Source: a virus. From it: 64,000 bases of DNA. The DNA is taken from positions 25,130 through 89,129 of the IMG/VR virus record IMGVR_UViG_3300033153_009650. One strand, 5' to 3'. The translations under genes were made by a program, and so were the position numbers. Shown in pieces: positions 1 through 64,000 of this stretch; positions within the stretch are counted from its first letter, which is position 1, and every line of letters begins with the position of its first letter. A model generated the notes under the pieces. The model was not told the DNA's origin and did not search any database. It worked only from the letters and a program-made list of their open reading frames with translations.

Positions 1-937
1 CGTGAGCCAAACGCTTTAATTCTTTACCATGTTCTTTTGGTCCCCAATCTGGTTGTATCGGAGGCAAGGAAATATCTTGCTTTGAAATTCTAAATTCACA
101 ACATTGTTTGGCTACTTTTATGGTATTCCTCATAGCAATTAAATATTCTGAACGAGAGAAATGATTTTGTTTTCTAAAAGCTTCTGCCATTTCGTCTGCT
201 GTCCGAAGATGCAATCCTTTGAAGTTAAATTTAAAACGATTTTCATCATCCCATTTTGCCTTGGTTTGTATAGCAAGAAGAACTTCCTGGACTTTCCATT
301 CATCCTCATTTATATAATGGCAGTCATTTGTAGCTATAAAGGGAATGTTTTTATATTCTTCAAGAAGACGATAAGCTTTTATGGTATCGTGAATTTCTTT
401 TTGAACTTCGATATTGTGAGGCATTATTTCAAAATATAAATCATCACAATATTGATGTAATTTGTAAAGAAATTCCGTTGCTCCTTCTAAATGAAGAAAT
501 GAACCTGCACAAGCTGTCATAATTACAAAATCCGATAGTTCGCATCCTAATAAATAATTATAATCGATTCTTGGAATAGTTCTCCCATACACACTTCTTG
601 CTCCAGTTAGATTGGCATAGGTGAGGAGCCGGCAGAGACTTTCAAATCCATTTTGATTTTTAACAAGGAGCGTTATATGTCCTCTTTTTTCTTTTTGAGG
701 TTTAATAGCTGCATTGGGAACGATATAAGCTTCACAGCCCAGTATTGGTTTAATACCTTGTTTATTACATTCCCTTTGGAAGTTGAGAAGGCCGTCGATG
801 TTACCATGATCTGTGCAAGCTAAAAATTTGAATCCTAATTCCTTGGCTTTTTTAACATAATTTTTTACTGTACCAAATCCATCTAACTGAGAATATTCAG
901 TATGTACATGAAGGTGAGCAAACGTTTTGTTTAGCAT
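1..937 (-). CDS. dnaE: DNA polymerase III alpha subunit (N-terminal PHP domain; runs off window)
   Basis: Not in ORF track; manual translation from ATG 937 gives MLNKTFAHLHVHTEYSQLDG...TDHGN...KPILGCEAY, the PHP motifs of DnaE. Confidence 0.93.
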   Translation of the reverse strand, partial: MLNKTFAHLHVHTEYSQLDGFGTVKNYVKKAKELGFKFLACTDHGNIDGLLNFQRECNKQGIKPILGCEAYIVPNAAIKPQKEKRGHITLLVKNQNGFESLCRLLTYANLTGARSVYGRTIPRIDYNYLLGCELSDFVIMTACAGSFLHLEGATEFLYKLHQYCDDLYFEIMPHNIEVQKEIHDTIKAYRLLEEYKNIPFIATNDCHYINEDEWKVQEVLLAIQTKAKWDDENRFKFNFKGLHLRTADEMAEAFRKQNHFSRSEYLIAMRNTIKVAKQCCEFRISKQDISLPPIQPDWGPKEHGKELKRLAH

Positions 938-974
938 ATATAATCCTCGTTTCTTTATTTCCTGAATTAACTTT

Positions 975-1328
975 TTATTTTTGTCTTCCTAAATTATAAT
1001 ATGGCTGTGTTAGAAAAATTTTCTTTCCAATAGATTTAGCATATCTTTTTTCTTTTTCAATGCCCCTTGATTGAGGCCAATATGGCAAATTAGCAATTAC
1101 CATCTCATCACACCAATCGATCCATAATCTATTGAGCTTTTCCCAATAATTAGAGCTGATTGGTAAGGATCCATATATTGCTATTGGATGAGAATGTGCA
1201 ATAGGGCAAAATACAGCATTTCCTTCGTTTATCAATTTTGCGGCTATTTTGCAGACCTCTTTAAATCTCTGTTCCCGTATGTTTGGATTTCTATGCGAAT
1301 ATGGACTTGCCAAATATATTTTTTTCAT
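975..1328 (-). CDS. DUF1937 / nucleoside 2-deoxyribosyltransferase-like protein
   Basis: IYLASPYS, FCPIAHSH, W..SRG...E motifs. Confidence 0.75.
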   Translation of the reverse strand: MKKIYLASPYSHRNPNIREQRFKEVCKIAAKLINEGNAVFCPIAHSHPIAIYGSLPISSNYWEKLNRLWIDWCDEMVIANLPYWPQSRGIEKEKRYAKSIGKKIFLTQPYYNLGRQK

Positions 1329-3631
1329 TATTTTGCCTGCGCGATATTAAATCCCCTATTTCTTTTTCCAACTGATTTCAAATTTCTTATTGCCACGTCA
1401 TAATATCCTTTCTTGAGCTCGCATCCCTTGAATTTCCGTTCAAGTTTTAAAGCAACATATCCCGTTGAACCAATTCCTGCGAACGGGTCATATATAATAT
1501 CCCCTGGATTGCTCCATAATTTGATCGCCCTTTCGATTACCCCAAGTTGCAAAGGGGCCAAATGTTTTTCGTCTTTGTTATTCTTTGCATCTCGATAATT
1601 TCTCAAAACATCTGTTTGTCTTATACCACCAGGATATTGAGGAGTTTGTCTATACCAAACAGGAGCAGCCCACTCAATCCACTCTTCTTGAGTAATCCAT
1701 CCTTGTTCTTTATTTTTTCCTGCTTTTATAGGATTAATATTTTCTCCAGGCTTTCTGAATTGTAATAAGTAATCCGCTAAGGCACAATGCAAATGAGAAG
1801 CGTCAGATCTCAATGTTTTAAAAAGCAAGCCCCTATCTTTAGTCCTGATAGCTGTTACTTGAGGATTCTTATCGATGCAAACTTCTCCATAATAAATCCA
1901 ACCTTCTTTTTCCATCATTTGTATCACTTTACCTCGGAAATCCTTAATACCAATATACCCATCTCTACTTTGAAAAGCAACTCCTTGGCATAGATGGATA
2001 CAACAATGACGACCAGGCATAGTAATTCTCAAGAGATGATCTTTATTAATGACAAATCGGAATTGCTCAATTAACTCCTCAATAGATTTTGTATTACCAA
2101 TATCATGTTGGCTATTGGTATATACATACATTCCAGGAAACGGAGGACTGAAAACAGATAGCCCAATCGAATCCGTCTTAATATTTTTCATTGTCAACAC
2201 ACTATCTCCCAATTGTAATTCCCACCCTTCCCTTTTCTTGATTTTTTCCATGTAAATCATTTCCTCTCTTTTTGTTCCAAGCTGTCCTGACAGATTCATA
2301 TTTAAGATTAACTCATTAAACATTTTTGTAGAATCTTTTTCCTTTCGTTTGATATTCTTTACCACTCCCCCTTCAATTTCCGTAGTAATAACATAAACAT
2401 TTACAGGATGCTTTTGACCAAATCGCCAGCATCTCCTCATCGCTTGATAAAACTTTTCATAAGAATCGCTTAATCCGACAAATGCCATATTGTGACAAGA
2501 TTGAAAATTCATTCCAAATCCAGCAATAGAAGGCTTTGTCACAAGACATTTGATTTTTCCATCCTGAAAATCAAGTAGCGACTGTTCCTTATGTTGTGAT
2601 GAATCAGATCCTTTAACTTCTACCGAGTTATTAATCTGCTTGGAAAGTAAATTTGACTCTTTATTAAGATCGCACCAAATTAACCATGTTTCATTTGATT
2701 TGTTTATTATTTCAGAACATAGTTCGATTCTACTTTCAATACTATTTTGTCTTGCAATTTGTCTGTCCCTCAAACCTCTTGCCTCAGTCGCAAATAATTC
2801 TCCTGGTTTGATATCTCTGTTTGTTGCAGGAATTGTTTTTTGAATTATCCTTAATTCCGGCAAGATAAATCCATCGTTGTCATAGCCTAAATCAGAAGGA
2901 GAACGCAGGGCTACAGACCACGATGCAAGCCACTTCCAAAATGCTTGTTTTGCATGGCCTTTGAGAACCCATTTTTGGACCATATCCTGAGCCCGATTGG
3001 TAAAGAATAACGATTTAATCTCTTTCTCTGTCATTATCCCAAGGAACTCGGCATGATTGATTATTTCAAGCAGATCATTTGGCGCTGGGGTAGCCGTACA
3101 AGCGAATCGAAAAGGAACTTGAGAACCAAACTCTGTAATTGCCTTTCTGAATTTGCCATCAAATCCCTTCAAAATTGAACTCTCGTCCAATACAATCCCT
3201 CCGAGATTATCAGAATTGAAATTCTTCAACATTTCATAGTTAGTAATATTGATTCCCTTTTTAATATTAGCTTGCCTACGACAAATATTCACAGGGACAT
3301 GGAATTTTATTCCTTCTCTTTGTGTCTGCTTTGACACGGCAAGAGGAGCGAATATCAAGACTGGAAGTTTGGTTTTTTTCACAACATGGTTTGCCCAATC
3401 CAACTGGATAGGGGTCTTGCCCAATCCACAATCCGCAAAACAGGCAGAGCGGCCTCTCATCAATGCCCATTTTGTGATATCTTTTTGAAAGTTAAACAAC
3501 ATCGGATTCAACTTATTGGAAGAAAGTCGAAATCCCGAGTTGATATCCTCTATAGTTTTCTGTTCGAGAAATTTTTGGTATTTAAGATCTTCCATTTTTT
3601 GATTTTTTGATTGGTTAGTAAAATTCTCCAA
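1328..3631 (-). CDS. SNF2-type helicase fused to N4/N6 DNA methyltransferase (start may be ATG 3595)
   Basis: DCGLGKT, LDESS, TATP, QAMRRCWRFGQ helicase motifs; C-terminal SPPF and DPFAGIGSTG MTase motifs in beta-class order. Confidence 0.9.
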   Translation of the reverse strand: MENFTNQSKNQKMEDLKYQKFLEQKTIEDINSGFRLSSNKLNPMLFNFQKDITKWALMRGRSACFADCGLGKTPIQLDWANHVVKKTKLPVLIFAPLAVSKQTQREGIKFHVPVNICRRQANIKKGINITNYEMLKNFNSDNLGGIVLDESSILKGFDGKFRKAITEFGSQVPFRFACTATPAPNDLLEIINHAEFLGIMTEKEIKSLFFTNRAQDMVQKWVLKGHAKQAFWKWLASWSVALRSPSDLGYDNDGFILPELRIIQKTIPATNRDIKPGELFATEARGLRDRQIARQNSIESRIELCSEIINKSNETWLIWCDLNKESNLLSKQINNSVEVKGSDSSQHKEQSLLDFQDGKIKCLVTKPSIAGFGMNFQSCHNMAFVGLSDSYEKFYQAMRRCWRFGQKHPVNVYVITTEIEGGVVKNIKRKEKDSTKMFNELILNMNLSGQLGTKREEMIYMEKIKKREGWELQLGDSVLTMKNIKTDSIGLSVFSPPFPGMYVYTNSQHDIGNTKSIEELIEQFRFVINKDHLLRITMPGRHCCIHLCQGVAFQSRDGYIGIKDFRGKVIQMMEKEGWIYYGEVCIDKNPQVTAIRTKDRGLLFKTLRSDASHLHCALADYLLQFRKPGENINPIKAGKNKEQGWITQEEWIEWAAPVWYRQTPQYPGGIRQTDVLRNYRDAKNNKDEKHLAPLQLGVIERAIKLWSNPGDIIYDPFAGIGSTGYVALKLERKFKGCELKKGYYDVAIRNLKSVGKRNRGFNIAQAK

Positions 3632-3717
3632 AACGATTCGAGGTTATGTCTGACTTTGGGAAGTCTTTTGTAAGAGACGGTTTCTCTCATAATGGTATCT
3701 GCAAAATAAATTTTCAT
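3550..3717 (-). CDS. 55-aa micro-protein A, resembles N-terminal segment of DpdA/TGT-like barrel
   Basis: MKIYFADTIMRETVSYKRLPKVRHNLESFWRILL...; ATG overlaps clamp stop (ATGA); below ORF-track cutoff. Confidence 0.7.
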   Translation of the reverse strand: MKIYFADTIMRETVSYKRLPKVRHNLESFWRILLTNQKIKKWKILNTKNFSNRKL

Positions 3718-4712
3718 TTAGAAGCCAAAGAAATAACATGTTGAAAATTATCGCCTTCAAAAAGAAGAGACATTTCTCCAATGGTAACTTCTTTGAGTCT
3801 ATTCAAAATTTCTCTAAGAAATACCGGATGTATGAAAAGTTTAATTTCTTCTCCTGTGTATCTAATACGATGTTCTTCTTCAATAAAACCAAGAGGACCT
3901 TGCCCTTTACATATTAAAGTTGATTTTTTAAGAGTCAAGGAAATGATCAAATCCTGTTCAAATTCTGTTTTGGCCAGAATTTCTGCCCTATCAATAGATT
4001 CGGCAAGACTGACAGGGAATTTTACTTTCTCTCCTTCCACTTTCAAAAAAGATTCTATATCAGGATATTCAACATCCATGATTCGAGTACTGAAGATTGT
4101 TTTTTCTTCATTAATAAAATGAAGCCATTCCTTTTGTAGAGAATATTTTATTGGAGAATAGTTGATAAGATGAGTGGCTGCATTCCCCGGGAGAAAAAAT
4201 TCTTTTTTAATGGACTGATTCATAATTCTTTTTGTAATCCGAAATTTATCAGTAGATAAAATTTTGTTTTTAATAATTCTAAGATTAGTAAGTTCCGGTC
4301 TGGTCATATCTTTACTCACGGAAAACAAACAGAACTTAACTGCATTGGAAAAATCATCTGATAAAGGAAGCCATGTTTGAATATCATCGAAGAAAAGAGG
4401 AAGCTTGTGTTCTTGTGTAATATTGATATGGGCTTTGCTTCTCTTTCCTTTAATAATAAATTTATCTTCTTCCATTTGAATGTCTAATTCTTCGTCAGGT
4501 AATTTACTGATTAAAGCAAAAAATTCATTGGCTTTGACTGCCCCTTGTAATCCTGTCTTCATCATTTGTAGAATAGAAATTTGATCATTGTAAGTTTGGA
4601 TTGTCGTTTCATTGAAAACAAAATGAGTCGTGAATTCAATGATTTCTTTATTTGCCAATCCAGGTTTAACTTTAACCAAAGCTTCTACTAACTCTTGTCT
4701 ATTAATTTTCAT
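3714..4712 (-). CDS. dnaN: DNA polymerase III beta sliding clamp
   Basis: 332 aa; SKDMTRPEL, STDKFRI, YPDIE motifs; near dnaE. Confidence 0.85.
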   Translation of the reverse strand: MKINRQELVEALVKVKPGLANKEIIEFTTHFVFNETTIQTYNDQISILQMMKTGLQGAVKANEFFALISKLPDEELDIQMEEDKFIIKGKRSKAHINITQEHKLPLFFDDIQTWLPLSDDFSNAVKFCLFSVSKDMTRPELTNLRIIKNKILSTDKFRITKRIMNQSIKKEFFLPGNAATHLINYSPIKYSLQKEWLHFINEEKTIFSTRIMDVEYPDIESFLKVEGEKVKFPVSLAESIDRAEILAKTEFEQDLIISLTLKKSTLICKGQGPLGFIEEEHRIRYTGEEIKLFIHPVFLREILNRLKEVTIGEMSLLFEGDNFQHVISLASK

Positions 4713-4851
4713 AATGTCTCCTTTTTAATTTTTTTAATCCACATTATTAATGATTCTTTCTGAAAAGCCAGTTCCTCAATAACATAGTAAAATGAAATAA
4801 GCCGTTTATGAATATAATATATAATTCTGTTCCCGCAAAGTATATTTTCAT
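4709..4851 (-). pseudogene. micro-gene B (frameshifted), same family as A
   Basis: MKIYFAG.. then -1 frame HKRLISFYYVIEELAFQKESLIMWIKKIKKETL*; both ends are ATGA-coupled; 143 nt. Confidence 0.6.
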
Positions 4852-5000
4852 TTTTTAGTCATGTATTTCTTAATTTCCTGATTAATATTTTCCCTTTTAC
4901 TTAGGAAATAATATGAAAGTAATCTGTTATAAGCTTTAAGTTTATTTAATGCTTCCTCTTGGCTTTTTTCTTCCAACCAGGTAGCAAGAATAATTTTCAT
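4848..5000 (-). CDS. 50-aa micro-protein C, same family as A
   Basis: MKIILATWLEEKSQEEALNKLKAYNRLLSYYFL...; ATGA overlap with DpdA-like stop. Confidence 0.72.
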   Translation of the reverse strand: MKIILATWLEEKSQEEALNKLKAYNRLLSYYFLSKRENINQEIKKYMTKK

Positions 5001-5944
5001 ATCTCAAAACCTCCTGATGGTCTTTTTTTGAAGGGCCAAGGCCATTCTGGCATTGATTTTTCCAAGTCCAAAAAATAAATAATATTTAATTCATCTCTTT
5101 GTTTATAATCATTACTAAGTCCTGGTTCAATCACTGTTTCAACTATTTTGTCCTTTGACCAGCCAAAAGTGACTCTTCCATCCTTGAGCCCATGAATTCC
5201 TCTTTGGGCATCAGCATCTTGTTTACCAAACCATCTTTCTCCATCCTTGAGTTTATAATTATTATCTACCTTTTTCAAATCTGACTTTCCTAATTTATAT
5301 CCTTTTTCCTCGAAGTATTGAAAAATGATGTCCTGCTGTTTAGGAGAAAAAGTATTAAAATGTTTATTTACTTCTTTTTGGGAAGGAGACTTACTTGATA
5401 TAGCTACCTTCCAGGAATCCTCATCATAAATCCATTCTCCTTGTTTATATTTTGGAATGTAAATTGATCCTGTTCGACTTGTCATTACCCAGGACGTACT
5501 GTCTACACTGTACCAGGGATATCTAAGCATAAGTTTGAGAGAAGTTAAACCAAAGCCATGTATTTTATGAGTAGGTAAATAAGAATTGCTTTCAGGACAT
5601 ATTATAGAAAAGATGTAATCGTAAAATCTTGCCCTGACTGGAGTAGCTACTAAAGCGGCTCCTCCTAAACCAAAATATTCATATTCCAAAACTTTTCGTA
5701 AATATTTTTCATCTTCTTTAAAGTGATAAACTGGTAAGGGAGAGAGTCCTTGTCTTTCCATCTCTTTTTGATTTTCCCAAGTTTTTTCGGGACTGTTTAA
5801 ATCATCAAGATTAACATACACTTCTAAATATTGTTTATGCTCATAAATAAAATCTATATACTTTTGCAAAGAAATTTTTGCTCCTTTACTCCATGCACTG
5901 TAAGCCCCAGAGTCAAGAAATAAGTTTATTTTTTCCTTTCTCAT
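4997..5944 (-). CDS. DpdA/TGT-like guanine transglycosylase (apparently N-terminally truncated barrel)
   Basis: LFLDSGAYS, VNLDD, PVYH, GLGG, IHGFG, YSVDSTSW motifs; lies in que gene cluster. Confidence 0.85.
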   Translation of the reverse strand: MRKEKINLFLDSGAYSAWSKGAKISLQKYIDFIYEHKQYLEVYVNLDDLNSPEKTWENQKEMERQGLSPLPVYHFKEDEKYLRKVLEYEYFGLGGAALVATPVRARFYDYIFSIICPESNSYLPTHKIHGFGLTSLKLMLRYPWYSVDSTSWVMTSRTGSIYIPKYKQGEWIYDEDSWKVAISSKSPSQKEVNKHFNTFSPKQQDIIFQYFEEKGYKLGKSDLKKVDNNYKLKDGERWFGKQDADAQRGIHGLKDGRVTFGWSKDKIVETVIEPGLSNDYKQRDELNIIYFLDLEKSMPEWPWPFKKRPSGGFEI

Positions 5945-5958
5945 AATGGTCTCCTCAA

Positions 5959-6636
5959 CTATATTTTTTCAAGAATGACATATATCCAATTTTGGGGTGC
6001 TTTGAAATATCTGATAATTTTAAAACCAAAGTCCTTTGTTAAAATTTCAAAGGCTTTTCTTGTTAACATACAAGTATGCTCAAGATGATAAAACATTGGT
6101 ATATGGGCATCAAATGAATCCCCATCGTTTGTGCTTATAAAGAATCTACCACCAAGTGTCAACATCTTATAAATAAGTCCAAAGGTTTCTCTAATGTCAT
6201 TTATGTGCTCAACAACATCTACTAAGAAGACATTGAGATAAAAAAGATTCCTTCTATAACTCTCAATTGAACCTATGTATTTACTAATATTACAATCTGA
6301 ATATTCCATTCTCAATAAATCTTTTATTTCCGAGTAAAAGACCCTATATTTGGAATCTACTTTTCTTCTAACTAAGTAAGTAAAATCACCGTCCGCTGCT
6401 CCAAACTCTATTGAGTCCCCATTAAGAATATAATCCTCGAACCAAGCATATCTGGCTCTTTGATGTAATTTTAATCCCTCATCCCCTTTATACCAATAGT
6501 CAGATTCATGATAAAACTCTATATTTACATTAGTAGATCGAAAGGTACAACCACAGTTAGTACATTTCAAAATACCTTGTGGATAGATTAAATTTTTACA
6601 TGATCCAGAACCACATATCTTACATCTTATATTCAT
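5959..6636 (-). CDS. class I SAM methyltransferase with N-terminal Zn finger
   Basis: CxxC..CxxC, EFGAADG, DVVEH, L..GG.F. Confidence 0.8.
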   Translation of the reverse strand: MNIRCKICGSGSCKNLIYPQGILKCTNCGCTFRSTNVNIEFYHESDYWYKGDEGLKLHQRARYAWFEDYILNGDSIEFGAADGDFTYLVRRKVDSKYRVFYSEIKDLLRMEYSDCNISKYIGSIESYRRNLFYLNVFLVDVVEHINDIRETFGLIYKMLTLGGRFFISTNDGDSFDAHIPMFYHLEHTCMLTRKAFEILTKDFGFKIIRYFKAPQNWIYVILEKI

Positions 6637-7268
6637 ATCTTCTCCAGGCTTTTACAATAAGATAAGGTTTTTTCACAATTACAAATTAAATCATTATCCA
6701 CAAAACCACTTAGTTTTATTTTTCCATCAAATTCAGGTAAATTACAACAATATTTTTCATGTATTCTAATCAAGGTTATATAAGTTAGTAATGGAATATT
6801 ACAAAGGCACTTTCCACATTTAGGACAAGGCATTATTCCACATTTAGGACAATCCATTACAGAAATATCAATTTGAAAACCACAGAAGAAACAAGGATGT
6901 TTTTCGTCCGGAGAAATAAATCCATGTTTAAATCTCCAACATGAGTTATGAAAGTTGTAACTTAAATATTTTTCAAGATCTTCAGGAATTGTTGGAATGG
7001 CTTTATCATCAATCATTACATTACATACTGGTTTTCTTCCATACATTATATTAGTGTATTTTACATTGTATTTTACTAACCATTCCTCAGTCATTTGTTT
7101 ATCTTCAACATATCGGGCAGTAAAGAGAGTAATCATGTGTCCTAAGTCCACAAGTCGATTAATCTTACCTATTGCCTTAAAGTTAGGGGTCCTGTAAGGA
7201 TAATAATCTTTTCCCCATCCTTCTGACTCTAAAGTTAATACTCCATCAATGTCAACTAAGATAAGCAT
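6633..7268 (-). CDS. HAD-family phosphatase with Cys-rich C-terminal domain
   Basis: VDIDGVL, FTAR, KP, IDDK motifs; repeated CPKC. Confidence 0.8.
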   Translation of the reverse strand: MLILVDIDGVLTLESEGWGKDYYPYRTPNFKAIGKINRLVDLGHMITLFTARYVEDKQMTEEWLVKYNVKYTNIMYGRKPVCNVMIDDKAIPTIPEDLEKYLSYNFHNSCWRFKHGFISPDEKHPCFFCGFQIDISVMDCPKCGIMPCPKCGKCLCNIPLLTYITLIRIHEKYCCNLPEFDGKIKLSGFVDNDLICNCEKTLSYCKSLEKI

Positions 7269-7848
7269 CTATTTCCCACCATTTTTCACCTCTTGGATTT
7301 TCCATCCAAATATAAACATGATTATTTTTAATTTTATTAACACGTCTATAGTCCACTGAATTTAACTTTTTATTAGAACATCCCCATTTGTGATTTGCGA
7401 GATTATTGATATCTTTATAATCGTTATTTTTTTTTGGTTTTGGAAATCCTACAATAATTACTTTACCATATAATTTCAATTTATCTAAACATTTGAGAGC
7501 ATCTTTCTCTCTCAAATGTTCAAAAATTTGCTGACCTAAAATAATATCAAACTTCTGGTTAAAACAACGCTTCCTTAGAATATAATCTACAACATCTATT
7601 TTATAAATCTCATTATAAATCTCATTATTTAGTTGGTCAAATCTTTTGAAGCTTCCAAGATCAATACCAACCAACTGTATGTTCCAACCATAGACCATTC
7701 TCATTAGACTACCATATAATCCTTTGCCACATCCAATATCTAAAAAAGAAAAAGCTTTATAATTTAAACCGATCATATAGTCTATTAATCCAAATAATTC
7801 ACTCACTTGTTTTATATTACTAACGCCGTGTCCAAAAGGTCTTCCCAT
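7252..7848 (-). CDS. class I SAM methyltransferase
   Basis: LDIGCGKG, FDII, FEHL. Confidence 0.8.
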   Translation of the reverse strand: MGRPFGHGVSNIKQVSELFGLIDYMIGLNYKAFSFLDIGCGKGLYGSLMRMVYGWNIQLVGIDLGSFKRFDQLNNEIYNEIYKIDVVDYILRKRCFNQKFDIILGQQIFEHLREKDALKCLDKLKLYGKVIIVGFPKPKKNNDYKDINNLANHKWGCSNKKLNSVDYRRVNKIKNNHVYIWMENPRGEKWWEIDAYLS

Positions 7849-7860
7849 GTGTTCTCCTTT

Positions 7861-8514
7861 TTAAGTGAGATAGGCATCCACTTCTCTTATAATTGCTACA
7901 TTCCTCTCTGGTAAGTATTGTCCTTTTTTAGCCGCTTGATAATAATTTAACATTAGTATTCGATCTACAAATTCAATATCAACTCCATGACTTCGGAGGA
8001 CAGTCCATTTTCTAAAACAAGAAGGACAAGCTCCACAATAATTACTTACTTCAGTTGATGAGTAACAAGAAATGGTATCGAGTAATAATTCCGGCTTACC
8101 AACATTCTTTATAAACCACTTGACAACTTCCGCTTTCGACATTAGCCAGAACGGACTGAATACTAAAATACCTGGGTTCATAATAGATAGTAGCCGACTA
8201 AATTCTTTAAAGATAAATTCATTTTTGTCTGATACGACATCATCTTTAACTCCAGCAATACAAATCTCTTGATCATACTTCACTGCAAGCATTGCTAAAT
8301 ACAAGTTTCTAAAAGGGATGTACGCTTTTGAACCGACCTGTCTACTGTTAAGATTAAGTGTATTGTCGATAATTGTATCAGGTATCAGTTTTTTAATTAC
8401 CCGTAACTCTCTATGAGTATAGGGAGTTCCTAAATCGAAATAAACAGTTTGAGGTTTATTTAAATAATGATAAGCAACAAAGGAGTCTATACCACCAGAA
8501 AACAGTAAAATCAT
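7861..8514 (-). CDS. queC: 7-cyano-7-deazaguanine synthase-like
   Basis: SGGIDS PP-loop, IPFRN, SCY...CGACPSC. Confidence 0.85.
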   Translation of the reverse strand: MILLFSGGIDSFVAYHYLNKPQTVYFDLGTPYTHRELRVIKKLIPDTIIDNTLNLNSRQVGSKAYIPFRNLYLAMLAVKYDQEICIAGVKDDVVSDKNEFIFKEFSRLLSIMNPGILVFSPFWLMSKAEVVKWFIKNVGKPELLLDTISCYSSTEVSNYCGACPSCFRKWTVLRSHGVDIEFVDRILMLNYYQAAKKGQYLPERNVAIIREVDAYLT

Positions 8515-8523
8515 TTTATCTCC

Positions 8524-8865
8524 TTATTTTTGTTTTTCATTACAAAATTTTTTGTATCCAACTACAGAAAAAATATTAATTCTATCTTGCATATGTTCTT
8601 TAGAATTTTTTCCTACTCGTTCCTCGGAATGCCAGTAATCACCGAAAACTTCTATAATAAGTTTTCTTCCATTTACATTTACAAAGTCTGGACATTTGCC
8701 TCGAATGATAAGACTTCCATCTCCGGCATATTTCCACTCGTTTGGAAAGTTTTCTTTATATTGGGCTATGGAAATATTATGTTTGAATAATAGATGTTTG
8801 TTAGAAATTACTTTGTATTTTTTCTTACATAATTGACAAATTACATAATCTTTATTTTCTATCAC
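8524..8865 (-). CDS. shortened homing-endonuclease-like protein (Zn finger plus Vsr/DUF559-like nuclease remnant)
   Basis: CQLC..HL..KH.....YK..FP joined directly to PDF...IIEVFGDYWH. Confidence 0.6.
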   Translation of the reverse strand: MIENKDYVICQLCKKKYKVISNKHLLFKHNISIAQYKENFPNEWKYAGDGSLIIRGKCPDFVNVNGRKLIIEVFGDYWHSEERVGKNSKEHMQDRINIFSVVGYKKFCNEKQK

Positions 8866-9880
8866 TTGAATAATCTCCTATATGTACATAACTATCGAAT
8901 GGTAGTTTCCCAGCCTTGATATAATGGGCATCAATATGTGTCCCCCATAAACAGCCAGGACAATTTTCCTTTACAATAGGTTTCCATATGTCTTGAAATT
9001 CTTGCCAGCGATTGTACAACTCAGTTACACAAATTTTTTTACCCGATCCAAGATCAGGTTGAAAGTCATCGCAAGGGTAAACAAAGCCATCACAATCTAC
9101 AGTAACCCATGAAGGAAATTCCTTATAATTAGCACAATTCCATGAGTAGTCTGTTAGTAGATTAGGATTGTCCCTTAATAAGTCAATGAACAGCCTACTT
9201 GTATGACATAATTCTCCCTGTTCCTTTAATTCGTATAACTCATTTAAGAAGGAGATAAACTGAACTATGTCTTCATTACGGAAAAGTAGTTCTTGCATTT
9301 CTGGATAATTTTTGCATTTGCTTCCAGGCTGTCCCCTATCCTGATGTATAAGGTCAAAAAAACTCCAGATTTTTTTCTGACTCATTTTTTTCACTGAATC
9401 AATAAATAGTTTATAGTTATTTCTTGTCAATGTTGTAATAGCCGCAACATCCCGAACTCGCCCTAACTGGAGAAATTGAGTTAAGGCGGGAACGGCGAGA
9501 TCGTTTTTGAGAGAACTTGATTTGTCTATTCCTTCAATATCAAAACTCATTGATAAAGATTTTGCCCCAGACAAATAAAGTTGTTCTACCTTGTTCCAAA
9601 AATTAGGTACCATTCCTGAAGTTATAACAGTTGTATGAATTCCTAAAGATTCGGTATATCCTACAACTTCTGGTAATTTTTCAAAATCGTATAAAGGCTC
9701 AGCCCCATAGAATGCAATGAATCCACATCCTATTTTTTTCAAATTATCAATTCCTTTTAACCAACTTTCACAAGATAGGGAATTACTTTTTCCAGTAACC
9801 ATCCCACAATAACTACATCTAAGAGGACAGATTCTGGTCCATAAAATTTCAGCTTTTACTATTTCCATTATCTGGTCCAC
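8852..9880 (-). CDS. radical SAM protein with C-terminal SPASM/twitch-like cysteines
   Basis: CPLRCSYC, YGAEP, DG.VYPC, CPGC. Confidence 0.88.
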   Translation of the reverse strand: MDQIMEIVKAEILWTRICPLRCSYCGMVTGKSNSLSCESWLKGIDNLKKIGCGFIAFYGAEPLYDFEKLPEVVGYTESLGIHTTVITSGMVPNFWNKVEQLYLSGAKSLSMSFDIEGIDKSSSLKNDLAVPALTQFLQLGRVRDVAAITTLTRNNYKLFIDSVKKMSQKKIWSFFDLIHQDRGQPGSKCKNYPEMQELLFRNEDIVQFISFLNELYELKEQGELCHTSRLFIDLLRDNPNLLTDYSWNCANYKEFPSWVTVDCDGFVYPCDDFQPDLGSGKKICVTELYNRWQEFQDIWKPIVKENCPGCLWGTHIDAHYIKAGKLPFDSYVHIGDYSSDRK

Positions 9881-10431
9881 AATGACATTAATTCACTTCT
9901 GGCAGCGAAACCTTTGTTAGAATCCTCCAAAAATATTCCTTTCAAAGAGCTGTATCCCATAATAGAATTTTGTTTTTCAACTCCTCTACAAGCAATACAA
10001 AGGTGTTTTGCCTCGGTTAGACACGCTGCTCCAAGAGGATTTAAATATTTCATTAAAGTATTAGTAACTTGTTCACCAATTCTTTCCTGTATTTGAAGTC
10101 GATGAGAAAAAATATCTAAAAGACGGGCCATCTTAGATACTCCAATAACAGGTCCATTAGGAATGTAAGCAATAAAAGCATTACCATAAAATGGAAGTAT
10201 ATGATGTTCGCACATACTATAAAATTCGATATCCTTCAAATAAATAAGTCCTCCGAATTGTTCCTCTTCATCTTCAAAGGTCTTGATTACATCTTCTGGA
10301 CTTTCACTATATCCTGAGAATAAATGTTTAAATGATTCAATAACTCTCTCAGGGGTTTCAATCAGTCCTTCTCTACTTGGATCGTCTCCTGTTAACTTTA
10401 GGAGTTCGGTTACTATTTGTTTTTCTTTCAT
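9868..10431 (-). CDS. folE: GTP cyclohydrolase I
   Basis: REGLIETPERV, SMCEHH, SKMARL, RLQIQER, HLCIACRG. Confidence 0.96.
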   Translation of the reverse strand: MKEKQIVTELLKLTGDDPSREGLIETPERVIESFKHLFSGYSESPEDVIKTFEDEEEQFGGLIYLKDIEFYSMCEHHILPFYGNAFIAYIPNGPVIGVSKMARLLDIFSHRLQIQERIGEQVTNTLMKYLNPLGAACLTEAKHLCIACRGVEKQNSIMGYSSLKGIFLEDSNKGFAARSELMSLWTR

Positions 10432-10456
10432 AAAGGCTCCTTAAAACAAAAAGGTT

Positions 10457-10503
10457 CTGGTGGGAATATTCTCAAGTTCTTCTCTGAAGATTTTTCCCAC
10501 CAG
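10457..10503 (-). terminator. hairpin, probable terminator or processing site upstream of folE
   Basis: 10-bp inverted repeat CTGGTGGGAA/TTCCCACCAG; T-rich tract follows on - strand. Confidence 0.5.
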
Positions 10504-10534
10504 TCCTTATATCTTTAAATTTTTCCTTTCCTCT

Positions 10535-11026
10535 TTATGAGACCACTTTGAAAACGCCCTTGTTCTCTTTGACTTCAAGTCCTTTATCCTTTTTGAGATG
10601 TTGGAGATGACCTTTAACCCTGCCTTCTTTTACTCCTAATTTCTCAGCGGCTTTCTCAATGGTAGTTCCTTTGAAAAAGAGTTCATCCAATGCGGCTGAC
10701 TGAGAGCCAAGCTTATGGCCATATCTGCTTTTCTCTTTGACAGATTTTGCTTTCTTTTCTTTCGGAGGTTTTGATTCCGATGGTTTTGATTCTGGAGGTT
10801 TTGGCATTTCAAATCCCAGGACCTTTAAAGTAGCAATTGATTCTTTTGTCAACTTGTCACCAGGCTCCAGCATTTTTGTGACCTTTTTGATCTCATTTAT
10901 CAATTTATCTTTCGTGGTTTTCTGCGCTGTTGGTAAGGCTGGTTCAAGATCCATAAGGTTGTTCAGGTCCTTTGCCAATTCAATCAATTCCTTTACTGTG
11001 GGTTCATTATTTTTCTTTTTCGCCAT
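10535..11026 (-). CDS. Lys-rich protein with C-terminal HTH-like segment
   Basis: TIEKAAEKLGVKEGRVKGHL; strong RBS. Confidence 0.55.
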   Translation of the reverse strand: MAKKKNNEPTVKELIELAKDLNNLMDLEPALPTAQKTTKDKLINEIKKVTKMLEPGDKLTKESIATLKVLGFEMPKPPESKPSESKPPKEKKAKSVKEKSRYGHKLGSQSAALDELFFKGTTIEKAAEKLGVKEGRVKGHLQHLKKDKGLEVKENKGVFKVVS

Positions 11027-11072
11027 TTTCTTTTCTCCTTTCCTTTTTTTTGATTAAATGGTTAATGACTGT

Positions 11073-11510
11073 CTATCTCTCTTTCCTTATAAGATTCCCT
11101 CCTTTAAGAATACTATGGATTTCAGGATTCCCAGACAGGTTGTCTCCAAAACGGTTAGTAAATCCAAATCCATGTAATGTCCCTAAACCTTCATTTATCA
11201 AGCACGATTCATATATCTTTCGTAGAAGATCTGGTTGATTTTTTGGAAAATATTTTTTTACAGAATTTACTTGTTTAAGGAATTTTGTTGTTTTTGTTTT
11301 TGCTGATCCTTTTACAGATTTGATTATTGGATGATAAAAATTAACAAGCATATCCATTATACTCAAGTATAAACTTTTCAAGGAAGGATAGGGCCAGTAG
11401 TTAAGATTTGGCATACTTAACAAAATATCCGACATTATCTCGTTAGGATTGGCGTCATAAGGATAAGATCTTTTCTTGCCATTGATAATTATTAAAATAG
11501 ATTCTTTCAC
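11073..11510 (-). CDS. hypothetical protein
   Basis: 145-aa ORF behind promoter repeat and AAAGGAGG. Confidence 0.6.
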   Translation of the reverse strand: MKESILIIINGKKRSYPYDANPNEIMSDILLSMPNLNYWPYPSLKSLYLSIMDMLVNFYHPIIKSVKGSAKTKTTKFLKQVNSVKKYFPKNQPDLLRKIYESCLINEGLGTLHGFGFTNRFGDNLSGNPEIHSILKGGNLIRKER

Positions 11511-11518
11511 TCTTTCAC

Positions 11519-11565
11519 CTCCTTTCTAAGTATTATATATTATTTTCAGATGTTTTTAATATTTT
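11519..11565 (-). promoter_or_regulatory. repeated promoter plus RBS cassette, copy 1
   Basis: 47 bp with 3 mismatches to 17561-17607; contains TATAAT and AGAAAGGAG on - strand. Confidence 0.7.
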
Positions 11566-11572
11566 TTTTGTT

Positions 11573-12226
11573 TTAAATCCCTCTTTTTTCAGAATCCCAA
11601 ATGATTTTATGTAGTTGCACATTCACAGTCACGTCCCAAAACTTATCCTTTTTAATCATTGAGATTAAATCTGCCGGACTAAACTTTCCAAATACTGTGC
11701 TCAATGCCACATTAGCTTGACTCCCCAAATCTCTTAATCTGGAAACTGTTTCCTTTGCCAGATAGTATTCTTCTGGGCTTTGAAGAACCAACTTAATCCA
11801 ATCACAAGAAGTCAAACGAGTAAAGTTTTTTGTAATCATCTTTTCCCAACACCATAACTTGTAATCAACAATCCAACCAAAATTTTCGTCATATAAATCT
11901 TGGGGAAGCTCAATACTTCCATTTGTTTCTACTGTGACTTTATGCCCTTTATACAGAAGCTCTTTAATTAAAGGAATTAATTCTCTCACCTGCAATAAGG
12001 GCTCTCCTCCAGTAATCGTAATTTTTTTACAACCAATAGTCTTAACAAGATTAAAAATAGCGGCTTGTTCATATATTTCCCCAGCATTTGCTTTCTGAGC
12101 ATACTTGGTATCACAGTAAGGACATTTTAAATTGCATCCGGCAAAACGAATAAATGTTGACATTGTTCCTTGATGAAAAGTGCTAACTTCTCCGTCGATA
12201 CTGGTAAAGATTTCGTTTATAATCAT
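11573..12226 (-). CDS. queE: 7-carboxy-7-deazaguanine synthase (radical SAM)
   Basis: EIFTSIDGE, FIRFAGCNLKCPYCDT, TGGEP, VETNG, VQLHKIIW; ATG 12226 has RBS. Confidence 0.95.
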   Translation of the reverse strand: MIINEIFTSIDGEVSTFHQGTMSTFIRFAGCNLKCPYCDTKYAQKANAGEIYEQAAIFNLVKTIGCKKITITGGEPLLQVRELIPLIKELLYKGHKVTVETNGSIELPQDLYDENFGWIVDYKLWCWEKMITKNFTRLTSCDWIKLVLQSPEEYYLAKETVSRLRDLGSQANVALSTVFGKFSPADLISMIKKDKFWDVTVNVQLHKIIWDSEKRGI

Positions 12227-12355
12227 TTTCTTTCTCCTTTCCAAAATAACGTTTCATTATAAGTTTCCATGTTATTTTTCTGAATGGAATTGATCCTACA
12301 GCTATATCATAATATGAGCAGTATGCTTATCTCCGGCAGCTAAGTAAATTTTCAT
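12183..12355 (-). pseudogene. micro-gene D (frameshifted/shortened), same family as A
   Basis: MKIYLAAG.. coupled to queD stop (TAATG); -1 frame continues SYYDIAVGSIPFRKITWKLIMKR. Confidence 0.55.
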
Positions 12356-12762
12356 TAAGCCGTCACCTCTGCGTATGATGTTGGGGTTTCATAGAGACGA
12401 ACAAAAGATATCTTTCCCTCTATCCTCATCTCCTCCCACCTATTCTGTAAACGACTCAGTATCCAAATAACCATATTCTCCGCTGTTGGCATTTCCCAAG
12501 GGAAGTTAATCCCAAGTTGCCCGGGTTCTGATTTTAAATCATTGAGCAAAACATGATCAACATGATCAAGAATCTCCTGTTTTACTATGATTTTTAAATG
12601 GGTAAAATCAATCACCATTCCCGAGTCATAGTCTATCTTTCCTTTAACTCCGACTAAAAGTCGGTATCCATGGCCGTGAAGACTTTTACATTTTCCCTTA
12701 TATCCCGGCAGACGATGAGCCGCATCAAAAGTAAATTCCTTAATCACTGTTACCTGATTCAT
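12355..12762 (-). CDS. queD: 6-carboxy-5,6,7,8-tetrahydropterin synthase
   Basis: FTFDAAHRL, C..LHGH, GMVIDF, PTAEN, YETPTS; ATG 12762 has RBS (ORF track extends to 12876). Confidence 0.95.
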   Translation of the reverse strand: MNQVTVIKEFTFDAAHRLPGYKGKCKSLHGHGYRLLVGVKGKIDYDSGMVIDFTHLKIIVKQEILDHVDHVLLNDLKSEPGQLGINFPWEMPTAENMVIWILSRLQNRWEEMRIEGKISFVRLYETPTSYAEVTA

Positions 12763-12868
12763 TTTTCCTCTCCTTTCGTTTATAGTTTTTAGCCATTTAT
12801 ATAATTCATCTCCGATAGCTTCTCTTAAGTTTTTTTCTTGATGTTTTGCTATATTTTTTATTCTTGAT

Positions 12869-13536
12869 CTATACATCTCTCACTCTCTGGATTATGGCAA
12901 TTTTGCCTTCTTCAAACTGAAATCCATTGCAGATTTCCTTAAGAATTATAGGAGTCTGTTTGTTTCTGCTAAATCCAATATTAACCCATCGACCGTTAAA
13001 TGAAGTCAAGGCATTAATAATATATTTTGGATTAATCTTTATTTCAATCTTTTGTTTGATAGATTTATCTGTATCAATTTTTCCTTCCATTTTTCCTATG
13101 TCAAGATTTAAAACTTTTATTTTAAGACTACGTCCAAAAATAAGACTCATAGCGATATATCTTTTGTCTGTCAATATTTTGGCATATCTTGCCAGATGTA
13201 ATAATTCAATTCGATTAATTCTTATTATATGATCAAAATCTTTCTGTAATATATTGCTAATATCTGGATATTTCAGATTTTCACTGATGGGAGATAAAAT
13301 TATAATATTCTCTTTCTTTTCTAAACTATATAACCCTTCCTCTCTCTGTTGACCAAAATAACCTATATGAAGACTATATCCATCACTGGCAAACAAATTT
13401 CCTTGTTTCACATATAAATAACCAAGAGATTTAAATATTACAGTTTCTTTCATAACCTTGGCACAAAATGTAACTGTATCAAAGTCAGATCTATTCCTTT
13501 TCCTGTCAATTCTAATTTGTTTTATTTTTTTTTCAT
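12869..13536 (-). CDS. second, two-domain sliding-clamp-like protein; 5' end out of frame at A9 tract
   Basis: FASDGYSLH, YPDI, INPKYII clamp-like motifs; frame open upstream of 13453 up to A9 run after ATG 13536. Confidence 0.6.
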
Positions 13537-14996
13537 ATTAAGCAACTATCCAAGTAAGGTTTTCCAATTTTGAGTTGTTGAAGAACTATGCACTGTTGAG
13601 AAACGCTGAAATCATCATCTCTTATTTTCATTGGAGAGATTCTCATAATCCCCAACTCTTTTTCTTCTGGAGTTTGATTTAAAGAAAAAGCAATATCTAC
13701 TTCTGCCTTTTTTCTAATATCCTCAGCAAAGTCTCCCGATCTTACAACTTTTGAATCGTCTCTTCCTGTATTACTCTGACTACCAGTTACAATTAAACAG
13801 TGCTTTTCCATAGCAAGAGCTTTATGCATTAATACCGTTTCGTATATCCTGTGACGGTATTCATTGGTCTTTGAATTCTCAGGAGCAAACTTGTCTGCAT
13901 AATCAGTCACGATTATATCAGGAACCCATCCTTCATAGTATTCCCAATTATCAAGCATTCCTCTAAGTTTTGAAATATTCAGAGAGTTAGGAGGAGGGGT
14001 TATTAACTTAAATCTGTTGCCTCTTAAAAAAGTTTTCTTCAAAGCCTGCCCTTTATCAATTCCATCTTTAGCCGTTAGTTCTTCTTTTCTTTTCACAATA
14101 TGATAAACAGCTGGTTTAAATTCTTCTGTTCCTCTACACTTGGTACAATATTTTCCTAAATCTGTTTTTCTACATTTTTTATTTTGTCTTAATTCACAAT
14201 CAAATACAGGAATTGAAATTTTGCCCGCCCATCTGGATTTAGGGAGTCCTGTCAAATTATGCTGAATTCTTCTTGTCATTTGTTTTTCCGACATTTCCAA
14301 ACTAATGAACAAAACATTAAACCCTATGAACAATCCTCTCAATGCAATTTCTTGAAGCCACCATGTTTTTCCTCTTCCCATTGGACCAACGACCATTATT
14401 AACATATCCCTTTCAAAAGATCCAAACATCTTACCTAAATCGCCAGGCAGAGCAAACATCCTATCTCCTACATCTTTATCAAATGCTTTCTTAATTACCT
14501 TTGGGTCTGTGATAGGATCTATTCCGATTGTTTCCGATCTGGCTATTCTACTAAAATTGGCAATGAGAGTTTCTGCTTCTTCCACATTATCATTAACAAG
14601 ATCGCTTGACAATTGCTGTCTTAGAATTTCTAAGGATGACTTTCTGAAATGAATTTCTGACTTATCGAGGATATAATCTATATTGAATGTCTGACTACTT
14701 TCATATTCTCCTGAGATGCTGGCAAGGAAATCTCTTATCAAGGCAATCTGATCAGGATCATTTTCTCTTTTTTCATAGGTTAAAAATAGATCCTGAATTT
14801 GTTTCCCTGGGGCTTGCTTATATTGACCATAATATTTTTTGCACCATTCTGCAATAGTTTTGGCATAAGGCAAAAGAAGAAAATCAGGACGATAGATATC
14901 CAACACTTGCGTCAAAAAGTTAGTACTGATTATCATTCCTGTTATGATTTGCCGTTCTATACGACTATCGATTATGGGTTTACGTCTGGTGATCAT
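13533..14996 (-). CDS. replicative helicase, DnaB/SF4-like
   Basis: GPMGRGKT Walker A, FISLEMS, IVTDYAD, TGSQ, AEDIRK. Confidence 0.9.
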   Translation of the reverse strand: MITRRKPIIDSRIERQIITGMIISTNFLTQVLDIYRPDFLLLPYAKTIAEWCKKYYGQYKQAPGKQIQDLFLTYEKRENDPDQIALIRDFLASISGEYESSQTFNIDYILDKSEIHFRKSSLEILRQQLSSDLVNDNVEEAETLIANFSRIARSETIGIDPITDPKVIKKAFDKDVGDRMFALPGDLGKMFGSFERDMLIMVVGPMGRGKTWWLQEIALRGLFIGFNVLFISLEMSEKQMTRRIQHNLTGLPKSRWAGKISIPVFDCELRQNKKCRKTDLGKYCTKCRGTEEFKPAVYHIVKRKEELTAKDGIDKGQALKKTFLRGNRFKLITPPPNSLNISKLRGMLDNWEYYEGWVPDIIVTDYADKFAPENSKTNEYRHRIYETVLMHKALAMEKHCLIVTGSQSNTGRDDSKVVRSGDFAEDIRKKAEVDIAFSLNQTPEEKELGIMRISPMKIRDDDFSVSQQCIVLQQLKIGKPYLDSCLI

Positions 14997-15886
14997 GAAT
15001 AGTAAAATTCCTCCTTAGGAGTTTTTCGGATTGTCCCTGTAGGTTCTTTTTTCTTTCTTAATACTTTTGGTTTATGTTTTTCAGGTTGGGATTGTAAATA
15101 TGCAGACATGATGTTTTCAAATTTGGTTAAACCATTTTTAGATTTATGACGAAGAACAACAAGACTCCTTAAATTTGCTTTCCAAAAATTATTATTCAGA
15201 ACCCATTTTATTACAGGAGTAATTTCTTTTTGGAAGTTGAATCCATCAATACGAACCAACTTGTCTAAAGTATCAACAGAATTAGAAATGACAGAACCTT
15301 TTGGAGAGGATTTGTTTGTATCCCAAATACTATGCATATCCTTACCTCCTGTTATGGAGGCTCTTTCCTTTAGAAACCAGTTGGAAAGATTTTTGTAAAG
15401 TCTGTGATTTTTGATTTTGGGGTAAATATTTTTCTTATTACTATATATCTTATTACTATATATCTTATTACTATACCCTTGGTTTTCTATTTCTGGATTA
15501 TCTATTTCATGGAAATCTAAAACAAGCTTTTCAAGTTTATCTTCATTTATTATCGTCGGAGTTGAAAAACAAATATGGACCCAATTAGTTATTCTCTTTT
15601 TTTCATCCCTCATAGAAGTTCTGTATAAATAATGATTTTTAATTAATTCGTTAATGGAAGATCTTATGGCGGTTTCTCCGTCTGTAGAAGTAGATGTTAG
15701 ACTACTAATCCATAATTTCCAATTGTCAGGTCGGGTCATTATGTAGGCATGAAGACCTTTTGCTTTAAAAGATAAATTCTTGTCCAATAAGGAAGTTAGA
15801 TTAATAGTTTTGTGGTATTCGTCTTGCTTGCCTGCTTTGACGATTATTAACATGCCTTTTTGAGGATCGTTTCTTTTATATTCCAA
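14993..15886 (-). CDS. phage replication initiator (HTH)
   Basis: DKNLSFKAKGL..YI..RP..W, DGETAIRSSINEL; TTG 15886 follows GGAGG; internal repeats. Confidence 0.75.
   Translation of the reverse strand: MEYKRNDPQKGMLIIVKAGKQDEYHKTINLTSLLDKNLSFKAKGLHAYIMTRPDNWKLWISSLTSTSTDGETAIRSSINELIKNHYLYRTSMRDEKKRITNWVHICFSTPTIINEDKLEKLVLDFHEIDNPEIENQGYSNKIYSNKIYSNKKNIYPKIKNHRLYKNLSNWFLKERASITGGKDMHSIWDTNKSSPKGSVISNSVDTLDKLVRIDGFNFQKEITPVIKWVLNNNFWKANLRSLVVLRHKSKNGLTKFENIMSAYLQSQPEKHKPKVLRKKKEPTGTIRKTPKEEFYYS
15433..15475. repeat. three tandem 15-bp repeats (TCTTATTACTATATA) within initiator gene; candidate origin iterons
   Basis: Copies at 15433, 15448, 15463 encoding YSNKI x3. Confidence 0.6.
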
Positions 15887-16042
15887 AGACAACCTCCCAG
15901 GTGTTGGCAACAGTCGTATGTTGCGAAGGTTAATAAGAAAAGAGGGTATGTCGGGGACACACCACTATCCCCGACACAAAACCTTGTTGGCCTCAAGGCA
16001 CCCTGCACCGGACCGACTGGAAAAAATATCCAATCTGAGGGT

Positions 16043-16071
16043 ATAATATAATAGTAAATTAAAGAAATCAA
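16043..16071 (-). promoter_or_regulatory. sigma70-type promoter for initiator/helicase operon
   Basis: TTGATT-17-TATTAT; leader has hairpin TGTCGGGGA/TCCCCGACA at 15949-15976. Confidence 0.7.
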
Positions 16072-16105
16072 GTATTTTTTTATTTTTTTTATTTTCCTAA
16101 ATATT

Positions 16106-17011
16106 TCAATTAGATAACAGTTCTGATTTCAATTGTCGCGCGTCTTTTTGCGACATGTTTGCAGGGTCGTCTTCTGTGGATATAATTTCTACATCTTTTC
16201 CAAATCCATTTAAAATGATAGCTAATTTATCTGCTTGCGCTTGTGCTTGTGGATCATCATCAAAGAAAACGAAATAAGATTCAAATTGATTTAGAAGCAT
16301 TCTGACTTGGCTCTTAGTAAATTCAATTCCAAAGGTTCCGACCGCTCCAGGACCAAATCTCCAAACATCGGTAATCCCTTCGACTATGATCACTGATTTA
16401 TTTTTGGTTTTATCAATTCCATAGAGTGTATGTTTGTGGTGAAGAATTTCATTTTCCATTTCACAGGCTTTATACTTTGCTTCTTGTCTATCTGTAATAT
16501 CTCTACCTTGATAGCTAACGAATTGATTTTGAAAATAAATAGGGGCTATAATTCTAAATCTATAATCTCCAAGATGACTTGTTCCTTTAAGATTCCATTC
16601 ATGGATAAGGTCGTCAGGATCAAAATTTCTGGATAATAGGTATTTTCTGTGAAAATCACTAAGAGACTGGCAATTTGGAGGAAAAGTCATGCCTTTATAT
16701 TGGGGAGAGGGTAAACGTCGAGTCTCACCTATGTCTCGACTGGATTCAGGCTTGTTTTTATATTTTTTAAGGTAGGTTTTGGCTGCGGGAAAAGAACATC
16801 CTAATAATTCCATGATAATATCGGGAAGAGATCTCCATCCGCAGCGCCAACAATTATAATATTCCTTTTCGATATTAAAACCTCCGTGCCAACCTTCATG
16901 TCCTGAACAGAATGGACATTTGATTTGTATCCATTTTGTCCTGGCGTGTTTGCCTCGGTCAGTATTTGGGATTCCAAAATCGTCAAGGAATTGTTTAATG
17001 TTGAATATCAT
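16106..17011 (-). CDS. DNA primase (Zn finger plus TOPRIM)
   Basis: CPFC, CWRCG, YQGR, IVEGITD, FFDDD, DPA. Confidence 0.9.
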   Translation of the reverse strand: MIFNIKQFLDDFGIPNTDRGKHARTKWIQIKCPFCSGHEGWHGGFNIEKEYYNCWRCGWRSLPDIIMELLGCSFPAAKTYLKKYKNKPESSRDIGETRRLPSPQYKGMTFPPNCQSLSDFHRKYLLSRNFDPDDLIHEWNLKGTSHLGDYRFRIIAPIYFQNQFVSYQGRDITDRQEAKYKACEMENEILHHKHTLYGIDKTKNKSVIIVEGITDVWRFGPGAVGTFGIEFTKSQVRMLLNQFESYFVFFDDDPQAQAQADKLAIILNGFGKDVEIISTEDDPANMSQKDARQLKSELLSN

Positions 17012-17172
17012 TAACGGTCCTTTGTCTGTTGAATTTTTTGATTATCGACAAGTATGCTTAAACATATAGGACATATGGACCAAAACGTGGTTGCTGGATC
17101 ATAAGGATCTCCGTCTCTATCTGTTAGAGCTTCGCAATCATCGATATTTCTATCACATTCAGGACAATACAT
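17011..17172 (-). CDS. small Zn-finger protein
   Basis: MYCPECDR...CPIC; RBS AAGGAG. Confidence 0.55.
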   Translation of the reverse strand: MYCPECDRNIDDCEALTDRDGDPYDPATTFWSICPICLSILVDNQKIQQTKDR

Positions 17173-17202
17173 TATTATCTCCTTATTTTAGGTTATTGGT
17201 CG

Positions 17203-17382
17203 TTACATAAGCTCCTCAATATAATCAGGTTCCAGACCAAACCAATCCTCGCATATATCATAAGGTATTTCTCCTGCTTCTAATCTTTCAGCAAGATCTG
17301 TTTTGGCTTCATCAATTAAATCTTCTGCTTCTTCCTCTGTCATGCGATCCCTTTTCATAAGAATGTCTTTAATTTTTTCCAT
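17203..17382 (-). CDS. small acidic phage hypothetical protein
   Basis: MEKIKDILMKRD...DICEDWFGLEPDYIEELM. Confidence 0.65.
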   Translation of the reverse strand: MEKIKDILMKRDRMTEEEAEDLIDEAKTDLAERLEAGEIPYDICEDWFGLEPDYIEELM

Positions 17383-17554
17383 TACGTTCCTTCTCTATTT
17401 CTCTTAAAAGTCCATCTCGTTGTCGACAACGAATGCATCCTTCTTCTTTTCTTTCTCCTCTGGCAATACACATTGTTAATAACATCCAATTAGCTTGTTT
17501 ATAACACCAAAAGAAATTTTTCTTTGCTGGTTTCCTTCGAATATATTCTGTCAT
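17369..17554 (-). CDS. hypothetical protein
   Basis: 61 aa behind promoter/RBS repeat. Confidence 0.55.
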   Translation of the reverse strand: MTEYIRRKPAKKNFFWCYKQANWMLLTMCIARGERKEEGCIRCRQRDGLLREIEKERNGKN

Positions 17555-17560
17555 TTAGTT

Positions 17561-17607
17561 CTCCTTTCTAAGTATTATATATTATTTTTAGACTTTTTTA
17601 ATATTTT
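17561..17607 (-). promoter_or_regulatory. repeated promoter plus RBS cassette, copy 2
   Basis: Near-identical to 11519-11565. Confidence 0.7.
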
Positions 17608-19652
17608 ATTTTTGTCATTATCTTGTTAAGCAGTTCTGTTAATAATGAGCTTTCTTCAACTTTCTTTCCATCAAGAACCTGGGATAAAATTTTTCTTTTA
17701 TTATCGATCAATTCTATGATTTCTTCTTCAAGGGTATCATAGGCAATTAAATAATAAGAGCTGACAGAATCCGCTTCTTGTCCTATTCTGTGAATTCTGT
17801 CCTCTGCTTGATCGTGTTCTCCGGGAGTCCAGCCTAATTCTATGAAGCAGGTTGAACTGGCGGCAGTGAGTGTTATTGCAACTCCAGCAGCTTTTATATT
17901 GCCAATGAAGAGTCTAATTTTATCATTAGATTGAAATTCATTGACAGCTTTCTTTTTAGCTGCTTCAGAATCTCTGCCATCTAATCTGACCGCTTGAGGC
18001 CCATAAGCTTCTGTCAAGATATCAACCGTTTGTTGATGAGTACAGAAGATAACCAATTTTTGCTCCGAGTCCAGAAAATTATCAATCCAATCAATAATGG
18101 CCTTCATTTTGCCCTCAATTATTATTTGTTTTAATGTTTCAATTTTAGTGAGGGCTTGGGCTTTGTCTGCTTTAATCGCTTTTTCTTTTCCATAATGTAT
18201 TCTAATCCAATCAATGAAGTCTCTTTCTGCCTCTATGTATTTTTCCTTATTATTAATTTCTAAGGGAATAACAGTTCGAATTTTAGCTGGCAATTCTTTG
18301 AGGACGTCTTTTTTCAAACGTCTGATCATTATGGATTTGGTGACTTTTTCATGAAGTTCTTCTGTGTTGGAAGAGCCGGTAAAATCCCAACCAAAGCCGT
18401 TATTTTTTGCTCCACAGTATCGGTGGGCATATCGCCAATAGGAAGTAAATCGTTCTGGAGCAATCATGTTTAAGCAGTTAAAAAATTCAATTGGCCTGTT
18501 AATGATTGGAGTTCCTGATAATCCTATAATATATTTTGATCTTTTAGCCAATTTTCTAATTGCTTTAGTTCTTTGGGCTTTACTGTTTTTTGTATAATGG
18601 ACTTCATCTAAAATCAAAGTCTTTCCTTTATATCCCTCTTGTTTTAGAATAGATTCCCATCCTTGGGATCTTTCTATAACTTTGCCATCCTTATTTTTTC
18701 TCACTCTGTCTGCAATGATGTCATAATTAATGATTGAGATTCCTTTTTGCAAGGTAAGAGAATCAAAGACTTTTGACCTTCCAGAAAGAACTTGAACAGG
18801 AATATCAGGTATACATATTTTATGCTCTTTTTGCCAAACAAATTTGGCGGTTGCAGGAGTTATGATTAAGGCAGGTAAAGATGTTTCTTCATTAAGTTGA
18901 AGCCAAGCTAAGGCTTGAGAGGTTTTGCCTAATCCCATTTCGTCTCCAATTAAAGCCCTTCCGTTTCTGCTCTGTACAAATTCAACCCCTTCCATTTGGA
19001 AAGGATAAAGTTTTCTTTTTAATCCAGGAATATTAAGAATGGTTTTAGTTTTTTTGTATTGCATTTTGTTATGCCATTCTTTTAGTTTAGGGGCAATTTC
19101 AAAACCCCATTCTATCAATTTTTCAAGACTGTCAACAGTACAAGGGCAAGTCCAAGGTTTGTCATCTAAATCAGGATTCCATTTTCTTCCTTCTAAAGTT
19201 TTGACCTGATCTAATGTTTCTCTGAATTGAGGATCTCCTCTTGGAAATTGAAATTTGATTAGAATTTTCTTTCTTCCATCTAATTGACCCGCCCATTTAA
19301 GTGATTCAATATTTTCTTCTTTTTTCTTTTCTATTTTTTTGATAGGCATTGGTTTGACTTCTAAAAAGGAAAGTTGTCTGTGATATTTCATAATGGTTCT
19401 TCTGACAAATGAAATTTGTTTAGATGTCAGATATCCTCTGGTTTCATAAAATTCTGCAATATCACTGAGTACTCCGGCATCTAAGGCGTTGAATCCTACA
19501 CTGTTTTGCCAGTTAGTTCTTTTCATTAATTGTTCATCAGCTTCTTGTTTTCCATAAAGAGCCAGAAGCGCCCCTATTACATACTCATCTTTTTCTTGGA
19601 TGAGCATTATGATGTCCGGTCGCTCGTTTTGAGCTTTGTCGGATGTTGCCAT
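17598..19652 (-). CDS. SNF2-family (HARP/SMARCAL1-like) helicase
   Basis: GDEMGLGKT, LDEVH, SGTP..NRP, QAEDRIHRIGQ. Confidence 0.92.
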   Translation of the reverse strand: MATSDKAQNERPDIIMLIQEKDEYVIGALLALYGKQEADEQLMKRTNWQNSVGFNALDAGVLSDIAEFYETRGYLTSKQISFVRRTIMKYHRQLSFLEVKPMPIKKIEKKKEENIESLKWAGQLDGRKKILIKFQFPRGDPQFRETLDQVKTLEGRKWNPDLDDKPWTCPCTVDSLEKLIEWGFEIAPKLKEWHNKMQYKKTKTILNIPGLKRKLYPFQMEGVEFVQSRNGRALIGDEMGLGKTSQALAWLQLNEETSLPALIITPATAKFVWQKEHKICIPDIPVQVLSGRSKVFDSLTLQKGISIINYDIIADRVRKNKDGKVIERSQGWESILKQEGYKGKTLILDEVHYTKNSKAQRTKAIRKLAKRSKYIIGLSGTPIINRPIEFFNCLNMIAPERFTSYWRYAHRYCGAKNNGFGWDFTGSSNTEELHEKVTKSIMIRRLKKDVLKELPAKIRTVIPLEINNKEKYIEAERDFIDWIRIHYGKEKAIKADKAQALTKIETLKQIIIEGKMKAIIDWIDNFLDSEQKLVIFCTHQQTVDILTEAYGPQAVRLDGRDSEAAKKKAVNEFQSNDKIRLFIGNIKAAGVAITLTAASSTCFIELGWTPGEHDQAEDRIHRIGQEADSVSSYYLIAYDTLEEEIIELIDNKRKILSQVLDGKKVEESSLLTELLNKIMTKIKY

Positions 19653-19668
19653 TTTCTTTTGTCTCCTT

Positions 19669-19905
19669 TCAGTATATTGGTATATTGTTTAAATCAATTT
19701 TGATGATATATTCAGACCATAATCTTTGCCAGTCTCCCCAAGAATTTTTGATTTCTTTTCTTAGTTTAATGGAAGTAAACTTGAACCTTTTCGTTTTGTT
19801 GTCATTATAGAAGAGATTGGGATAGCTTTTTGATTGTTTAAATCCTTTTTCGGTTAGTAATTCTTTGATTATTGCAATTTTTACTATTCTTTGTTTTGGT
19901 GTCAT
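19669..19905 (-). CDS. hypothetical protein
   Basis: 78-aa ORF with AAGGAG RBS. Confidence 0.6.
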   Translation of the reverse strand: MTPKQRIVKIAIIKELLTEKGFKQSKSYPNLFYNDNKTKRFKFTSIKLRKEIKNSWGDWQRLWSEYIIKIDLNNIPIY

Positions 19906-20251
19906 TTTATTCTCCTTTTTATTAAATGGTTGTTATTAGAAGATTAAATCATTTATTACCTGCTCCAAATGAGTCGCCTATGAAGCTTCATCGTTTCTGA
20001 TCCATCAAGTGGTCTAACGGCTTTTCATAGGTCTTACTTTAAAAATCTTCTTCTTGGGGCAGGGATAAAAAAGTTAATCCTTTTTTACCAGTACAAAGGT
20101 TTTTGTTTATAGAAGCGGCAGTCTTTACCATTTCTTCTTACACTTACGGTTTCTCTTAATCCAAAAAGACGTAGTATATATATTTTCTTTGTCCTGGCAA
20201 CAATTTCCTTTACTTCAAATAAGGTATTTTTAATCGTTATATACATTTAGT

Positions 20252-20599
20252 TTATCTCCTTAGCATCTTTAAAATTCTCCGAAACTGCGGCACGGTATGA
20301 AATTCTGTTGGTCTAAATTCTTCCCGCATCCAGAACCTTATATACCCACGCCTTAAAGAAATCCATTGCTTTTCACCATTGATTAGGGTATATGCCTGGG
20401 CATGGTGTAATGATCTCCCTATACTTGGTCCAATAGCCACCATAGCCATATGCCCTGAATATAATTGGTATATCTCCGCGCAGATCAGAGCTTTTTCCCC
20501 ACAGATGAACTTGATTTTTGTTATGTCCGGCCCGTATTTATTTTGATGTGTGGCGCAACCGATCAAAAGCAAGGGTATAATCAACCATAGCTTTTTCAT
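20252..20599 (-). CDS. putative lipoprotein, possible Cys-His (transglutaminase-like) domain
   Basis: MKKLWLIIPLLLIGC lipobox; CGEKA...HHAQAY. Confidence 0.6.
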   Translation of the reverse strand: MKKLWLIIPLLLIGCATHQNKYGPDITKIKFICGEKALICAEIYQLYSGHMAMVAIGPSIGRSLHHAQAYTLINGEKQWISLRRGYIRFWMREEFRPTEFHTVPQFRRILKMLRR

Positions 20600-20617
20600 G
20601 CTAACTCCTTTCCCCGA

Positions 20618-20968
20618 TTAATTGTTATCAGGATTGCCAATGTCACGATCAACATATGTCAATAAATGCTGTAGCTCATGGCCCAGTAAACACTCAGACC
20701 ACGGCCGGATTTTACTATTTTTTCTAACTGCTAAAATCCAGATTGACTGGGTGTTCGGGTCATAAAATCCGTCAATATTCTGTTCGCCCGTAATCGCTTG
20801 TTGCCATTTATATGTGTGGTTTTTTAGGAACATACTCCGGTCCGAGCAGAAATGTATTGTATGTGCTGGTACAGTCACCACCCGGTAAAATGATTCGGGT
20901 TTTGATGTTACGCATGATATTGCTAATAAAATCATTGCTAAGATTAGCCCGGATAATTTTCTATTCAT
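20618..20968 (-). CDS. putative lipoprotein with HExxH metallopeptidase motif
   Basis: LLAISC lipobox; GFYDP...LGHELQH. Confidence 0.65.
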   Translation of the reverse strand: MNRKLSGLILAMILLAISCVTSKPESFYRVVTVPAHTIHFCSDRSMFLKNHTYKWQQAITGEQNIDGFYDPNTQSIWILAVRKNSKIRPWSECLLGHELQHLLTYVDRDIGNPDNN

Positions 20969-21065
20969 AGCCGCCTCCTAATGAATTGCCATCCAGCACC
21001 AGTAGTAACCAAATGCCACTCCAAAAAGCCAGATAAAAAAGTATTTTAGATATTTATTCATTTAA

Positions 21066-21263
21066 TCACACCTCCTCGATTTTAAAATTATCTACTTGTC
21101 CATTAAATCTATCCGTTACTGCTCGTAGGATTTGGCCGGAATCCTTTACTATTCTCATCATGAATAATCTTTTTGCTTGAGCAGATGAAAATGCACGACA
21201 GTAATAGATCAAGGGTTGTCCACTAAAATTAAAGGTTCCCCGATAATGTTTTTTTTGTTTCAT
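21066..21263 (-). CDS. hypothetical protein
   Basis: 65 aa; preceded by TTGAAA-16-TATAAT and AAAGGAGG. Confidence 0.65.
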   Translation of the reverse strand: MKQKKHYRGTFNFSGQPLIYYCRAFSSAQAKRLFMMRIVKDSGQILRAVTDRFNGQVDNFKIEEV

Positions 21264-21313
21264 TATTTCCTCCTTTCTTTGTATTATATAATATTTTTTA
21301 ACATTTTCAAAAT

Positions 21314-21342
21314 AAAAGGCAATATCCTCAAGATTGCCTTTT
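21314..21342 (-). terminator. intrinsic terminator (possibly bidirectional)
   Basis: AAAAGGCAAT..ATTGCCTTTT inverted repeat. Confidence 0.7.
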
Positions 21343-21491
21343 CGATCAAAATGTTAAGTGCTACATTTCATCCTCATCAAATAATGGCATTTCTAACATC
21401 TTATAGCAGACTCTTTTGTGGCCAGGAACTTGCGGTTCATTTGTCATATAGTGGCAAAACCATTGACCGTCTGGAAGGTTAATGAGAGAAA

Positions 21492-21749
21492 TTATCTCAG
21501 TATTAGACGGTTGTATTTCCTTGCCCTTTTCAAAGCTCTTTCGATATTTATGTTAAGAGGCATAACTTTTTCTCCTTTCGTAAAAATGTTAAAAACTGTA
21601 TTGACCAGATCGTCGTCAATATCTACATCAATCATTAACTCAACGTTTAATTCCATCATGTATGCTCGAATTTCATCTTTTCCTGGTTTTTGTCCTTCAA
21701 AATGGATTACAATCATTTCCCATGCATCACCTGTTTTTTCATTCATCAT
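21492..21749 (-). CDS. hypothetical protein
   Basis: 85-aa ORF with GGAGGAG RBS. Confidence 0.6.
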   Translation of the reverse strand: MMNEKTGDAWEMIVIHFEGQKPGKDEIRAYMMELNVELMIDVDIDDDLVNTVFNIFTKGEKVMPLNINIERALKRARKYNRLILR

Positions 21750-21751
21750 TT

Positions 21752-22243
21752 TTATCTCCTCCTTTTGTATTGAATTCCTTGCGCCATCTGAATTTGTTCT
21801 TTTAGGTTTGCTCTGGCTTCTTCAATTTCTTTTGCCTGTTCTGAGGTTGAAATTATTTTATTCTCTTTTCCTCCATCTAATTCCCTCAAGCCTAATCGGA
21901 TTTCGTTGAATGCATTTTTTATGGCAGGAACAACCCACCCCTGATGTCGTAAATATTTGAATATAGCGTGGCGAGTTATGCCTCTTCCTGTTTCTAATGC
22001 AATTTCTATTAATTCAGTTGGAGTATTGAAAATTAGTTCAGTTACTTCTTTTGCCTCTTCAGATAGAATACTGAGAAGTTCTCTGAAGAGAAATTCTCTT
22101 TCTGGAGTTTCTGAGATTTCAATATTTTCTGATGCAATTAATTCATTTTCCCATTGTTCGTAATTCAACCAGGGAAGTTGTTCGAAAAGTAGAGCCTTTC
22201 TGGCAGGATTGAGTTTTCTTTCATCTGGATTCCAATGTTGCAT
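21752..22243 (-). CDS. hypothetical protein, possibly degenerate sigma/HTH-like regulator
   Basis: LSEEAKEV..LIF segment reminiscent of sigma region 4. Confidence 0.45.
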   Translation of the reverse strand: MQHWNPDERKLNPARKALLFEQLPWLNYEQWENELIASENIEISETPEREFLFRELLSILSEEAKEVTELIFNTPTELIEIALETGRGITRHAIFKYLRHQGWVVPAIKNAFNEIRLGLRELDGGKENKIISTSEQAKEIEEARANLKEQIQMAQGIQYKRRR

Positions 22244-22245
22244 TT

Positions 22246-22458
22246 TTATTCCTCCTCCTCAAGTTTTAAACAGTCCAGTGGCTTGGGCACTCTTCCTTTC
22301 TTATCATAGTATAAAGGACCAAAACCAAAGTTGCATACGGGAAGAGCCTCTTTATTGCTGAAATGTGTGCATATACTGTCACCATTCCAGCAGTATTCGC
22401 CTTCAGGAACATTAATTGGCATAAGTACCGTCTTATATCTTTTTTCATATTGTATCAT
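22246..22458 (-). CDS. Cys-containing hypothetical protein
   Basis: 70-aa ORF, RBS. Confidence 0.55.
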   Translation of the reverse strand: MIQYEKRYKTVLMPINVPEGEYCWNGDSICTHFSNKEALPVCNFGFGPLYYDKKGRVPKPLDCLKLEEEE

Positions 22459-22485
22459 TTTTTTTCTCCTATTTATATGTTGTCT

Positions 22486-23001
22486 TCATATTTTTTCAAT
22501 ATCATTTCTATATCTGCAAAATTCGTTGTAGTATGGCCGTAATACTCTCAGCGCTTTCTGCGCTTTTTTAGATACATTTTTTGTGTCTAATCGGCCTATA
22601 TGAGCTATTAATTGCCAAACAAATCGAGTATTGACTTTCATTCCAAAACTACCACACCACAAGGGCAAACAGCTAAAATCAAGGTCGGCTCCCCGAAGGT
22701 CAGCTCCCTGAAGGTGAGCTCCCTGAAGTTGGGCTCCCCGAAGGTCAGCTCCCTGAAGGTGAGCTCTCCAAAGGTCGGATCCCCGAAGGTCAGCTCTCCG
22801 AAGGTCGGCTTCCTGAAGGTCGGTTCCCTGAAGTTGGGTTCTCCAAAGGTCGGATCCCCGAAGGTCAGCTCTCCGAAGGTCGGCTTCCTGAAGGTCGGCT
22901 CTCCGAAGGTCGGCGTCCTGAAGTTGGGCTCCCTGAAGGTCGGCTTCAAAAGTTGTTTCAATTTCCAACATAACCTGTCCAAAACGATTTTTAATTTTCA
23001 T
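22486..23001 (-). CDS. pentapeptide repeat protein
   Basis: A(D/Q/H)Lxx repeats; 15-bp DNA periodicity ~22690-22945. Confidence 0.92.
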   Translation of the reverse strand: MKIKNRFGQVMLEIETTFEADLQGAQLQDADLRRADLQEADLRRADLRGSDLWRTQLQGTDLQEADLRRADLRGSDLWRAHLQGADLRGAQLQGAHLQGADLRGADLDFSCLPLWCGSFGMKVNTRFVWQLIAHIGRLDTKNVSKKAQKALRVLRPYYNEFCRYRNDIEKI

Positions 23002-23027
23002 CTCTCTCTTCCTCCCGTTTATAGTAT

Positions 23028-23312
23028 TTAACCTCTGTTAATCCGCCGTCTCAGTGTATCCACAGCTTCCTCGGCAACAGCATGTTTTCCTTTCGCAGAG
23101 AGCGTGTAAAACTCGCCCAGCGAGTCAGCATAGGCTGCCAAATTGTGCCGATTGTCGATGATAATTGTCACGTCCATAATGCCCTGTGCATGCATTGTTG
23201 GCCCTGAGTAACGCAGTAAATTGTCAATTTGTTTACCGGTCAGATTCGCTGTTTTGACTATATTAGTGACCCATTTGTTTTGTTTTTCCGAACCATTAAA
23301 TTTAATTTCCAT
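23028..23312 (-). CDS. hypothetical protein (GSEKQ..W motif)
   Basis: 94-aa ORF, RBS. Confidence 0.6.
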   Translation of the reverse strand: MEIKFNGSEKQNKWVTNIVKTANLTGKQIDNLLRYSGPTMHAQGIMDVTIIIDNRHNLAAYADSLGEFYTLSAKGKHAVAEEAVDTLRRRINRG

Positions 23313-23341
23313 TTTCCTATCTCCTGTGTTTGGGGTTAGTG

Positions 23342-23848
23342 TTAGTCATCCCAAAAATGACCAAAAAAGCCATTTCCGTTGATTTCCCAGTGGGGGTTCC
23401 CCCATGCATCCTGCATAAGAGTCACGTCCCCGTTGACCAGATCGGCAACCTGATCGGCGGCGCGGTCGAGAGCGCCGTAAATGGAGCTACTATTTTTCGT
23501 CCAAGTGCGCTCCATTGGTTTTGGTTCGGCATCCAAGCGGACACAAAGCCATCTGATCTCAAAATCATCTGGGAGTGTAGTTGCTCCCTCTGGGAGTCGT
23601 CCACCAACTAATTGACCGACATACAATATGTCAGTGTCAGTCAACGTGATGGACTGCCTGTTTTGGGCAATCTCAATGCCTAATAGATCGGAAAACACCC
23701 GTGCAGTATCGGCATGACCGACAATCGACACAGGTTTCGACAGTCTTTTGGCGATGGATGGCAGGTTGACAGGTTTCACCCTGATTGTCCCGCCGTCCGG
23801 TGTCATTGACAGTGCAAAAGCGTTTGAAATATAGATTGTCATTTTCAT
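23342..23848 (-). CDS. DUF1874 / AcrIII-1-like cyclic oligoadenylate ring nuclease with C-terminal extension
   Basis: YISNAFALSM, SIVGHADTA, NR.SITL, GQ..GGRLPEG signature. Confidence 0.82.
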   Translation of the reverse strand: MKMTIYISNAFALSMTPDGGTIRVKPVNLPSIAKRLSKPVSIVGHADTARVFSDLLGIEIAQNRQSITLTDTDILYVGQLVGGRLPEGATTLPDDFEIRWLCVRLDAEPKPMERTWTKNSSSIYGALDRAADQVADLVNGDVTLMQDAWGNPHWEINGNGFFGHFWDD

Positions 23849-23881
23849 TCTCCTTTCGCGCCCTATCTCTCAGGCGCATGG

Positions 23882-24055
23882 TTAATAATCGTCCTCTCGT
23901 CCGTAGCAGGTTTTGCAGATCGAATCAAACACATTCCCTACTGCACCACAATTAGGGCAGACCCACCTATTACCAGGGCAGTCTGTCCACCTACATTCTC
24001 CGATGTTCGGGTCAATTTTTCGGCCGCAGTCGGAACAAATCAATTCCTCTGTCAT
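23882..24055 (-). CDS. 57-aa Zn-finger protein
   Basis: MTEELICSDCG...CPNCG...CKTC; RBS AAGGAGGAG. Confidence 0.6.
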   Translation of the reverse strand: MTEELICSDCGRKIDPNIGECRWTDCPGNRWVCPNCGAVGNVFDSICKTCYGREDDY

Positions 24056-24374
24056 TTTTTTCTCCTCCTTCTCTTAGGTCAAGAGTCATGGTACCATGGC
24101 CCTGGTCAATAAATCCCACACGACTATACACTCGTCTGCGTGTAGGCCCCCTGCCGTCCTCGCATGTGGGCTCGCACCAGAGGAAAGTCACCTTCCGCGA
24201 GGCGCACCACGTGAGGATACACTCCCACACGTGGCGGAGCTCGTTGAGATTACCGCGCCCGCGCCCTGACACAGCAGCAGAGCCACTGGTCATAGGTTTA
24301 GACAGCTCCACCTCACCCGTGGCATCAACATATGCCTCGATGTGGGTGGTCCGCAATCTTAACACTTTTTTCAC
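24012..24374 (-). CDS. hypothetical protein, possible GNAT-like fold
   Basis: RRRVYSRVGF resembles GNAT C-terminal motif; GC-rich. Confidence 0.45.
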   Translation of the reverse strand: MKKVLRLRTTHIEAYVDATGEVELSKPMTSGSAAVSGRGRGNLNELRHVWECILTWCASRKVTFLWCEPTCEDGRGPTRRRVYSRVGFIDQGHGTMTLDLREGGEKNDRGIDLFRLRPKN

Positions 24375-24458
24375 TTTCTCTTCTCCTTTTGTTTGGGGTT
24401 ATCGTTTAACCTCTCAGTATACCCGCTAGTCTCGATTGATTCCCTTATTATCAATGGA

Positions 24459-24683
24459 TTAAAACCTTTTTACTATTCTTTGAAAAGATCTCTCTTTGCC
24501 ATCCTCGCATAAAAGAATATAAGCAGGATTTCTATACGGCCCATTTACTGTTACATAACAACGAACAAGAATTCCTGTTAATCCATTTGAACTACTGCCT
24601 TCTCGACAGCCAATGTATTCTTCTCCAATGATATGTTTTCTTGGAGTCATTGAAGCGTGATTGCTTTTCATTGTGAATCTCAT
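24459..24683 (-). CDS. hypothetical protein
   Basis: 74-aa ORF, RBS. Confidence 0.55.
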   Translation of the reverse strand: MRFTMKSNHASMTPRKHIIGEEYIGCREGSSSNGLTGILVRCYVTVNGPYRNPAYILLCEDGKERSFQRIVKRF

Positions 24684-24774
24684 TTTCTCTCTCCTTGTAT
24701 TAAAGGGTTAATTAAAGAGGCCAATTGCCAAAAGGAAAATGTTCTAATCTTTGTAGTTAATAAATTAAAATTTC

Positions 24775-25062
24775 TTATAACTTTTCCGCTGGAACCTCTG
24801 CCAATTTAGCAATTCGAGTGATCAAATTAAGGTTCTGTTCTTCAGGATTTTCTCCGTCTTTTCTTATCCAATGGAGAATTTGTATCATGCCATATAAAAT
24901 TTCTTTTCTCTGTCTTTGTTCTTTATTTCTTCTTTCTATCTCTCCATTGGCATTTATTACTCGACCTAACATCCTTTCAATTTCTTTTTCTGTTCTCATT
25001 TTCTCCTCCTTTTGTTCTGATTTTGTTTCTACTTCTTTTTCCCATTCCTTTATTGTTGTCAT
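24775..25062 (-). CDS. hypothetical protein (may start at internal MRTEKEI, which has a better RBS)
   Basis: 95-aa ORF; first ORF of left arm. Confidence 0.55.
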   Translation of the reverse strand: MTTIKEWEKEVETKSEQKEEKMRTEKEIERMLGRVINANGEIERRNKEQRQRKEILYGMIQILHWIRKDGENPEEQNLNLITRIAKLAEVPAEKL

Positions 25063-25104
25063 TTCTCATTCTTCTTGTATTAAAGGGTTAATAATTTTGG
25101 TTCC

Positions 25105-25800
25105 TATTAAAAACCACAACCAATCAGGTATCCAAATAAATTAGTTGTGGTTTCTATAAAAATCAAAATCATCAATTCTCGATGAAAAATTAGTTGGCTA
25201 TCTAATTTTTTTTTAGCTGTCTTGAACTATTCCCTGAGGGAATTTTCTAAAGGCTCGGCTGTTCTGGTCTCTTCTATCATGACAGAGACAATGGCATTTA
25301 ACATGACCATTTCAGCTATGAGTTATACATGACCAAGTTCCTCTTGATCGGAGTCCAATTCGTTTATGGTCAATTGGGAACCCGTGGCGATGAGGTAGAA
25401 AAATAGATGATTAAATTTTTAGAGTGGTATGTTGGAAGGTTTGTGGAAGGTTTGTTATTTTGCAATTTTGTTTTTCATTGAGTAAAGGGAGTCTGCAAAT
25501 CTTCCTCAGTTTCAAATTTATTTTCCTTTATGGAAATTTCCGTCTAAACTGTAAAACGGGCAATTTTTTATCTGGGGTTGCAACCCATTTTTGAAAAAAT
25601 CCAGCCATCAAAATTTAGGAAAAAATATTGAGAGATTTTTTTTCTTAATTTCCGAGTTTCGAATTTTTTATCTTGAATTCCGGCAGCCGGTTCATCCTTT
25701 CGGTCAAGATCCCTTTCGGGCTTTTTTCATTTCCTTGGTTAAGACGGAAATCCTGGATTTGTTTTGATCACCTCCTTTTGTATAATTTATAATGCTCATG
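25105..25800 (-). ncRNA. candidate long structured non-coding RNA / 5' leader
   Basis: No ORF; many hairpins including GAAA tetraloops, long-range 10-bp pairing, terminal 15-bp stem with G-U pairs specific to - strand. Confidence 0.45.
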
Positions 25801-25806
25801 CTGAAC

Positions 25807-25835
25807 ATTATAATCCATCAAAACAAAGAAATCAA
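25807..25835 (-). promoter_or_regulatory. strong leftward sigma70-type promoter
   Basis: TTGATT-17-TATAAT. Confidence 0.8.
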
Positions 25836-25856
25836 GTTTTTCAAGAAAAAAAAGAC

Positions 25857-25969
25857 TAATGATATCAATAGGTTATATAGGGTCAAATCCTGATTATTTA
25901 ATGATATCAATGGGTTAGTCATGATTTGCATTTTTCTTAAAAAAAATATGCCCTGATATCAATGGGTTA
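25857..25969. repeat. three direct repeats TGATATCAAT(A/G)GGTTA matching the IHF consensus
   Basis: Copies at 25860, 25902, 25954; each contains WATCAANNNNTTR. Confidence 0.7.
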
Positions 25970-26068
25970 ACATTTTTCTTGGAATTTTTTACACTGAAAT
26001 CCATTTTTTTCTTTATTTTTCCCTATTTTTCCTTTACTATTATATAAATAAAAATTGAGGATTTATAA

Positions 26069-26917
26069 ATGGCAAAAGGATGGAGTAAGCAATATTCTTG
26101 TTGTATGAATTGTGCGAAAGATAAGATCCCTCATAAAGCAGATGGATTATGTCGAGAATGCTATGCTAAAAGAAAGAAGGGAAAAGAAATTTCAGAAGAG
26201 ACTTGGAAATATTATACTTTTTGTTCAAATTGTAAAACCACTAAAACCCCACATAAGGCAAAAGGATTATGTAGAAGATGCTATGATGATTGGTTTGAGA
26301 GAATAAATAGGCCTAAAAGATGGCATTGTGTTGAATGTGGTTTGACCACAAATCCTCGTGGATCACATGGATTATGTATAAACTGTTATAGTATATGGAG
26401 AGGAAAACAACCTGCTCTTTATGACACCTATGCTCATCAAATTAATTGTTGTGAAGAGACAAGGAGAGATCCTGACAACTCTAAATATCTCCAAGTCAGA
26501 TGTACGGAAAGTGATTGCAGAAAATGGTTTACTCCTATCATCCGTGAAGCCGCAAGTAGATTAGCTGCTATAAATTCAGTAGGAGGAGGCAATAATTTTT
26601 ATTGTTCAGAAGAATGCAAACATAATTGTTCACTATATGGTAGAAGTAAATATCGTAAAGGAGAAGGTCCGGATAATTCAAGACCCGATCAAGCTGAATG
26701 GGTAAAGCTGGTTTTAGAAAGAGATGATTATACTTGTCAAAGATGTGGAGCTACTGAAAATTTAGAAGCTCATCATTTGGAAGGTATATATCAAAATCCT
26801 TTAATGTCGGCCGATGTTGATACGGGTATTACTTTATGTGATGTATGTCATAAATCAGTGCATGCAGAAATGGGATGCCGATATGTAGATTTAACAAGAC
26901 GAAGCTTGTGTGTGTAG
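26069..26917 (+). CDS. HNH endonuclease with three N-terminal Cys/His Zn-finger repeats
   Basis: H.A.GLC..CY repeats; RDDYTCQRCG, EAHH, GITLC..CH...H. Confidence 0.88.
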   Translation: MAKGWSKQYSCCMNCAKDKIPHKADGLCRECYAKRKKGKEISEETWKYYTFCSNCKTTKTPHKAKGLCRRCYDDWFERINRPKRWHCVECGLTTNPRGSHGLCINCYSIWRGKQPALYDTYAHQINCCEETRRDPDNSKYLQVRCTESDCRKWFTPIIREAASRLAAINSVGGGNNFYCSEECKHNCSLYGRSKYRKGEGPDNSRPDQAEWVKLVLERDDYTCQRCGATENLEAHHLEGIYQNPLMSADVDTGITLCDVCHKSVHAEMGCRYVDLTRRSLCV

Positions 26918-26929
26918 AGAGAATATAAA

Positions 26930-27694
26930 ATGGAATATAGAAGAAGAAAAAATGGTAATGGGAAAAATAATAAAAGGAATTCAAGTACAGGTCTTCAAGT
27001 AGGTACAATGGCTACCCCTGGAAGGACTGTCCGCAATGGGGGCCTTACTGAAATGCAAGAATTATTTTGTCGCGAGTTTATTGTTGATATGAATATTTCC
27101 CAAGCAGGAGTAAGAGCTGGTTATTCTGAAAAGGTAAAAGGAGTTGCTGGATGGCAAGTTTTCCAATTAAAAAAGGTTAGGCGGCGTATTAATGAATTGA
27201 TGAAAGATCGATTAGATAAACTTAATAAACGGTTTAAAGATTTAGATCTGACCGCTGAAAGGCTTCTTTTAGAATTAGCATCCATTTCCTTTTTTAATGT
27301 ACAGGATCTTTATGAGGATGATGGAACATTGAAGCCTATTAGCGAATGGACAGAAAGACAAGCGGCTGCAATAGCAAGTATTAAAACAACAGAATTATTT
27401 GATGGTCAGGGAGAAGATAGGCGTCAAATAGGAGTATTAAAAGAAATAAAAACCCATCCTAAAGTAGAAGCCATTAAACTTGGAATGAAATATTTTGGAT
27501 TGCTTCATGAATATCTTCATGTTAAAGAGGAGAAAATCAAAACTCACAGAATAGAAATTGATGTAAAATCAGAGCAGATCAGATCTTTAAATTTAGGGAG
27601 GGAAGAACTTGAACAGTTTGCCTCTTTCCTTAGTCAGCTCAACCCAGGGACAACAATACCTGGAATTGGAAGCAGTGAACAAGATTCTGGCTGA
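26930..27694 (+). CDS. terS: terminase small subunit
   Basis: LT..QELFCREFIVDMN..QA..RAGYS. Confidence 0.9.
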   Translation: MEYRRRKNGNGKNNKRNSSTGLQVGTMATPGRTVRNGGLTEMQELFCREFIVDMNISQAGVRAGYSEKVKGVAGWQVFQLKKVRRRINELMKDRLDKLNKRFKDLDLTAERLLLELASISFFNVQDLYEDDGTLKPISEWTERQAAAIASIKTTELFDGQGEDRRQIGVLKEIKTHPKVEAIKLGMKYFGLLHEYLHVKEEKIKTHRIEIDVKSEQIRSLNLGREELEQFASFLSQLNPGTTIPGIGSSEQDSG

Positions 27695-29069
27695 GGATTA
27701 TTTAAATCATTTTATAAAACAAGCCTGGCATATAGTGGAGCCAAAGAACGACCTTATATGGGGTTGGCATTTGGATGCTATTTGTGAGCATTTAATGGCT
27801 GTCACTAATCATCAAATACAAAACCTTATAATCAATATTCCTCCAAGACATACCAAATCAATATCAGCCTCAGTAATGTGGCCAGCATGGGAATGGACAA
27901 AACGTCCTGAAACCAGATGGCTTTATTCTTCATACGCTGAAGCTCTGTCAATACGGGATTCCAGAAAATGTAGAAATGTAATCCAATCAAATTGGTATCA
28001 ACAAAGATGGGGGGATAAGTTTGAAATAGTAACAGATCAGAATCAGAAAGTAAGATTTGATAATGATAAAACAGGATATAGAATAGCAACATCGGTAGGA
28101 GGGGTAGGAACAGGGGAGGGAGGGAGTCGTATTGTAAGTGATGATCCCCATAATATTAAGGAAGCCGAATCGGAGGCTGTGAGAGGAGGAACGATTTTAT
28201 GGTGGGACGAATCAATGAGTACAAGGCTTGATAATCCCAAAACAGGATCAAAAGTAATTATAATGCAAAGAACCCATGAAGCTGATTTGTCGGGTCATGT
28301 ATTAGAGAAGGAAATAGGATATGTTCATCTTTGTTTGCCTGCCAGGTATGAATTGGAAAGGAAGAAATTATTTACTAAAACCCCTTTGTCGTTCAAAGAT
28401 CCTCGGACAAAAGAGGGAGAGCCTTTATGTCCAGAGCGGTATGGAGAAAAGGAATTAGAGAAACTTGAAAAGGAATTAGGAACGTATGCAACGGCGGGTC
28501 AACTCCAACAAAGACCTCATCCTCGGGGCGGCGGTTTATTTGAAGTCGCTAACTTTGTTTTGGTTCATGCTCTTCCCCCGGCTATTAGTTCTGTCCGGTA
28601 TTGGGATAAGGCGGGAACAGAAGGTGGAGGAGCAAGAACAGCAGGTGTTCTTTTTCTTAAATTTGCCGATGGAACATTTGGAGTATCTGATGTAGTGAAA
28701 GGGCAATGGGCGGCTCCTAAAAGAGAAAGGGTGATTAAACAGACGGCTGAGTTAGATGGCCCTAATGTTGTCATTTGGGTTGAGCAAGAACCGGGATCGG
28801 GGGGGAAAGAATCGGCGGAGAGTACTGTTCTTAATTTAGCGGGTTTTAAAATACATACAGAAAGGGCGACAGGAGCAAAAGAAGTAAGGGCGGAACCTTA
28901 TGCTGTTCAAGTAGAAGCTGGTAATGTGAAAGTGTTGATTGCTGACTGGACAAAGGATTTTATTAATGAACATGAGAAAGCCCCTACAGGCAAATTTAAA
29001 GATCAGTGGGATGCGGCAGCTGGAGCTTTTAATAAATTGGTTAGAACTAAAAAGGCGGGAACGTGGTAA
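27609..29069 (+). CDS. terL: terminase large subunit
   Basis: NIPPRHTKS, TGEGG..IVSDDPH, IMQRTHE.D, YWDKA, DQWDA. Confidence 0.95.
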   Translation: MNSLPLSLVSSTQGQQYLELEAVNKILAEDYLNHFIKQAWHIVEPKNDLIWGWHLDAICEHLMAVTNHQIQNLIINIPPRHTKSISASVMWPAWEWTKRPETRWLYSSYAEALSIRDSRKCRNVIQSNWYQQRWGDKFEIVTDQNQKVRFDNDKTGYRIATSVGGVGTGEGGSRIVSDDPHNIKEAESEAVRGGTILWWDESMSTRLDNPKTGSKVIIMQRTHEADLSGHVLEKEIGYVHLCLPARYELERKKLFTKTPLSFKDPRTKEGEPLCPERYGEKELEKLEKELGTYATAGQLQQRPHPRGGGLFEVANFVLVHALPPAISSVRYWDKAGTEGGGARTAGVLFLKFADGTFGVSDVVKGQWAAPKRERVIKQTAELDGPNVVIWVEQEPGSGGKESAESTVLNLAGFKIHTERATGAKEVRAEPYAVQVEAGNVKVLIADWTKDFINEHEKAPTGKFKDQWDAAAGAFNKLVRTKKAGTW

Positions 29070-29070
29070 C

Positions 29071-29289
29071 ATGAATAAATATCCAAAATTAAAGAAGTCT
29101 TGCTTAATTCAGTTACACCATCAGTTTAGAGATGGTAGCACAAAAATATGCGCTCAAAGAGAGATAGAGGATTATAACCAGATGGGAGTATTTCTTGATG
29201 AAACAAAAGCGAGTCATCCATTACCTGCGAACGCTCAATGGTTGGCTTGTACTATAGAATCGAAACATTTTGTAATGGTTCCCACTTAG
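29071..29289 (+). CDS. hypothetical protein
   Basis: ATG directly after terL stop. Confidence 0.6.
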   Translation: MNKYPKLKKSCLIQLHHQFRDGSTKICAQREIEDYNQMGVFLDETKASHPLPANAQWLACTIESKHFVMVPT

Positions 29290-29298
29290 GAGGGGCTT

Positions 29299-30672
29299 AT
29301 GGTCGCCAAAATTACAAGTATAAAAGAAGGAACAGATGATGGAGGATGGAGCTTCAGGTCATTGGCTTCCGCTCTTGTAGAAAGAGCAAAGTATGCATCC
29401 CAGTTGGGAATGTCTTTTGGTTCAAATCGAGATCTTTATGAAGCTCTTGGCTATGTCAAATCTCCAACATTTGATCATTATAATGCAAGATATCAGAGAC
29501 AGGATATTGCAAAACGTATTGTAGAAGCTTATCCTGATGCTTGTTGGAAAAAGAAACCTGTCATATCAGAAAAGACGGATGAGGAAACGCCTTTCGATAA
29601 AGAATGGATTACCCTTGTCAAGGATTTTAAGGTATGGCATTATCTTTTAAGGGCAGACAGAATCAGTGGTATAGGGGAGTATGGAGTTTTGTTGATGGGG
29701 TTTAAAGACGGAAAGAAATTGATAGAACCGGTTGATACAGCAACAGAGCTTCTTTATTTAATTCCTTATACACAGGAGAATGCTATTATTAAAACTTGGG
29801 TAGGAGATAAGCAAGATATAAGATATGGTTTGCCGGAGACCTATGTTATTAAAATGAAACAGTCGGGAAGTACTGCTGGGACAAAGGATATTCCTGTTCA
29901 TAATAGTAGGGTTATTCATATTGCAGAAGGGTTGACTAATGATGATGTTCATGGAACACCAAGACTAAAATCTGTTTTAAATAGATTGCAAGATTTGGAG
30001 TTGATAGCAGGGGGTTCGGCTGAAATGTTTTGGAGGGGGGCATTTCCCGGATACGGATTAAAAGCGGATTCAGATGCTACTTTTGGGCCACAGGAGAAAG
30101 CTGATCTTGAAGATGAGATTCAAAACTATATGCATAATCTTCAACGATACATAAGATTGCAGGGTATTACTATCGAATCATTAACACAACAAGTAGCTGA
30201 TCCAAGTAAGCATTTTCAGATTTTGATTAGTTTGATTGCAGGCGGGAAAGCCATACCCCAAAGAATCTTATTGGGTTCGGAAAGAGGAAATCTTGCAAGC
30301 ACCCAGGATGAAACTGCTTGGAATAGTAGGGTTGCAGAAAGGAGGGAAGATTTCTGTGAGCCTATGATACTAAGGCCCTTCGTTGATAAAATGATTGAGG
30401 TTAAAGTTCTTACAGCTCCAAAGGAAGAATATACTGTGGAGTGGCCAGATGTTTCAGCTCCAACAGAAAAGGACAGGGCTGAAGTAATTAAATTGAAGAT
30501 GGATGCATTAGAGAAGTATATTACTTCTGGGGCGGATGCATATATGCCATTTGAAATGTTCTTAAGAAAGTTTATGGATTTTACTGCTGAAGATATAGAA
30601 CAGGTTGAGGAGTCGTTTGAAGGTCAAGAGGAAGAAATCGATGAAGAGGAATTGGAAGAGGAAGAAGAGTAA
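29299..30672 (+). CDS. portal protein (DUF1073-like)
   Basis: Position after terL; R.DIAKRIV, VHNSRVIH, IPQRILLGSERG.LAS. Confidence 0.9.
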   Translation: MVAKITSIKEGTDDGGWSFRSLASALVERAKYASQLGMSFGSNRDLYEALGYVKSPTFDHYNARYQRQDIAKRIVEAYPDACWKKKPVISEKTDEETPFDKEWITLVKDFKVWHYLLRADRISGIGEYGVLLMGFKDGKKLIEPVDTATELLYLIPYTQENAIIKTWVGDKQDIRYGLPETYVIKMKQSGSTAGTKDIPVHNSRVIHIAEGLTNDDVHGTPRLKSVLNRLQDLELIAGGSAEMFWRGAFPGYGLKADSDATFGPQEKADLEDEIQNYMHNLQRYIRLQGITIESLTQQVADPSKHFQILISLIAGGKAIPQRILLGSERGNLASTQDETAWNSRVAERREDFCEPMILRPFVDKMIEVKVLTAPKEEYTVEWPDVSAPTEKDRAEVIKLKMDALEKYITSGADAYMPFEMFLRKFMDFTAEDIEQVEESFEGQEEEIDEEELEEEEE

Positions 30673-30921
30673 TAAATGGAAATGTGTAAAAGTTTAATTT
30701 ACAATTTTTTGCATCCAAAGCCAAGGCTGATTTGTATTTGTAATAATTTCAGATGGACGGGTGAAGAAGATAAGGAAAATGATAAGAAACTAACTTTAGG
30801 CGAACTTCTTAATTGTGTTGGGGCTTCTCTCCATGCCCGTTGTTCTGATATAGTTTGAAGAAAGAAATTGGGAGTTTTCAATGACAGATTTATTTTTTGC
30901 AGTTGAGGAGGTAAAGGACTA

Positions 30922-31533
30922 ATGAATATTGAAATAAGAGCTGGAGATCTATTCTGTACTCGTTGTCCTGCCTCGTTAGGTAGAGCAATCAATACTGTTC
31001 AAGCAATAGTGTCAAGGGATGGTAAGAGTTATTATTCCCATGCAGGTATTCTTATTGATCATAAGGGAACTACCTTTGAAGCTATTGGCTGGAGGATTAA
31101 AAGACAAAACCTGTTTGAAGCTTATGCGGGTCAGGAAGTTTTAATTGCTCGATGGCAAGGTATGACGCAGATAATATTTGATCGGGTCTTTGAAACATTG
31201 CGAAAGGATGAAGGCAAGATATATCCGGGCTGGAGGCTACCTTTAAATATTGTTCCCTTTATTGGTAAGTATACATCCTTTGGCAAACGATTCTTGGTAT
31301 GCAGCGAGGAGGTTGGTAAATTTCTTTATCTGGTATTTCAAGATTATGGTTTTGTTAGCAGAGGTGGTTATTGCTGGCCTCGCCATAAATGGTATACCGG
31401 AACCAGCCCGGATACTTTGGCCGATGAATGGCATCGGTGGAAGCAATTTCGGATTGTATTTGAAGATAGGTTGCCAACTATTATAAGAGGTATAGGGGGA
31501 AATATTTTAAAGCGTTGTGTGGATGAAAAATGA
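30922..31533 (+). CDS. permuted papain-like (YiiX/NlpC-P60) amidase
   Basis: GDLF, YSHAGI, EA, late CSE. Confidence 0.75.
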   Translation: MNIEIRAGDLFCTRCPASLGRAINTVQAIVSRDGKSYYSHAGILIDHKGTTFEAIGWRIKRQNLFEAYAGQEVLIARWQGMTQIIFDRVFETLRKDEGKIYPGWRLPLNIVPFIGKYTSFGKRFLVCSEEVGKFLYLVFQDYGFVSRGGYCWPRHKWYTGTSPDTLADEWHRWKQFRIVFEDRLPTIIRGIGGNILKRCVDEK

Positions 31534-31837
31534 ATCTTGACGAAATTAGTTATGATGAAAGGTCAGATGTAACCAAGGCAAGGTGGGAGATTATGGAAAA
31601 TATGCAAGAGGCCAATCCTCACTTCTGGTTTGGATGGGATGGCATTATAGTAATTGTCTGTTGGGTTTGAAGGGAAAATAAGTAATGTCTGAAGAAGTAA
31701 CTTCTGATATTTTAAAGGATGTTCTTGCAATGAAGAAACAGATAATGGAGAGGGGCGATTATGATATACCTCAATATGTTATCCAACACATAATTGATCA
31801 GGGAGCAGCAGGATTATATGATGAGGAGGAATAACCA

Positions 31838-32053
31838 ATGGCAAAATTAAATGCTGTTTTTGGTGTTGATCTGTTTCTAACTGATACAAGGGTAAGAACT
31901 TGTATAAATGCAGATTGTAGATTTCATACTACTAATGAATTTACATATGCAACCGAGTCAGGAGATTCCAAAGAGAAAAATGGTTGTACCCTGAAACGAA
32001 TTGAAATTGGTGGAGATGGAAAGTGTGATAAATTCGAATCAATAGAGGCATAA
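31838..32053 (+). CDS. Cys-rich hypothetical protein
   Basis: C....C..H...C.L..IEI...GKC. Confidence 0.55.
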   Translation: MAKLNAVFGVDLFLTDTRVRTCINADCRFHTTNEFTYATESGDSKEKNGCTLKRIEIGGDGKCDKFESIEA

Positions 32054-32079
32054 CCAAAATTCGATAGGAGAGATAATCA

Positions 32080-32295
32080 ATGCCAATCGACAAATTTGAT
32101 GCGGCAAGAACAACATTTGGTAAGGAAAAGGTAGACAACTTCTTGGCAGCGTTTGGCCTTGGGCCAAAGTATGTACCTAAAGAACCTAAGAAGTATAAGA
32201 GTAATGTTTACTATGAGGTTGATATTTCTTTCTCTTTAAATCAAACACCTGAAGAAAAAAGAAGCTCCGATTGCAAAACCATTATAGAGGAGTAA
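32080..32295 (+). CDS. small protein containing a copy of a helicase motif
   Basis: EVDISFSLNQTPEEK versus helicase EVDIAFSLNQTPEEK; RBS GGAG. Confidence 0.6.
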   Translation: MPIDKFDAARTTFGKEKVDNFLAAFGLGPKYVPKEPKKYKSNVYYEVDISFSLNQTPEEKRSSDCKTIIEE

Positions 32296-32299
32296 TCTA

Positions 32300-32731
32300 A
32301 TGAAGAAAAATTTTTGCACAGATAAAGGTATTAATGTAAAGGTTAACCAAGATTTGGAAATACCAAAAACATTGGATAATGCAAATGATTATCGAAAGTT
32401 TGTTAAATCTCTTGCGGGCGAGGTCGTGCCTATTCCTGGTAAAAGTATTTTTTCTTTTGAGGCATTAGGAATAAAGGCAGGTCCTTTCCCTCAGAGTGTG
32501 ATCATTTATAATGTAAAAACAGGAGAAGAGCTTCCTGGCGTTTATTCTGTTGATATTAACCTTTGCCTTGATGATATAGCAACAGCCAAAGTTGAGATGC
32601 ATGTTTCTAAAGTTAAGATGGAAGGTGTTTGTCTGGAACAAGTGAGATTTTTTGAAATTTTAACAGGTAAGAAATATAAGTTGGTAGAGGTAAGTAATGG
32701 CAGAAAAACCAGAAAAGATATCTCGATATGA
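32300..32731 (+). CDS. hypothetical protein
   Basis: 143-aa ORF, RBS GAGGAG. Confidence 0.6.
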   Translation: MKKNFCTDKGINVKVNQDLEIPKTLDNANDYRKFVKSLAGEVVPIPGKSIFSFEALGIKAGPFPQSVIIYNVKTGEELPGVYSVDINLCLDDIATAKVEMHVSKVKMEGVCLEQVRFFEILTGKKYKLVEVSNGRKTRKDISI

Positions 32732-32851
32732 ATGGTCGATATATTATAAACGCTTCCTGAAGAAAATTACTAAGAGAAGAAGGAGAAGAATTGGGAAGTT
32801 TTTATTAGATGAAACTCCAATTAAAAACGAATATTGTGGATGGAGTGTTTA

Positions 32852-33340
32852 ATGGAAGTTGATCAAGCAATATCGATTGCACGAAGTTTGAGTAATAGGT
32901 TTTATCATACTCATAATATGATTCCTCATCTGGAGCAGGAGGATTATACACAAGATTGTCTTGTAGCTTGGTTAAGATATAAGAATATGAATTTTGCTTG
33001 TATAGATACTTTCCGAGATCATGCTCCCCTGAGTAGAAAGTATGCAAGAGAGGGAAAGCCTGTTCCTATTCATATTAATAGAGAAATTTTAGATTATGAT
33101 AGTTACTCAGAAGTGGAAGGAAATCTTGATTTATATTTTATTCAGAGGGCAATGAGAAAGCTACCTGATAGGATATATCAGGTATTGGATATGTATTATT
33201 TCCAACATATGTCTTTGTTGGAAATAGGTTTATTAATGGGATTTACTGAAAGTCGAGCATTGCAAATCAAGGCTGAAGGAATTAAAATATTGAAAAGGAA
33301 ACTTAATGGGAATGGTTGCAAGACAACAATTAGTCACTGA
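32852..33340 (+). CDS. sigma-70 family (FliA/WhiG-like region 4) factor
   Basis: LPDR...VL.MYY...MSL.EIG..MG.TESR..QI. Confidence 0.82.
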   Translation: MEVDQAISIARSLSNRFYHTHNMIPHLEQEDYTQDCLVAWLRYKNMNFACIDTFRDHAPLSRKYAREGKPVPIHINREILDYDSYSEVEGNLDLYFIQRAMRKLPDRIYQVLDMYYFQHMSLLEIGLLMGFTESRALQIKAEGIKILKRKLNGNGCKTTISH

Positions 33341-34349
33341 TGTAATAATGAACGAGGTCATTCAGCCAAGAGTGACTATCAATACTGTCTTGAATATAGA
33401 TCCTTCGAGAACATTAACTCTGAGGAAGGCGTTTGAGAAGGACGCTATTCGTCGGTTTAAGTTTATCCAAAGAGTTATAAAAAGAGCCATTGTAGATCTG
33501 GATTGTTTTGGATTAAGTAAAGAGAATCCTATTCTTATTCTTGCCAAAACGGCAGAAGGTATTAGGACATGGCAAGTGTCAAGAATGCAACGACAAGCAA
33601 TTATGACTGTTGATGAGGCAATGAAGTCGATGGCAGCCAGGCAATTTGCCTTTCGAACTTCCGCTGGTAAAGTAGAAGGATTTATGTCCTGGTTAAATGA
33701 GATGGAAGAAAGAAGCGTTCTTCAAGTCGTTCGTAGACCAGGGCTAAGACAAGGAACAGGCGCTTGGTCGGATATGTATATTCAATCAGCATATCAGAAA
33801 GGGATATTGAGAGGACGTCATGAGTTGAGAAACGCCGGGTTAAAAGATATTCCTCGATATAGTTCTCAGGAAGCAGTGAGTGCGATGTTTAATAAGCCAT
33901 TTCATGCTGAGAGAGTGGGTTTGTTGATGACCAGAACCTTTAATGAACTTAAAGGTATTACTCAAGCAATGGATATGGATATAAGCCGAACTTTAGCTCA
34001 AGGTATGGCGGAAGGAAGAAATCCTCGAGCTATTGCTTATGATCTTGCTGGTAAGAAAGGAATAGTAAAAAAGATTGGGATTAACCGAGCAAGAACATTA
34101 GCCAGAACAGAAATAATCAGAGCTCATCATTCTGCTAATGTCCAGGAGTATAGAGATGCACAAATAGAAGGAGTTCGGGTTAAAGCGGAGTGGAGCACAG
34201 CGGGTGTTGGTGTATGCCCTATATGCACATCAATGGAGGGTGAGATATTTACTATTGATCGAATTGAAACGATGATTCCCGCACATCCAAATTGCAGATG
34301 CGTAGCGTTACCTGTGGTCAAGTTGCCAAAAGGTAGAGTATATAAATAA
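33306..34349 (+). CDS. minor head / head morphogenesis protein (SPP1 gp7, Mu F-like)
   Basis: RARTLARTE..RAH, W.TAG..VC.IC, PAHPNCRC. Confidence 0.92.
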   Translation: MGMVARQQLVTDVIMNEVIQPRVTINTVLNIDPSRTLTLRKAFEKDAIRRFKFIQRVIKRAIVDLDCFGLSKENPILILAKTAEGIRTWQVSRMQRQAIMTVDEAMKSMAARQFAFRTSAGKVEGFMSWLNEMEERSVLQVVRRPGLRQGTGAWSDMYIQSAYQKGILRGRHELRNAGLKDIPRYSSQEAVSAMFNKPFHAERVGLLMTRTFNELKGITQAMDMDISRTLAQGMAEGRNPRAIAYDLAGKKGIVKKIGINRARTLARTEIIRAHHSANVQEYRDAQIEGVRVKAEWSTAGVGVCPICTSMEGEIFTIDRIETMIPAHPNCRCVALPVVKLPKGRVYK

Positions 34350-34359
34350 AAGGATAAAT

Positions 34360-34491
34360 ATGAATCTCCCTTGGGTGCGATGTAAAAGATGTAAAAGAAA
34401 ACTCTTTCGAGGAGAAGTAGTTAAAATTGAAATCAAATGTTCCAAGTGTGGTTGTGTTCAGATAATTCGAGGAGGAAAAGAAAACACTTGA
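34360..34491 (+). CDS. Mu Com-family Zn-ribbon regulator (43 aa)
   Basis: MNLPWVRCKRCKRKLFRGEVVKIEIKCSKCG. Confidence 0.8.
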   Translation: MNLPWVRCKRCKRKLFRGEVVKIEIKCSKCGCVQIIRGGKENT

Positions 34492-34516
34492 TTTATTGAA
34501 AAAACTTTATTAATAT
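34488..34516 (+). promoter_or_regulatory. putative promoter for capsid operon
   Basis: TTGATT-17-TAATAT. Confidence 0.5.
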
Positions 34517-34564
34517 ACAGAAAATTAGAGAGTGGTTCAACCGCCTTAAGACCCAGAGGCTTAC

Positions 34565-34612
34565 AAAGCCCAGTTTCCTGAGATATTATTTCTTAGGAGT
34601 TTGGGCTTTTTT
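34565..34612 (+). terminator. long hairpin plus U-tract directly before head protease RBS
   Basis: AAAGCCCA..TCCTGAGA/TCTTAGGA..TGGGCTTTTTT. Confidence 0.65.
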
Positions 34613-34626
34613 ATTGGGGGAATAAA

Positions 34627-36378
34627 ATGCTTACAGAAAATACAGTTAAGAAAATTGGAAGTCAATGGTGAGTGGTTCATGGGCACCCGAAGAAACCCGG
34701 GAGCAAGACTGATAAACCAAAAGGAACTATCATTAAATGTTTTCCAACAAAGAAGGAGGCGGATGCAATGCACAAAGCTATAATGGCAAATACTAAATTA
34801 CAAATTCTTGAATCATTTACTATTAACATGCCCTTACGAAAAGAGATGTTTGAAGATCGGGAACATCTGGTAGCTCCTGTTATCGCTATTGTTGAGGGTG
34901 TTCATAATGGTCTGTATTATCCAGAAGAAGAGATAGGAAAGTTTGCAGAAGCCTGGAATGGAATTCCCCTTCTTGTTGGTCATCCAAAAGATGTTGATGG
35001 GCATTCTGTTTCTGCCAATACACCTGAAATTATAGAAGAGAATGCCGTTGGTAGATTTTTCAATGTCTATATGGAAGAAGGAAAGTTAAAGGGCGAAATC
35101 TGGCTTGATGTTAAAAAGACGAAGGAAGTCAATCCAGCTGTATTAGATATTATTAATGGAGACGGACAACTTGAAGTGTCAACTGGTTTATGGACTGAAG
35201 ATGAAAACACAAGTGGTGAATGGAAGGGTGAAAAGTATGAGGCGATTATGAGGGGCCATCGCCCAGATCATTTAGCTCTCCTTCCTGGAGGAGAAGGGGC
35301 TTGTAATTGGGAAGATGGTTGTGGCGTTCGCGTAAATACTAAGGAAGGAGGTGAAGAAGTGGATGATAAAGAATTATTCGAGAAGTTAGAGGCTGAGGGC
35401 AAGAAGTCTGGTGAAGCTCCAAATAAGTTTAAATTAATGTTCATCAAACTTGCTAACAAATTGGGTTATAAAACTTCAGAGGTTTCACATAACGAAATCT
35501 ATGGCCGGTTATCAGATATGATTGGTAGTAGTAATATGGAGGTAGGATCAAAAGGGCCTTATCGTTATGTGAATAGTGTTTTCGATAATTATTTTATTTA
35601 CGAAGAACACATGGAAGGGGAGGCTTCTAAATTGTTCAGGCAGGATTATAGAATCAATGCGGATGACGAGATTAAGTTCGTTGATGAGCCTGTACAAGTG
35701 AAGAAGGAAATTAAGTATGTTAAACTTTCAACAGAGAAAGGAGGAACAAAGACTATGGAGAAAAATGAAAACTGCTGCAAGGAATTAATTGATTCTTTGA
35801 TAGCAAACGATGCGGTTCAATTTGTGGAAGATGATCGCAAGTGGTTGGAAACTCTTGAGGAAGATCAACTGAAGAAATTTGAGCCGGTGGTTGATGAGGA
35901 CGCTGTGGCCAAAGCCAAGAGAGATCAAGATCTTGCGATTCAGGCAGCCAAGGAAGAGGGTATTGCAGAAGGGAAGGCTTTGAAGGATAATGAACCTAAT
36001 CCTAATGCAAATCCGGACTCTAAACCGGGCGGAGAATCTACTCCTGATCCACAGACTGCCGAGGAGTTCATTGAGAATGCTCCTGAAGGCATTCGAGAAA
36101 CCTTGCAGCGTTCCTATAAACGGGACCAGGAATTGAAAGCCAATTTGGTTAAAAGCTTGCTCGCCATTAAGAGAAATACCTTCACAGAGGAACAGCTCAA
36201 TAGCAAGACAATGGATGAATTGGAGAGTTTGGCAAAGTTAGCCGATGTTCCGGCTGATTATTCAGGTAAGGGTGGAGCCCCTGTGGAGAATGAAGTAAAG
36301 GACAATGAGAGACATGAAGATGGCACCGGTGTTCCGGATATGCCTACCTTGCAATTGGGTAATTCGGCAAATGTTTAA
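34627..36378 (+). CDS. prohead protease/scaffold (DUF2213-like); in-frame TGA at codon 15 (ORF track starts at GTG 34672)
   Basis: EGVHNG, WNGIP...HP, EVSTG, PDHLALLP...GAC...GCG; acidic scaffold-like C-terminus. Confidence 0.85.
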
Positions 36379-36396
36379 TAATGTTTGGTTGGTAAC

Positions 36397-36442
36397 TTTT
36401 TAACACAATAAAATTTAAATGAAGGAGGTAACTTAGTTATGG
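36397..36442 (+). repeat. 46-bp translation-initiation region identical to 36902-36947
   Basis: TTTTTAACACAATAAAATTTAAATGAAGGAGGTAACTTAGTTATGG occurs twice. Confidence 0.9.
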
Positions 36443-36891
36443 CAAGTAAAACGATTTTGTTAAAAGGAGATCCTCTGCGGAAGGAATATGAATGCGGAGG
36501 GACAATTACTCCAGGCCATCTTTGCAAACTGAATACCGACGGAGATGCGGTGGTTCATTCGGATGCGGGAAAAACAGCTTCTAAATTGTTTGCGATTGAG
36601 AACGCTCTTCAAGGAGACGAAATTGGAGATGATTATTCTGATGGCGATCGCGGTCAGTTTGTTGCTGCACGGCAAGGAGACGAGATTTATGCCTGGCTGG
36701 CAGATGGAGAAACAGCGGTTATTGAAAGCTATCTGGAGTCAGCGGGAGATGGAACTCTCCAAGTATATGCAGCCAGTTCTGCTGGAGCTGTTGAATATCC
36801 AAATAGCATCGTAGGTAAAGCTCTTGAAGCTTTGGATCTTTCAGCCTCGGCAATATCTGCTGCTGCCAGGATTAAAATCGAGGTCATGTAA
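36439..36891 (+). CDS. capsid decoration/cement protein
   Basis: ITPGHL, L.S.GDGTL motifs; lies between scaffold and MCP. Confidence 0.8.
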   Translation: MASKTILLKGDPLRKEYECGGTITPGHLCKLNTDGDAVVHSDAGKTASKLFAIENALQGDEIGDDYSDGDRGQFVAARQGDEIYAWLADGETAVIESYLESAGDGTLQVYAASSAGAVEYPNSIVGKALEALDLSASAISAAARIKIEVM

Positions 36892-36943
36892 ACAAGTTCA
36901 TTTTTTAACACAATAAAATTTAAATGAAGGAGGTAACTTAGTT

Positions 36944-37915
36944 ATGGATCTTATTTATAAAGGAAAGGCTGTTGGTGATGTGGCAATGAAATTGCTACAG
37001 TCAAATTTCAACATCAACGCTTTAAGAACAAATGATGTCTTGCTCTATGACGAATGGAAGGTTATTGATAAGGCGGTTTTAAAAGCGGCAACGCAAAGAC
37101 TGCTTGGTATTGGCGATCTTCAGAGTCGTGGACTGACATATGACATTCCAAATGGTCTGGCAAAGACGGTTTTGGCGTGGCAGGATTCGTCTGATCTTGA
37201 AGATGCATCCATGAGTATGGATGGTATTACCAGAGGTCAAAGAGATCGGCCGGAATTTGATATCAACTATATTCCTCTGCCAATTATCCATTATGATTTT
37301 TCTTACTCAGTTAGGGAAATTCAACAGAGCAGAGATGGTAGTATGCCTTTGGATACCACCACGTCAGAGTTGGCGGCAAGAAAGGTAATTGAGAAAGCCG
37401 AAACAATTTTATTCCAAGGCTCAAGTTCCTACAAGTTTGGCGGAGGAACCATTTATGGTTATCAGGATGCTCCCCAAAGGAATACCGGTAGCTTGACTGC
37501 TAATTGGGATGACAGTGCAGCTTCCGGAGCAACCATTCTGGCTGACGTTCTTGCCATGAAGCAGGCTTCCATAGATGCGTATCATTTCGGACCCTGGGTA
37601 CTTTATATTCCCACAAATTTTGAGTCGGCAATTGATGATGATTTCAAAGCCAATTCCGATAAGTCCATTCGGACAAGGTTACTTGAAATTGCAGGGTTGT
37701 CCGATATCAAAGTTGCAGACTTCTTGAGTTCCGATAATGTGGTTCTGGTGCAAATGACTACTGATGTTGTCAGGCTTGTTAATGGTCTGGCTATTACCAC
37801 AGTACAATGGGATTCTGAAGGTGGGATGCAAGCCAATTTTAAGGTTATGATGATCATGGTTCCTCAGATCCGTAATGACCAGAATAACAGGTCCGGTATT
37901 GTACACTATACCTAA
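36944..37915 (+). CDS. major capsid protein (HK97 fold, encapsulin-like family)
   Basis: L..DEW..ID.AV, PLPIIH.DF....R, GP.VLYIP, VLVQMT.DV. Confidence 0.88.
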   Translation: MDLIYKGKAVGDVAMKLLQSNFNINALRTNDVLLYDEWKVIDKAVLKAATQRLLGIGDLQSRGLTYDIPNGLAKTVLAWQDSSDLEDASMSMDGITRGQRDRPEFDINYIPLPIIHYDFSYSVREIQQSRDGSMPLDTTTSELAARKVIEKAETILFQGSSSYKFGGGTIYGYQDAPQRNTGSLTANWDDSAASGATILADVLAMKQASIDAYHFGPWVLYIPTNFESAIDDDFKANSDKSIRTRLLEIAGLSDIKVADFLSSDNVVLVQMTTDVVRLVNGLAITTVQWDSEGGMQANFKVMMIMVPQIRNDQNNRSGIVHYT

Positions 37916-37954
37916 ACAACGAAAACCCTTTAACCATAAGGGAGGTTTTATCTT

Positions 37955-38575
37955 ATGGCTTTATATAGATTAAAAAGAGGATGCGGACCTCATCGTAAAA
38001 AGGTTGAGGGCGTGATGAAGAAGCTCGTTCCTGGAGACGAAGTTGAATTGACTTCTCAAGAGGTTGTTGCGTTTAAAGATAAGTTCGAGCTTGTAGGCCC
38101 GCCGCCCCCAGATCCTGAAGATCAGATTCCTTTGGTTGGATTAACTCTTCAGCATCAAGGGGGAGGGAAGTACAATGTTTTTAATGAGGCAACAAAAGAG
38201 TTTATCAATGATGAACTTCTGACAAAGAAAGAGGCGGAATCTCTTATCTCTGATGTTGCTAAAGCAGAGGAAGGAATTGAACCGGGGAAAGATTCTGTGC
38301 TTGGCAAATTGCTTTTTAACCTTCGTAATAAAGAAGAGAAAGAAGATACTCCTAATCTTGACGAAGAGAATATGCCGGTAGATAAAGAAAATCAAGAACA
38401 AAAGAAAGACGAGGAGACGGTAGAAGATGGCCCGGAACCAAAAAATGATAAGGAAACAAAGAAGGATGAATCCACCAAAGTGGAAAGTCCCAAAGATTTG
38501 GCCGGGAAGAACCGTGTTCCTCGTAGGCGGAGGTCCGTCTCTAAAAAAGGTAAATCTAAGTCTAATAAAAAATGA
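37955..38575 (+). CDS. hypothetical virion-associated protein with charged low-complexity tail
   Basis: Follows MCP; H.GGG.YNV....N...L.K.EA. Confidence 0.65.
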   Translation: MALYRLKRGCGPHRKKVEGVMKKLVPGDEVELTSQEVVAFKDKFELVGPPPPDPEDQIPLVGLTLQHQGGGKYNVFNEATKEFINDELLTKKEAESLISDVAKAEEGIEPGKDSVLGKLLFNLRNKEEKEDTPNLDEENMPVDKENQEQKKDEETVEDGPEPKNDKETKKDESTKVESPKDLAGKNRVPRRRRSVSKKGKSKSNKK

Positions 38576-39089
38576 AAGAGTGATAGGTATTAATAACGCC
38601 TATCAATTAGGATCTTGGGTAGATGTGTGTTGGTTTACCGATTCAAGATGGTTCGATTGGCATAAAGAGAAACTTCTTAATTTTGCTGGTTTGAAAGTCC
38701 ACTGTGTCAATCGTCTAAAATATGTTGGTTGGCTTAAACGTTTGCTTAGAGGGAAACCAATGGGAATAGAAAAGAATCCCGGAGTAGTTTCCTGGAATAA
38801 ATGTAGTGGATCAAGTGCAATAAATCTTGCATATCATTTTGGGGCTAAGAGAGTTGTATTGATCGGGTATGATATGCAACGGGTAGACGATGAAGCCAAC
38901 TGGCACAGCGACCATCCATATCCCAAGAAAGATCCTTATGATAATTTCTTAAAATGTTTTCCATCGATTGCTAAAGACGCCGAGGAGTTAGGGCTTGAGA
39001 TCATTAACGCGACTCCCGGGAGCTTAATTGATGTTTTTCCAATTACGACATTAGAGGAGGCTATCCATGCAAGCAATGTCTCAACATAA
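38466..39089 (+). CDS. MptE/Maf-like nucleotide-sugar transferase-type protein
   Basis: GGGPSL, IGINNA, D.RW, SG..AINLA...GA..V.L.GYD, INAT; start uncertain (38427 or 38466). Confidence 0.75.
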   Translation: MNPPKWKVPKIWPGRTVFLVGGGPSLKKVNLSLIKNERVIGINNAYQLGSWVDVCWFTDSRWFDWHKEKLLNFAGLKVHCVNRLKYVGWLKRLLRGKPMGIEKNPGVVSWNKCSGSSAINLAYHFGAKRVVLIGYDMQRVDDEANWHSDHPYPKKDPYDNFLKCFPSIAKDAEELGLEIINATPGSLIDVFPITTLEEAIHASNVST

Positions 39090-39372
39090 GTATGAACCAA
39101 AACAAATTGCTACAATGGTCCCAGAAGGTAAGGAAGAACAGCTTAAAAACTTTCGATTGAAACAAGGGAACAGAGTATCCGTGAGAAATGAATGGGCAAG
39201 TGGCTCAATTTAAAGCTATTGCAGTTAGACCAAATGGTAAAATAACATTGAAAATGCTTGGATTTGTAAGAAAGAAACATCCAAAATAACAGTTTCTTTT
39301 TAAAAACCTATATACTGATATAGATTATGCGGAGAAGATTGATTGTAGACAGTATTTCATAAGGATTTCGCT

Positions 39373-41325
39373 ATGAAAATAGGTTGGTTTATTGAAGAAA
39401 ATAATTTAGTTGCCGAAGCTCTCATGCAAGAAATGGAAAAGGATGAACATTTGATCAATGAGATGGGAGAAATTACCATCGTCTTGTCTATTGATCAATT
39501 TAATTATCCAGAAGAAAAATCTGTTCAAAGGAAAAGAACTCCAAGAAAAAAGGTTCTAAGAATAAAAGAAAAAGAGATCGAAGATATTCCAATAAGTATA
39601 GCAATGACTAACTATAATCATGAGCGATATATCAAGGCGGCAATCAAGAGTGTTGTTAAGCAAACTCATAAAAATTGGGAATTAATTATAGTAGAAGACA
39701 ATTCTACTGATGGATCTCTTCAGGCTATTGAAGAATGTATTGTTAAATGTGGAATAGAAAAAAAGGTTAATGTAATTAAGCATGATCAGAATAAAGGTTA
39801 TGGAGCAAGTTTAGGAGAGTCAATTACGGCTGCTACAAATGACTTGGTCGTTATCCTTGATTCAGATGATGCTTTATATACTAATACAGTTTTTCAGACG
39901 TGTATTAACACTCATCAAAACCATCCAGAAGCTTCAATGACATATAGTAATTTTATAGTTTGCCACGATGATTTGAAAATGAAGATAGATAAAAAAGGAA
40001 AACCTCTTCAAACAAAGTCAAGACAAATCGAGGAGGGAGAAGATTGGTTAGATCGTTCTCCAAAAACAGGAGAAGTCCTTAGAACAAATTTGCCAATCAG
40101 TCATCTAAAAGTATTAAAACGAAAATTTTATGATTTGACAGAAGGCATAGACCCTGCTCTTAAAAAGACAGTAGATAAAGATTTGGTTTTAAAATTAGAG
40201 GAAGTAGGAAAACTTATTTACATAGACAAGCCTTTATTATTATATCGAAAGCATACAGGTTCTATGAATGCGGTTTATCATCGTTCCAGTACAAAAGACA
40301 AACAGAAAATCATAAATGCTCGACATCAAATATTTAATAGTACTTTGAAGAGAAGGGCTAAACAGAAAGAAACTAATTTATGTATATTTATTGATGGGTC
40401 AAGAAGAAATGCGATAAGAAGAATGTTTTCTTACTGGAGATCTCAAGGGGCTGTTTTAGTCGCTCATCCAACGGAGGCTAATGTCCAATTTTCTACAGCA
40501 AGAAAATCTATCAAATCTAATTTGCCAACACTATTACGATTGGATGGAATTTATTACGACAAGGATTTGGACTATAGAATAAAAAATGAGGGCATTAGTC
40601 AGTCACATTCTTTTGTAGAAGCCATTGTGTATCAAAGCGATTGCTCTCGATCAATGTGTGAAAGGTATCTTCTTGAAAGGAAAACAAATTATCATCAAAT
40701 AATACATAATGGGGTTGATAAATCAAATTGGTATAATCCGGCCGATCATGAGGGAATTAATGTTGTTTCCTGTTCTAAGTGGCGTAGGATAAAAAGATTG
40801 CCTGAGATGATTGAGATATTTAAGGCGTTCCGAAAAGTTTATCCTGAAGCAAAGCTTCATATAATAGGGGAAATGGCCAGAGGAGGAAAGAAAATCTCTT
40901 CTGAGAATGTCATTTATTATGGATCTCAATCATTAGAAAAAATTAAAGAAATATATCGAACTGGAGATATAGCCTTGCATTTATGTAAAAAAGATTCTTG
41001 CCCAAGTAATGTTCCTGAATCAATAGCTGCCGGAATACCTGTTGTCACCACTAATCTTTGTGGAGGGGCAACGGAAATGTGCGAGCTTGTAGAAGGGTGT
41101 AAGATTGTCTATGAAGGGGAACAAGATTTTAAACCAGATTATATCTATCGAGATTCTTATAATGAAATGTCAAAGAAGACAGAAGAAAGTTTTGTAGAAG
41201 CAATGGTTAGTATTATACAGAATAAAATTCGAGTAGAATTACCAGAACAACTATCAATTGAATATGTCGCTCAAAAGTATTTAACAATGATGGAGGGAAT
41301 ATGTCAAAAAAAAGCTATAAACTAA
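39373..41325 (+). CDS. GT2 plus GT4 glycosyltransferase fusion
   Basis: YNHERYI..AI.SV..QT, EDNSTDG, LDSDD; IHNGVD, DSCPSNVPESIAAGIPVV. Confidence 0.9.
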   Translation: MKIGWFIEENNLVAEALMQEMEKDEHLINEMGEITIVLSIDQFNYPEEKSVQRKRTPRKKVLRIKEKEIEDIPISIAMTNYNHERYIKAAIKSVVKQTHKNWELIIVEDNSTDGSLQAIEECIVKCGIEKKVNVIKHDQNKGYGASLGESITAATNDLVVILDSDDALYTNTVFQTCINTHQNHPEASMTYSNFIVCHDDLKMKIDKKGKPLQTKSRQIEEGEDWLDRSPKTGEVLRTNLPISHLKVLKRKFYDLTEGIDPALKKTVDKDLVLKLEEVGKLIYIDKPLLLYRKHTGSMNAVYHRSSTKDKQKIINARHQIFNSTLKRRAKQKETNLCIFIDGSRRNAIRRMFSYWRSQGAVLVAHPTEANVQFSTARKSIKSNLPTLLRLDGIYYDKDLDYRIKNEGISQSHSFVEAIVYQSDCSRSMCERYLLERKTNYHQIIHNGVDKSNWYNPADHEGINVVSCSKWRRIKRLPEMIEIFKAFRKVYPEAKLHIIGEMARGGKKISSENVIYYGSQSLEKIKEIYRTGDIALHLCKKDSCPSNVPESIAAGIPVVTTNLCGGATEMCELVEGCKIVYEGEQDFKPDYIYRDSYNEMSKKTEESFVEAMVSIIQNKIRVELPEQLSIEYVAQKYLTMMEGICQKKAIN

Positions 41326-42137
41326 CAGAAGAACATAAAAAGAAAATATCCTTAGCCCGTATTAATAAAAAACTCTCCGAGATTACTAAGGAAAAAATGT
41401 CATTATCAAAGTCAGGTAAAAGTAATCCTATGTATGGTAGAAAACATTCTGAAGAAACAAAAAAGAAAATATCTCTGTCGAGTTTAGGTAAAAAGTTTTC
41501 TATGGAAACAAGAAGAAAAATATCTTTGTCCAGTAAAGGACGTATTGGGTATAAACACTCTGAGAAAGCAAGGAAAGCAATGTCTATTGCCCGTATTGGT
41601 ATGAAGCTTTCAGAGGAAACAAAACAAAAAATGTCTGAACTACATAAGGGGCAAAAATCTTGGAATAAAGGCAAAAAGATGTCAAAAGAATTTAGGGCTG
41701 CAGTTTCTAAATCCAGGGTAGGAAAGAAACATTCTGGAGAGACAAAAAGAAAAATATCAATTGGCCAAAAGGGGAAGATAGTGTCAGAAGAAACCAAGAA
41801 GAAGCTGTCCGTTGCTAATTCTGGTATAAATCATTCTAATTGGAAAGGTGGAATATCCTGTGAGCCTTATTGTGATGTTTGGTTAGATAAAGAGTTTAAA
41901 GAATCTATCAAAGCAAGAGATAACTATAAATGCCAAAATCCTGATTGTTGGGGTAATTGCAATCACTTGTCTTTAGGAATTCATCATATTAATTATATTA
42001 AAAAAGATTGTCGCCCTAACAATTTGATAACTTTATGTCTTAGTTGTAATTTTAGAGCAAATTTTAACAGAGATTATTGGGAAGAATTTTATAGGGATGT
42101 TATATTATTAAAAAGGAAAAATTGTCAAGCTAATTAG
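41301..42137 (+). CDS. NUMOD3-repeat HNH homing endonuclease
   Basis: HSEETK.KIS repeats; WKGG, RD.YKC, HHI, NLITLC..C. Confidence 0.9.
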   Translation: MSKKSYKLTEEHKKKISLARINKKLSEITKEKMSLSKSGKSNPMYGRKHSEETKKKISLSSLGKKFSMETRRKISLSSKGRIGYKHSEKARKAMSIARIGMKLSEETKQKMSELHKGQKSWNKGKKMSKEFRAAVSKSRVGKKHSGETKRKISIGQKGKIVSEETKKKLSVANSGINHSNWKGGISCEPYCDVWLDKEFKESIKARDNYKCQNPDCWGNCNHLSLGIHHINYIKKDCRPNNLITLCLSCNFRANFNRDYWEEFYRDVILLKRKNCQAN

Positions 42138-42149
42138 GAGCAATAAAAC

Positions 42150-42878
42150 ATGGAAGTTCATAGGGAAGAAGAATTTATACTTGAGAAATTTAAACAAGGT
42201 TATTCCATGGCTCGTTATGGTGATGGAGAATTTAAAATAATGCGGGGCTCATCTATAACAAATATGCAGGTATATGATGTAGGATTAGAACAAGGACTTT
42301 TGAAGGTATTTGAAAAACCTTTAGAAAAATTACTTATAGGAATACCCGACCCTCTTTGCACAAGGTCCTATGTTGAAGGTTTTCATAAAAAATTCGACAA
42401 ATTTATTTTGGACAAGGCGGCGAAAGAAGAAAGTATTTTTGTTTCAGCCTTTTTCTCGCGCCCAAGTTTAGTCAATTTAGACTCTGAAGAATATTTTGAT
42501 AAGATAAAAAATATTTGGAAAGATAGAGAGGTCGTTCTTGTTAATTCCAAACCCGATCTTCCTAATCATTTTTTATTTAGAGATAGTATTTGTGAGTTTG
42601 TGGAAATCTCTCCGAGGAATTGTTTTTTGAATTATGAACAAATCTTGTATGCCTGTTATCAATTCTTTGGAGAAAATAAAATATTTATTCTTTCGGCGGG
42701 GCCGGTAGCTACTTGTCTTGCTTATGATATATGTCTTGAAGGAGAACAAGCTCTCGATATGGGAGCGATTGCTTTTGAATATAGTTTATTTAAGAAAGAA
42801 CCCCATCCGGAGAAGTGGAGTTATCAGGATGCATACAAAATAAAACGTGGATATTTACGGGGAATAAATGATGAGTGA
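42150..42878 (+). CDS. GT-D fold (DUF1792) glycosyltransferase
   Basis: SMARYGDGE, IWKDR, SAGP.A..LA, QALDMG. Confidence 0.85.
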   Translation: MEVHREEEFILEKFKQGYSMARYGDGEFKIMRGSSITNMQVYDVGLEQGLLKVFEKPLEKLLIGIPDPLCTRSYVEGFHKKFDKFILDKAAKEESIFVSAFFSRPSLVNLDSEEYFDKIKNIWKDREVVLVNSKPDLPNHFLFRDSICEFVEISPRNCFLNYEQILYACYQFFGENKIFILSAGPVATCLAYDICLEGEQALDMGAIAFEYSLFKKEPHPEKWSYQDAYKIKRGYLRGINDE

Positions 42879-43650
42879 AAAAGAATCAAAATTAGAAGAA
42901 TTAAAAACTGTCCAGAAACGGTTGAAAGAAGAAGTCAAAAAATTAGAGGGGAGTGAAAAGTGGAAAAGGCTGAAGGTATTGGAAAGTTCTATAAAATCGA
43001 AATTGAAAAAAATAGAAAGAGTAGAAAGGGAGAAGAAATTTCAAGGATTGAATGATATAAAAGTCAATATCATTCATACAAAAGAAGGATTACAACGAAG
43101 AGTAGAAGACGGTATTGTTATGAACGAAGGCAATTTTGTTCGGTTGTTGAATGCCTTTATGTACTTTACAGATTGTGCGAATAAGGATCTTCCTCTTTTA
43201 GATATTGGTACACGAGAAGGATGGTTTTTAGAGTTCTTGATAAAAGCAGGATATAAAGATGTCCAGGCCATAGAGATCTGTCAAGAGGGAGTTGATCAGG
43301 TAAAGGCTAAGGGGTTAAGATGCACAAAAATGGATGTGCAAAAAATGCCATTTCAAAATCTGTTTGGAACTATTACTGCGATTCATGTTTTGGAGCATTG
43401 TTCAAATCCACAAATTGCGGTTCATAATATCTATAACGCTTTGATGAGGGAAGGTATTCTCTATATTGAAATTCCATTAGAGTCAGATGCTAATCCTAAT
43501 AAATCAGCCCATTTTAGTAGCTTTCCAAGGAAGGAAATCTTGTTTAGTTTATTTGATGCCCGGTGGTCATTGTTGAAGAATGAAGTTGTTAATATGAATA
43601 ACACAGGAACTAAAAGAAATCTTCGAAGTGTTTTTAGAAAGGCTTACTAA
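42868..43650 (+). CDS. class I SAM methyltransferase with N-terminal coiled coil
   Basis: LDIGTREG, HVLEH, G.LYIEIP. Confidence 0.85.
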   Translation: MMSEKESKLEELKTVQKRLKEEVKKLEGSEKWKRLKVLESSIKSKLKKIERVEREKKFQGLNDIKVNIIHTKEGLQRRVEDGIVMNEGNFVRLLNAFMYFTDCANKDLPLLDIGTREGWFLEFLIKAGYKDVQAIEICQEGVDQVKAKGLRCTKMDVQKMPFQNLFGTITAIHVLEHCSNPQIAVHNIYNALMREGILYIEIPLESDANPNKSAHFSSFPRKEILFSLFDARWSLLKNEVVNMNNTGTKRNLRSVFRKAY

Positions 43651-44390
43651 TGAAAATTTGTTTACTTAAATTTAAAAGTGCTTCGGCTCGCATTACAAAT
43701 AGCATTATGGAAAATTCTTTAATGGATTTAGGGCATAAACTGGTTGAACATTCTAAAGCAGAGATTGTGATTGGGATAAGAAATTTCTTTGAAATAGATA
43801 AGAAGTATTCGGATAAGAAATACATTTTGTTACAAACAGAAGGATATAAAAATAAGGCCGCTCAGGTAGAATCCTTTTATTCTTTTGGCCCTGATGAGAT
43901 TTGGGGGTTTGATATTGAAAACGAAAGAGAAAAATATACTCCTCTTGGATATCATCCTTGTTTACTTTTTGAATCCTTTTTGCCAGAAGATGTCGATGTT
44001 GGGTTTATGGGTTGGCATAGAGGAAGGAGAGAGGCTTGGAGAAATAAGGTTAGAAATAAATGGGCCATTCTGAATTCTCATGAGGATAAACTCCGGGGCG
44101 AAAATATCTCGCGAGCAAGAATAAATTTGAACCTTCATTTCAGCGATGGAGTAACGATTACAGAATGGACTCGGACGGCTTACTTTCTTGCAAATGAACA
44201 GTTCTTTATTAGTGAAGAAGTTTATTGTCCGATTGTTGTGCCCCAATTTAACAGTATTGAATCTTATGATGGATTGGTTGATTTTTATTTGTCTCATCCA
44301 AAAGAAAGAAAGAAGAGAGCTCGGGAAATGACTAAGGAATATCGAACCAACTTTGACATGAGAAATATTTTGAAGGAGAGAGGATTGTAG
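43650..44390 (+). CDS. GT-B glycosyltransferase-like protein
   Basis: DVGFMG....RR, RARINLNLH, E..R..Y.LAN..F.ISE. Confidence 0.7.
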   Translation: MKICLLKFKSASARITNSIMENSLMDLGHKLVEHSKAEIVIGIRNFFEIDKKYSDKKYILLQTEGYKNKAAQVESFYSFGPDEIWGFDIENEREKYTPLGYHPCLLFESFLPEDVDVGFMGWHRGRREAWRNKVRNKWAILNSHEDKLRGENISRARINLNLHFSDGVTITEWTRTAYFLANEQFFISEEVYCPIVVPQFNSIESYDGLVDFYLSHPKERKKRAREMTKEYRTNFDMRNILKERGL

Positions 44391-45358
44391 TGGAACTAAA
44401 TAGTACAGATAAGAAAGTTTTATATCACCTAAAAGATTTTGAAGATCTTTTGGAAGGGAAGTTTGTGTTTCCCATAACCTGTGAAATCGATCCTTCAAAT
44501 AGGTGCATGTTGTCCTGTTCCTTTTGTTTGTTTAAAGATAGGTTGAAAGATTGTCAGGTAGATTTGGATTGGGATGTTTATTGTAATTTAATACAAGAAC
44601 TCAAACGGGGAGGGACTAAGTCTGTCACTTTTACTGGGGGCGGAGAACCTCTTTTGAATCCTCGTTTTAATGATATGGTAAAGCTTGCCTGTGATATGGG
44701 ATTTCAAATTGGTTTAATTACTAATGGAGTCTTGTTAGATCGAGTTAATTGTTTAGATTCTTTTTATTTTATAAGGATATCTTTGGATGCGGCAACGGCA
44801 GAAACTTATAAAAAGATAAAAGGGAAACCAATGTTTTATGAAGTTTTAGCTAATGTTGACAGGGCTGTTATTAGGACGAAGGGTTCTGATAAGACAGTTA
44901 TTGGTTTATCGTTTGTAGTTTGTGAACAGAATAAAAAAGAGGTTGAAAAGATGCCTCAATTAGCAAAGGATTTTGGAGTTAATTATTTACAGATTAAACC
45001 AGCTTGGATAGATGGAGATATTTTCAATGGTTACGAAGATGTTTTAGGACAAGAGAATGTAATTTTAATGAGGAGGCAGAAAGCAAGAGATCATTCTTCT
45101 TGTCAAATTGCAGGATATGTTGGAATAGTTAATGCTGATGGGAGCGTTTATTTTTGTTGTCAACATCGAGGGAATCCTTATTTTCAGTTGGGCTTTTTAC
45201 AAGATGCTCCGTTTTTGGATTTGTGGAAGAAAAGAAAAAATCTTCAACCGGATATAACAAAATGTCCAATGTGCCGTTATACAAATTACCTTCATGCTTA
45301 TAGAAGGGTGACGGGAACGGAAGAGTTTTCGTTTTTTGAACACAAGAATTTTTTGTAG
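44390..45358 (+). CDS. radical SAM/SPASM protein
   Basis: CMLSCSFC, FTGGGEP, ITNG, ADG.VYFCC, CPMCR. Confidence 0.9.
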   Translation: MELNSTDKKVLYHLKDFEDLLEGKFVFPITCEIDPSNRCMLSCSFCLFKDRLKDCQVDLDWDVYCNLIQELKRGGTKSVTFTGGGEPLLNPRFNDMVKLACDMGFQIGLITNGVLLDRVNCLDSFYFIRISLDAATAETYKKIKGKPMFYEVLANVDRAVIRTKGSDKTVIGLSFVVCEQNKKEVEKMPQLAKDFGVNYLQIKPAWIDGDIFNGYEDVLGQENVILMRRQKARDHSSCQIAGYVGIVNADGSVYFCCQHRGNPYFQLGFLQDAPFLDLWKKRKNLQPDITKCPMCRYTNYLHAYRRVTGTEEFSFFEHKNFL

Positions 45359-45370
45359 GAGAGAATAACC

Positions 45371-46387
45371 ATGGAAATATTCAAAGACAAAATAGTTTTA
45401 GTTACAGGCGGGACAGGTTCCCTTGGCAAGGTACTCGTGAAACGTGTATTGTCTGGAGAAGAAGGAATGCCTAAAAAGGTTGTCGTCTTTTCGAGAGACG
45501 AGGCAAAACAACATTATATGAGAACAGAATACTATCATGATATAGCGCCTGCCTCTGACCGGCTTGAATTTGTAATTGGAGACATTCGTAATTATGCCAG
45601 TGTTTGTTCTGTCATAAAAAATGTCGACATCATTATTAATACAGCAGCATTGAAACAAGTTCCTGTCTGTGAATATTTTCCAGAGCAGGCGGTATTAACT
45701 AATTGTATGGGAGTTCAAAATATAATTCGAGCTATTAATGAAAATGACTATCCAGTTGAGACGGTTATTATTATTAGTACAGATAAAGCATGTAAGCCCG
45801 TGAATGTTATGGGTATGACAAAAGCAATTCAAGAGCGCATGGCTATTGTGGCAAACATCGCAAATCCTGGTACTCGTTTTATCTGTGTTAGGTATGGGAA
45901 TATTATATCCAAACTTTCTGTTGGTTCTGTAATTCCTATTTTTCAACAACAAATCAAAGAAAGGGGGCCTGTTACTGTTACATCTTTAGAAATGACTCGT
46001 TTCATGTTTACTATGGATCAAGCGGTTGATATTGTATATGCCGCTATAAGAGAGGGCTTATCTGGAGAGGTTTATATTCCTATACTTATTTCATTTAAAA
46101 TGATTGATGTTGCCAGGGCAATGATTGACTCGAAGGAATGTGAGATTAAAATAACTGGGATACGGCCCGGAGAAAAAGTTCATGAGATTATAATTTCTGA
46201 AGATGAGTATATACGGGTTTTGAAAAGAGGAGATTATTATGTAATCGCTCCAATGTTGCCAGAACTTTCCAATACTGATAATGAGGAGAAAAACATTCTA
46301 ACGGGAGAGTATAATTCTGCTAATGTTCTTATTGACTTTCAGGAAACGAAAGACTTGTTAAAGAAATATAATCTTTTACCTGAGTGA
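45371..46387 (+). CDS. UDP-sugar 4,6-dehydratase (PseB/CapD family)
   Basis: TGGTGSLG, FSRDE.KQ, AALKQVP, STDKA..P, VRYGN, GIRPGEK. Confidence 0.93.
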   Translation: MEIFKDKIVLVTGGTGSLGKVLVKRVLSGEEGMPKKVVVFSRDEAKQHYMRTEYYHDIAPASDRLEFVIGDIRNYASVCSVIKNVDIIINTAALKQVPVCEYFPEQAVLTNCMGVQNIIRAINENDYPVETVIIISTDKACKPVNVMGMTKAIQERMAIVANIANPGTRFICVRYGNIISKLSVGSVIPIFQQQIKERGPVTVTSLEMTRFMFTMDQAVDIVYAAIREGLSGEVYIPILISFKMIDVARAMIDSKECEIKITGIRPGEKVHEIIISEDEYIRVLKRGDYYVIAPMLPELSNTDNEEKNILTGEYNSANVLIDFQETKDLLKKYNLLPE

Positions 46388-46399
46388 GAGAGGCTTGTA

Positions 46400-46996
46400 A
46401 TGAAGAATTTGGTGATAGCTCCGCATGTTGATGATGAAGTTTTAGGTTGTGGAGGTATTTTGAATAAAGACTTTCATGTTGTCTTTTGCGGAATGCAAGA
46501 ATATCATATTCTGCCTGCCGTAGAAAGATATGAGGAGCTAAAATCTGTAGCTGATTATTTAGGATTTACTTGGCGTATGTTGACTATTGATAAAGTGAAT
46601 TATTATAGGAAACAGAATTATATAGATCTTCTTCAAGATATAATCAATGAGGGAAGACCGGACAAGATTTTTATTCCTTATCCTTCTTACAACCAGGATC
46701 ATCAAGCTATTTATAAGGCTTGTATGATAGCTCTTAGACCCCATGATAAAAATCATTTTGTAAAGAAAGTTCTTATGTGCGAATCGACTGATTGTAATTG
46801 GGGTTGCGCTCCTTATGAAATAAACCATCTTGTTAAGATTGATATAAATCGAAAACTTAAAGCTTACTATTTATATGGTTCCCAGGTAAGGAGACATCGT
46901 TCTCCAGATTATATAGAAGCAATAGCGGTTACAAGGGGGCAAATGATGGGAGAATCATATGCAGAGGGGTATATCATAAAACGATGGATAGAATAG
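46400..46996 (+). CDS. PIG-L family deacetylase
   Basis: APHVDDE.LGCGG, QDH, Y.SQ. Confidence 0.9.
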
Positions 46997-47853
46997 AACT
47001 TGGCGATATTTGCCAATTAATAAAGGGTCCTTATTCTGTGACTAATCCGGGGGCAGGGATATCAATCGAGAAATTTTCTCCGCTGGATGAAGCCACAAAC
47101 AATTCGCTTTCGTTTTGTGACGACCCAAGGGTGGGAAATTTTGCCCGCGCTCCTTTGGATATATTAGATAATGGGTATAGAGTAAAACCAAGTGATCAAG
47201 ATAAAGAGATAATATGGAAAAGGGTTAGAGAATCGGAAGCAGGAGTAATAATTTTACCAGATTATATGATGGGAAGCGTGTTTTATAAAGAAAAAACTTT
47301 TATCTTTGTGGAAAATCCACGGGTAGCTTTTATGAATGTTGTTAAACATTATTATCCTGGGAGGAATGATGGTATTCATCCAACTGCTGTCATTATGGAC
47401 TGTGTTGTTATAGGAAAGAGAGTAATGGTTGGACCTTATACTATTGTGGGTACTATCAGCGTTGCAAATCGCAGAGACAACAAAGGAAGATTGATTAATT
47501 TTCCACAGATAGGAAGAGTGATTATTGAAGATAATGTTGAAATTCATTCTCATGTTTGCATAGATCGTGGGGCTTTAGGGGACACAATTATTGGAGAAGG
47601 AACCAAAATAGATAATCTTGTTCATATTGCCCATAATGTAAAAATCGGGAAGCATTGTTTTATTGTTGCTAATGTTATGCTTGGAGGTTCATGTTCCATT
47701 GGAGACTACAGTTGGATTGCTCCTTCTGTTTCTATTCTAAATGGAATTAAGATAGGAAAGAATTGTACGATAGGAATGGGCTCTGTGGTAATGCACGATA
47801 TTCCTGATAACTCAGTTGCATATGGGGTTCCAGCAAAGGTAAAGAACCATTGA
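46984..47853 (+). CDS. LpxD-like left-handed beta-helix acyltransferase
   Basis: NPR.AF, IHPTA, IDRG...[17 protein letters not shown]. Confidence 0.9.
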
Positions 47854-49484
47854 AAACAATTATTAGCTTAGAATACGAGCATATGAATTGGAGTTGGGGT
47901 AATATCTGTCAAGCTCTTTTGAAAGAATTAAGATCGGATTTTAAAATTGTATCAGTGGATTACAAATTATGGAGAAAGAGAAATATGAAAGCCGAAGAAA
48001 TAAAAGCTGATGGAGATTTCTACTTCCTAAGTCAGAATGTTGCGCAGCTTCAAGACCTAAAAGATTATAGAAAAGTCATATGTCGTTTAGGAGGCAACCT
48101 TTCTTTTGAAGATCAATCTCCAATTCGAGTTGAAAAGTATTTAAGGCGGATATCTAAGTGCTTTGCTGTTATTGCCACTAATGAAAAGCTGGCAGGAATA
48201 GCAAGACAGGTTCATAAAAAAGTTCATCTAATTCCTAATGGACTAAATCTGGAGGAATGGAAATTTAAAGAAAGAAAAGTTGAGGAATCTGTTTTAAAGG
48301 TGGGGTTTGTGGGTAATGTTCAGACCTTACAAAAAAGCAAATATAAAGGATATGGAATTATACAAAAGGCTTGTTCCGTTTTAGGTTATCCTTTGTATAC
48401 AGCTCTCTATAAGGATAATCAGATTCCTTATAAACAAATGCAGGAAAAGTTTTATGATAAGATCGATGTTCTTGTTTTATTAACAGACGGAGAAGGATGT
48501 AGTAACGCTGTTATGGAAGCTCTTGCTTGTGGGATACCTGTTATAACAACAAAGGAAGCAGGATACCATGGAGAGAAGATGGTGCATAGGGAGAACGTTT
48601 TGTTTTGCAGAAAGTTTAAAAAGTTTCTTATATCCCAATTAGAAGAATTAAAAAATGATAAGATTCTTTTTAAGAAGATTTCTTTGGGAGGGCGTAAGTT
48701 TGCTGAAGAACATCATGATATAAAAGTAATTGCTAAAGAGTATCGAAAAATATTTTTAGAATGTTCTGAACAATCTCCTGTTGCTTTGAAGCAACTTTTG
48801 AGCAAGATGAAAGCAGCTAAATCCAGACGGAGTGGTGTTCCTGAAGATGTTACTGTTATGTGTGTTTTAAAATCCGGAGGTATTTTTACAAAAGAGTGGG
48901 TATTGAAATTAAAGAATACGCTTGAGCGAAATGTAACTACTTCTTTTGATTTTGTTTGTCTTACTGATTTTGATAATGTTGATGGCTGTAGAACAATAAA
49001 GTTGAAAGACGATTTGCCAGGTTGGTGGTCTAAAATAGAACTTTTTAGGGAGGGGTTAGTTGATACGAAAAATATAATTTACTTTGATCTTGATACTATC
49101 ATTCTCAGAAATATTGATGATTTATTTTTAATCCCTCTTAATTTTGTTGCCTTACAACCTTGGAATATTACGAGTAGAATAAATCGCCACCTTGCATCTG
49201 GTATAATGGGCTGGAGAAATGGAGATTATTCTTTTATTTATGATAAGTTTATATTTCAGGAGATAGAAGAACAATCTTTTAGTGGAGATCAAGAATATAT
49301 TTCAAGAGCACTATCTCAAGAGAATAAAACTTATCAACCTCTTCAAAAATTAATCCAGGGTATTTTCTCTTACAAAAGAGATTGTCGGCAAAAGTTACCT
49401 GGAGGAGCAAGAATTGTTTGCTTTCATGGAAATCCGTCATTGGACAGAGTCAGAAGGAAGTGGGTAAAAAGACATTGGAGATAA
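47850..49484 (+). CDS. GT4 glycosyltransferase fused to GT8-like GT-A domain
   Basis: [14 protein letters not shown]; [29 protein letters not shown]. Confidence 0.88.
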
Positions 49485-49485
49485 T

Positions 49486-50244
49486 ATGAAAATTTTTAAT
49501 CCGATATTGATTACTGGCGCGGCACGATCCGGAACTTCCCTGGTTGCTGGTATTGTGAATATGAGTGGGGCATGGGGAGGAGATTTAGCTGGTCCGACAA
49601 GATTTAACAGAAGAGGAATGTTTGAAAATACACAAATCAGAAACGATCTTGTTAAGCCTTTTTTGAAAGATGCAGGCTGTGATCCAATGGGGCAAAAGCC
49701 TCTTCCAAGAATACGAAGACAACTCCAAGGTAATGATGCAATTCTTATAGGCTTTGGTAATGGCGATCGTTTTGTATCTGTCAATACTCATTTAGCTGCT
49801 ATATGGATGCATAACCTTGAAGAAATCTTGAAAAGTCAAGGATATAATGGGCAAAGGTTTTTTTACAAGGGGGCAAAAATGTGTTTGATGTGGCCTTTGT
49901 GGCATCTTCTTTTTCCTGAAGCTAAGTGGATAATTGTTAGAAGGGATGTTGAAGATATTGTCAGATCTTGTTTAAGAACTTCTTTTATGAGAGCTTTTCA
50001 AACGCGTTCTGGTTGGCTTAATTGGGTTTCTGTTCATGAAAGAAGGTTTGAAGAAATGTATGAACAGAAATTAGATATAAGGGAGGTATGGCCACAACGT
50101 ATGATGAATGGAGATTTTTCTGAAATGCAAAATGTGATTAACAGTCTTGATTTAGAATGGGATCTTGAAAAAGCAAAAGCCTTTGTAGATCCTAATCTTT
50201 GGAATAGGGGCAAACGAGATGGTAGTAAGAGTAGTAAAGAATAA
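49486..50244 (+). CDS. sulfotransferase-family protein
   Basis: ITGAARSGTS PAPS-binding loop; FP.AKWIIVRR..DIV.S. Confidence 0.82.
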   Translation: MKIFNPILITGAARSGTSLVAGIVNMSGAWGGDLAGPTRFNRRGMFENTQIRNDLVKPFLKDAGCDPMGQKPLPRIRRQLQGNDAILIGFGNGDRFVSVNTHLAAIWMHNLEEILKSQGYNGQRFFYKGAKMCLMWPLWHLLFPEAKWIIVRRDVEDIVRSCLRTSFMRAFQTRSGWLNWVSVHERRFEEMYEQKLDIREVWPQRMMNGDFSEMQNVINSLDLEWDLEKAKAFVDPNLWNRGKRDGSKSSKE

Positions 50245-50258
50245 TATAGGAGAATAAA

Positions 50259-50624
50259 ATGTCTACGCGTGTAACAAGCGATGAGGTTAAGGAGATTATT
50301 GATACTGATATTTCTGACATATCAACTTTTATAACAGCCGCTAATTTAATTGTTACTGATAAGTTAGGTTCGGCAGGTTTGAGTTCTGCCTTGATGAAAG
50401 AAATAGAACGATGGCTCTCGGCCCACTTCGTCGCTATCAGAGATCAGATGCCACAATCAGAAAAGACAGGAGAGAGTTCAATTAAATATCAAGGTAAAAC
50501 AGATATGGGGCTTGATTTTACTTCTTATGGCCAACAGGTCAAACTTCTGGATACTTCAGGGATATTGGTGGCTCTTGGTAAAAGAGCAGCGGAGTTTATT
50601 GCTCTTGATTTAGATTTAGACTAA
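50259..50624 (+). CDS. head-tail adaptor
   Basis: IE.WLSAHF, T.YGQQ...LD.SG. Confidence 0.8.
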   Translation: MSTRVTSDEVKEIIDTDISDISTFITAANLIVTDKLGSAGLSSALMKEIERWLSAHFVAIRDQMPQSEKTGESSIKYQGKTDMGLDFTSYGQQVKLLDTSGILVALGKRAAEFIALDLDLD

Positions 50625-50638
50625 AAAAAAGGAGGGGG

Positions 50639-51028
50639 ATGAAAATGAAAAAATTGTTAAGGATAGGACTTGCGGCTTTTGTGCTATTTGCTTTTCTTTC
50701 AATAGCACAGGCGGCTGATTATGTGACCGCCACAATTAGTAGCGCTCCGCCTGCGGCAGGAACCTGGACTGATGGTATTGCTCCTGCTCTTAAAGCAAGA
50801 GGGGGATTTTTAAGCATTACTATTTCTGGTACTTGGGTAGCAACCGTTACTCTCCAATGTTCGACCGATGCGGGTGTAACATATAGTGACGTTGATTATA
50901 CTTGGACCTCGAATATTCGAAGAGCTTTAGTTGATCCAGAAGCAGGAGTAAGATACCGAATTGGAGTTAAGAATGGGGATTATACTTCTGGTTCTGTTAT
51001 TGTTCGATTAGGTCGAATGAAAAAGTAA
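50639..51028 (+). CDS. beta-rich protein with signal peptide
   Basis: MKKLLRIGLAAFVLFAFLSIAQA; GTWVATVTLQ.S.D. Confidence 0.65.
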   Translation: MKMKKLLRIGLAAFVLFAFLSIAQAADYVTATISSAPPAAGTWTDGIAPALKARGGFLSITISGTWVATVTLQCSTDAGVTYSDVDYTWTSNIRRALVDPEAGVRYRIGVKNGDYTSGSVIVRLGRMKK

Positions 51029-51037
51029 GGAAAGGAG

Positions 51038-52786
51038 GTGGAGAAAGTGAAAAAGACTTTTTTGATTTTAGTTTTGGGTTTTTTGTTAGGGCTCCTTCCC
51101 TTACAAATCCACGCTGGACAGTTTGGTGAAGATTTGGGTCTTTTGGGGGTTGGAAATGTAATTAATACCGCTCCTGAGTATTGGGATAATATTACAAACA
51201 AGACCCCATCCGCAAATGCTTTATATGATTATTTTATTATATTTGATCCTGATCTTGATGGGACTATAGAGGGAGGAGAAGTAAAATTAAATACTGTTGG
51301 TTCTCCTGCTTACGACGATGTTCAAGATTGGTTGAATACAACGCAATCTGCAGGGATCCTTTCTGGAGGAGAACTTACGGATGCTGGAGCCAGTGGGGTT
51401 ACAGTTTCGGCTGGTCAAGGATTTATCAAATTGACAGACAGCGAAATTGGAGAAGTGGCGTTCTTCAGTTGGGCGGAAACTCTCGTACCTTTGACTGATG
51501 CGGTTTTAAATTATATTTATGTAACTACTTCTGGTGTGACATCAACCACGACAGATTCAGATATAAATCATACAACGGAACTTCGACTTGGAAAAGTTTA
51601 TAAAGATGGAAGTGAATTGCATATGCTTACTGGGGGAACTGATGCTTATAATTTAGCACGTAAAGTTCATCGTAGATTGGGAAAAGTAGACGGTTTTGCG
51701 AGAGGGGCCGGTCTTGTTCTTGGTGATGGGGGGAATCAAACTATTACAATTACGGCTGGAACATTTTTTAAGGGGTTAAATGAATTTAATGTAGACTCTT
51801 TTGATTCTGCTATGTCTCCATTTTCGACTTGGTATTATGACGGTTCTGCTTGGGTAGAAACAACTGGGGTCACTGAAGTGAGTATTACTCAGTATAACAA
51901 TACAGCTTCTGGTCTTGCAAATTTAACTTCTTCAGATAAATATGGAGTCCATTTTGTTTACATTCATGAGGATGAAGATGTCCATGTAGTATATGGACAA
52001 GATAAATATAAATTAGCAGAAGCTCAAGTAACAACTCTCCCTTCAAGTTTACCAGCTAAAGTATCTCTTATGGGAGCTGCGGTAGGTAGGATAATTGTTG
52101 AGAAGGACGTTGTTACTTTTAAAGAAGTTTCTGACTATTGGAAGGAGGGGTTTGAAGCTTCTGGAGTTGTAGATCACAATGGATTAGCAAATCTGCAAGG
52201 GGGAGAGGTTGATCAATATTACCATTTAACAAATGCTCAACATGGGGATCTTACTACAGGATATAGAACGATTTATGTTCCTGCTAATGTAATGACCCCG
52301 ACAGCTACGGATTTTGCAACTGCTGGTACTCATGAGTATGCGACGAATGATGTCAACCTTGATTATTATTCGTTCGATGGGGCGACCAGACAGTATATTG
52401 AATATAGTCGAGTGTTAGATGCTCAGTGGGATCTTTCGACTATTAAGTTTAAGTTTTATTGGACCCCTGGAGCAAGCTCTTGTACTGCGGGGGATACAGT
52501 TGAATGGGCAGTAACAGCAGAAGCTGTATCTGATGACGATCCTATTGATGTAGCCTCTGGAGTTAGCCAGGTCGTATCTGATACTGTAACTGCTGGTAAG
52601 AATGGGGATATGCATATCACGGCGGCTACACCAGCATTAACTGTTGCGGGTACTCCTGCCTCTGGAGACCTAATCCATTTTAAATTTAGCAGGAATGTAA
52701 ATGGAATTGATGATATGGAGGAGAAGGGATGGTTGGTTGGAGTCTTTTTTCAATATCGAATAGGCACTATTCCAGCGGCATGGTAG
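51038..52786 (+). CDS. fibre/appendage-like protein with signal-peptide-like N-terminus
   Basis: KKTFLILVLGFLLGLLPLQIHA; HN.L..LQGG...YYHL fibre motif; beta-rich. Confidence 0.6.
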   Translation: MEKVKKTFLILVLGFLLGLLPLQIHAGQFGEDLGLLGVGNVINTAPEYWDNITNKTPSANALYDYFIIFDPDLDGTIEGGEVKLNTVGSPAYDDVQDWLNTTQSAGILSGGELTDAGASGVTVSAGQGFIKLTDSEIGEVAFFSWAETLVPLTDAVLNYIYVTTSGVTSTTTDSDINHTTELRLGKVYKDGSELHMLTGGTDAYNLARKVHRRLGKVDGFARGAGLVLGDGGNQTITITAGTFFKGLNEFNVDSFDSAMSPFSTWYYDGSAWVETTGVTEVSITQYNNTASGLANLTSSDKYGVHFVYIHEDEDVHVVYGQDKYKLAEAQVTTLPSSLPAKVSLMGAAVGRIIVEKDVVTFKEVSDYWKEGFEASGVVDHNGLANLQGGEVDQYYHLTNAQHGDLTTGYRTIYVPANVMTPTATDFATAGTHEYATNDVNLDYYSFDGATRQYIEYSRVLDAQWDLSTIKFKFYWTPGASSCTAGDTVEWAVTAEAVSDDDPIDVASGVSQVVSDTVTAGKNGDMHITAATPALTVAGTPASGDLIHFKFSRNVNGIDDMEEKGWLVGVFFQYRIGTIPAAW

Positions 52787-52796
52787 GGGGTAAATA

Positions 52797-54686
52797 ATGA
52801 AAAAATATTTAATTCCTATATTAGTTTTCCTCGGATTATTCTACTACACCTATGCCTCCAGTTGGGATGCTCGCAGGGCTATGCGACCAAAGTTCTCTAT
52901 TCCTCAAGAGACTTCCACAAGACCGGTGATTGACTGGCATGGAGAACTTGGCGAAGGGACCTTCACCCGCAACAGCCCTGTCAACTATTGGGGTACTGAC
53001 GGGGTTATGCACTCAGGGGTAACTGATGAGGAAGTTTATCAGTGCGTGGGCATGAGCGGTACAACTCCGGCCTATAATTGTGCAAACTGTGAGCTTGCTG
53101 GCTTGCGTGAACCTGCTTCGACCAATAGCATCCTGGGAGCGAGGGACTGTGATAATGCGGCTATTTGGACGCTCACGGCAAGTGCTACTCAAGACCAGAC
53201 AGGAATATTTGGGGATGCGAATAGCGGGGTGAGCTGTACTGATGATGATGGAGCTGCTGTTGAATATATAGTTCAAGACATTGTTATACCTGATGACAGT
53301 AATACATATACTTTCTCAGTTTACATAAAAAAGGATAGTAACGAAGCCCGATTCCCTATGGCTAATATTCGTGTTGTCGGTGGAAGCGCGATTAAGCATA
53401 AAGTTATGCTTAATACTAAAACTGGGAATTGGAATGAGATAGATGATGAAGGTTCTGATAATGTAGGCGTAATTAATTGTGGAGATTGGTGGAGATTTTG
53501 GGCAGGTGTTACTAATAATGGAAGTGGAAATACTAAATTCCAAGTCTTTCTTTATCCTGCTGGAGGAACAGCTTGGGGTATACAAGACGTTGCCGCCACC
53601 GGCACCATAATCGTAGACGGTATCCAGGTTGAGCTAAACACAAAAGCCCCTTCCAGCTTTATCGACACCCAGGGCGCTCCTGTCACCCGTGCTACAACTT
53701 CGGGCTATCCGAGGTACACCCTGCCGACCAATACGTTTGCGGAGAGTTTGGGGGCGGAGTTGGTATTAAACCCTGGACTTGAAACTGGTGGTACAGGTGG
53801 AAATTTCAATGGTGGAGCTGAAATAGATGACAATACTCAGGACGGTTTTACAAGTTGGACGGTATCCGCTGATGATGGAAACAGAAGAGTTGAAGCTACA
53901 GCCACAAAGCATGGCGGGAACTATGCTGCTAAATTATATCGTATCACAGATTCACCTGTCATCAATCAGGCTTTTAGCGTAACTTCAAATGCTTTATATA
54001 AATGCTCAGTTTGGACGCAGGGTGATGGAACTAACAGTATTCGATTCAAGGTTGCAGATAATACCAATGCTGTTACTTTGTATGATGAATTTACTGGATT
54101 GACCGCAGCAGCATATAATCAATTTACTATTTATATTGCAGCTCCTCCAACCTGTACCGAATTTAAGGTTTATGCTCGTAATATTATAAGTGGAACGACT
54201 CTTTATGTTGATGATTTTTCTTGCAAACAAGTCACCAAAGCCCGTAATGATCAACCCTGTCCTGGCACGGCTGTTATTTGGTGGAGGCCAGGGTTTAATA
54301 TTCCTGCTGGTGGAGATAAAGCTATATTATCCCTTAAAAACAGCGACTTCAGTTTATTACGACATAATAATGTAGGGTTTTATTCCTATGATGGTTCAGT
54401 TGAAGTGGGCAAAAATATCGCTTTTACATCAGGTTCTTGGTATAAGTTAGTTATTCAGTGGGGTTACTTGGTCTCTAATGCGGCAAAGTATCGAGTGGGG
54501 TATGACAATGGCTCTGGGATTACATGGGGGACAGCGGGCAATTATGATGGAGCTTTTGATACTACTGGAAATCTTTTAAAAATTACACATAATATGGAAG
54601 GCCCCATGCACACCAAACGCCTTGCGATATTTGACCGGATACTAAGTGATGCAGAAATAAACGCTATGGGAAGTCCAATTAACTAA
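52797..54686 (+). CDS. carbohydrate-binding / LamG-like receptor-binding-type protein with signal-peptide-like N-terminus
   Basis: G...EPASTN, Q.E......SSFI.T....VTR, ELV.NPG.E, C-terminal IFDRILSDAEI. Confidence 0.65.
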   Translation: MKKYLIPILVFLGLFYYTYASSWDARRAMRPKFSIPQETSTRPVIDWHGELGEGTFTRNSPVNYWGTDGVMHSGVTDEEVYQCVGMSGTTPAYNCANCELAGLREPASTNSILGARDCDNAAIWTLTASATQDQTGIFGDANSGVSCTDDDGAAVEYIVQDIVIPDDSNTYTFSVYIKKDSNEARFPMANIRVVGGSAIKHKVMLNTKTGNWNEIDDEGSDNVGVINCGDWWRFWAGVTNNGSGNTKFQVFLYPAGGTAWGIQDVAATGTIIVDGIQVELNTKAPSSFIDTQGAPVTRATTSGYPRYTLPTNTFAESLGAELVLNPGLETGGTGGNFNGGAEIDDNTQDGFTSWTVSADDGNRRVEATATKHGGNYAAKLYRITDSPVINQAFSVTSNALYKCSVWTQGDGTNSIRFKVADNTNAVTLYDEFTGLTAAAYNQFTIYIAAPPTCTEFKVYARNIISGTTLYVDDFSCKQVTKARNDQPCPGTAVIWWRPGFNIPAGGDKAILSLKNSDFSLLRHNNVGFYSYDGSVEVGKNIAFTSGSWYKLVIQWGYLVSNAAKYRVGYDNGSGITWGTAGNYDGAFDTTGNLLKITHNMEGPMHTKRLAIFDRILSDAEINAMGSPIN

Positions 54687-54696
54687 AGGAGAGGAA

Positions 54697-54855
54697 ATGA
54701 AAACAAGAATAGCAATACTTCCAAAGCCAGTTGATTACGGTAGGTCTTTAAACATCAAATCAGGGTTGCCAAAACAGAAAGTAAACAATGTCAATATTTT
54801 CAAAGGGATACTAAGTGGTGCGGAAATAAACGCTATGGGTTCACCTTCTAATTAG
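54697..54855 (+). CDS. 52-aa ORF duplicating the C-terminus of the upstream gene
   Basis: IFKGILSGAEINAMGSPSN versus IFDRILSDAEINAMGSPIN. Confidence 0.55.
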   Translation: MKTRIAILPKPVDYGRSLNIKSGLPKQKVNNVNIFKGILSGAEINAMGSPSN

Positions 54856-54866
54856 AGGAGTTTAAA

Positions 54867-55013
54867 ATGGGAGCATACCTTAGTCTTTTTATGATAGTTG
54901 TTGGTTGTATCGTTCACGAATTACCAGTAGGGACATTCCTGCACATAGTAGGATTGATTTTGGCTTTTTCAGGCACAGCTTTGCTCACATATAATTTAGG
55001 GAGGGACGAATAA
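54867..55013 (+). CDS. small membrane protein (2 TM)
   Basis: MGAYLSLFMIVVGCIV...IVGLILAFSGTALL; RBS GAGGAG. Confidence 0.55.
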   Translation: MGAYLSLFMIVVGCIVHELPVGTFLHIVGLILAFSGTALLTYNLGRDE

Positions 55014-55171
55014 TGGTAGAAGTTCCTATATGGTCTCCAGTAATTTTGATAGTAGTGGCTGTATTGGCATACGGCTTAGGTCGTATTCACGAAAGTCTTA
55101 AAGGAGATAAAAAGAATGAAAAAGAAATGGGCAAAAGTCTTAACAGTCAAATGGCCGAACTGTCTGGTTAA
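55013..55171 (+). CDS. small membrane protein (1 TM)
   Basis: MVEVPIWSPVILIVVAVLAYGLG; TAATG coupling. Confidence 0.5.
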   Translation: MVEVPIWSPVILIVVAVLAYGLGRIHESLKGDKKNEKEMGKSLNSQMAELSG

Positions 55172-55415
55172 TCCCAAAGCCGAAGGAGTTGGGGAGATGA
55201 AATTCAGCAGCAACTTTATCAACATGAACTTCCTGATCTCCTGCATATACTTTGTAGTAGCCAGCATAATAGGCCATGTCTACTGGATACTCAACCGTGG
55301 GTTTTACACTGTAGTCAAACTATCCGATGTAGGGTACATGAGTCTATGGCTTATATTTTTAGGGTTGGTCCTATGGTACATAAAACTGCCAAGAGAAAGA
55401 AAGACAAAGTTGTAA
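55116..55415 (+). CDS. small membrane protein (2 TM)
   Basis: Two hydrophobic stretches; may start at internal MKFSS. Confidence 0.5.
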   Translation: MKKKWAKVLTVKWPNCLVNPKAEGVGEMKFSSNFINMNFLISCIYFVVASIIGHVYWILNRGFYTVVKLSDVGYMSLWLIFLGLVLWYIKLPRERKTKL

Positions 55416-55460
55416 TACCAAATCAAGAAGGGTTGAATCAGTTAATGGGAAAGTAACAAA

Positions 55461-55796
55461 ATGACTCATTACTTAATTAAGAATTTAAAACAGACAGCAA
55501 CTTATTGGGGCAGTCCTGTTGCCAGTGGTTCTGGAGGATATACTTTTGCTTCTCCTGTCGCTGTAGATGTCAGATGGGAAAAGAGACAAGAATTATTTAT
55601 AACGGCCGAAGGAAAGGAAGAATTAAGCAAGGCTGTTGTCTATATTGGACAGGACGTTGTCCTTAACGGATATTTATATCTTGGAACTTCAACAGAAGCA
55701 AATCCAAAGGATCAAGAAGGATCTTTTGAGATAAGAGCATTTAGTAAAATTCCAACTCTAAAAGGAAATTACTATCAGAGGAAGATATGGCTGTAA
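55461..55796 (+). CDS. head-closure/stopper protein
   Basis: QTATYW, VRWE, G.E..S.AVVY; position. Confidence 0.75.
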   Translation: MTHYLIKNLKQTATYWGSPVASGSGGYTFASPVAVDVRWEKRQELFITAEGKEELSKAVVYIGQDVVLNGYLYLGTSTEANPKDQEGSFEIRAFSKIPTLKGNYYQRKIWL

Positions 55797-56161
55797 GATT
55801 AAATACATTAACCGGAACAGATAAAGTCCTAAGAAATCTCAATAAAGAAATTAAGGGTATTCGAGGCAGAACGAAAGCGGGTTTAATGGCAGCAGGTCTG
55901 GTTGTAAAGCGAAGATCTATGATACGGACTCCTGTTGATACAGGTAATCTTATTAATAGTGCTTACATAACTCCAACAGGGACAAGAACAAAGCCAGGAG
56001 TTGAGATTGGTTATACAGCTTCTTATGCTCCATACGTTCATGAGATACAGAGGAGTTATAAGAAGCCTGGTAGTTCGTGGAAGTTTTTAGAAAAAGCTTT
56101 GAAAGAATCGGTCAAAGATATAGTACAAATCATTAGAGACCATGCGAGGATAAGAAGATGA
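55787..56161 (+). CDS. HK97 gp10-like neck protein
   Basis: TPVDTGNL..SA, YAPYVHE, KFLE. Confidence 0.88.
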   Translation: MAVRLNTLTGTDKVLRNLNKEIKGIRGRTKAGLMAAGLVVKRRSMIRTPVDTGNLINSAYITPTGTRTKPGVEIGYTASYAPYVHEIQRSYKKPGSSWKFLEKALKESVKDIVQIIRDHARIRR

Positions 56162-56544
56162 ATCCGCCTTCAGAAGATATTGTAGAAATATTAGAACAAA
56201 GCGGTGTTGGAATAGGAACTTTTGCTACTGATCTTTTCCTTCATCAAATGCCAGATACACCAGACGCTTGTATCTCTGTTCATGACACGGGGGGATTTGA
56301 TCCTGAGCCTCATAATTACAATAAACCAACAGTTCAGGTTCGAGTTCGGGGAGATAAGATGGGCTATCTTGATGCATGGAATCAAGCTGAAGATATAAAA
56401 GACGCCTTGCATGAATTGACTAATGAAACTTTTGGAGGCACCAGATATATTCAGATTATGATGCAAGGAGATATCCTGGATATTGGCGATGATGAAAAGG
56501 GGAGGCCCGTACTTACGTTAAATTTTCTTGTTCATAGGTCATAA
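56158..56544 (+). CDS. tail terminator (minor capsid 3-like)
   Basis: MPDTPD, DTGG, PTVQVRVRG, D...RP....NF. Confidence 0.82.
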   Translation: MNPPSEDIVEILEQSGVGIGTFATDLFLHQMPDTPDACISVHDTGGFDPEPHNYNKPTVQVRVRGDKMGYLDAWNQAEDIKDALHELTNETFGGTRYIQIMMQGDILDIGDDEKGRPVLTLNFLVHRS

Positions 56545-56697
56545 GGAAAATCGCTATGACAATCAATTTTCTTTTAAAGATCTATAAAAGGTATGGATTA
56601 GAAGATGTTTATTGATTGTCGCCTATGTCTCAACAGGATTCTGGTGGTTAAATACTAATCTTTTAACTTTAAATCTAAGAGAAAGGAGGTAAGGACC

Positions 56698-57120
56698 ATG
56701 ACAACTAATGCTTTTAGTGGTGTAGGGACGGTATTTTCACGAGGAGATGGCTCAAGTAATGAAAGTTTTGATCCAATTGCAGAAATTAATTCTATTGCTG
56801 GGCCGGATAAAACCAGAGATACCATCGATGTTACCAGTTTAGATTCAGCTGGAGGTTATCGCGAGTTCATAACTACTTTTCGTAATGCTGGAGAGATTAC
56901 TCTTGAAATGAATTTCACCAGAGCCGGTTATGAAGATATGGATGATGACTTTGAAAGCGATGATTCGGTAAATTATCGAGTCGTTCTGCCGGACACGGGC
57001 GCGACGCAACTTGATTTTGCAGCGTATGTGGTTGCTCTTGGAATGGCTGTTCCGCTGGATGATAAGGTAACGGCAAGTGTTACCATAAAAATTACTGGTC
57101 AGGTGACATTAACTTCGTAA
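56698..57120 (+). CDS. major tail tube protein
   Basis: IAEI.SI.GP, IDVTSLDS.GG.REFI, I.ITG. Confidence 0.9.
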   Translation: MTTNAFSGVGTVFSRGDGSSNESFDPIAEINSIAGPDKTRDTIDVTSLDSAGGYREFITTFRNAGEITLEMNFTRAGYEDMDDDFESDDSVNYRVVLPDTGATQLDFAAYVVALGMAVPLDDKVTASVTIKITGQVTLTS

Positions 57121-57141
57121 ATTTGAAAGGAGGAACAGATT

Positions 57142-57516
57142 ATGAAGGTCTTAACCAGAGACGAGATTTTAAATATGGACGATCTCAAAATAGAAGAGGT
57201 CAATGTTCCTGAATGGAACGGAGTTGTCTTTATCCGCACTATTACAGGACAAGAAAGGGATATATTTGAACAAACCATGTCTGAAGCTGGGGGCTTGAGA
57301 AATCTTCGGGCGAGATTGGTTGCTCTCACTGCAATTGATAAGGAAGGGAAAAGAATATTTTCTGAAAAGGATGCTCCTGCTTTGGGTAAGAAAAGCGCTG
57401 CTGTTATTGACCGTCTTTTTAAAGTCGCTCAAGAGCTTAATGGTTGGGGTATCGAAATTGAGAAAATCACAAAAAACTTCTTGGCAGGCCTGAGCGAAGA
57501 TTCTACTTCCGGTTAG
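57142..57516 (+). CDS. tail assembly chaperone (gpG-like)
   Basis: V.VPEW.G.V.IR, L.KKSA..IDRL; position. Confidence 0.88.
   Translation: MKVLTRDEILNMDDLKIEEVNVPEWNGVVFIRTITGQERDIFEQTMSEAGGLRNLRARLVALTAIDKEGKRIFSEKDAPALGKKSAAVIDRLFKVAQELNGWGIEIEKITKNFLAGLSEDSTSG
57471..57477 (+). promoter_or_regulatory. programmed -1 frameshift site A AAA AAC (gpG to gpGT)
   Basis: -1 frame reads LLGRPERRFYFRLAQSLG into ORF 57531-57716. Confidence 0.85.
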
Positions 57517-57530
57517 CTCAAAGCCTGGGA

Positions 57531-57716
57531 ATGACAGTTCGGGAGATGTTATCCAGAATGGACGCGCATGAATTGACTGAATGGAGCGCTTTTTTCGTAT
57601 TGGAACAATCTGGATTGAAAGGGAAGAAACAAAGTCCGGAAGAGTTGGGAGAGGCTTTGAAGGGTTTGGCTAAAGTGAAAAAGAGAAAAGACAAACCTGA
57701 GAGGAAAAAGAAATGA
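57531..57716 (+). CDS. tail assembly chaperone gpT portion
   Basis: LGMTVREM..RM...EL.EW. Confidence 0.8.
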   Translation: MTVREMLSRMDAHELTEWSAFFVLEQSGLKGKKQSPEELGEALKGLAKVKKRKDKPERKKK

Positions 57717-60256
57717 ATATTGGAACAATGATGGCTCGCATAGGAGTCGATACTGCGCCTCTTACAAAAGCTGGGGCCAGAATGAAGGCTTTCACCAGTA
57801 GAACTGTTGCGGGTTTTGCTCGAGTAAAGAAGTCTGTCTTTTCCTTGCAAGGTGCTTTAGTTGGGTTTGTTGGAATGGCAGGAATGGCTCTTATTGCAAA
57901 ATCTTCTGTAAAGACAGCTATGGCATTTGAACAATCTATGTTAACTGTTAAAGGCGTTACCAGGGCTACAGCAGAAGAATTTGAAAATATGACAAACATG
58001 GCTAAGAAGATGGGAGAGACTACAGAGTGGACAGCGTCTCAATCTGCGAATGCTCTCCAATTTTTAGGCATGGCTGGATTTAAAGCAATGGAGGCGACTC
58101 AAGCATTACCCGGAGTCCTTGATTTGGCCACTGCTGGTAATATCGAATTGGCAAGAGCGGCTGATATTGCTTCCAATGCATTGACTGCTATGCAACTTCC
58201 TGTTAGTCAGCTTGGTAAGGTCAACGATGTTTTTGTTGCTACAATTACAAGAACGAATACCAATATGGAAATGATGGCAGAATCTTTTAAATATGCCGCG
58301 CCTGTCGGTAAGGCTTTTGGGTATGAGATCGAAGAATTATCTGCCATGATTGGGCAGTTAGGTAATGCAGGTATTCAAGGATCTATGGCAGGGACTCAGC
58401 TTGCTTTTGCTATGCAAAAAGCTACAAAGGTTGCGAGAGAATTAGGTATTGATAGTTCAAATCTTACCGATGTTCTTCAAGCAATGAAAGATCAAGGTTG
58501 GTCAAACGAGCGAATGTTGAAAGCCTTTGGTATGAGGGGAGGTCGGGCGGTTCTTATCTTAAAAGATATGATTCCTCAAATTAAAGCTTTAACTGTCGAA
58601 TTAGAAAATTCAGAAGGAGAAGCAAAGAAACTTGCGGATATTATGAGGACATCTTTACGTGTAGCTTTTATTACTTTAGGATCTGCCATTGAAAGTATTT
58701 CTATTGAAGCCTTTAAGACTTATGAACAGGAACTTAGACAACTTGTGAAAAACATGACCATGTGGGTCCGAGAACATAAGGATGAAATTATTAGATCATT
58801 AGGAGTGACCAAGGATTTTATTGGAGGATTAGCAAAATATTTTGTCTTGTTAGGTGCAGGTATCGGTGTGACGATGGCAAAAATGAGTACAGGGACAACT
58901 GATGCCGCAACAGGAACAGAATTACTTCATCTTATGATGAAAAAAGTAAAGGAGGAAATGGATCTTGTTCGTGAAATAATGGAAGACCCCACCTATGCCA
59001 GATTTGTTGGAACCAGTAAATATGCAACTAAATCAACAGAAGAATTGGAAGTTATTTTAGGAAAACTTGGGGCTAAATTAATTTTTTTTAAGAACCAGAT
59101 TGATCTTGCTAATAAAGCTCAGCAAGAACTTGCAATTTCTACAGCCGTACTTGCTAAAGAAGAGAAAATGTATTGGTCTCATCCCGAATGGGCTTATGAA
59201 CCTCCTCCTATTTGGAAATCTATTCCTGATATGCCAGAAATTCCTAAAGAAATTATGGAACAGCGTTTGGCCGCTCTTAGAACTATGGCAGAACAAGAAG
59301 CTAATCTGATATATCAACCGGAACCTTATTTATTAGCATTAGAAGCTGAAGCTAATTTTGCAAAGAAAAAGGAAGAAATAATTCAATTTCGTTTAGCGGC
59401 TTTTAAATCGATGGCAGAACAGGAAGCGGCGTTGATATATCAGCCAGAACCTTATTTGATGGCATTAGAAGCTGAAGCTAATTTGGCTGAAAAAAAGAAG
59501 ACACTTAGAGAAAGCCTTAAAACAAATATCATAAATTTTCTAATGACAGAAGAAGAAAGCATACGAGCTTCATATGCTAATAGAATTGAAATGGTGAAAA
59601 AAGCTTTGGAACTACAAGTTATAGAGGAAGAACGTGCGGCTCAGTTGATAGCTAAACTACAGAATAAAATGAATGAAGAAATTAAAGATAAAAAGAAAAC
59701 TTTTGGAGAGGAAATAAAAACTGCTATTACAGGTTGGGCAAGTACATGGAGTCAAACCTTGACGGATATGGTTTGGGGAGCTGAATTAACCTTTGGAAAG
59801 ATACTTGAATCTTTTGGTAAGATGCTAACTCAAATGGCTATTCAACAAATGATTATTAAACCCATGTTGGCAGGCCCAGAAGAAGGATGGATGAAGTGGC
59901 TTTTTGGAGCCAAAGGATTTGCTATTGAAAATGGAGTTCAGAAATTTGCTAAAGGAACTATTGTTAATAAACCAACTATATTTCCGATGCAACAAGGTAT
60001 GGGTTTGATAGGAGAAGCAGGACCAGAAGGGGTCTTGCCTTTAACAAGAACGAAAGGCGGAGATTTAGGAGTGAAAGCGGAAGGTACTGGAGCAAATGTC
60101 ACTGTTAATGTTATTAACCAAACAAGTCAGGAAGTTGAAGCAGAGCAAAGAGGGCAACCGCGATTTGATGGAAATCAATTAGTGGTTGATGTAATACTTA
60201 CTGATCTTAATAGACGAGGACCAATCTTTCAAGGCATGATGGGAGCAAGAGCATGA
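57713..60256 (+). CDS. tail tape measure protein (TP901-like)
   Basis: A..MG.TT..TASQ.A, LGMAG, G.QGS.AGT, FAKG, GEAGPE..LPL. Confidence 0.95.
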   Translation: MNIGTMMARIGVDTAPLTKAGARMKAFTSRTVAGFARVKKSVFSLQGALVGFVGMAGMALIAKSSVKTAMAFEQSMLTVKGVTRATAEEFENMTNMAKKMGETTEWTASQSANALQFLGMAGFKAMEATQALPGVLDLATAGNIELARAADIASNALTAMQLPVSQLGKVNDVFVATITRTNTNMEMMAESFKYAAPVGKAFGYEIEELSAMIGQLGNAGIQGSMAGTQLAFAMQKATKVARELGIDSSNLTDVLQAMKDQGWSNERMLKAFGMRGGRAVLILKDMIPQIKALTVELENSEGEAKKLADIMRTSLRVAFITLGSAIESISIEAFKTYEQELRQLVKNMTMWVREHKDEIIRSLGVTKDFIGGLAKYFVLLGAGIGVTMAKMSTGTTDAATGTELLHLMMKKVKEEMDLVREIMEDPTYARFVGTSKYATKSTEELEVILGKLGAKLIFFKNQIDLANKAQQELAISTAVLAKEEKMYWSHPEWAYEPPPIWKSIPDMPEIPKEIMEQRLAALRTMAEQEANLIYQPEPYLLALEAEANFAKKKEEIIQFRLAAFKSMAEQEAALIYQPEPYLMALEAEANLAEKKKTLRESLKTNIINFLMTEEESIRASYANRIEMVKKALELQVIEEERAAQLIAKLQNKMNEEIKDKKKTFGEEIKTAITGWASTWSQTLTDMVWGAELTFGKILESFGKMLTQMAIQQMIIKPMLAGPEEGWMKWLFGAKGFAIENGVQKFAKGTIVNKPTIFPMQQGMGLIGEAGPEGVLPLTRTKGGDLGVKAEGTGANVTVNVINQTSQEVEAEQRGQPRFDGNQLVVDVILTDLNRRGPIFQGMMGARA

Positions 60257-60894
60257 GTTTAGATTTAGCATCAGCAATCGCTACAGCTAAGAATCTATTA
60301 TCTGATCCAGGAGCCTGGCTTATTCTTCTGGAAATTGATACTCCTGCATTAGATGAGCCTTTGAAGTTAGTGCGAAATACTGAAGATATTGTTTGGGATA
60401 GTGAAACCTGGACAGCTTTTCCTTTTGAGCTTGCAGAGTCCAAACAATCTTCTGACGGTATGATTCAATCTATTGCCCTTCGTGTTAGTAATGTTTTGAG
60501 ACAGATAGAAAAATATGTAAATGAGGCTGATGGAGGAACTGATACCACAGTTACTTTGAGGGTTGTTTATAGTGAAGAATTAGCTCTTGATGCTGTAATT
60601 GAGGAAATTTTTAAGGTTGGTAAAATTAGATGTACTAATGATTGGGTAATATTTGAACTTCAACCCGATAGTTTTTTTACTCAACTATTTCCAAGAGATT
60701 TATTTTCTCGAACTTCTTGTAAAAAGAAATTTAAAGGAAGAGAATGCGGATATACAGGTACAATTTATTCTTCTTGTAATAAAGTATTAGAAGATTGCAT
60801 TGCAAGAGGAAATGAATCAAGATTTGGTGGGACCCCATCTATACCAGATGGAATATTTGATGAAGCTGGAGTTGCGCCCAGTTATGCAGAATAA
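60253..60894 (+). CDS. tail tip protein (lambda gpL/DUF1833-like)
   Basis: LVRNTEDI.W....W.AFPF; Cys cluster C...FKG.ECGY...C......C....N..RFGG. Confidence 0.85.
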   Translation: MSLDLASAIATAKNLLSDPGAWLILLEIDTPALDEPLKLVRNTEDIVWDSETWTAFPFELAESKQSSDGMIQSIALRVSNVLRQIEKYVNEADGGTDTTVTLRVVYSEELALDAVIEEIFKVGKIRCTNDWVIFELQPDSFFTQLFPRDLFSRTSCKKKFKGRECGYTGTIYSSCNKVLEDCIARGNESRFGGTPSIPDGIFDEAGVAPSYAE

Positions 60895-60922
60895 GAAGGG
60901 TTGATTATGGGGGTTAGAAAAA

Positions 60923-61324
60923 TTGAAGAATTTCCAAATAAATGATTTGATTGGAAAGCCTTTTAAAGACAAAGCAAGAGGTCCAGATGCTTATGATTGT
61001 TATGGTCTTGTGTTAGAGGTTTTTAGAAGGCAGGGAATAGAAATACCTGATTATGGAGTGGGGTTTGTAACCGAACAAACGGCCCTGATTGATAAGAAAG
61101 TGCAAGAGGTATGGAAAGATTGGGATCAAATTAAAAAACCTATTCCAGGGGGTTTAATTATTTTGGCATTTCCTTTTCCTGGTTGGGCATCACATTTTGG
61201 AGTAATGGTTAATGGTGAAAAGTTTATTAATACCAGAATTAAGACAGGAGTTGTTATTGATCGAATAACTTCTCCTGCTTGGAAGAAAAGAGTTTTAAGC
61301 TTTCATACTTATAAAGGAAATTAA
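60923..61324 (+). CDS. NlpC/P60 tail-associated peptidase
   Basis: IGKPF...RGP..YDC.GL, H.GV. Confidence 0.9.
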   Translation: MKNFQINDLIGKPFKDKARGPDAYDCYGLVLEVFRRQGIEIPDYGVGFVTEQTALIDKKVQEVWKDWDQIKKPIPGGLIILAFPFPGWASHFGVMVNGEKFINTRIKTGVVIDRITSPAWKKRVLSFHTYKGN

Positions 61325-61326
61325 GG

Positions 61327-64000
61327 ATGAATGAATTGACAATAACTAAAGTTAAAAATCCTTTCATCAAGTCTGATGGCAGAGAGAGGTTTTCTTTAGA
61401 AATTCAAAAAACTTTTACTGTTGGAGATCTCTTAGAATATTGCCAAATTCCTATCCAAAACGCTTCTTATTTTAACGTGGTTATTAATGGTTATGTTTGC
61501 ACCAACTTAAATAAGGTTCTTCAACCAGGAGATTCTATTCTGGTAATTGCAAAACTTCAAAGCGGAGGAGGGGACGGGGGCGGCGGAAAAGATATTATAG
61601 GAACTGTGGCCATGATAGCGGTGATGGTAGCAGCTGTAACCATTGGCAACATTGTAGGTGCACAAGCTGCTGCTGCTGGATGGTCAGCATTTGGAGTTAA
61701 GATGGCTACAGCGGCAACTATGGCTGTTACAGTTGCATCGGGCTCTCTTCTTGTCAATAGTCTACTTCCTTCACCAACAGCTGAATTGCAAGAAGGGGTA
61801 GGGGGGCTTATTGGAGATAGGAAAGCAGATTCTCCGACTTATGGTTTTACAGGAGGACAGACAAGTTTTATTCCTGGTCTCCCTTACCCTGTTTTATATG
61901 GAAAATATCGTCTTGCTGGACAAGTTATTAATCATTGGATTGAAACTAATAATTCTACATATGCACAAACTCTTAAAATGTTACTTTGTATGAGTGAAGG
62001 AATATGTAAAACTCCTGTACAGAGTAAAGATGAAATATATGTAGATAGACAATTAAAGTTTAGTGATATTGAAGAACGCGATTTTGAAGTAACTAAAGGG
62101 GGTCAGGACCAAGCTTCTATTTCGATTGGTGGATTTGAACAGCTTCATCAGTATCGACCCGTTTCTTCAAAGATGACAGTTCGTACCATTTATATGCTTC
62201 ATGGAGATGTTGCCCCTTTTGTAGATTCAAGTGTTTATGGGAAAACGATTACGAATAATAATGTTACTTTGGATGGAGCAGTTAAAAAATTTGGCGCAGG
62301 GTCTATGAAGTTTGATCACACCACAGATTATCTTGAGCTTGCCGCCAGTGATGATTATAGCATGAGTGGAGATTGGAATTTTACTTGTTGGTTATATCGT
62401 GATGCGGAAGTAGCCGGTACTTATTATCATATTATGGGAAGAGTTAAGACAGCTGGTTATAATCAACAAACTATGTACATTTTTAATGACGAATTATATT
62501 TCAAATTTACAGCTAATAATGCTAATAGACTTACAGGATTTAAAGGATCTATTTCTGGTTTACATACTTGGCGATATGTTGAAATATCCAGAGTAGCCCA
62601 CTTCTATTATATGTTTGTTGATGGTGAATTATTAGATAAAGTAGAAGACGAAAGATATCCAGACGATTTTTATGGTGATTGGGGTGTTGCTTTGCGGCTT
62701 GGGACTCTTACAGTTGCAACCGTTGGAGCTTCTTTTATTGGCAGAATAGATGAGGCCCGGTACGAAAAGAAAGCTGGACATACCTCCGATTATGATGTTC
62801 CAACAGCAGCTCCTTCCGATGACTATGGAAAAATAGTTAAAGCAAGAGGAGAGTCAGATAAATTGGTTGCTCATTTTGAAATGCCTTATGGTCTTTATGA
62901 GGTCAATACTTCTGGTGTATTAATAAATCGAAATGTTGATTTTAGTATTGAATATAGAAAACAAATAGAAAATACTTGGATTTTGAGGCAGGCAACGATA
63001 GGTTTTACTTCTGGTGGAACAGCTGAGCCTGTAGAGGATGATGAAATTGAAGGAGGAACAAGTGGGGCAAAAGGAACATTTGTTAGTGCTGATGTTACTG
63101 CTGGAACATGGGGAGGAGGAGATGCTGCCGGAACTATGATTTTAAAGGACATAACTGGTGAATTTGAAACTTCTGAAATTTTAAAAGATAATACTCAAGG
63201 CGTGGCAGATATTGCAACAGCATCAGCATCAGCAAGTGACCTTCAACATTTTGAAAGAATTACAGCGGCAGTTAGAACACCTGTCAGAAAACAATATGAG
63301 ATAGTAAGTTTGGATCGTGATAAGTATGAAGTCCGAGTTACTCGTTTGACTATCGAAGAAACTGAAACTAAGTATGTTTCAGACTTGTTTTGGGTTGGAT
63401 TAGATGAAATTTTAGATATTCAATTAGATTATCCTGGCTTATCTTTATTGGCTTTGAGTATTCAAGCTTCGGAGCAGCTTAAAAGTTTTTCACCAACCAT
63501 TGGAGCTAATTGGAATCGTGGCATTATCGAAGTACCCGATTGGTTTCCATTGCATAGAGATTTTTTAGAATATGTGAAGGTTGATCCTAACTCCCATATA
63601 TCTCTTTTGGATTGGAGGGTTGATTTTGACGGTCTTGATAGCGATGAGGATGCATATCTTTATAAGGATATGGGCGTAGATTGTTTTGATGGGGATTTCA
63701 AGTTTTATCTTGAGTGTGAACTTACTGAAGCGGCGGCTGATGGAATAGCTTTTATATTTGTTTTAGCTAATCTGATTAATGATTGTAAAGGAATCGATAA
63801 TGCAAGTGGTGATTATTTAGGAATATCTTTGCAAGGGTTTTTGACTGATGAATTAGCTCCAACCTCATGTTGCACTGACCCTGATAATGATCAGGATAAT
63901 ACGACTGGGTGGACAGCCGGTGCTGCCACGATAATATCTGAGCCTGGAGGGGTAACAGGAAATAGATTAAAAGTTACTGCTGATCCTGGTTCTTCGGGAT
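61327..64000 (+). CDS. central tail fibre/host-specificity protein (gpI/gpJ-like, LamG insert; runs off window)
   Basis: Manual translation from ATG 61327: hydrophobic gpI-like segment, SPTYG, PYPVLYG...AGQVI, SEG, KFG.GS..F, G.IDE.R, YP..SLLAL. Confidence 0.85.
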   Translation, partial: MNELTITKVKNPFIKSDGRERFSLEIQKTFTVGDLLEYCQIPIQNASYFNVVINGYVCTNLNKVLQPGDSILVIAKLQSGGGDGGGGKDIIGTVAMIAVMVAAVTIGNIVGAQAAAAGWSAFGVKMATAATMAVTVASGSLLVNSLLPSPTAELQEGVGGLIGDRKADSPTYGFTGGQTSFIPGLPYPVLYGKYRLAGQVINHWIETNNSTYAQTLKMLLCMSEGICKTPVQSKDEIYVDRQLKFSDIEERDFEVTKGGQDQASISIGGFEQLHQYRPVSSKMTVRTIYMLHGDVAPFVDSSVYGKTITNNNVTLDGAVKKFGAGSMKFDHTTDYLELAASDDYSMSGDWNFTCWLYRDAEVAGTYYHIMGRVKTAGYNQQTMYIFNDELYFKFTANNANRLTGFKGSISGLHTWRYVEISRVAHFYYMFVDGELLDKVEDERYPDDFYGDWGVALRLGTLTVATVGASFIGRIDEARYEKKAGHTSDYDVPTAAPSDDYGKIVKARGESDKLVAHFEMPYGLYEVNTSGVLINRNVDFSIEYRKQIENTWILRQATIGFTSGGTAEPVEDDEIEGGTSGAKGTFVSADVTAGTWGGGDAAGTMILKDITGEFETSEILKDNTQGVADIATASASASDLQHFERITAAVRTPVRKQYEIVSLDRDKYEVRVTRLTIEETETKYVSDLFWVGLDEILDIQLDYPGLSLLALSIQASEQLKSFSPTIGANWNRGIIEVPDWFPLHRDFLEYVKVDPNSHISLLDWRVDFDGLDSDEDAYLYKDMGVDCFDGDFKFYLECELTEAAADGIAFIFVLANLINDCKGIDNASGDYLGISLQGFLTDELAPTSCCTDPDNDQDNTTGWTAGAATIISEPGGVTGNRLKVTADPGSSG

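What the first reader, a model, noticed from the sequence alone, without database searches (positions are those of the whole stretch)
3550..12355. Apparent split DNA-guanine transglycosylase: truncated DpdA-like core plus four paralogous ~50-aa micro-genes
Seen: the DpdA/TGT-like ORF (4997-5944) starts almost directly at LFLDSGAYS. Four micro-genes below the ORF-track cutoff share MKI(Y/I)(F/L)A...S(Y/F)(Y/W): A 3550-3717 (MKIYFAD...HNLESFW), B 4709-4851 (MKIYFAG...RLISFYY), C 4848-5000 (MKIILAT...RLLSYY) and D 12183-12355 (MKIYLAA...SYYD). Each is translationally coupled (ATGA or TAATG) to the gene upstream: clamp, C, DpdA-like and queD respectively. A and C are intact; B and D are shortened and one base out of frame. 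Knowledge: in TGT-fold enzymes the DSG motif is internal to the TIM barrel. From memory, unverified, full-length phage homologues begin with a K.Y.AG...L.S(F/Y)Y segment. Inference: the first barrel elements are supplied in trans by interchangeable micro-subunits, which could tune target sequence, substrate or timing of 7-deazaguanine insertion and diversify against modification-dependent defences.
Basis: partly seen in the sequence, partly recalled or inferred. Interest (0 to 1): 0.9.

Follow-up and report, generated by a model that had tools for sequence, protein, structure and literature searches.

The report
Split phage DpdA with micro-subunit genes
This uncultured phage encodes its DNA-modifying enzyme DpdA without the first quarter of its barrel fold, and a conserved 50-residue gene just downstream appears to supply that quarter as a separate small protein, a layout I found in none of the four DpdA papers I checked.

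Summary
The DpdA-like ORF (4997-5944, minus strand) starts 10 residues before its catalytic DSG motif. Its model aligns to tRNA-guanine transglycosylase (TGT) from residue about 92 and to bacterial DpdA from residue 85, so barrel elements beta1-alpha1-beta2-alpha2 are missing.

The four micro-ORFs A-D exist and overlap the upstream stop codons as described. C matches a model of the missing module strongly and A weakly. B and D are frameshifted, shortened remnants.

In 80 related IMG/VR loci such modules lie only on the core's strand (251 hits versus 0) and fall into conserved types. C's type has 38 members, none fused to a core, all just after it, and is under purifying selection.

A complex model puts C's two strands between the core's last and first barrel strands (score 0.89, best control 0.42).

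Best reading: a two-gene split barrel made of core plus C, with A a possible alternative. "Four interchangeable subunits" and tuning of target specificity are not shown. Free modules are about as common beside full-length cores.

I found no description in the DpdA papers I searched. Earlier follow-ups in this scan reported the same layout in other genomes.

The parts
4997..5944 (-). DpdA-like core, 315 aa. It is a three-quarter TIM barrel (beta3-beta8 plus a C-terminal region) with catalytic-type D11 in LFLDSGAYS and invariant D148 in YSVDSTSW.
   Evidence: phrog_887 E 1.2e-44, residues 2-218 on profile 52-256/509. AF2 pLDDT 87.8 with six barrel strands. Aligns to Z. mobilis TGT 92..365, QTRT1 96..403 and DpdA 7ui4 85..409, Z 12.0-12.7. 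D11 and D148 are invariant in 44 of 44 sequences.
5951..5956 (-). Shine-Dalgarno GAGGAG 6 nt before the core ATG (5944)
   Evidence: Sequence read. It supports the short start as a real start.
4848..5000 (-). Micro-gene C, 50 aa. It is an intact beta1-alpha1-beta2(-alpha2) module of the conserved 'ATWLE...NRLLSYYFL' type, and its ATG overlaps the core stop (ATGA).
   Evidence: i-E 8.7e-10. Cluster of 38, 0 fused. Alignment A2. dN 0.13 against L006 with synonymous sites saturated. Complex score 0.89 against best control 0.42.
5010..5015 (-). Shine-Dalgarno AGGAGG 9 nt before C's ATG, inside the end of the core gene
   Evidence: Sequence read.
4709..4851 (-). Micro-gene B, a module remnant. MKIYFAG is in one frame and KRLISFYY... 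in another, and the alpha1 region is shortened around a TA-rich run.
   Evidence: L006 carries about 200 nt more here, holding a partial module and the N-part of the B-type module.
3550..3717 (-). Micro-gene A, 55 aa. It is an intact but divergent module of the 'HLESY' type, has an ATGA overlap with the clamp stop, and its tail overlaps the start of the helicase-methylase ORF.
   Evidence: i-E 0.0079 over 81 sources and 5.3e-4 in the genome alone. 37% and 42% identical to modules L011:5986 and L083:6915. Only residues 1-9 align to the C-type profile.
12183..12355 (-). Micro-gene D, a module remnant in the queD-queE slot. MKIYLAAGDKHTAHIMI* is followed by SYYDIAVGSIPFRKITWKLI in another frame.
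   Evidence: It resembles the 'AAV...LLSYYDL..PFRK' type of L063:11747 and L032:11665. L011 and L008 have intact modules in the same slot.
3714..4712 (-). Sliding-clamp gene (DNA pol III beta-like) between B and A
   Evidence: Weak Pfam DNA_pol3_beta domains, all below the curated cut-offs. Conserved position in related loci.
7861..12876 (-). 7-deazaguanine precursor genes upstream of the core: QueC-like 7861-8514, radical SAM 8852-9880, FolE 9868-10431, QueE 11573-12244, QueD 12355-12876.
   Evidence: NCBIfam. FolE E 1.4e-63 and QueD TIGR03367 E 1.4e-27 are above their cut-offs. QueE E 2.2e-51 and QueC E 2.1e-10 are below theirs.

Best explanation
The phage's DNA-guanine transglycosylase (DpdA-like, 7-deazaguanine insertase) is a naturally split (beta/alpha)8 barrel. 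The 315-aa core carries strands beta3-beta8 and the catalytic DSG aspartate. The 50-aa protein C is translated from the overlapping downstream micro-gene. It supplies beta1-alpha1-beta2(-alpha2) and inserts between beta8 and beta3 to close the barrel and finish the substrate-facing rim. A, after the clamp gene, is a possible second module of another type. B and D are decayed relics of module turnover in gene slots that relatives fill with intact modules.

Shown: the missing elements, the homology of the modules, the conservation and selection of C's type, and the gene layout.
Inferred: physical assembly and activity.
For: 1. The core lacks the elements.
- In 3 of 3 annotated full-length phage homologues inspected, the CDS starts 52 codons before the point that aligns to core residue 1.
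- Structural alignment starts at TGT residue about 92 and bacterial DpdA residue 85. The model has six barrel strands.
- No other DpdA exists in the 89-kb genome, which CheckV rates 100% complete.

2. C encodes the missing elements.
- Its HMM i-E is 8.7e-10 over profile positions 1-48.

3. C's type is a selected protein.
- It has 38 members in the window and 80 loci, none fused, all starting 851-1747 nt after the DSG motif.
- R26, L27 and S29 are invariant.
- Window against L006 gives 22.8 synonymous and 15.2 non-synonymous differences, dN 0.13, with synonymous sites saturated. In the 15 of 46 pairs where dN/dS could be computed it is 0.08-0.31.
- A profile search finds 163 clusters at E <= 1e-10, and 147 of the best 150 are under 110 aa.

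4. Other module types occur both fused and free directly upstream of cores, which is a Rosetta-stone type of argument. GTPG-type: 3 of 7 fused. GNVGIISRE-type: 1 of 4 fused.

5. 40 of 42 loci with a short core have a free module at i-E <= 1.

6. Complex model.
- Score 0.89, best of 3 controls 0.42. That mark was reached by 58 of 80 solved complexes and 2 of 110 mismatched pairs.
- The runs agree in at least 92% of contacts, and the partner's pLDDT is at least 88.
- C 26-30 pairs with core 8-10, C 2-5 pairs with core 146-148, and C 17-23 lies on core 284-295. This is the canonical beta8-beta1 and beta2-beta3 closure.

7. Both genes have strong ribosome-binding sites, and C is overlap-coupled to the core.
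Against: - Free modules are about as common beside full-length cores (27 of 31) as beside short ones (40 of 42). They are therefore not tied to truncation.
- C's own type was never seen fused to a DpdA core: 0 of 38 in the loci, and none of the 5 unusually long or two-stretch hits I read among the best 150 representatives.
- AF2 of a natural fused form (P0076) left residues 1-50 at pLDDT 31-51 with no strands. That model does not show the module in the barrel.
- AF2 models the core alone at pLDDT 87.8.
- The complex pass may come from likeness to solved TGT and DpdA barrels, because these are halves of one fold. My own alignments were used, so the calibration counts hold only roughly.
- Only C was tested, not A.
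- There are no expression or protein data.
Confidence: 0.62

Rival explanations
1. The micro-proteins are regulators or competitors rather than obligate subunits. They dock at, or exchange with, the N-terminal quarter of DpdA and so time, inhibit or redirect the enzyme. The core has some activity or stability without them.
For: Free modules, including C's type, sit beside cores that carry their own fused module in 27 of 31 long-core loci (examples L014, L057 and L062). 27 of 28 long forms keep a Met where short forms start, so both long and short isoforms could exist and be partnered differently.
Against: In this window no fused module exists and no other DpdA is in the genome. A barrel lacking two strands is not expected to be stable (established knowledge of the fold). 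40 of 42 short-core loci keep a module.
Confidence: 0.15
2. The short core works without any module, for example as a homo-oligomer that closes its barrel by strand exchange or as an open six-stranded form. C and A then do something unrelated to the barrel.
For: 90 of the best 120 homologues are short forms, so the short form is successful. AF2 folds the core alone confidently. One short-core locus (L041, a 5.2-kb contig cut at the core) shows only an MRLYFAG start after the core, with no full module.
Against: C and the other types carry exactly the beta1 and beta2 motifs of full-length enzymes and are syntenic with the core. The model places C in the gap with at least 120 confident contacts in each run. 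I ran no homodimer test.
Confidence: 0.13
3. All four micro-ORFs are non-functional debris, meaning 5' fragments of dpdA genes left by recombination and gene replacement.
For: B and D are frameshifted and shortened. The window and its 98%-identical relative L005 differ by the presence or absence of a module gene. 15 split modules were found in the related loci.
Against: C's type is conserved across loci whose cores are only about 40-55% identical. It keeps intact frames and start codons and has dN/dS of 0.31 or less where computable. All 251 hits lie on the coding strand. C has a strong ribosome-binding site.
Confidence: 0.07

Closest known systems
Phage DpdA of the Queuovirinae type (e.g. Pseudomonas phage PaMx25 tgt, Shewanella phage S0112, Microcystis phage Me-ZS1; phrog_887)
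   Same: The core is 38-39% identical over residues 1-220 to S0112, PaMx25 and Me-ZS1. It has the same DSG and SVDSxSW motifs and the same gene context of queD/folE, dpdA, clamp and polymerase. Their first 52 residues carry the M(R/N)I(F/Y)LA...LESYHY pattern seen in the micro-proteins.
   Different: Those enzymes are single polypeptides. Here the first 52 residues are absent from the core and are encoded by separate micro-genes, with the intact C downstream of the core (a permuted gene order). No cultured-phage record matched a C-type member, L057:10897-11046.
Bacterial DpdA (S. Montevideo, PDB 7UI4) and tRNA-guanine transglycosylases
   Same: TGT-like (beta/alpha)8 fold (Z 12.4 to 7ui4, 12.7 to QTRT1) with the catalytic Asp on beta3. 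In the paper's passages, Ins1 in the beta1/alpha1 loop helps form the DNA-binding surface and Ins2 in the beta2/alpha2 loop flanks the active site (PMC10164549, passages).
   Different: The structural alignment begins only at DpdA residue 85 and TGT residue about 92. The core has a single Cys, so the CXCX2C...H zinc motif is absent (sequence). It gives no Pfam hit and no PDB sequence hit.
Engineered split TIM barrels (HisF-N/HisF-C half-barrel complementation; quarter-barrel evolution models)
   Same: A (beta/alpha)8 barrel assembled from separately made fragments. The module here is one (beta-alpha)2 quarter. This comparison is recalled from my own knowledge and comes from no call.
   Different: Those are laboratory constructs or evolutionary models. 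This is a natural, conserved, two-gene arrangement with several paralogous quarter types.
Phage contingency loci (Gomez, Barrick and Waters, bioRxiv 10.1101/2025.10.21.683753; abstract and outline seen)
   Same: In related loci, 13 of 15 frame-split modules break at an (AG)n tract that encodes RERE. (AG)>=4 is about 14-fold enriched in modules: 18 in 27.8 kb against 60 in 1.30 Mb.
   Different: This does not apply to this window. A has GAGAGA, B has TATATA, and C and D have no such tract. Only 1 of 38 members of C's type has (AG)>=4.

Membership tests
DpdA / TGT superfamily | TGT-like (beta/alpha)8 fold | tested here: met
   The core model aligns to TGTs and to DpdA 7ui4 at Z 12.0-12.7 over 199-224 residues. 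Foldseek's 20 best hits are all TGTs, at E about 6e-3 to 2.5e-2. Only strands beta3-beta8 are in the core.
DpdA / TGT superfamily | Catalytic Asp at the end of beta3 in a DSG motif (Asp95 in bacterial DpdA) | tested here: met
   D11-S12-G13 are invariant in 44 of 44 aligned homologues. The alignment offset (core residue 1 or 2 to TGT 92 or 91, and core 2 to DpdA 85) places D11 at about TGT 102 and DpdA 94-95. Asp95 is named in PMC10164549.
DpdA / TGT superfamily | Second conserved active-site Asp near the end of the barrel (D256 in bacterial DpdA) | tested here: inconclusive
   D148 in YSVDSTSW is invariant in 44 of 44 sequences. I did not check its residue-level superposition on D256.
DpdA / TGT superfamily | Structural zinc site CXCX2CX22H | tested here: not met
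   The core has one Cys (sequence). The three Queuovirinae DpdA sequences read also lack a CXCX2C motif, so this separates the core from bacterial DpdA and TGT but not from phage relatives.
DpdA / TGT superfamily | Complete eight-stranded barrel in one polypeptide | tested here: not met
   The core starts at the equivalent of residue 53 of full-length phage DpdA, TGT residue about 92 and DpdA residue 85. The model has six barrel strands.
DpdA / TGT superfamily | Guanine to 7-deazaguanine exchange in DNA | not testable with these tools
   Only context is available: FolE, QueD, QueE and QueC-like genes lie upstream.
Two-gene split enzyme (fragment complementation) | The fragments are homologous to adjacent parts of a single-chain relative and co-occur | tested here: met
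   The module HMM, started from N-termini of full-length relatives and iterated with free modules, hits C at 8.7e-10. 40 of 42 short-core loci have a free module, though so do 27 of 31 long-core loci.
Two-gene split enzyme (fragment complementation) | The fragments bind and rebuild the fold | tested here: inconclusive
   The model supports binding: score 0.89 against best control 0.42, with barrel-closing strand pairs. It is a prediction and may reflect likeness to solved barrels. AF2 of a fused form left its module unplaced.
Contingency locus (repeat-driven phase variation) | A slippery repeat inside the gene that sets its frame | tested here: not met
   In this window no (AG)>=4 tract occurs in A-D, and B's frame break lies at a TA-rich run of only three units. 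It is met in relatives, where 13 of 15 split modules break at (AG)n.

The most novel reading that the evidence does not exclude
One catalytic DpdA core is a chassis for plug-in quarter-barrel subunits. The conserved module types differ mainly in the beta1/alpha1 loop, which in bacterial DpdA helps form the DNA-binding surface. Each type would give the core a different DNA-motif or 7-deazaguanine-base preference. A phage would set its modification pattern by which micro-genes it keeps (here C and perhaps A), and in relatives by repeat-driven switching of individual modules. That would make the pattern a moving target for modification-dependent and restriction defences.
Probability: 0.22. Interest if true: 0.92.

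Novelty: new variant of a known kind. Interest (0 to 1): 0.76.

Why it matters
- DpdA is treated as the signature single-protein enzyme for 7-deazaguanine DNA modification in phages (PMC10516641, passages seen). A large uncultured clade appears to build it from a three-quarter barrel plus a roughly 50-aa micro-protein.
- It would be a natural example of a TIM barrel assembled from a quarter-barrel fragment, which bears on models of barrel evolution.
- The several conserved module types offer a testable way in which one enzyme could change DNA-target specificity.
- It gives a concrete function to a family of at least 163 clusters of unannotated micro-proteins.

Tried and rejected
- Pfam gave nothing for the core or for A, B and C. 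The PDB sequence search gave nothing for the core at E <= 10.
- blastn of 3500-6000 against cultured phages found no match.
- tblastn with full-length N-termini against the window was too insensitive for the micro-ORFs. It found only the core, a weak match to A and the first 7 residues of D. I replaced it with an HMM.
- PHROGs: C alone hit phrog_27551 weakly (E 0.011). At E <= 0.01, 0 of 36 C-type members hit any PHROG, so I dropped that lead.
- tblastn of a C-type member against cultured phages found no match.
- AF2 of a natural fused form (P0076, alignment A3) was meant as a positive control. Residues 1-50 came out at pLDDT 31-51 with no strands, so it is uninformative.
- Sequencing runs: none was listed and no RNA holder was listed.
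- A against the C-type profile aligned only 9 columns, so A is not C's type.
- I rejected a module hidden upstream of the core in another frame. The six-frame scan found none, and the methyltransferase gene ends 14 nt upstream.
- I rejected a second DpdA elsewhere in the genome. There is one match in 89 kb.
- I did not test A, or a core homodimer, in a complex, because the cap is one job.
- Literature. One search searched DpdA + 7-deazaguanine + phage: 39 papers, 20 listed. One search searched DpdA / split / TIM barrel. I ran 'find' for split, truncated and N-terminal in PMC10516641, PMC6884629 and PMC10484667. None describes a split DpdA.

Full report
WHAT IS THERE

The window is 64 kb of an 89,129-base IMG/VR virus record that CheckV rates 100% complete. 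All genes in the finding lie on the minus strand. Their order is:
- queD (12876-12355)
- D (12355-12183)
- queE (12244-11573)
- two unknown ORFs
- folE (10431-9868)
- a radical SAM gene (9880-8852)
- a small 113-aa ORF (8865-8524)
- a QueC-like gene (8514-7861)
- a methyltransferase, a HAD-like gene and a second methyltransferase
- the DpdA-like core (5944-4997)
- C (5000-4848)
- B (4851-4709)
- a sliding clamp (4712-3714)
- A (3717-3550)
- a helicase-methylase fusion

The core/C, C/B, B/clamp and clamp/A junctions are ATGA, and the queD/D junction is TAATG. The core has GAGGAG 6 nt before its ATG. C has AGGAGG 9 nt before its ATG.

THE CORE IS A DpdA THAT LACKS ITS FIRST QUARTER

- Pfam and a PDB sequence search gave nothing.
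- PHROGs gave phrog_887 (queuine tRNA-ribosyltransferase) at E 1.2e-44. The match starts only at profile position 52.
- tblastn against cultured phages found 188 records, all under 60% identity. All 40 listed alignments start at query residue 1.
- In 3 of 3 annotated homologues I opened (PaMx25, S0112, Me-ZS1), the annotated CDS begins 156 nt upstream of the match. Those 52 residues read M(N/R)I(F/Y)(M/L)A(A/G)...LESYHY(V/I)... before VFLDSGAFS. Core residue 1 aligns to their residue 53.
- AF2 of the core (44-row alignment) gave pLDDT 87.8 and pTM 0.81. It shows six barrel strands at 8-10, 40-44, 72-74, 90-94, 127-130 and about 146.
- Foldseek's 20 best hits are all TGTs, at E about 6e-3 to 2.5e-2.
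- VIA-align places core 1/2..~301 on Z. mobilis TGT 92..365 (Z 12.0-12.5), on human QTRT1 96..403 (Z 12.7) and on S. Montevideo DpdA 7ui4 85..409 (Z 12.4, rmsd 3.4, 215 aligned).
- The DpdA structure paper (passages) places Ins1 (residues 16-36) in the beta1/alpha1 loop, Ins2 (54-68) in the beta2/alpha2 loop and the catalytic Asp95 next to Ins3.

The core therefore begins at beta3 and lacks beta1, alpha1, beta2 and alpha2.

THE MICRO-ORFS ENCODE THAT QUARTER

I built an HMM from 29 N-termini of full-length relatives. I searched all six frames of the window and 80 related IMG/VR loci, then iterated the HMM with 83 free modules.

- C scores i-E 8.7e-10 over profile positions 1-48.
- A scores 0.0079 over positions 1-49, and 5.3e-4 when only the genome is searched.
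- B is split. MKIYFAG scores 0.24 in one frame and ...KRLISFYYVIEELAFQKESL scores 0.0037 in another.
- D keeps only MKIYLAA (8.5, not significant alone). In another frame it has SYYDIAVGSIPFRKITWKLI, which resembles the 'AAV..LLSYYDL..PFRK' module type of L063 and L032.
- At i-E <= 1 the hits number 251 on the core's strand and 0 on the opposite strand. At <= 10 they number 271 and 14.
- In the whole genome the same four sites give the five best hits, and every other hit has i-E >= 0.8.

THE LAYOUT IS WIDESPREAD AND ORDERED

The core has 1632 homologues at E <= 1e-5 among 3022 candidates. Of the best 120:
- 90 start 3-17 residues before the Asp of the DSG motif.
- 29 have that Asp at position 40 or later. 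26 of these carry a full N-module and 3 are N-terminally cut.
- 1 is intermediate.

I classified the window and the 80 loci as 42 short cores, 31 long cores and 8 ambiguous (open frame upstream but no module detected).

| Core type | Free module at i-E <= 1 | Full-length free module at i-E <= 0.01 |
|---|---|---|
| Short | 40 of 42 | 30 of 42 |
| Long | 27 of 31 | 25 of 31 |

- The two short-core exceptions are L041 and L082. L041 is a 5.2-kb contig cut at the core, with only an MRLYFAG start after it. L082 has a module-like ORF at i-E 2.8.
- Eight of the most distant short cores (L049, L061, L065, L066, L067, L080-L082) carry a divergent 'LYLSGNFPQL...YHRLMTFYY'-like module just after the core, at i-E 0.03-2.8. 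L070 and L071 carry a different weak module-like ORF there, at i-E 1.0.
- Clustering 166 near-complete modules gave conserved types.
- C's type ('ATWLE(D/E)..QG..LTK..NRLLSYYFL...Y.KTG') is the largest, with 38 members. None is fused, and all start 851-1747 nt after the DSG motif, that is, after the core.
- Other types are sometimes fused and sometimes free directly upstream of the core: GTPG 3 of 7 fused, GNVGIISRE 1 of 4, VPGGG 6 of 6.
- 27 of 28 long forms keep a Met where short forms start. I computed no background expectation for a Met in that 13-residue window.
- Synteny is conserved across the 11 loci I checked. In those I checked, modules occupy recurring slots: queD-queE (L011, L008; window D), core-clamp (window C and B) and clamp-polymerase/helicase (L008, L073, L077; window A).

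C IS UNDER SELECTION; B AND D ARE RELICS

- The 36-row C-type alignment has M1, R26, L27 and S29 invariant. T7, W8, Y30 and Y46 are at 90% or more. Mean column identity is 36%.
- Window against L006 (core 70% identical) gives 22.8 synonymous and 15.2 non-synonymous differences, dN 0.13, with synonymous sites saturated. In the 15 of 46 pairs where dN/dS could be computed it is 0.08-0.31.
- A profile of C's type finds 387 representative clusters at E <= 0.001 and 163 at <= 1e-10 among 1.84 billion proteins. Of the best 150, 147 are under 110 aa.
- The five unusual hits I read are two tandem-module proteins, one 207-aa two-module protein, one fusion to an HNH-like endonuclease and one fusion to an unrelated helical protein. 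None is fused to a DpdA core.
- L006 has about 200 nt more between C and B. That stretch holds a partial module and the N-part of the B-type module, so the window's B looks like a deletion chimera.
- The 98%-identical relative L005 has a 61-aa module gene where the window has a 194-aa clamp-fragment ORF. Module genes therefore turn over quickly.

DOES C FIT THE GAP?

The complex model of core plus C (own alignments A1 and A2) supports binding but does not show it.
- The score is 0.89 and the best of 3 controls is 0.42.
- That mark was reached by 58 of 80 solved complexes and 2 of 110 mismatched pairs. The counts hold only roughly because my own alignments were used.
- The runs agree in at least 92% of contacts, and the partner's pLDDT is at least 88.
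- The lowest-error pairs are C 26-30 with core 8-10, C 2-5 with core 146-148, and C 17-23 with core 284-295. That puts beta2 beside beta3, beta1 beside beta8 and alpha1 on the last helix, which is the canonical closure of the barrel.

These are halves of a fold with many solved structures, so the pass may partly be memory of TGT barrels.

Against it, AF2 of a natural fused form (P0076) left residues 1-50 at pLDDT 31-51 with no strands. That control is uninformative.

MOST LIKELY MECHANISM

The enzyme is a heterodimer of core and C (confidence about 0.6).

A is intact and matches two type-mates at 37% and 42% identity, with an HLESY beta2 motif like that of Queuovirinae DpdA. It may be a second module, but its support is weak, and it aligns to C's type only over 9 residues.

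The module types differ mostly between beta1 and alpha1. The bacterial DpdA paper assigns the corresponding loop (Ins1) to the DNA-binding surface and Ins2 to the active-site flank. Specificity switching by alternative modules is therefore plausible but untested.

Free modules are equally common beside full-length cores. This means they are not merely patches for truncated genes, and a regulatory or exchange role is a serious rival.

REPEATS

In relatives, 13 of 15 frame-split modules break at an (AG)n tract encoding RERE, 1 breaks at G8 and 1 is an in-frame stop. (AG)>=4 occurs in 18 of 166 modules (0.65 per kb) against 60 in 1.30 Mb of background (0.046 per kb).

This resembles phage contingency loci (preprint abstract). 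It does not apply to this window, where A has GAGAGA, B has TATATA and C and D have none. Only 1 of 38 members of C's type has such a tract.

KNOWN OR NEW

The enzyme family is known. The split with micro-subunit genes is absent from the four DpdA papers I searched by terms and from two full-text searches. Supplements were closed.

No cultured phage matched a C-type member, and no PHROG family covers the type.

Earlier follow-up notes of this scan describe the same layout in at least four other genomes, and one adds the repeat observation. They are AI notes and not independent evidence. I reached the repeat result before reading them.

VERDICT

I class this as a new variant of a known kind, with interest 0.76.

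Noticed in passing
window 8524-8865 (-): A 113-aa ORF lies between the radical SAM and QueC-like genes. About 290 nt of it (8553-8839) are absent from the 98%-identical relative L005, so it looks like a recent insertion. It has a CxxC start and no confident family (phrog_22215 at E 0.006 only).
   Followed up: partly
window 12869-13453 (-); L005:3203-3388: A 194-aa ORF resembles the C-terminal part of a clamp / processivity factor (phrog_947, E 2.2e-10). It sits upstream of queD. In L005 this 655-nt stretch is replaced by 162 nt that carry a 61-aa N-module micro-gene.
   Followed up: partly
L030:10471-13209: An N-module of the 'SVGH...ILFSYYDL..PFRK' type is in frame, with no stop, with a UDG / 3'-5' exonuclease / family A DNA polymerase ORF (912 aa). 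In L008 and L073 the same module type is a separate micro-gene just before that polymerase.
   Followed up: partly
L005-L084 (e.g. L023:170-318, L055:88-236, L025:6057-6214, L006:6525-6669): Frame breaks in module genes fall at (AG)n tracts that encode the conserved RERE motif (13 of 15 split modules). (AG)>=4 is about 14-fold enriched in modules over the rest of the loci.
   Followed up: partly
long-form homologues P0021-P0123: 27 of 28 full-length forms keep a Met 4-16 residues before the DSG Asp, exactly where short forms start. This suggests recent fusions or dual start sites.
   Followed up: partly
window 5959-9880 (-): The precursor cluster carries extra enzymes: two SAM methyltransferase-like genes, a HAD/phosphatase-like protein with Cys-rich ribbons, and a radical SAM protein with weak, sub-threshold radical SAM/SPASM-family matches. 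They suggest an unknown further-tailored 7-deazaguanine.
   Followed up: no
window 1328-3631 (-): A 767-aa fusion of an SNF2-type helicase (phrog_16, E 2e-66) and a DNA methyltransferase (phrog_67, E 8e-31). Its start overlaps the tail of micro-gene A.
   Followed up: no
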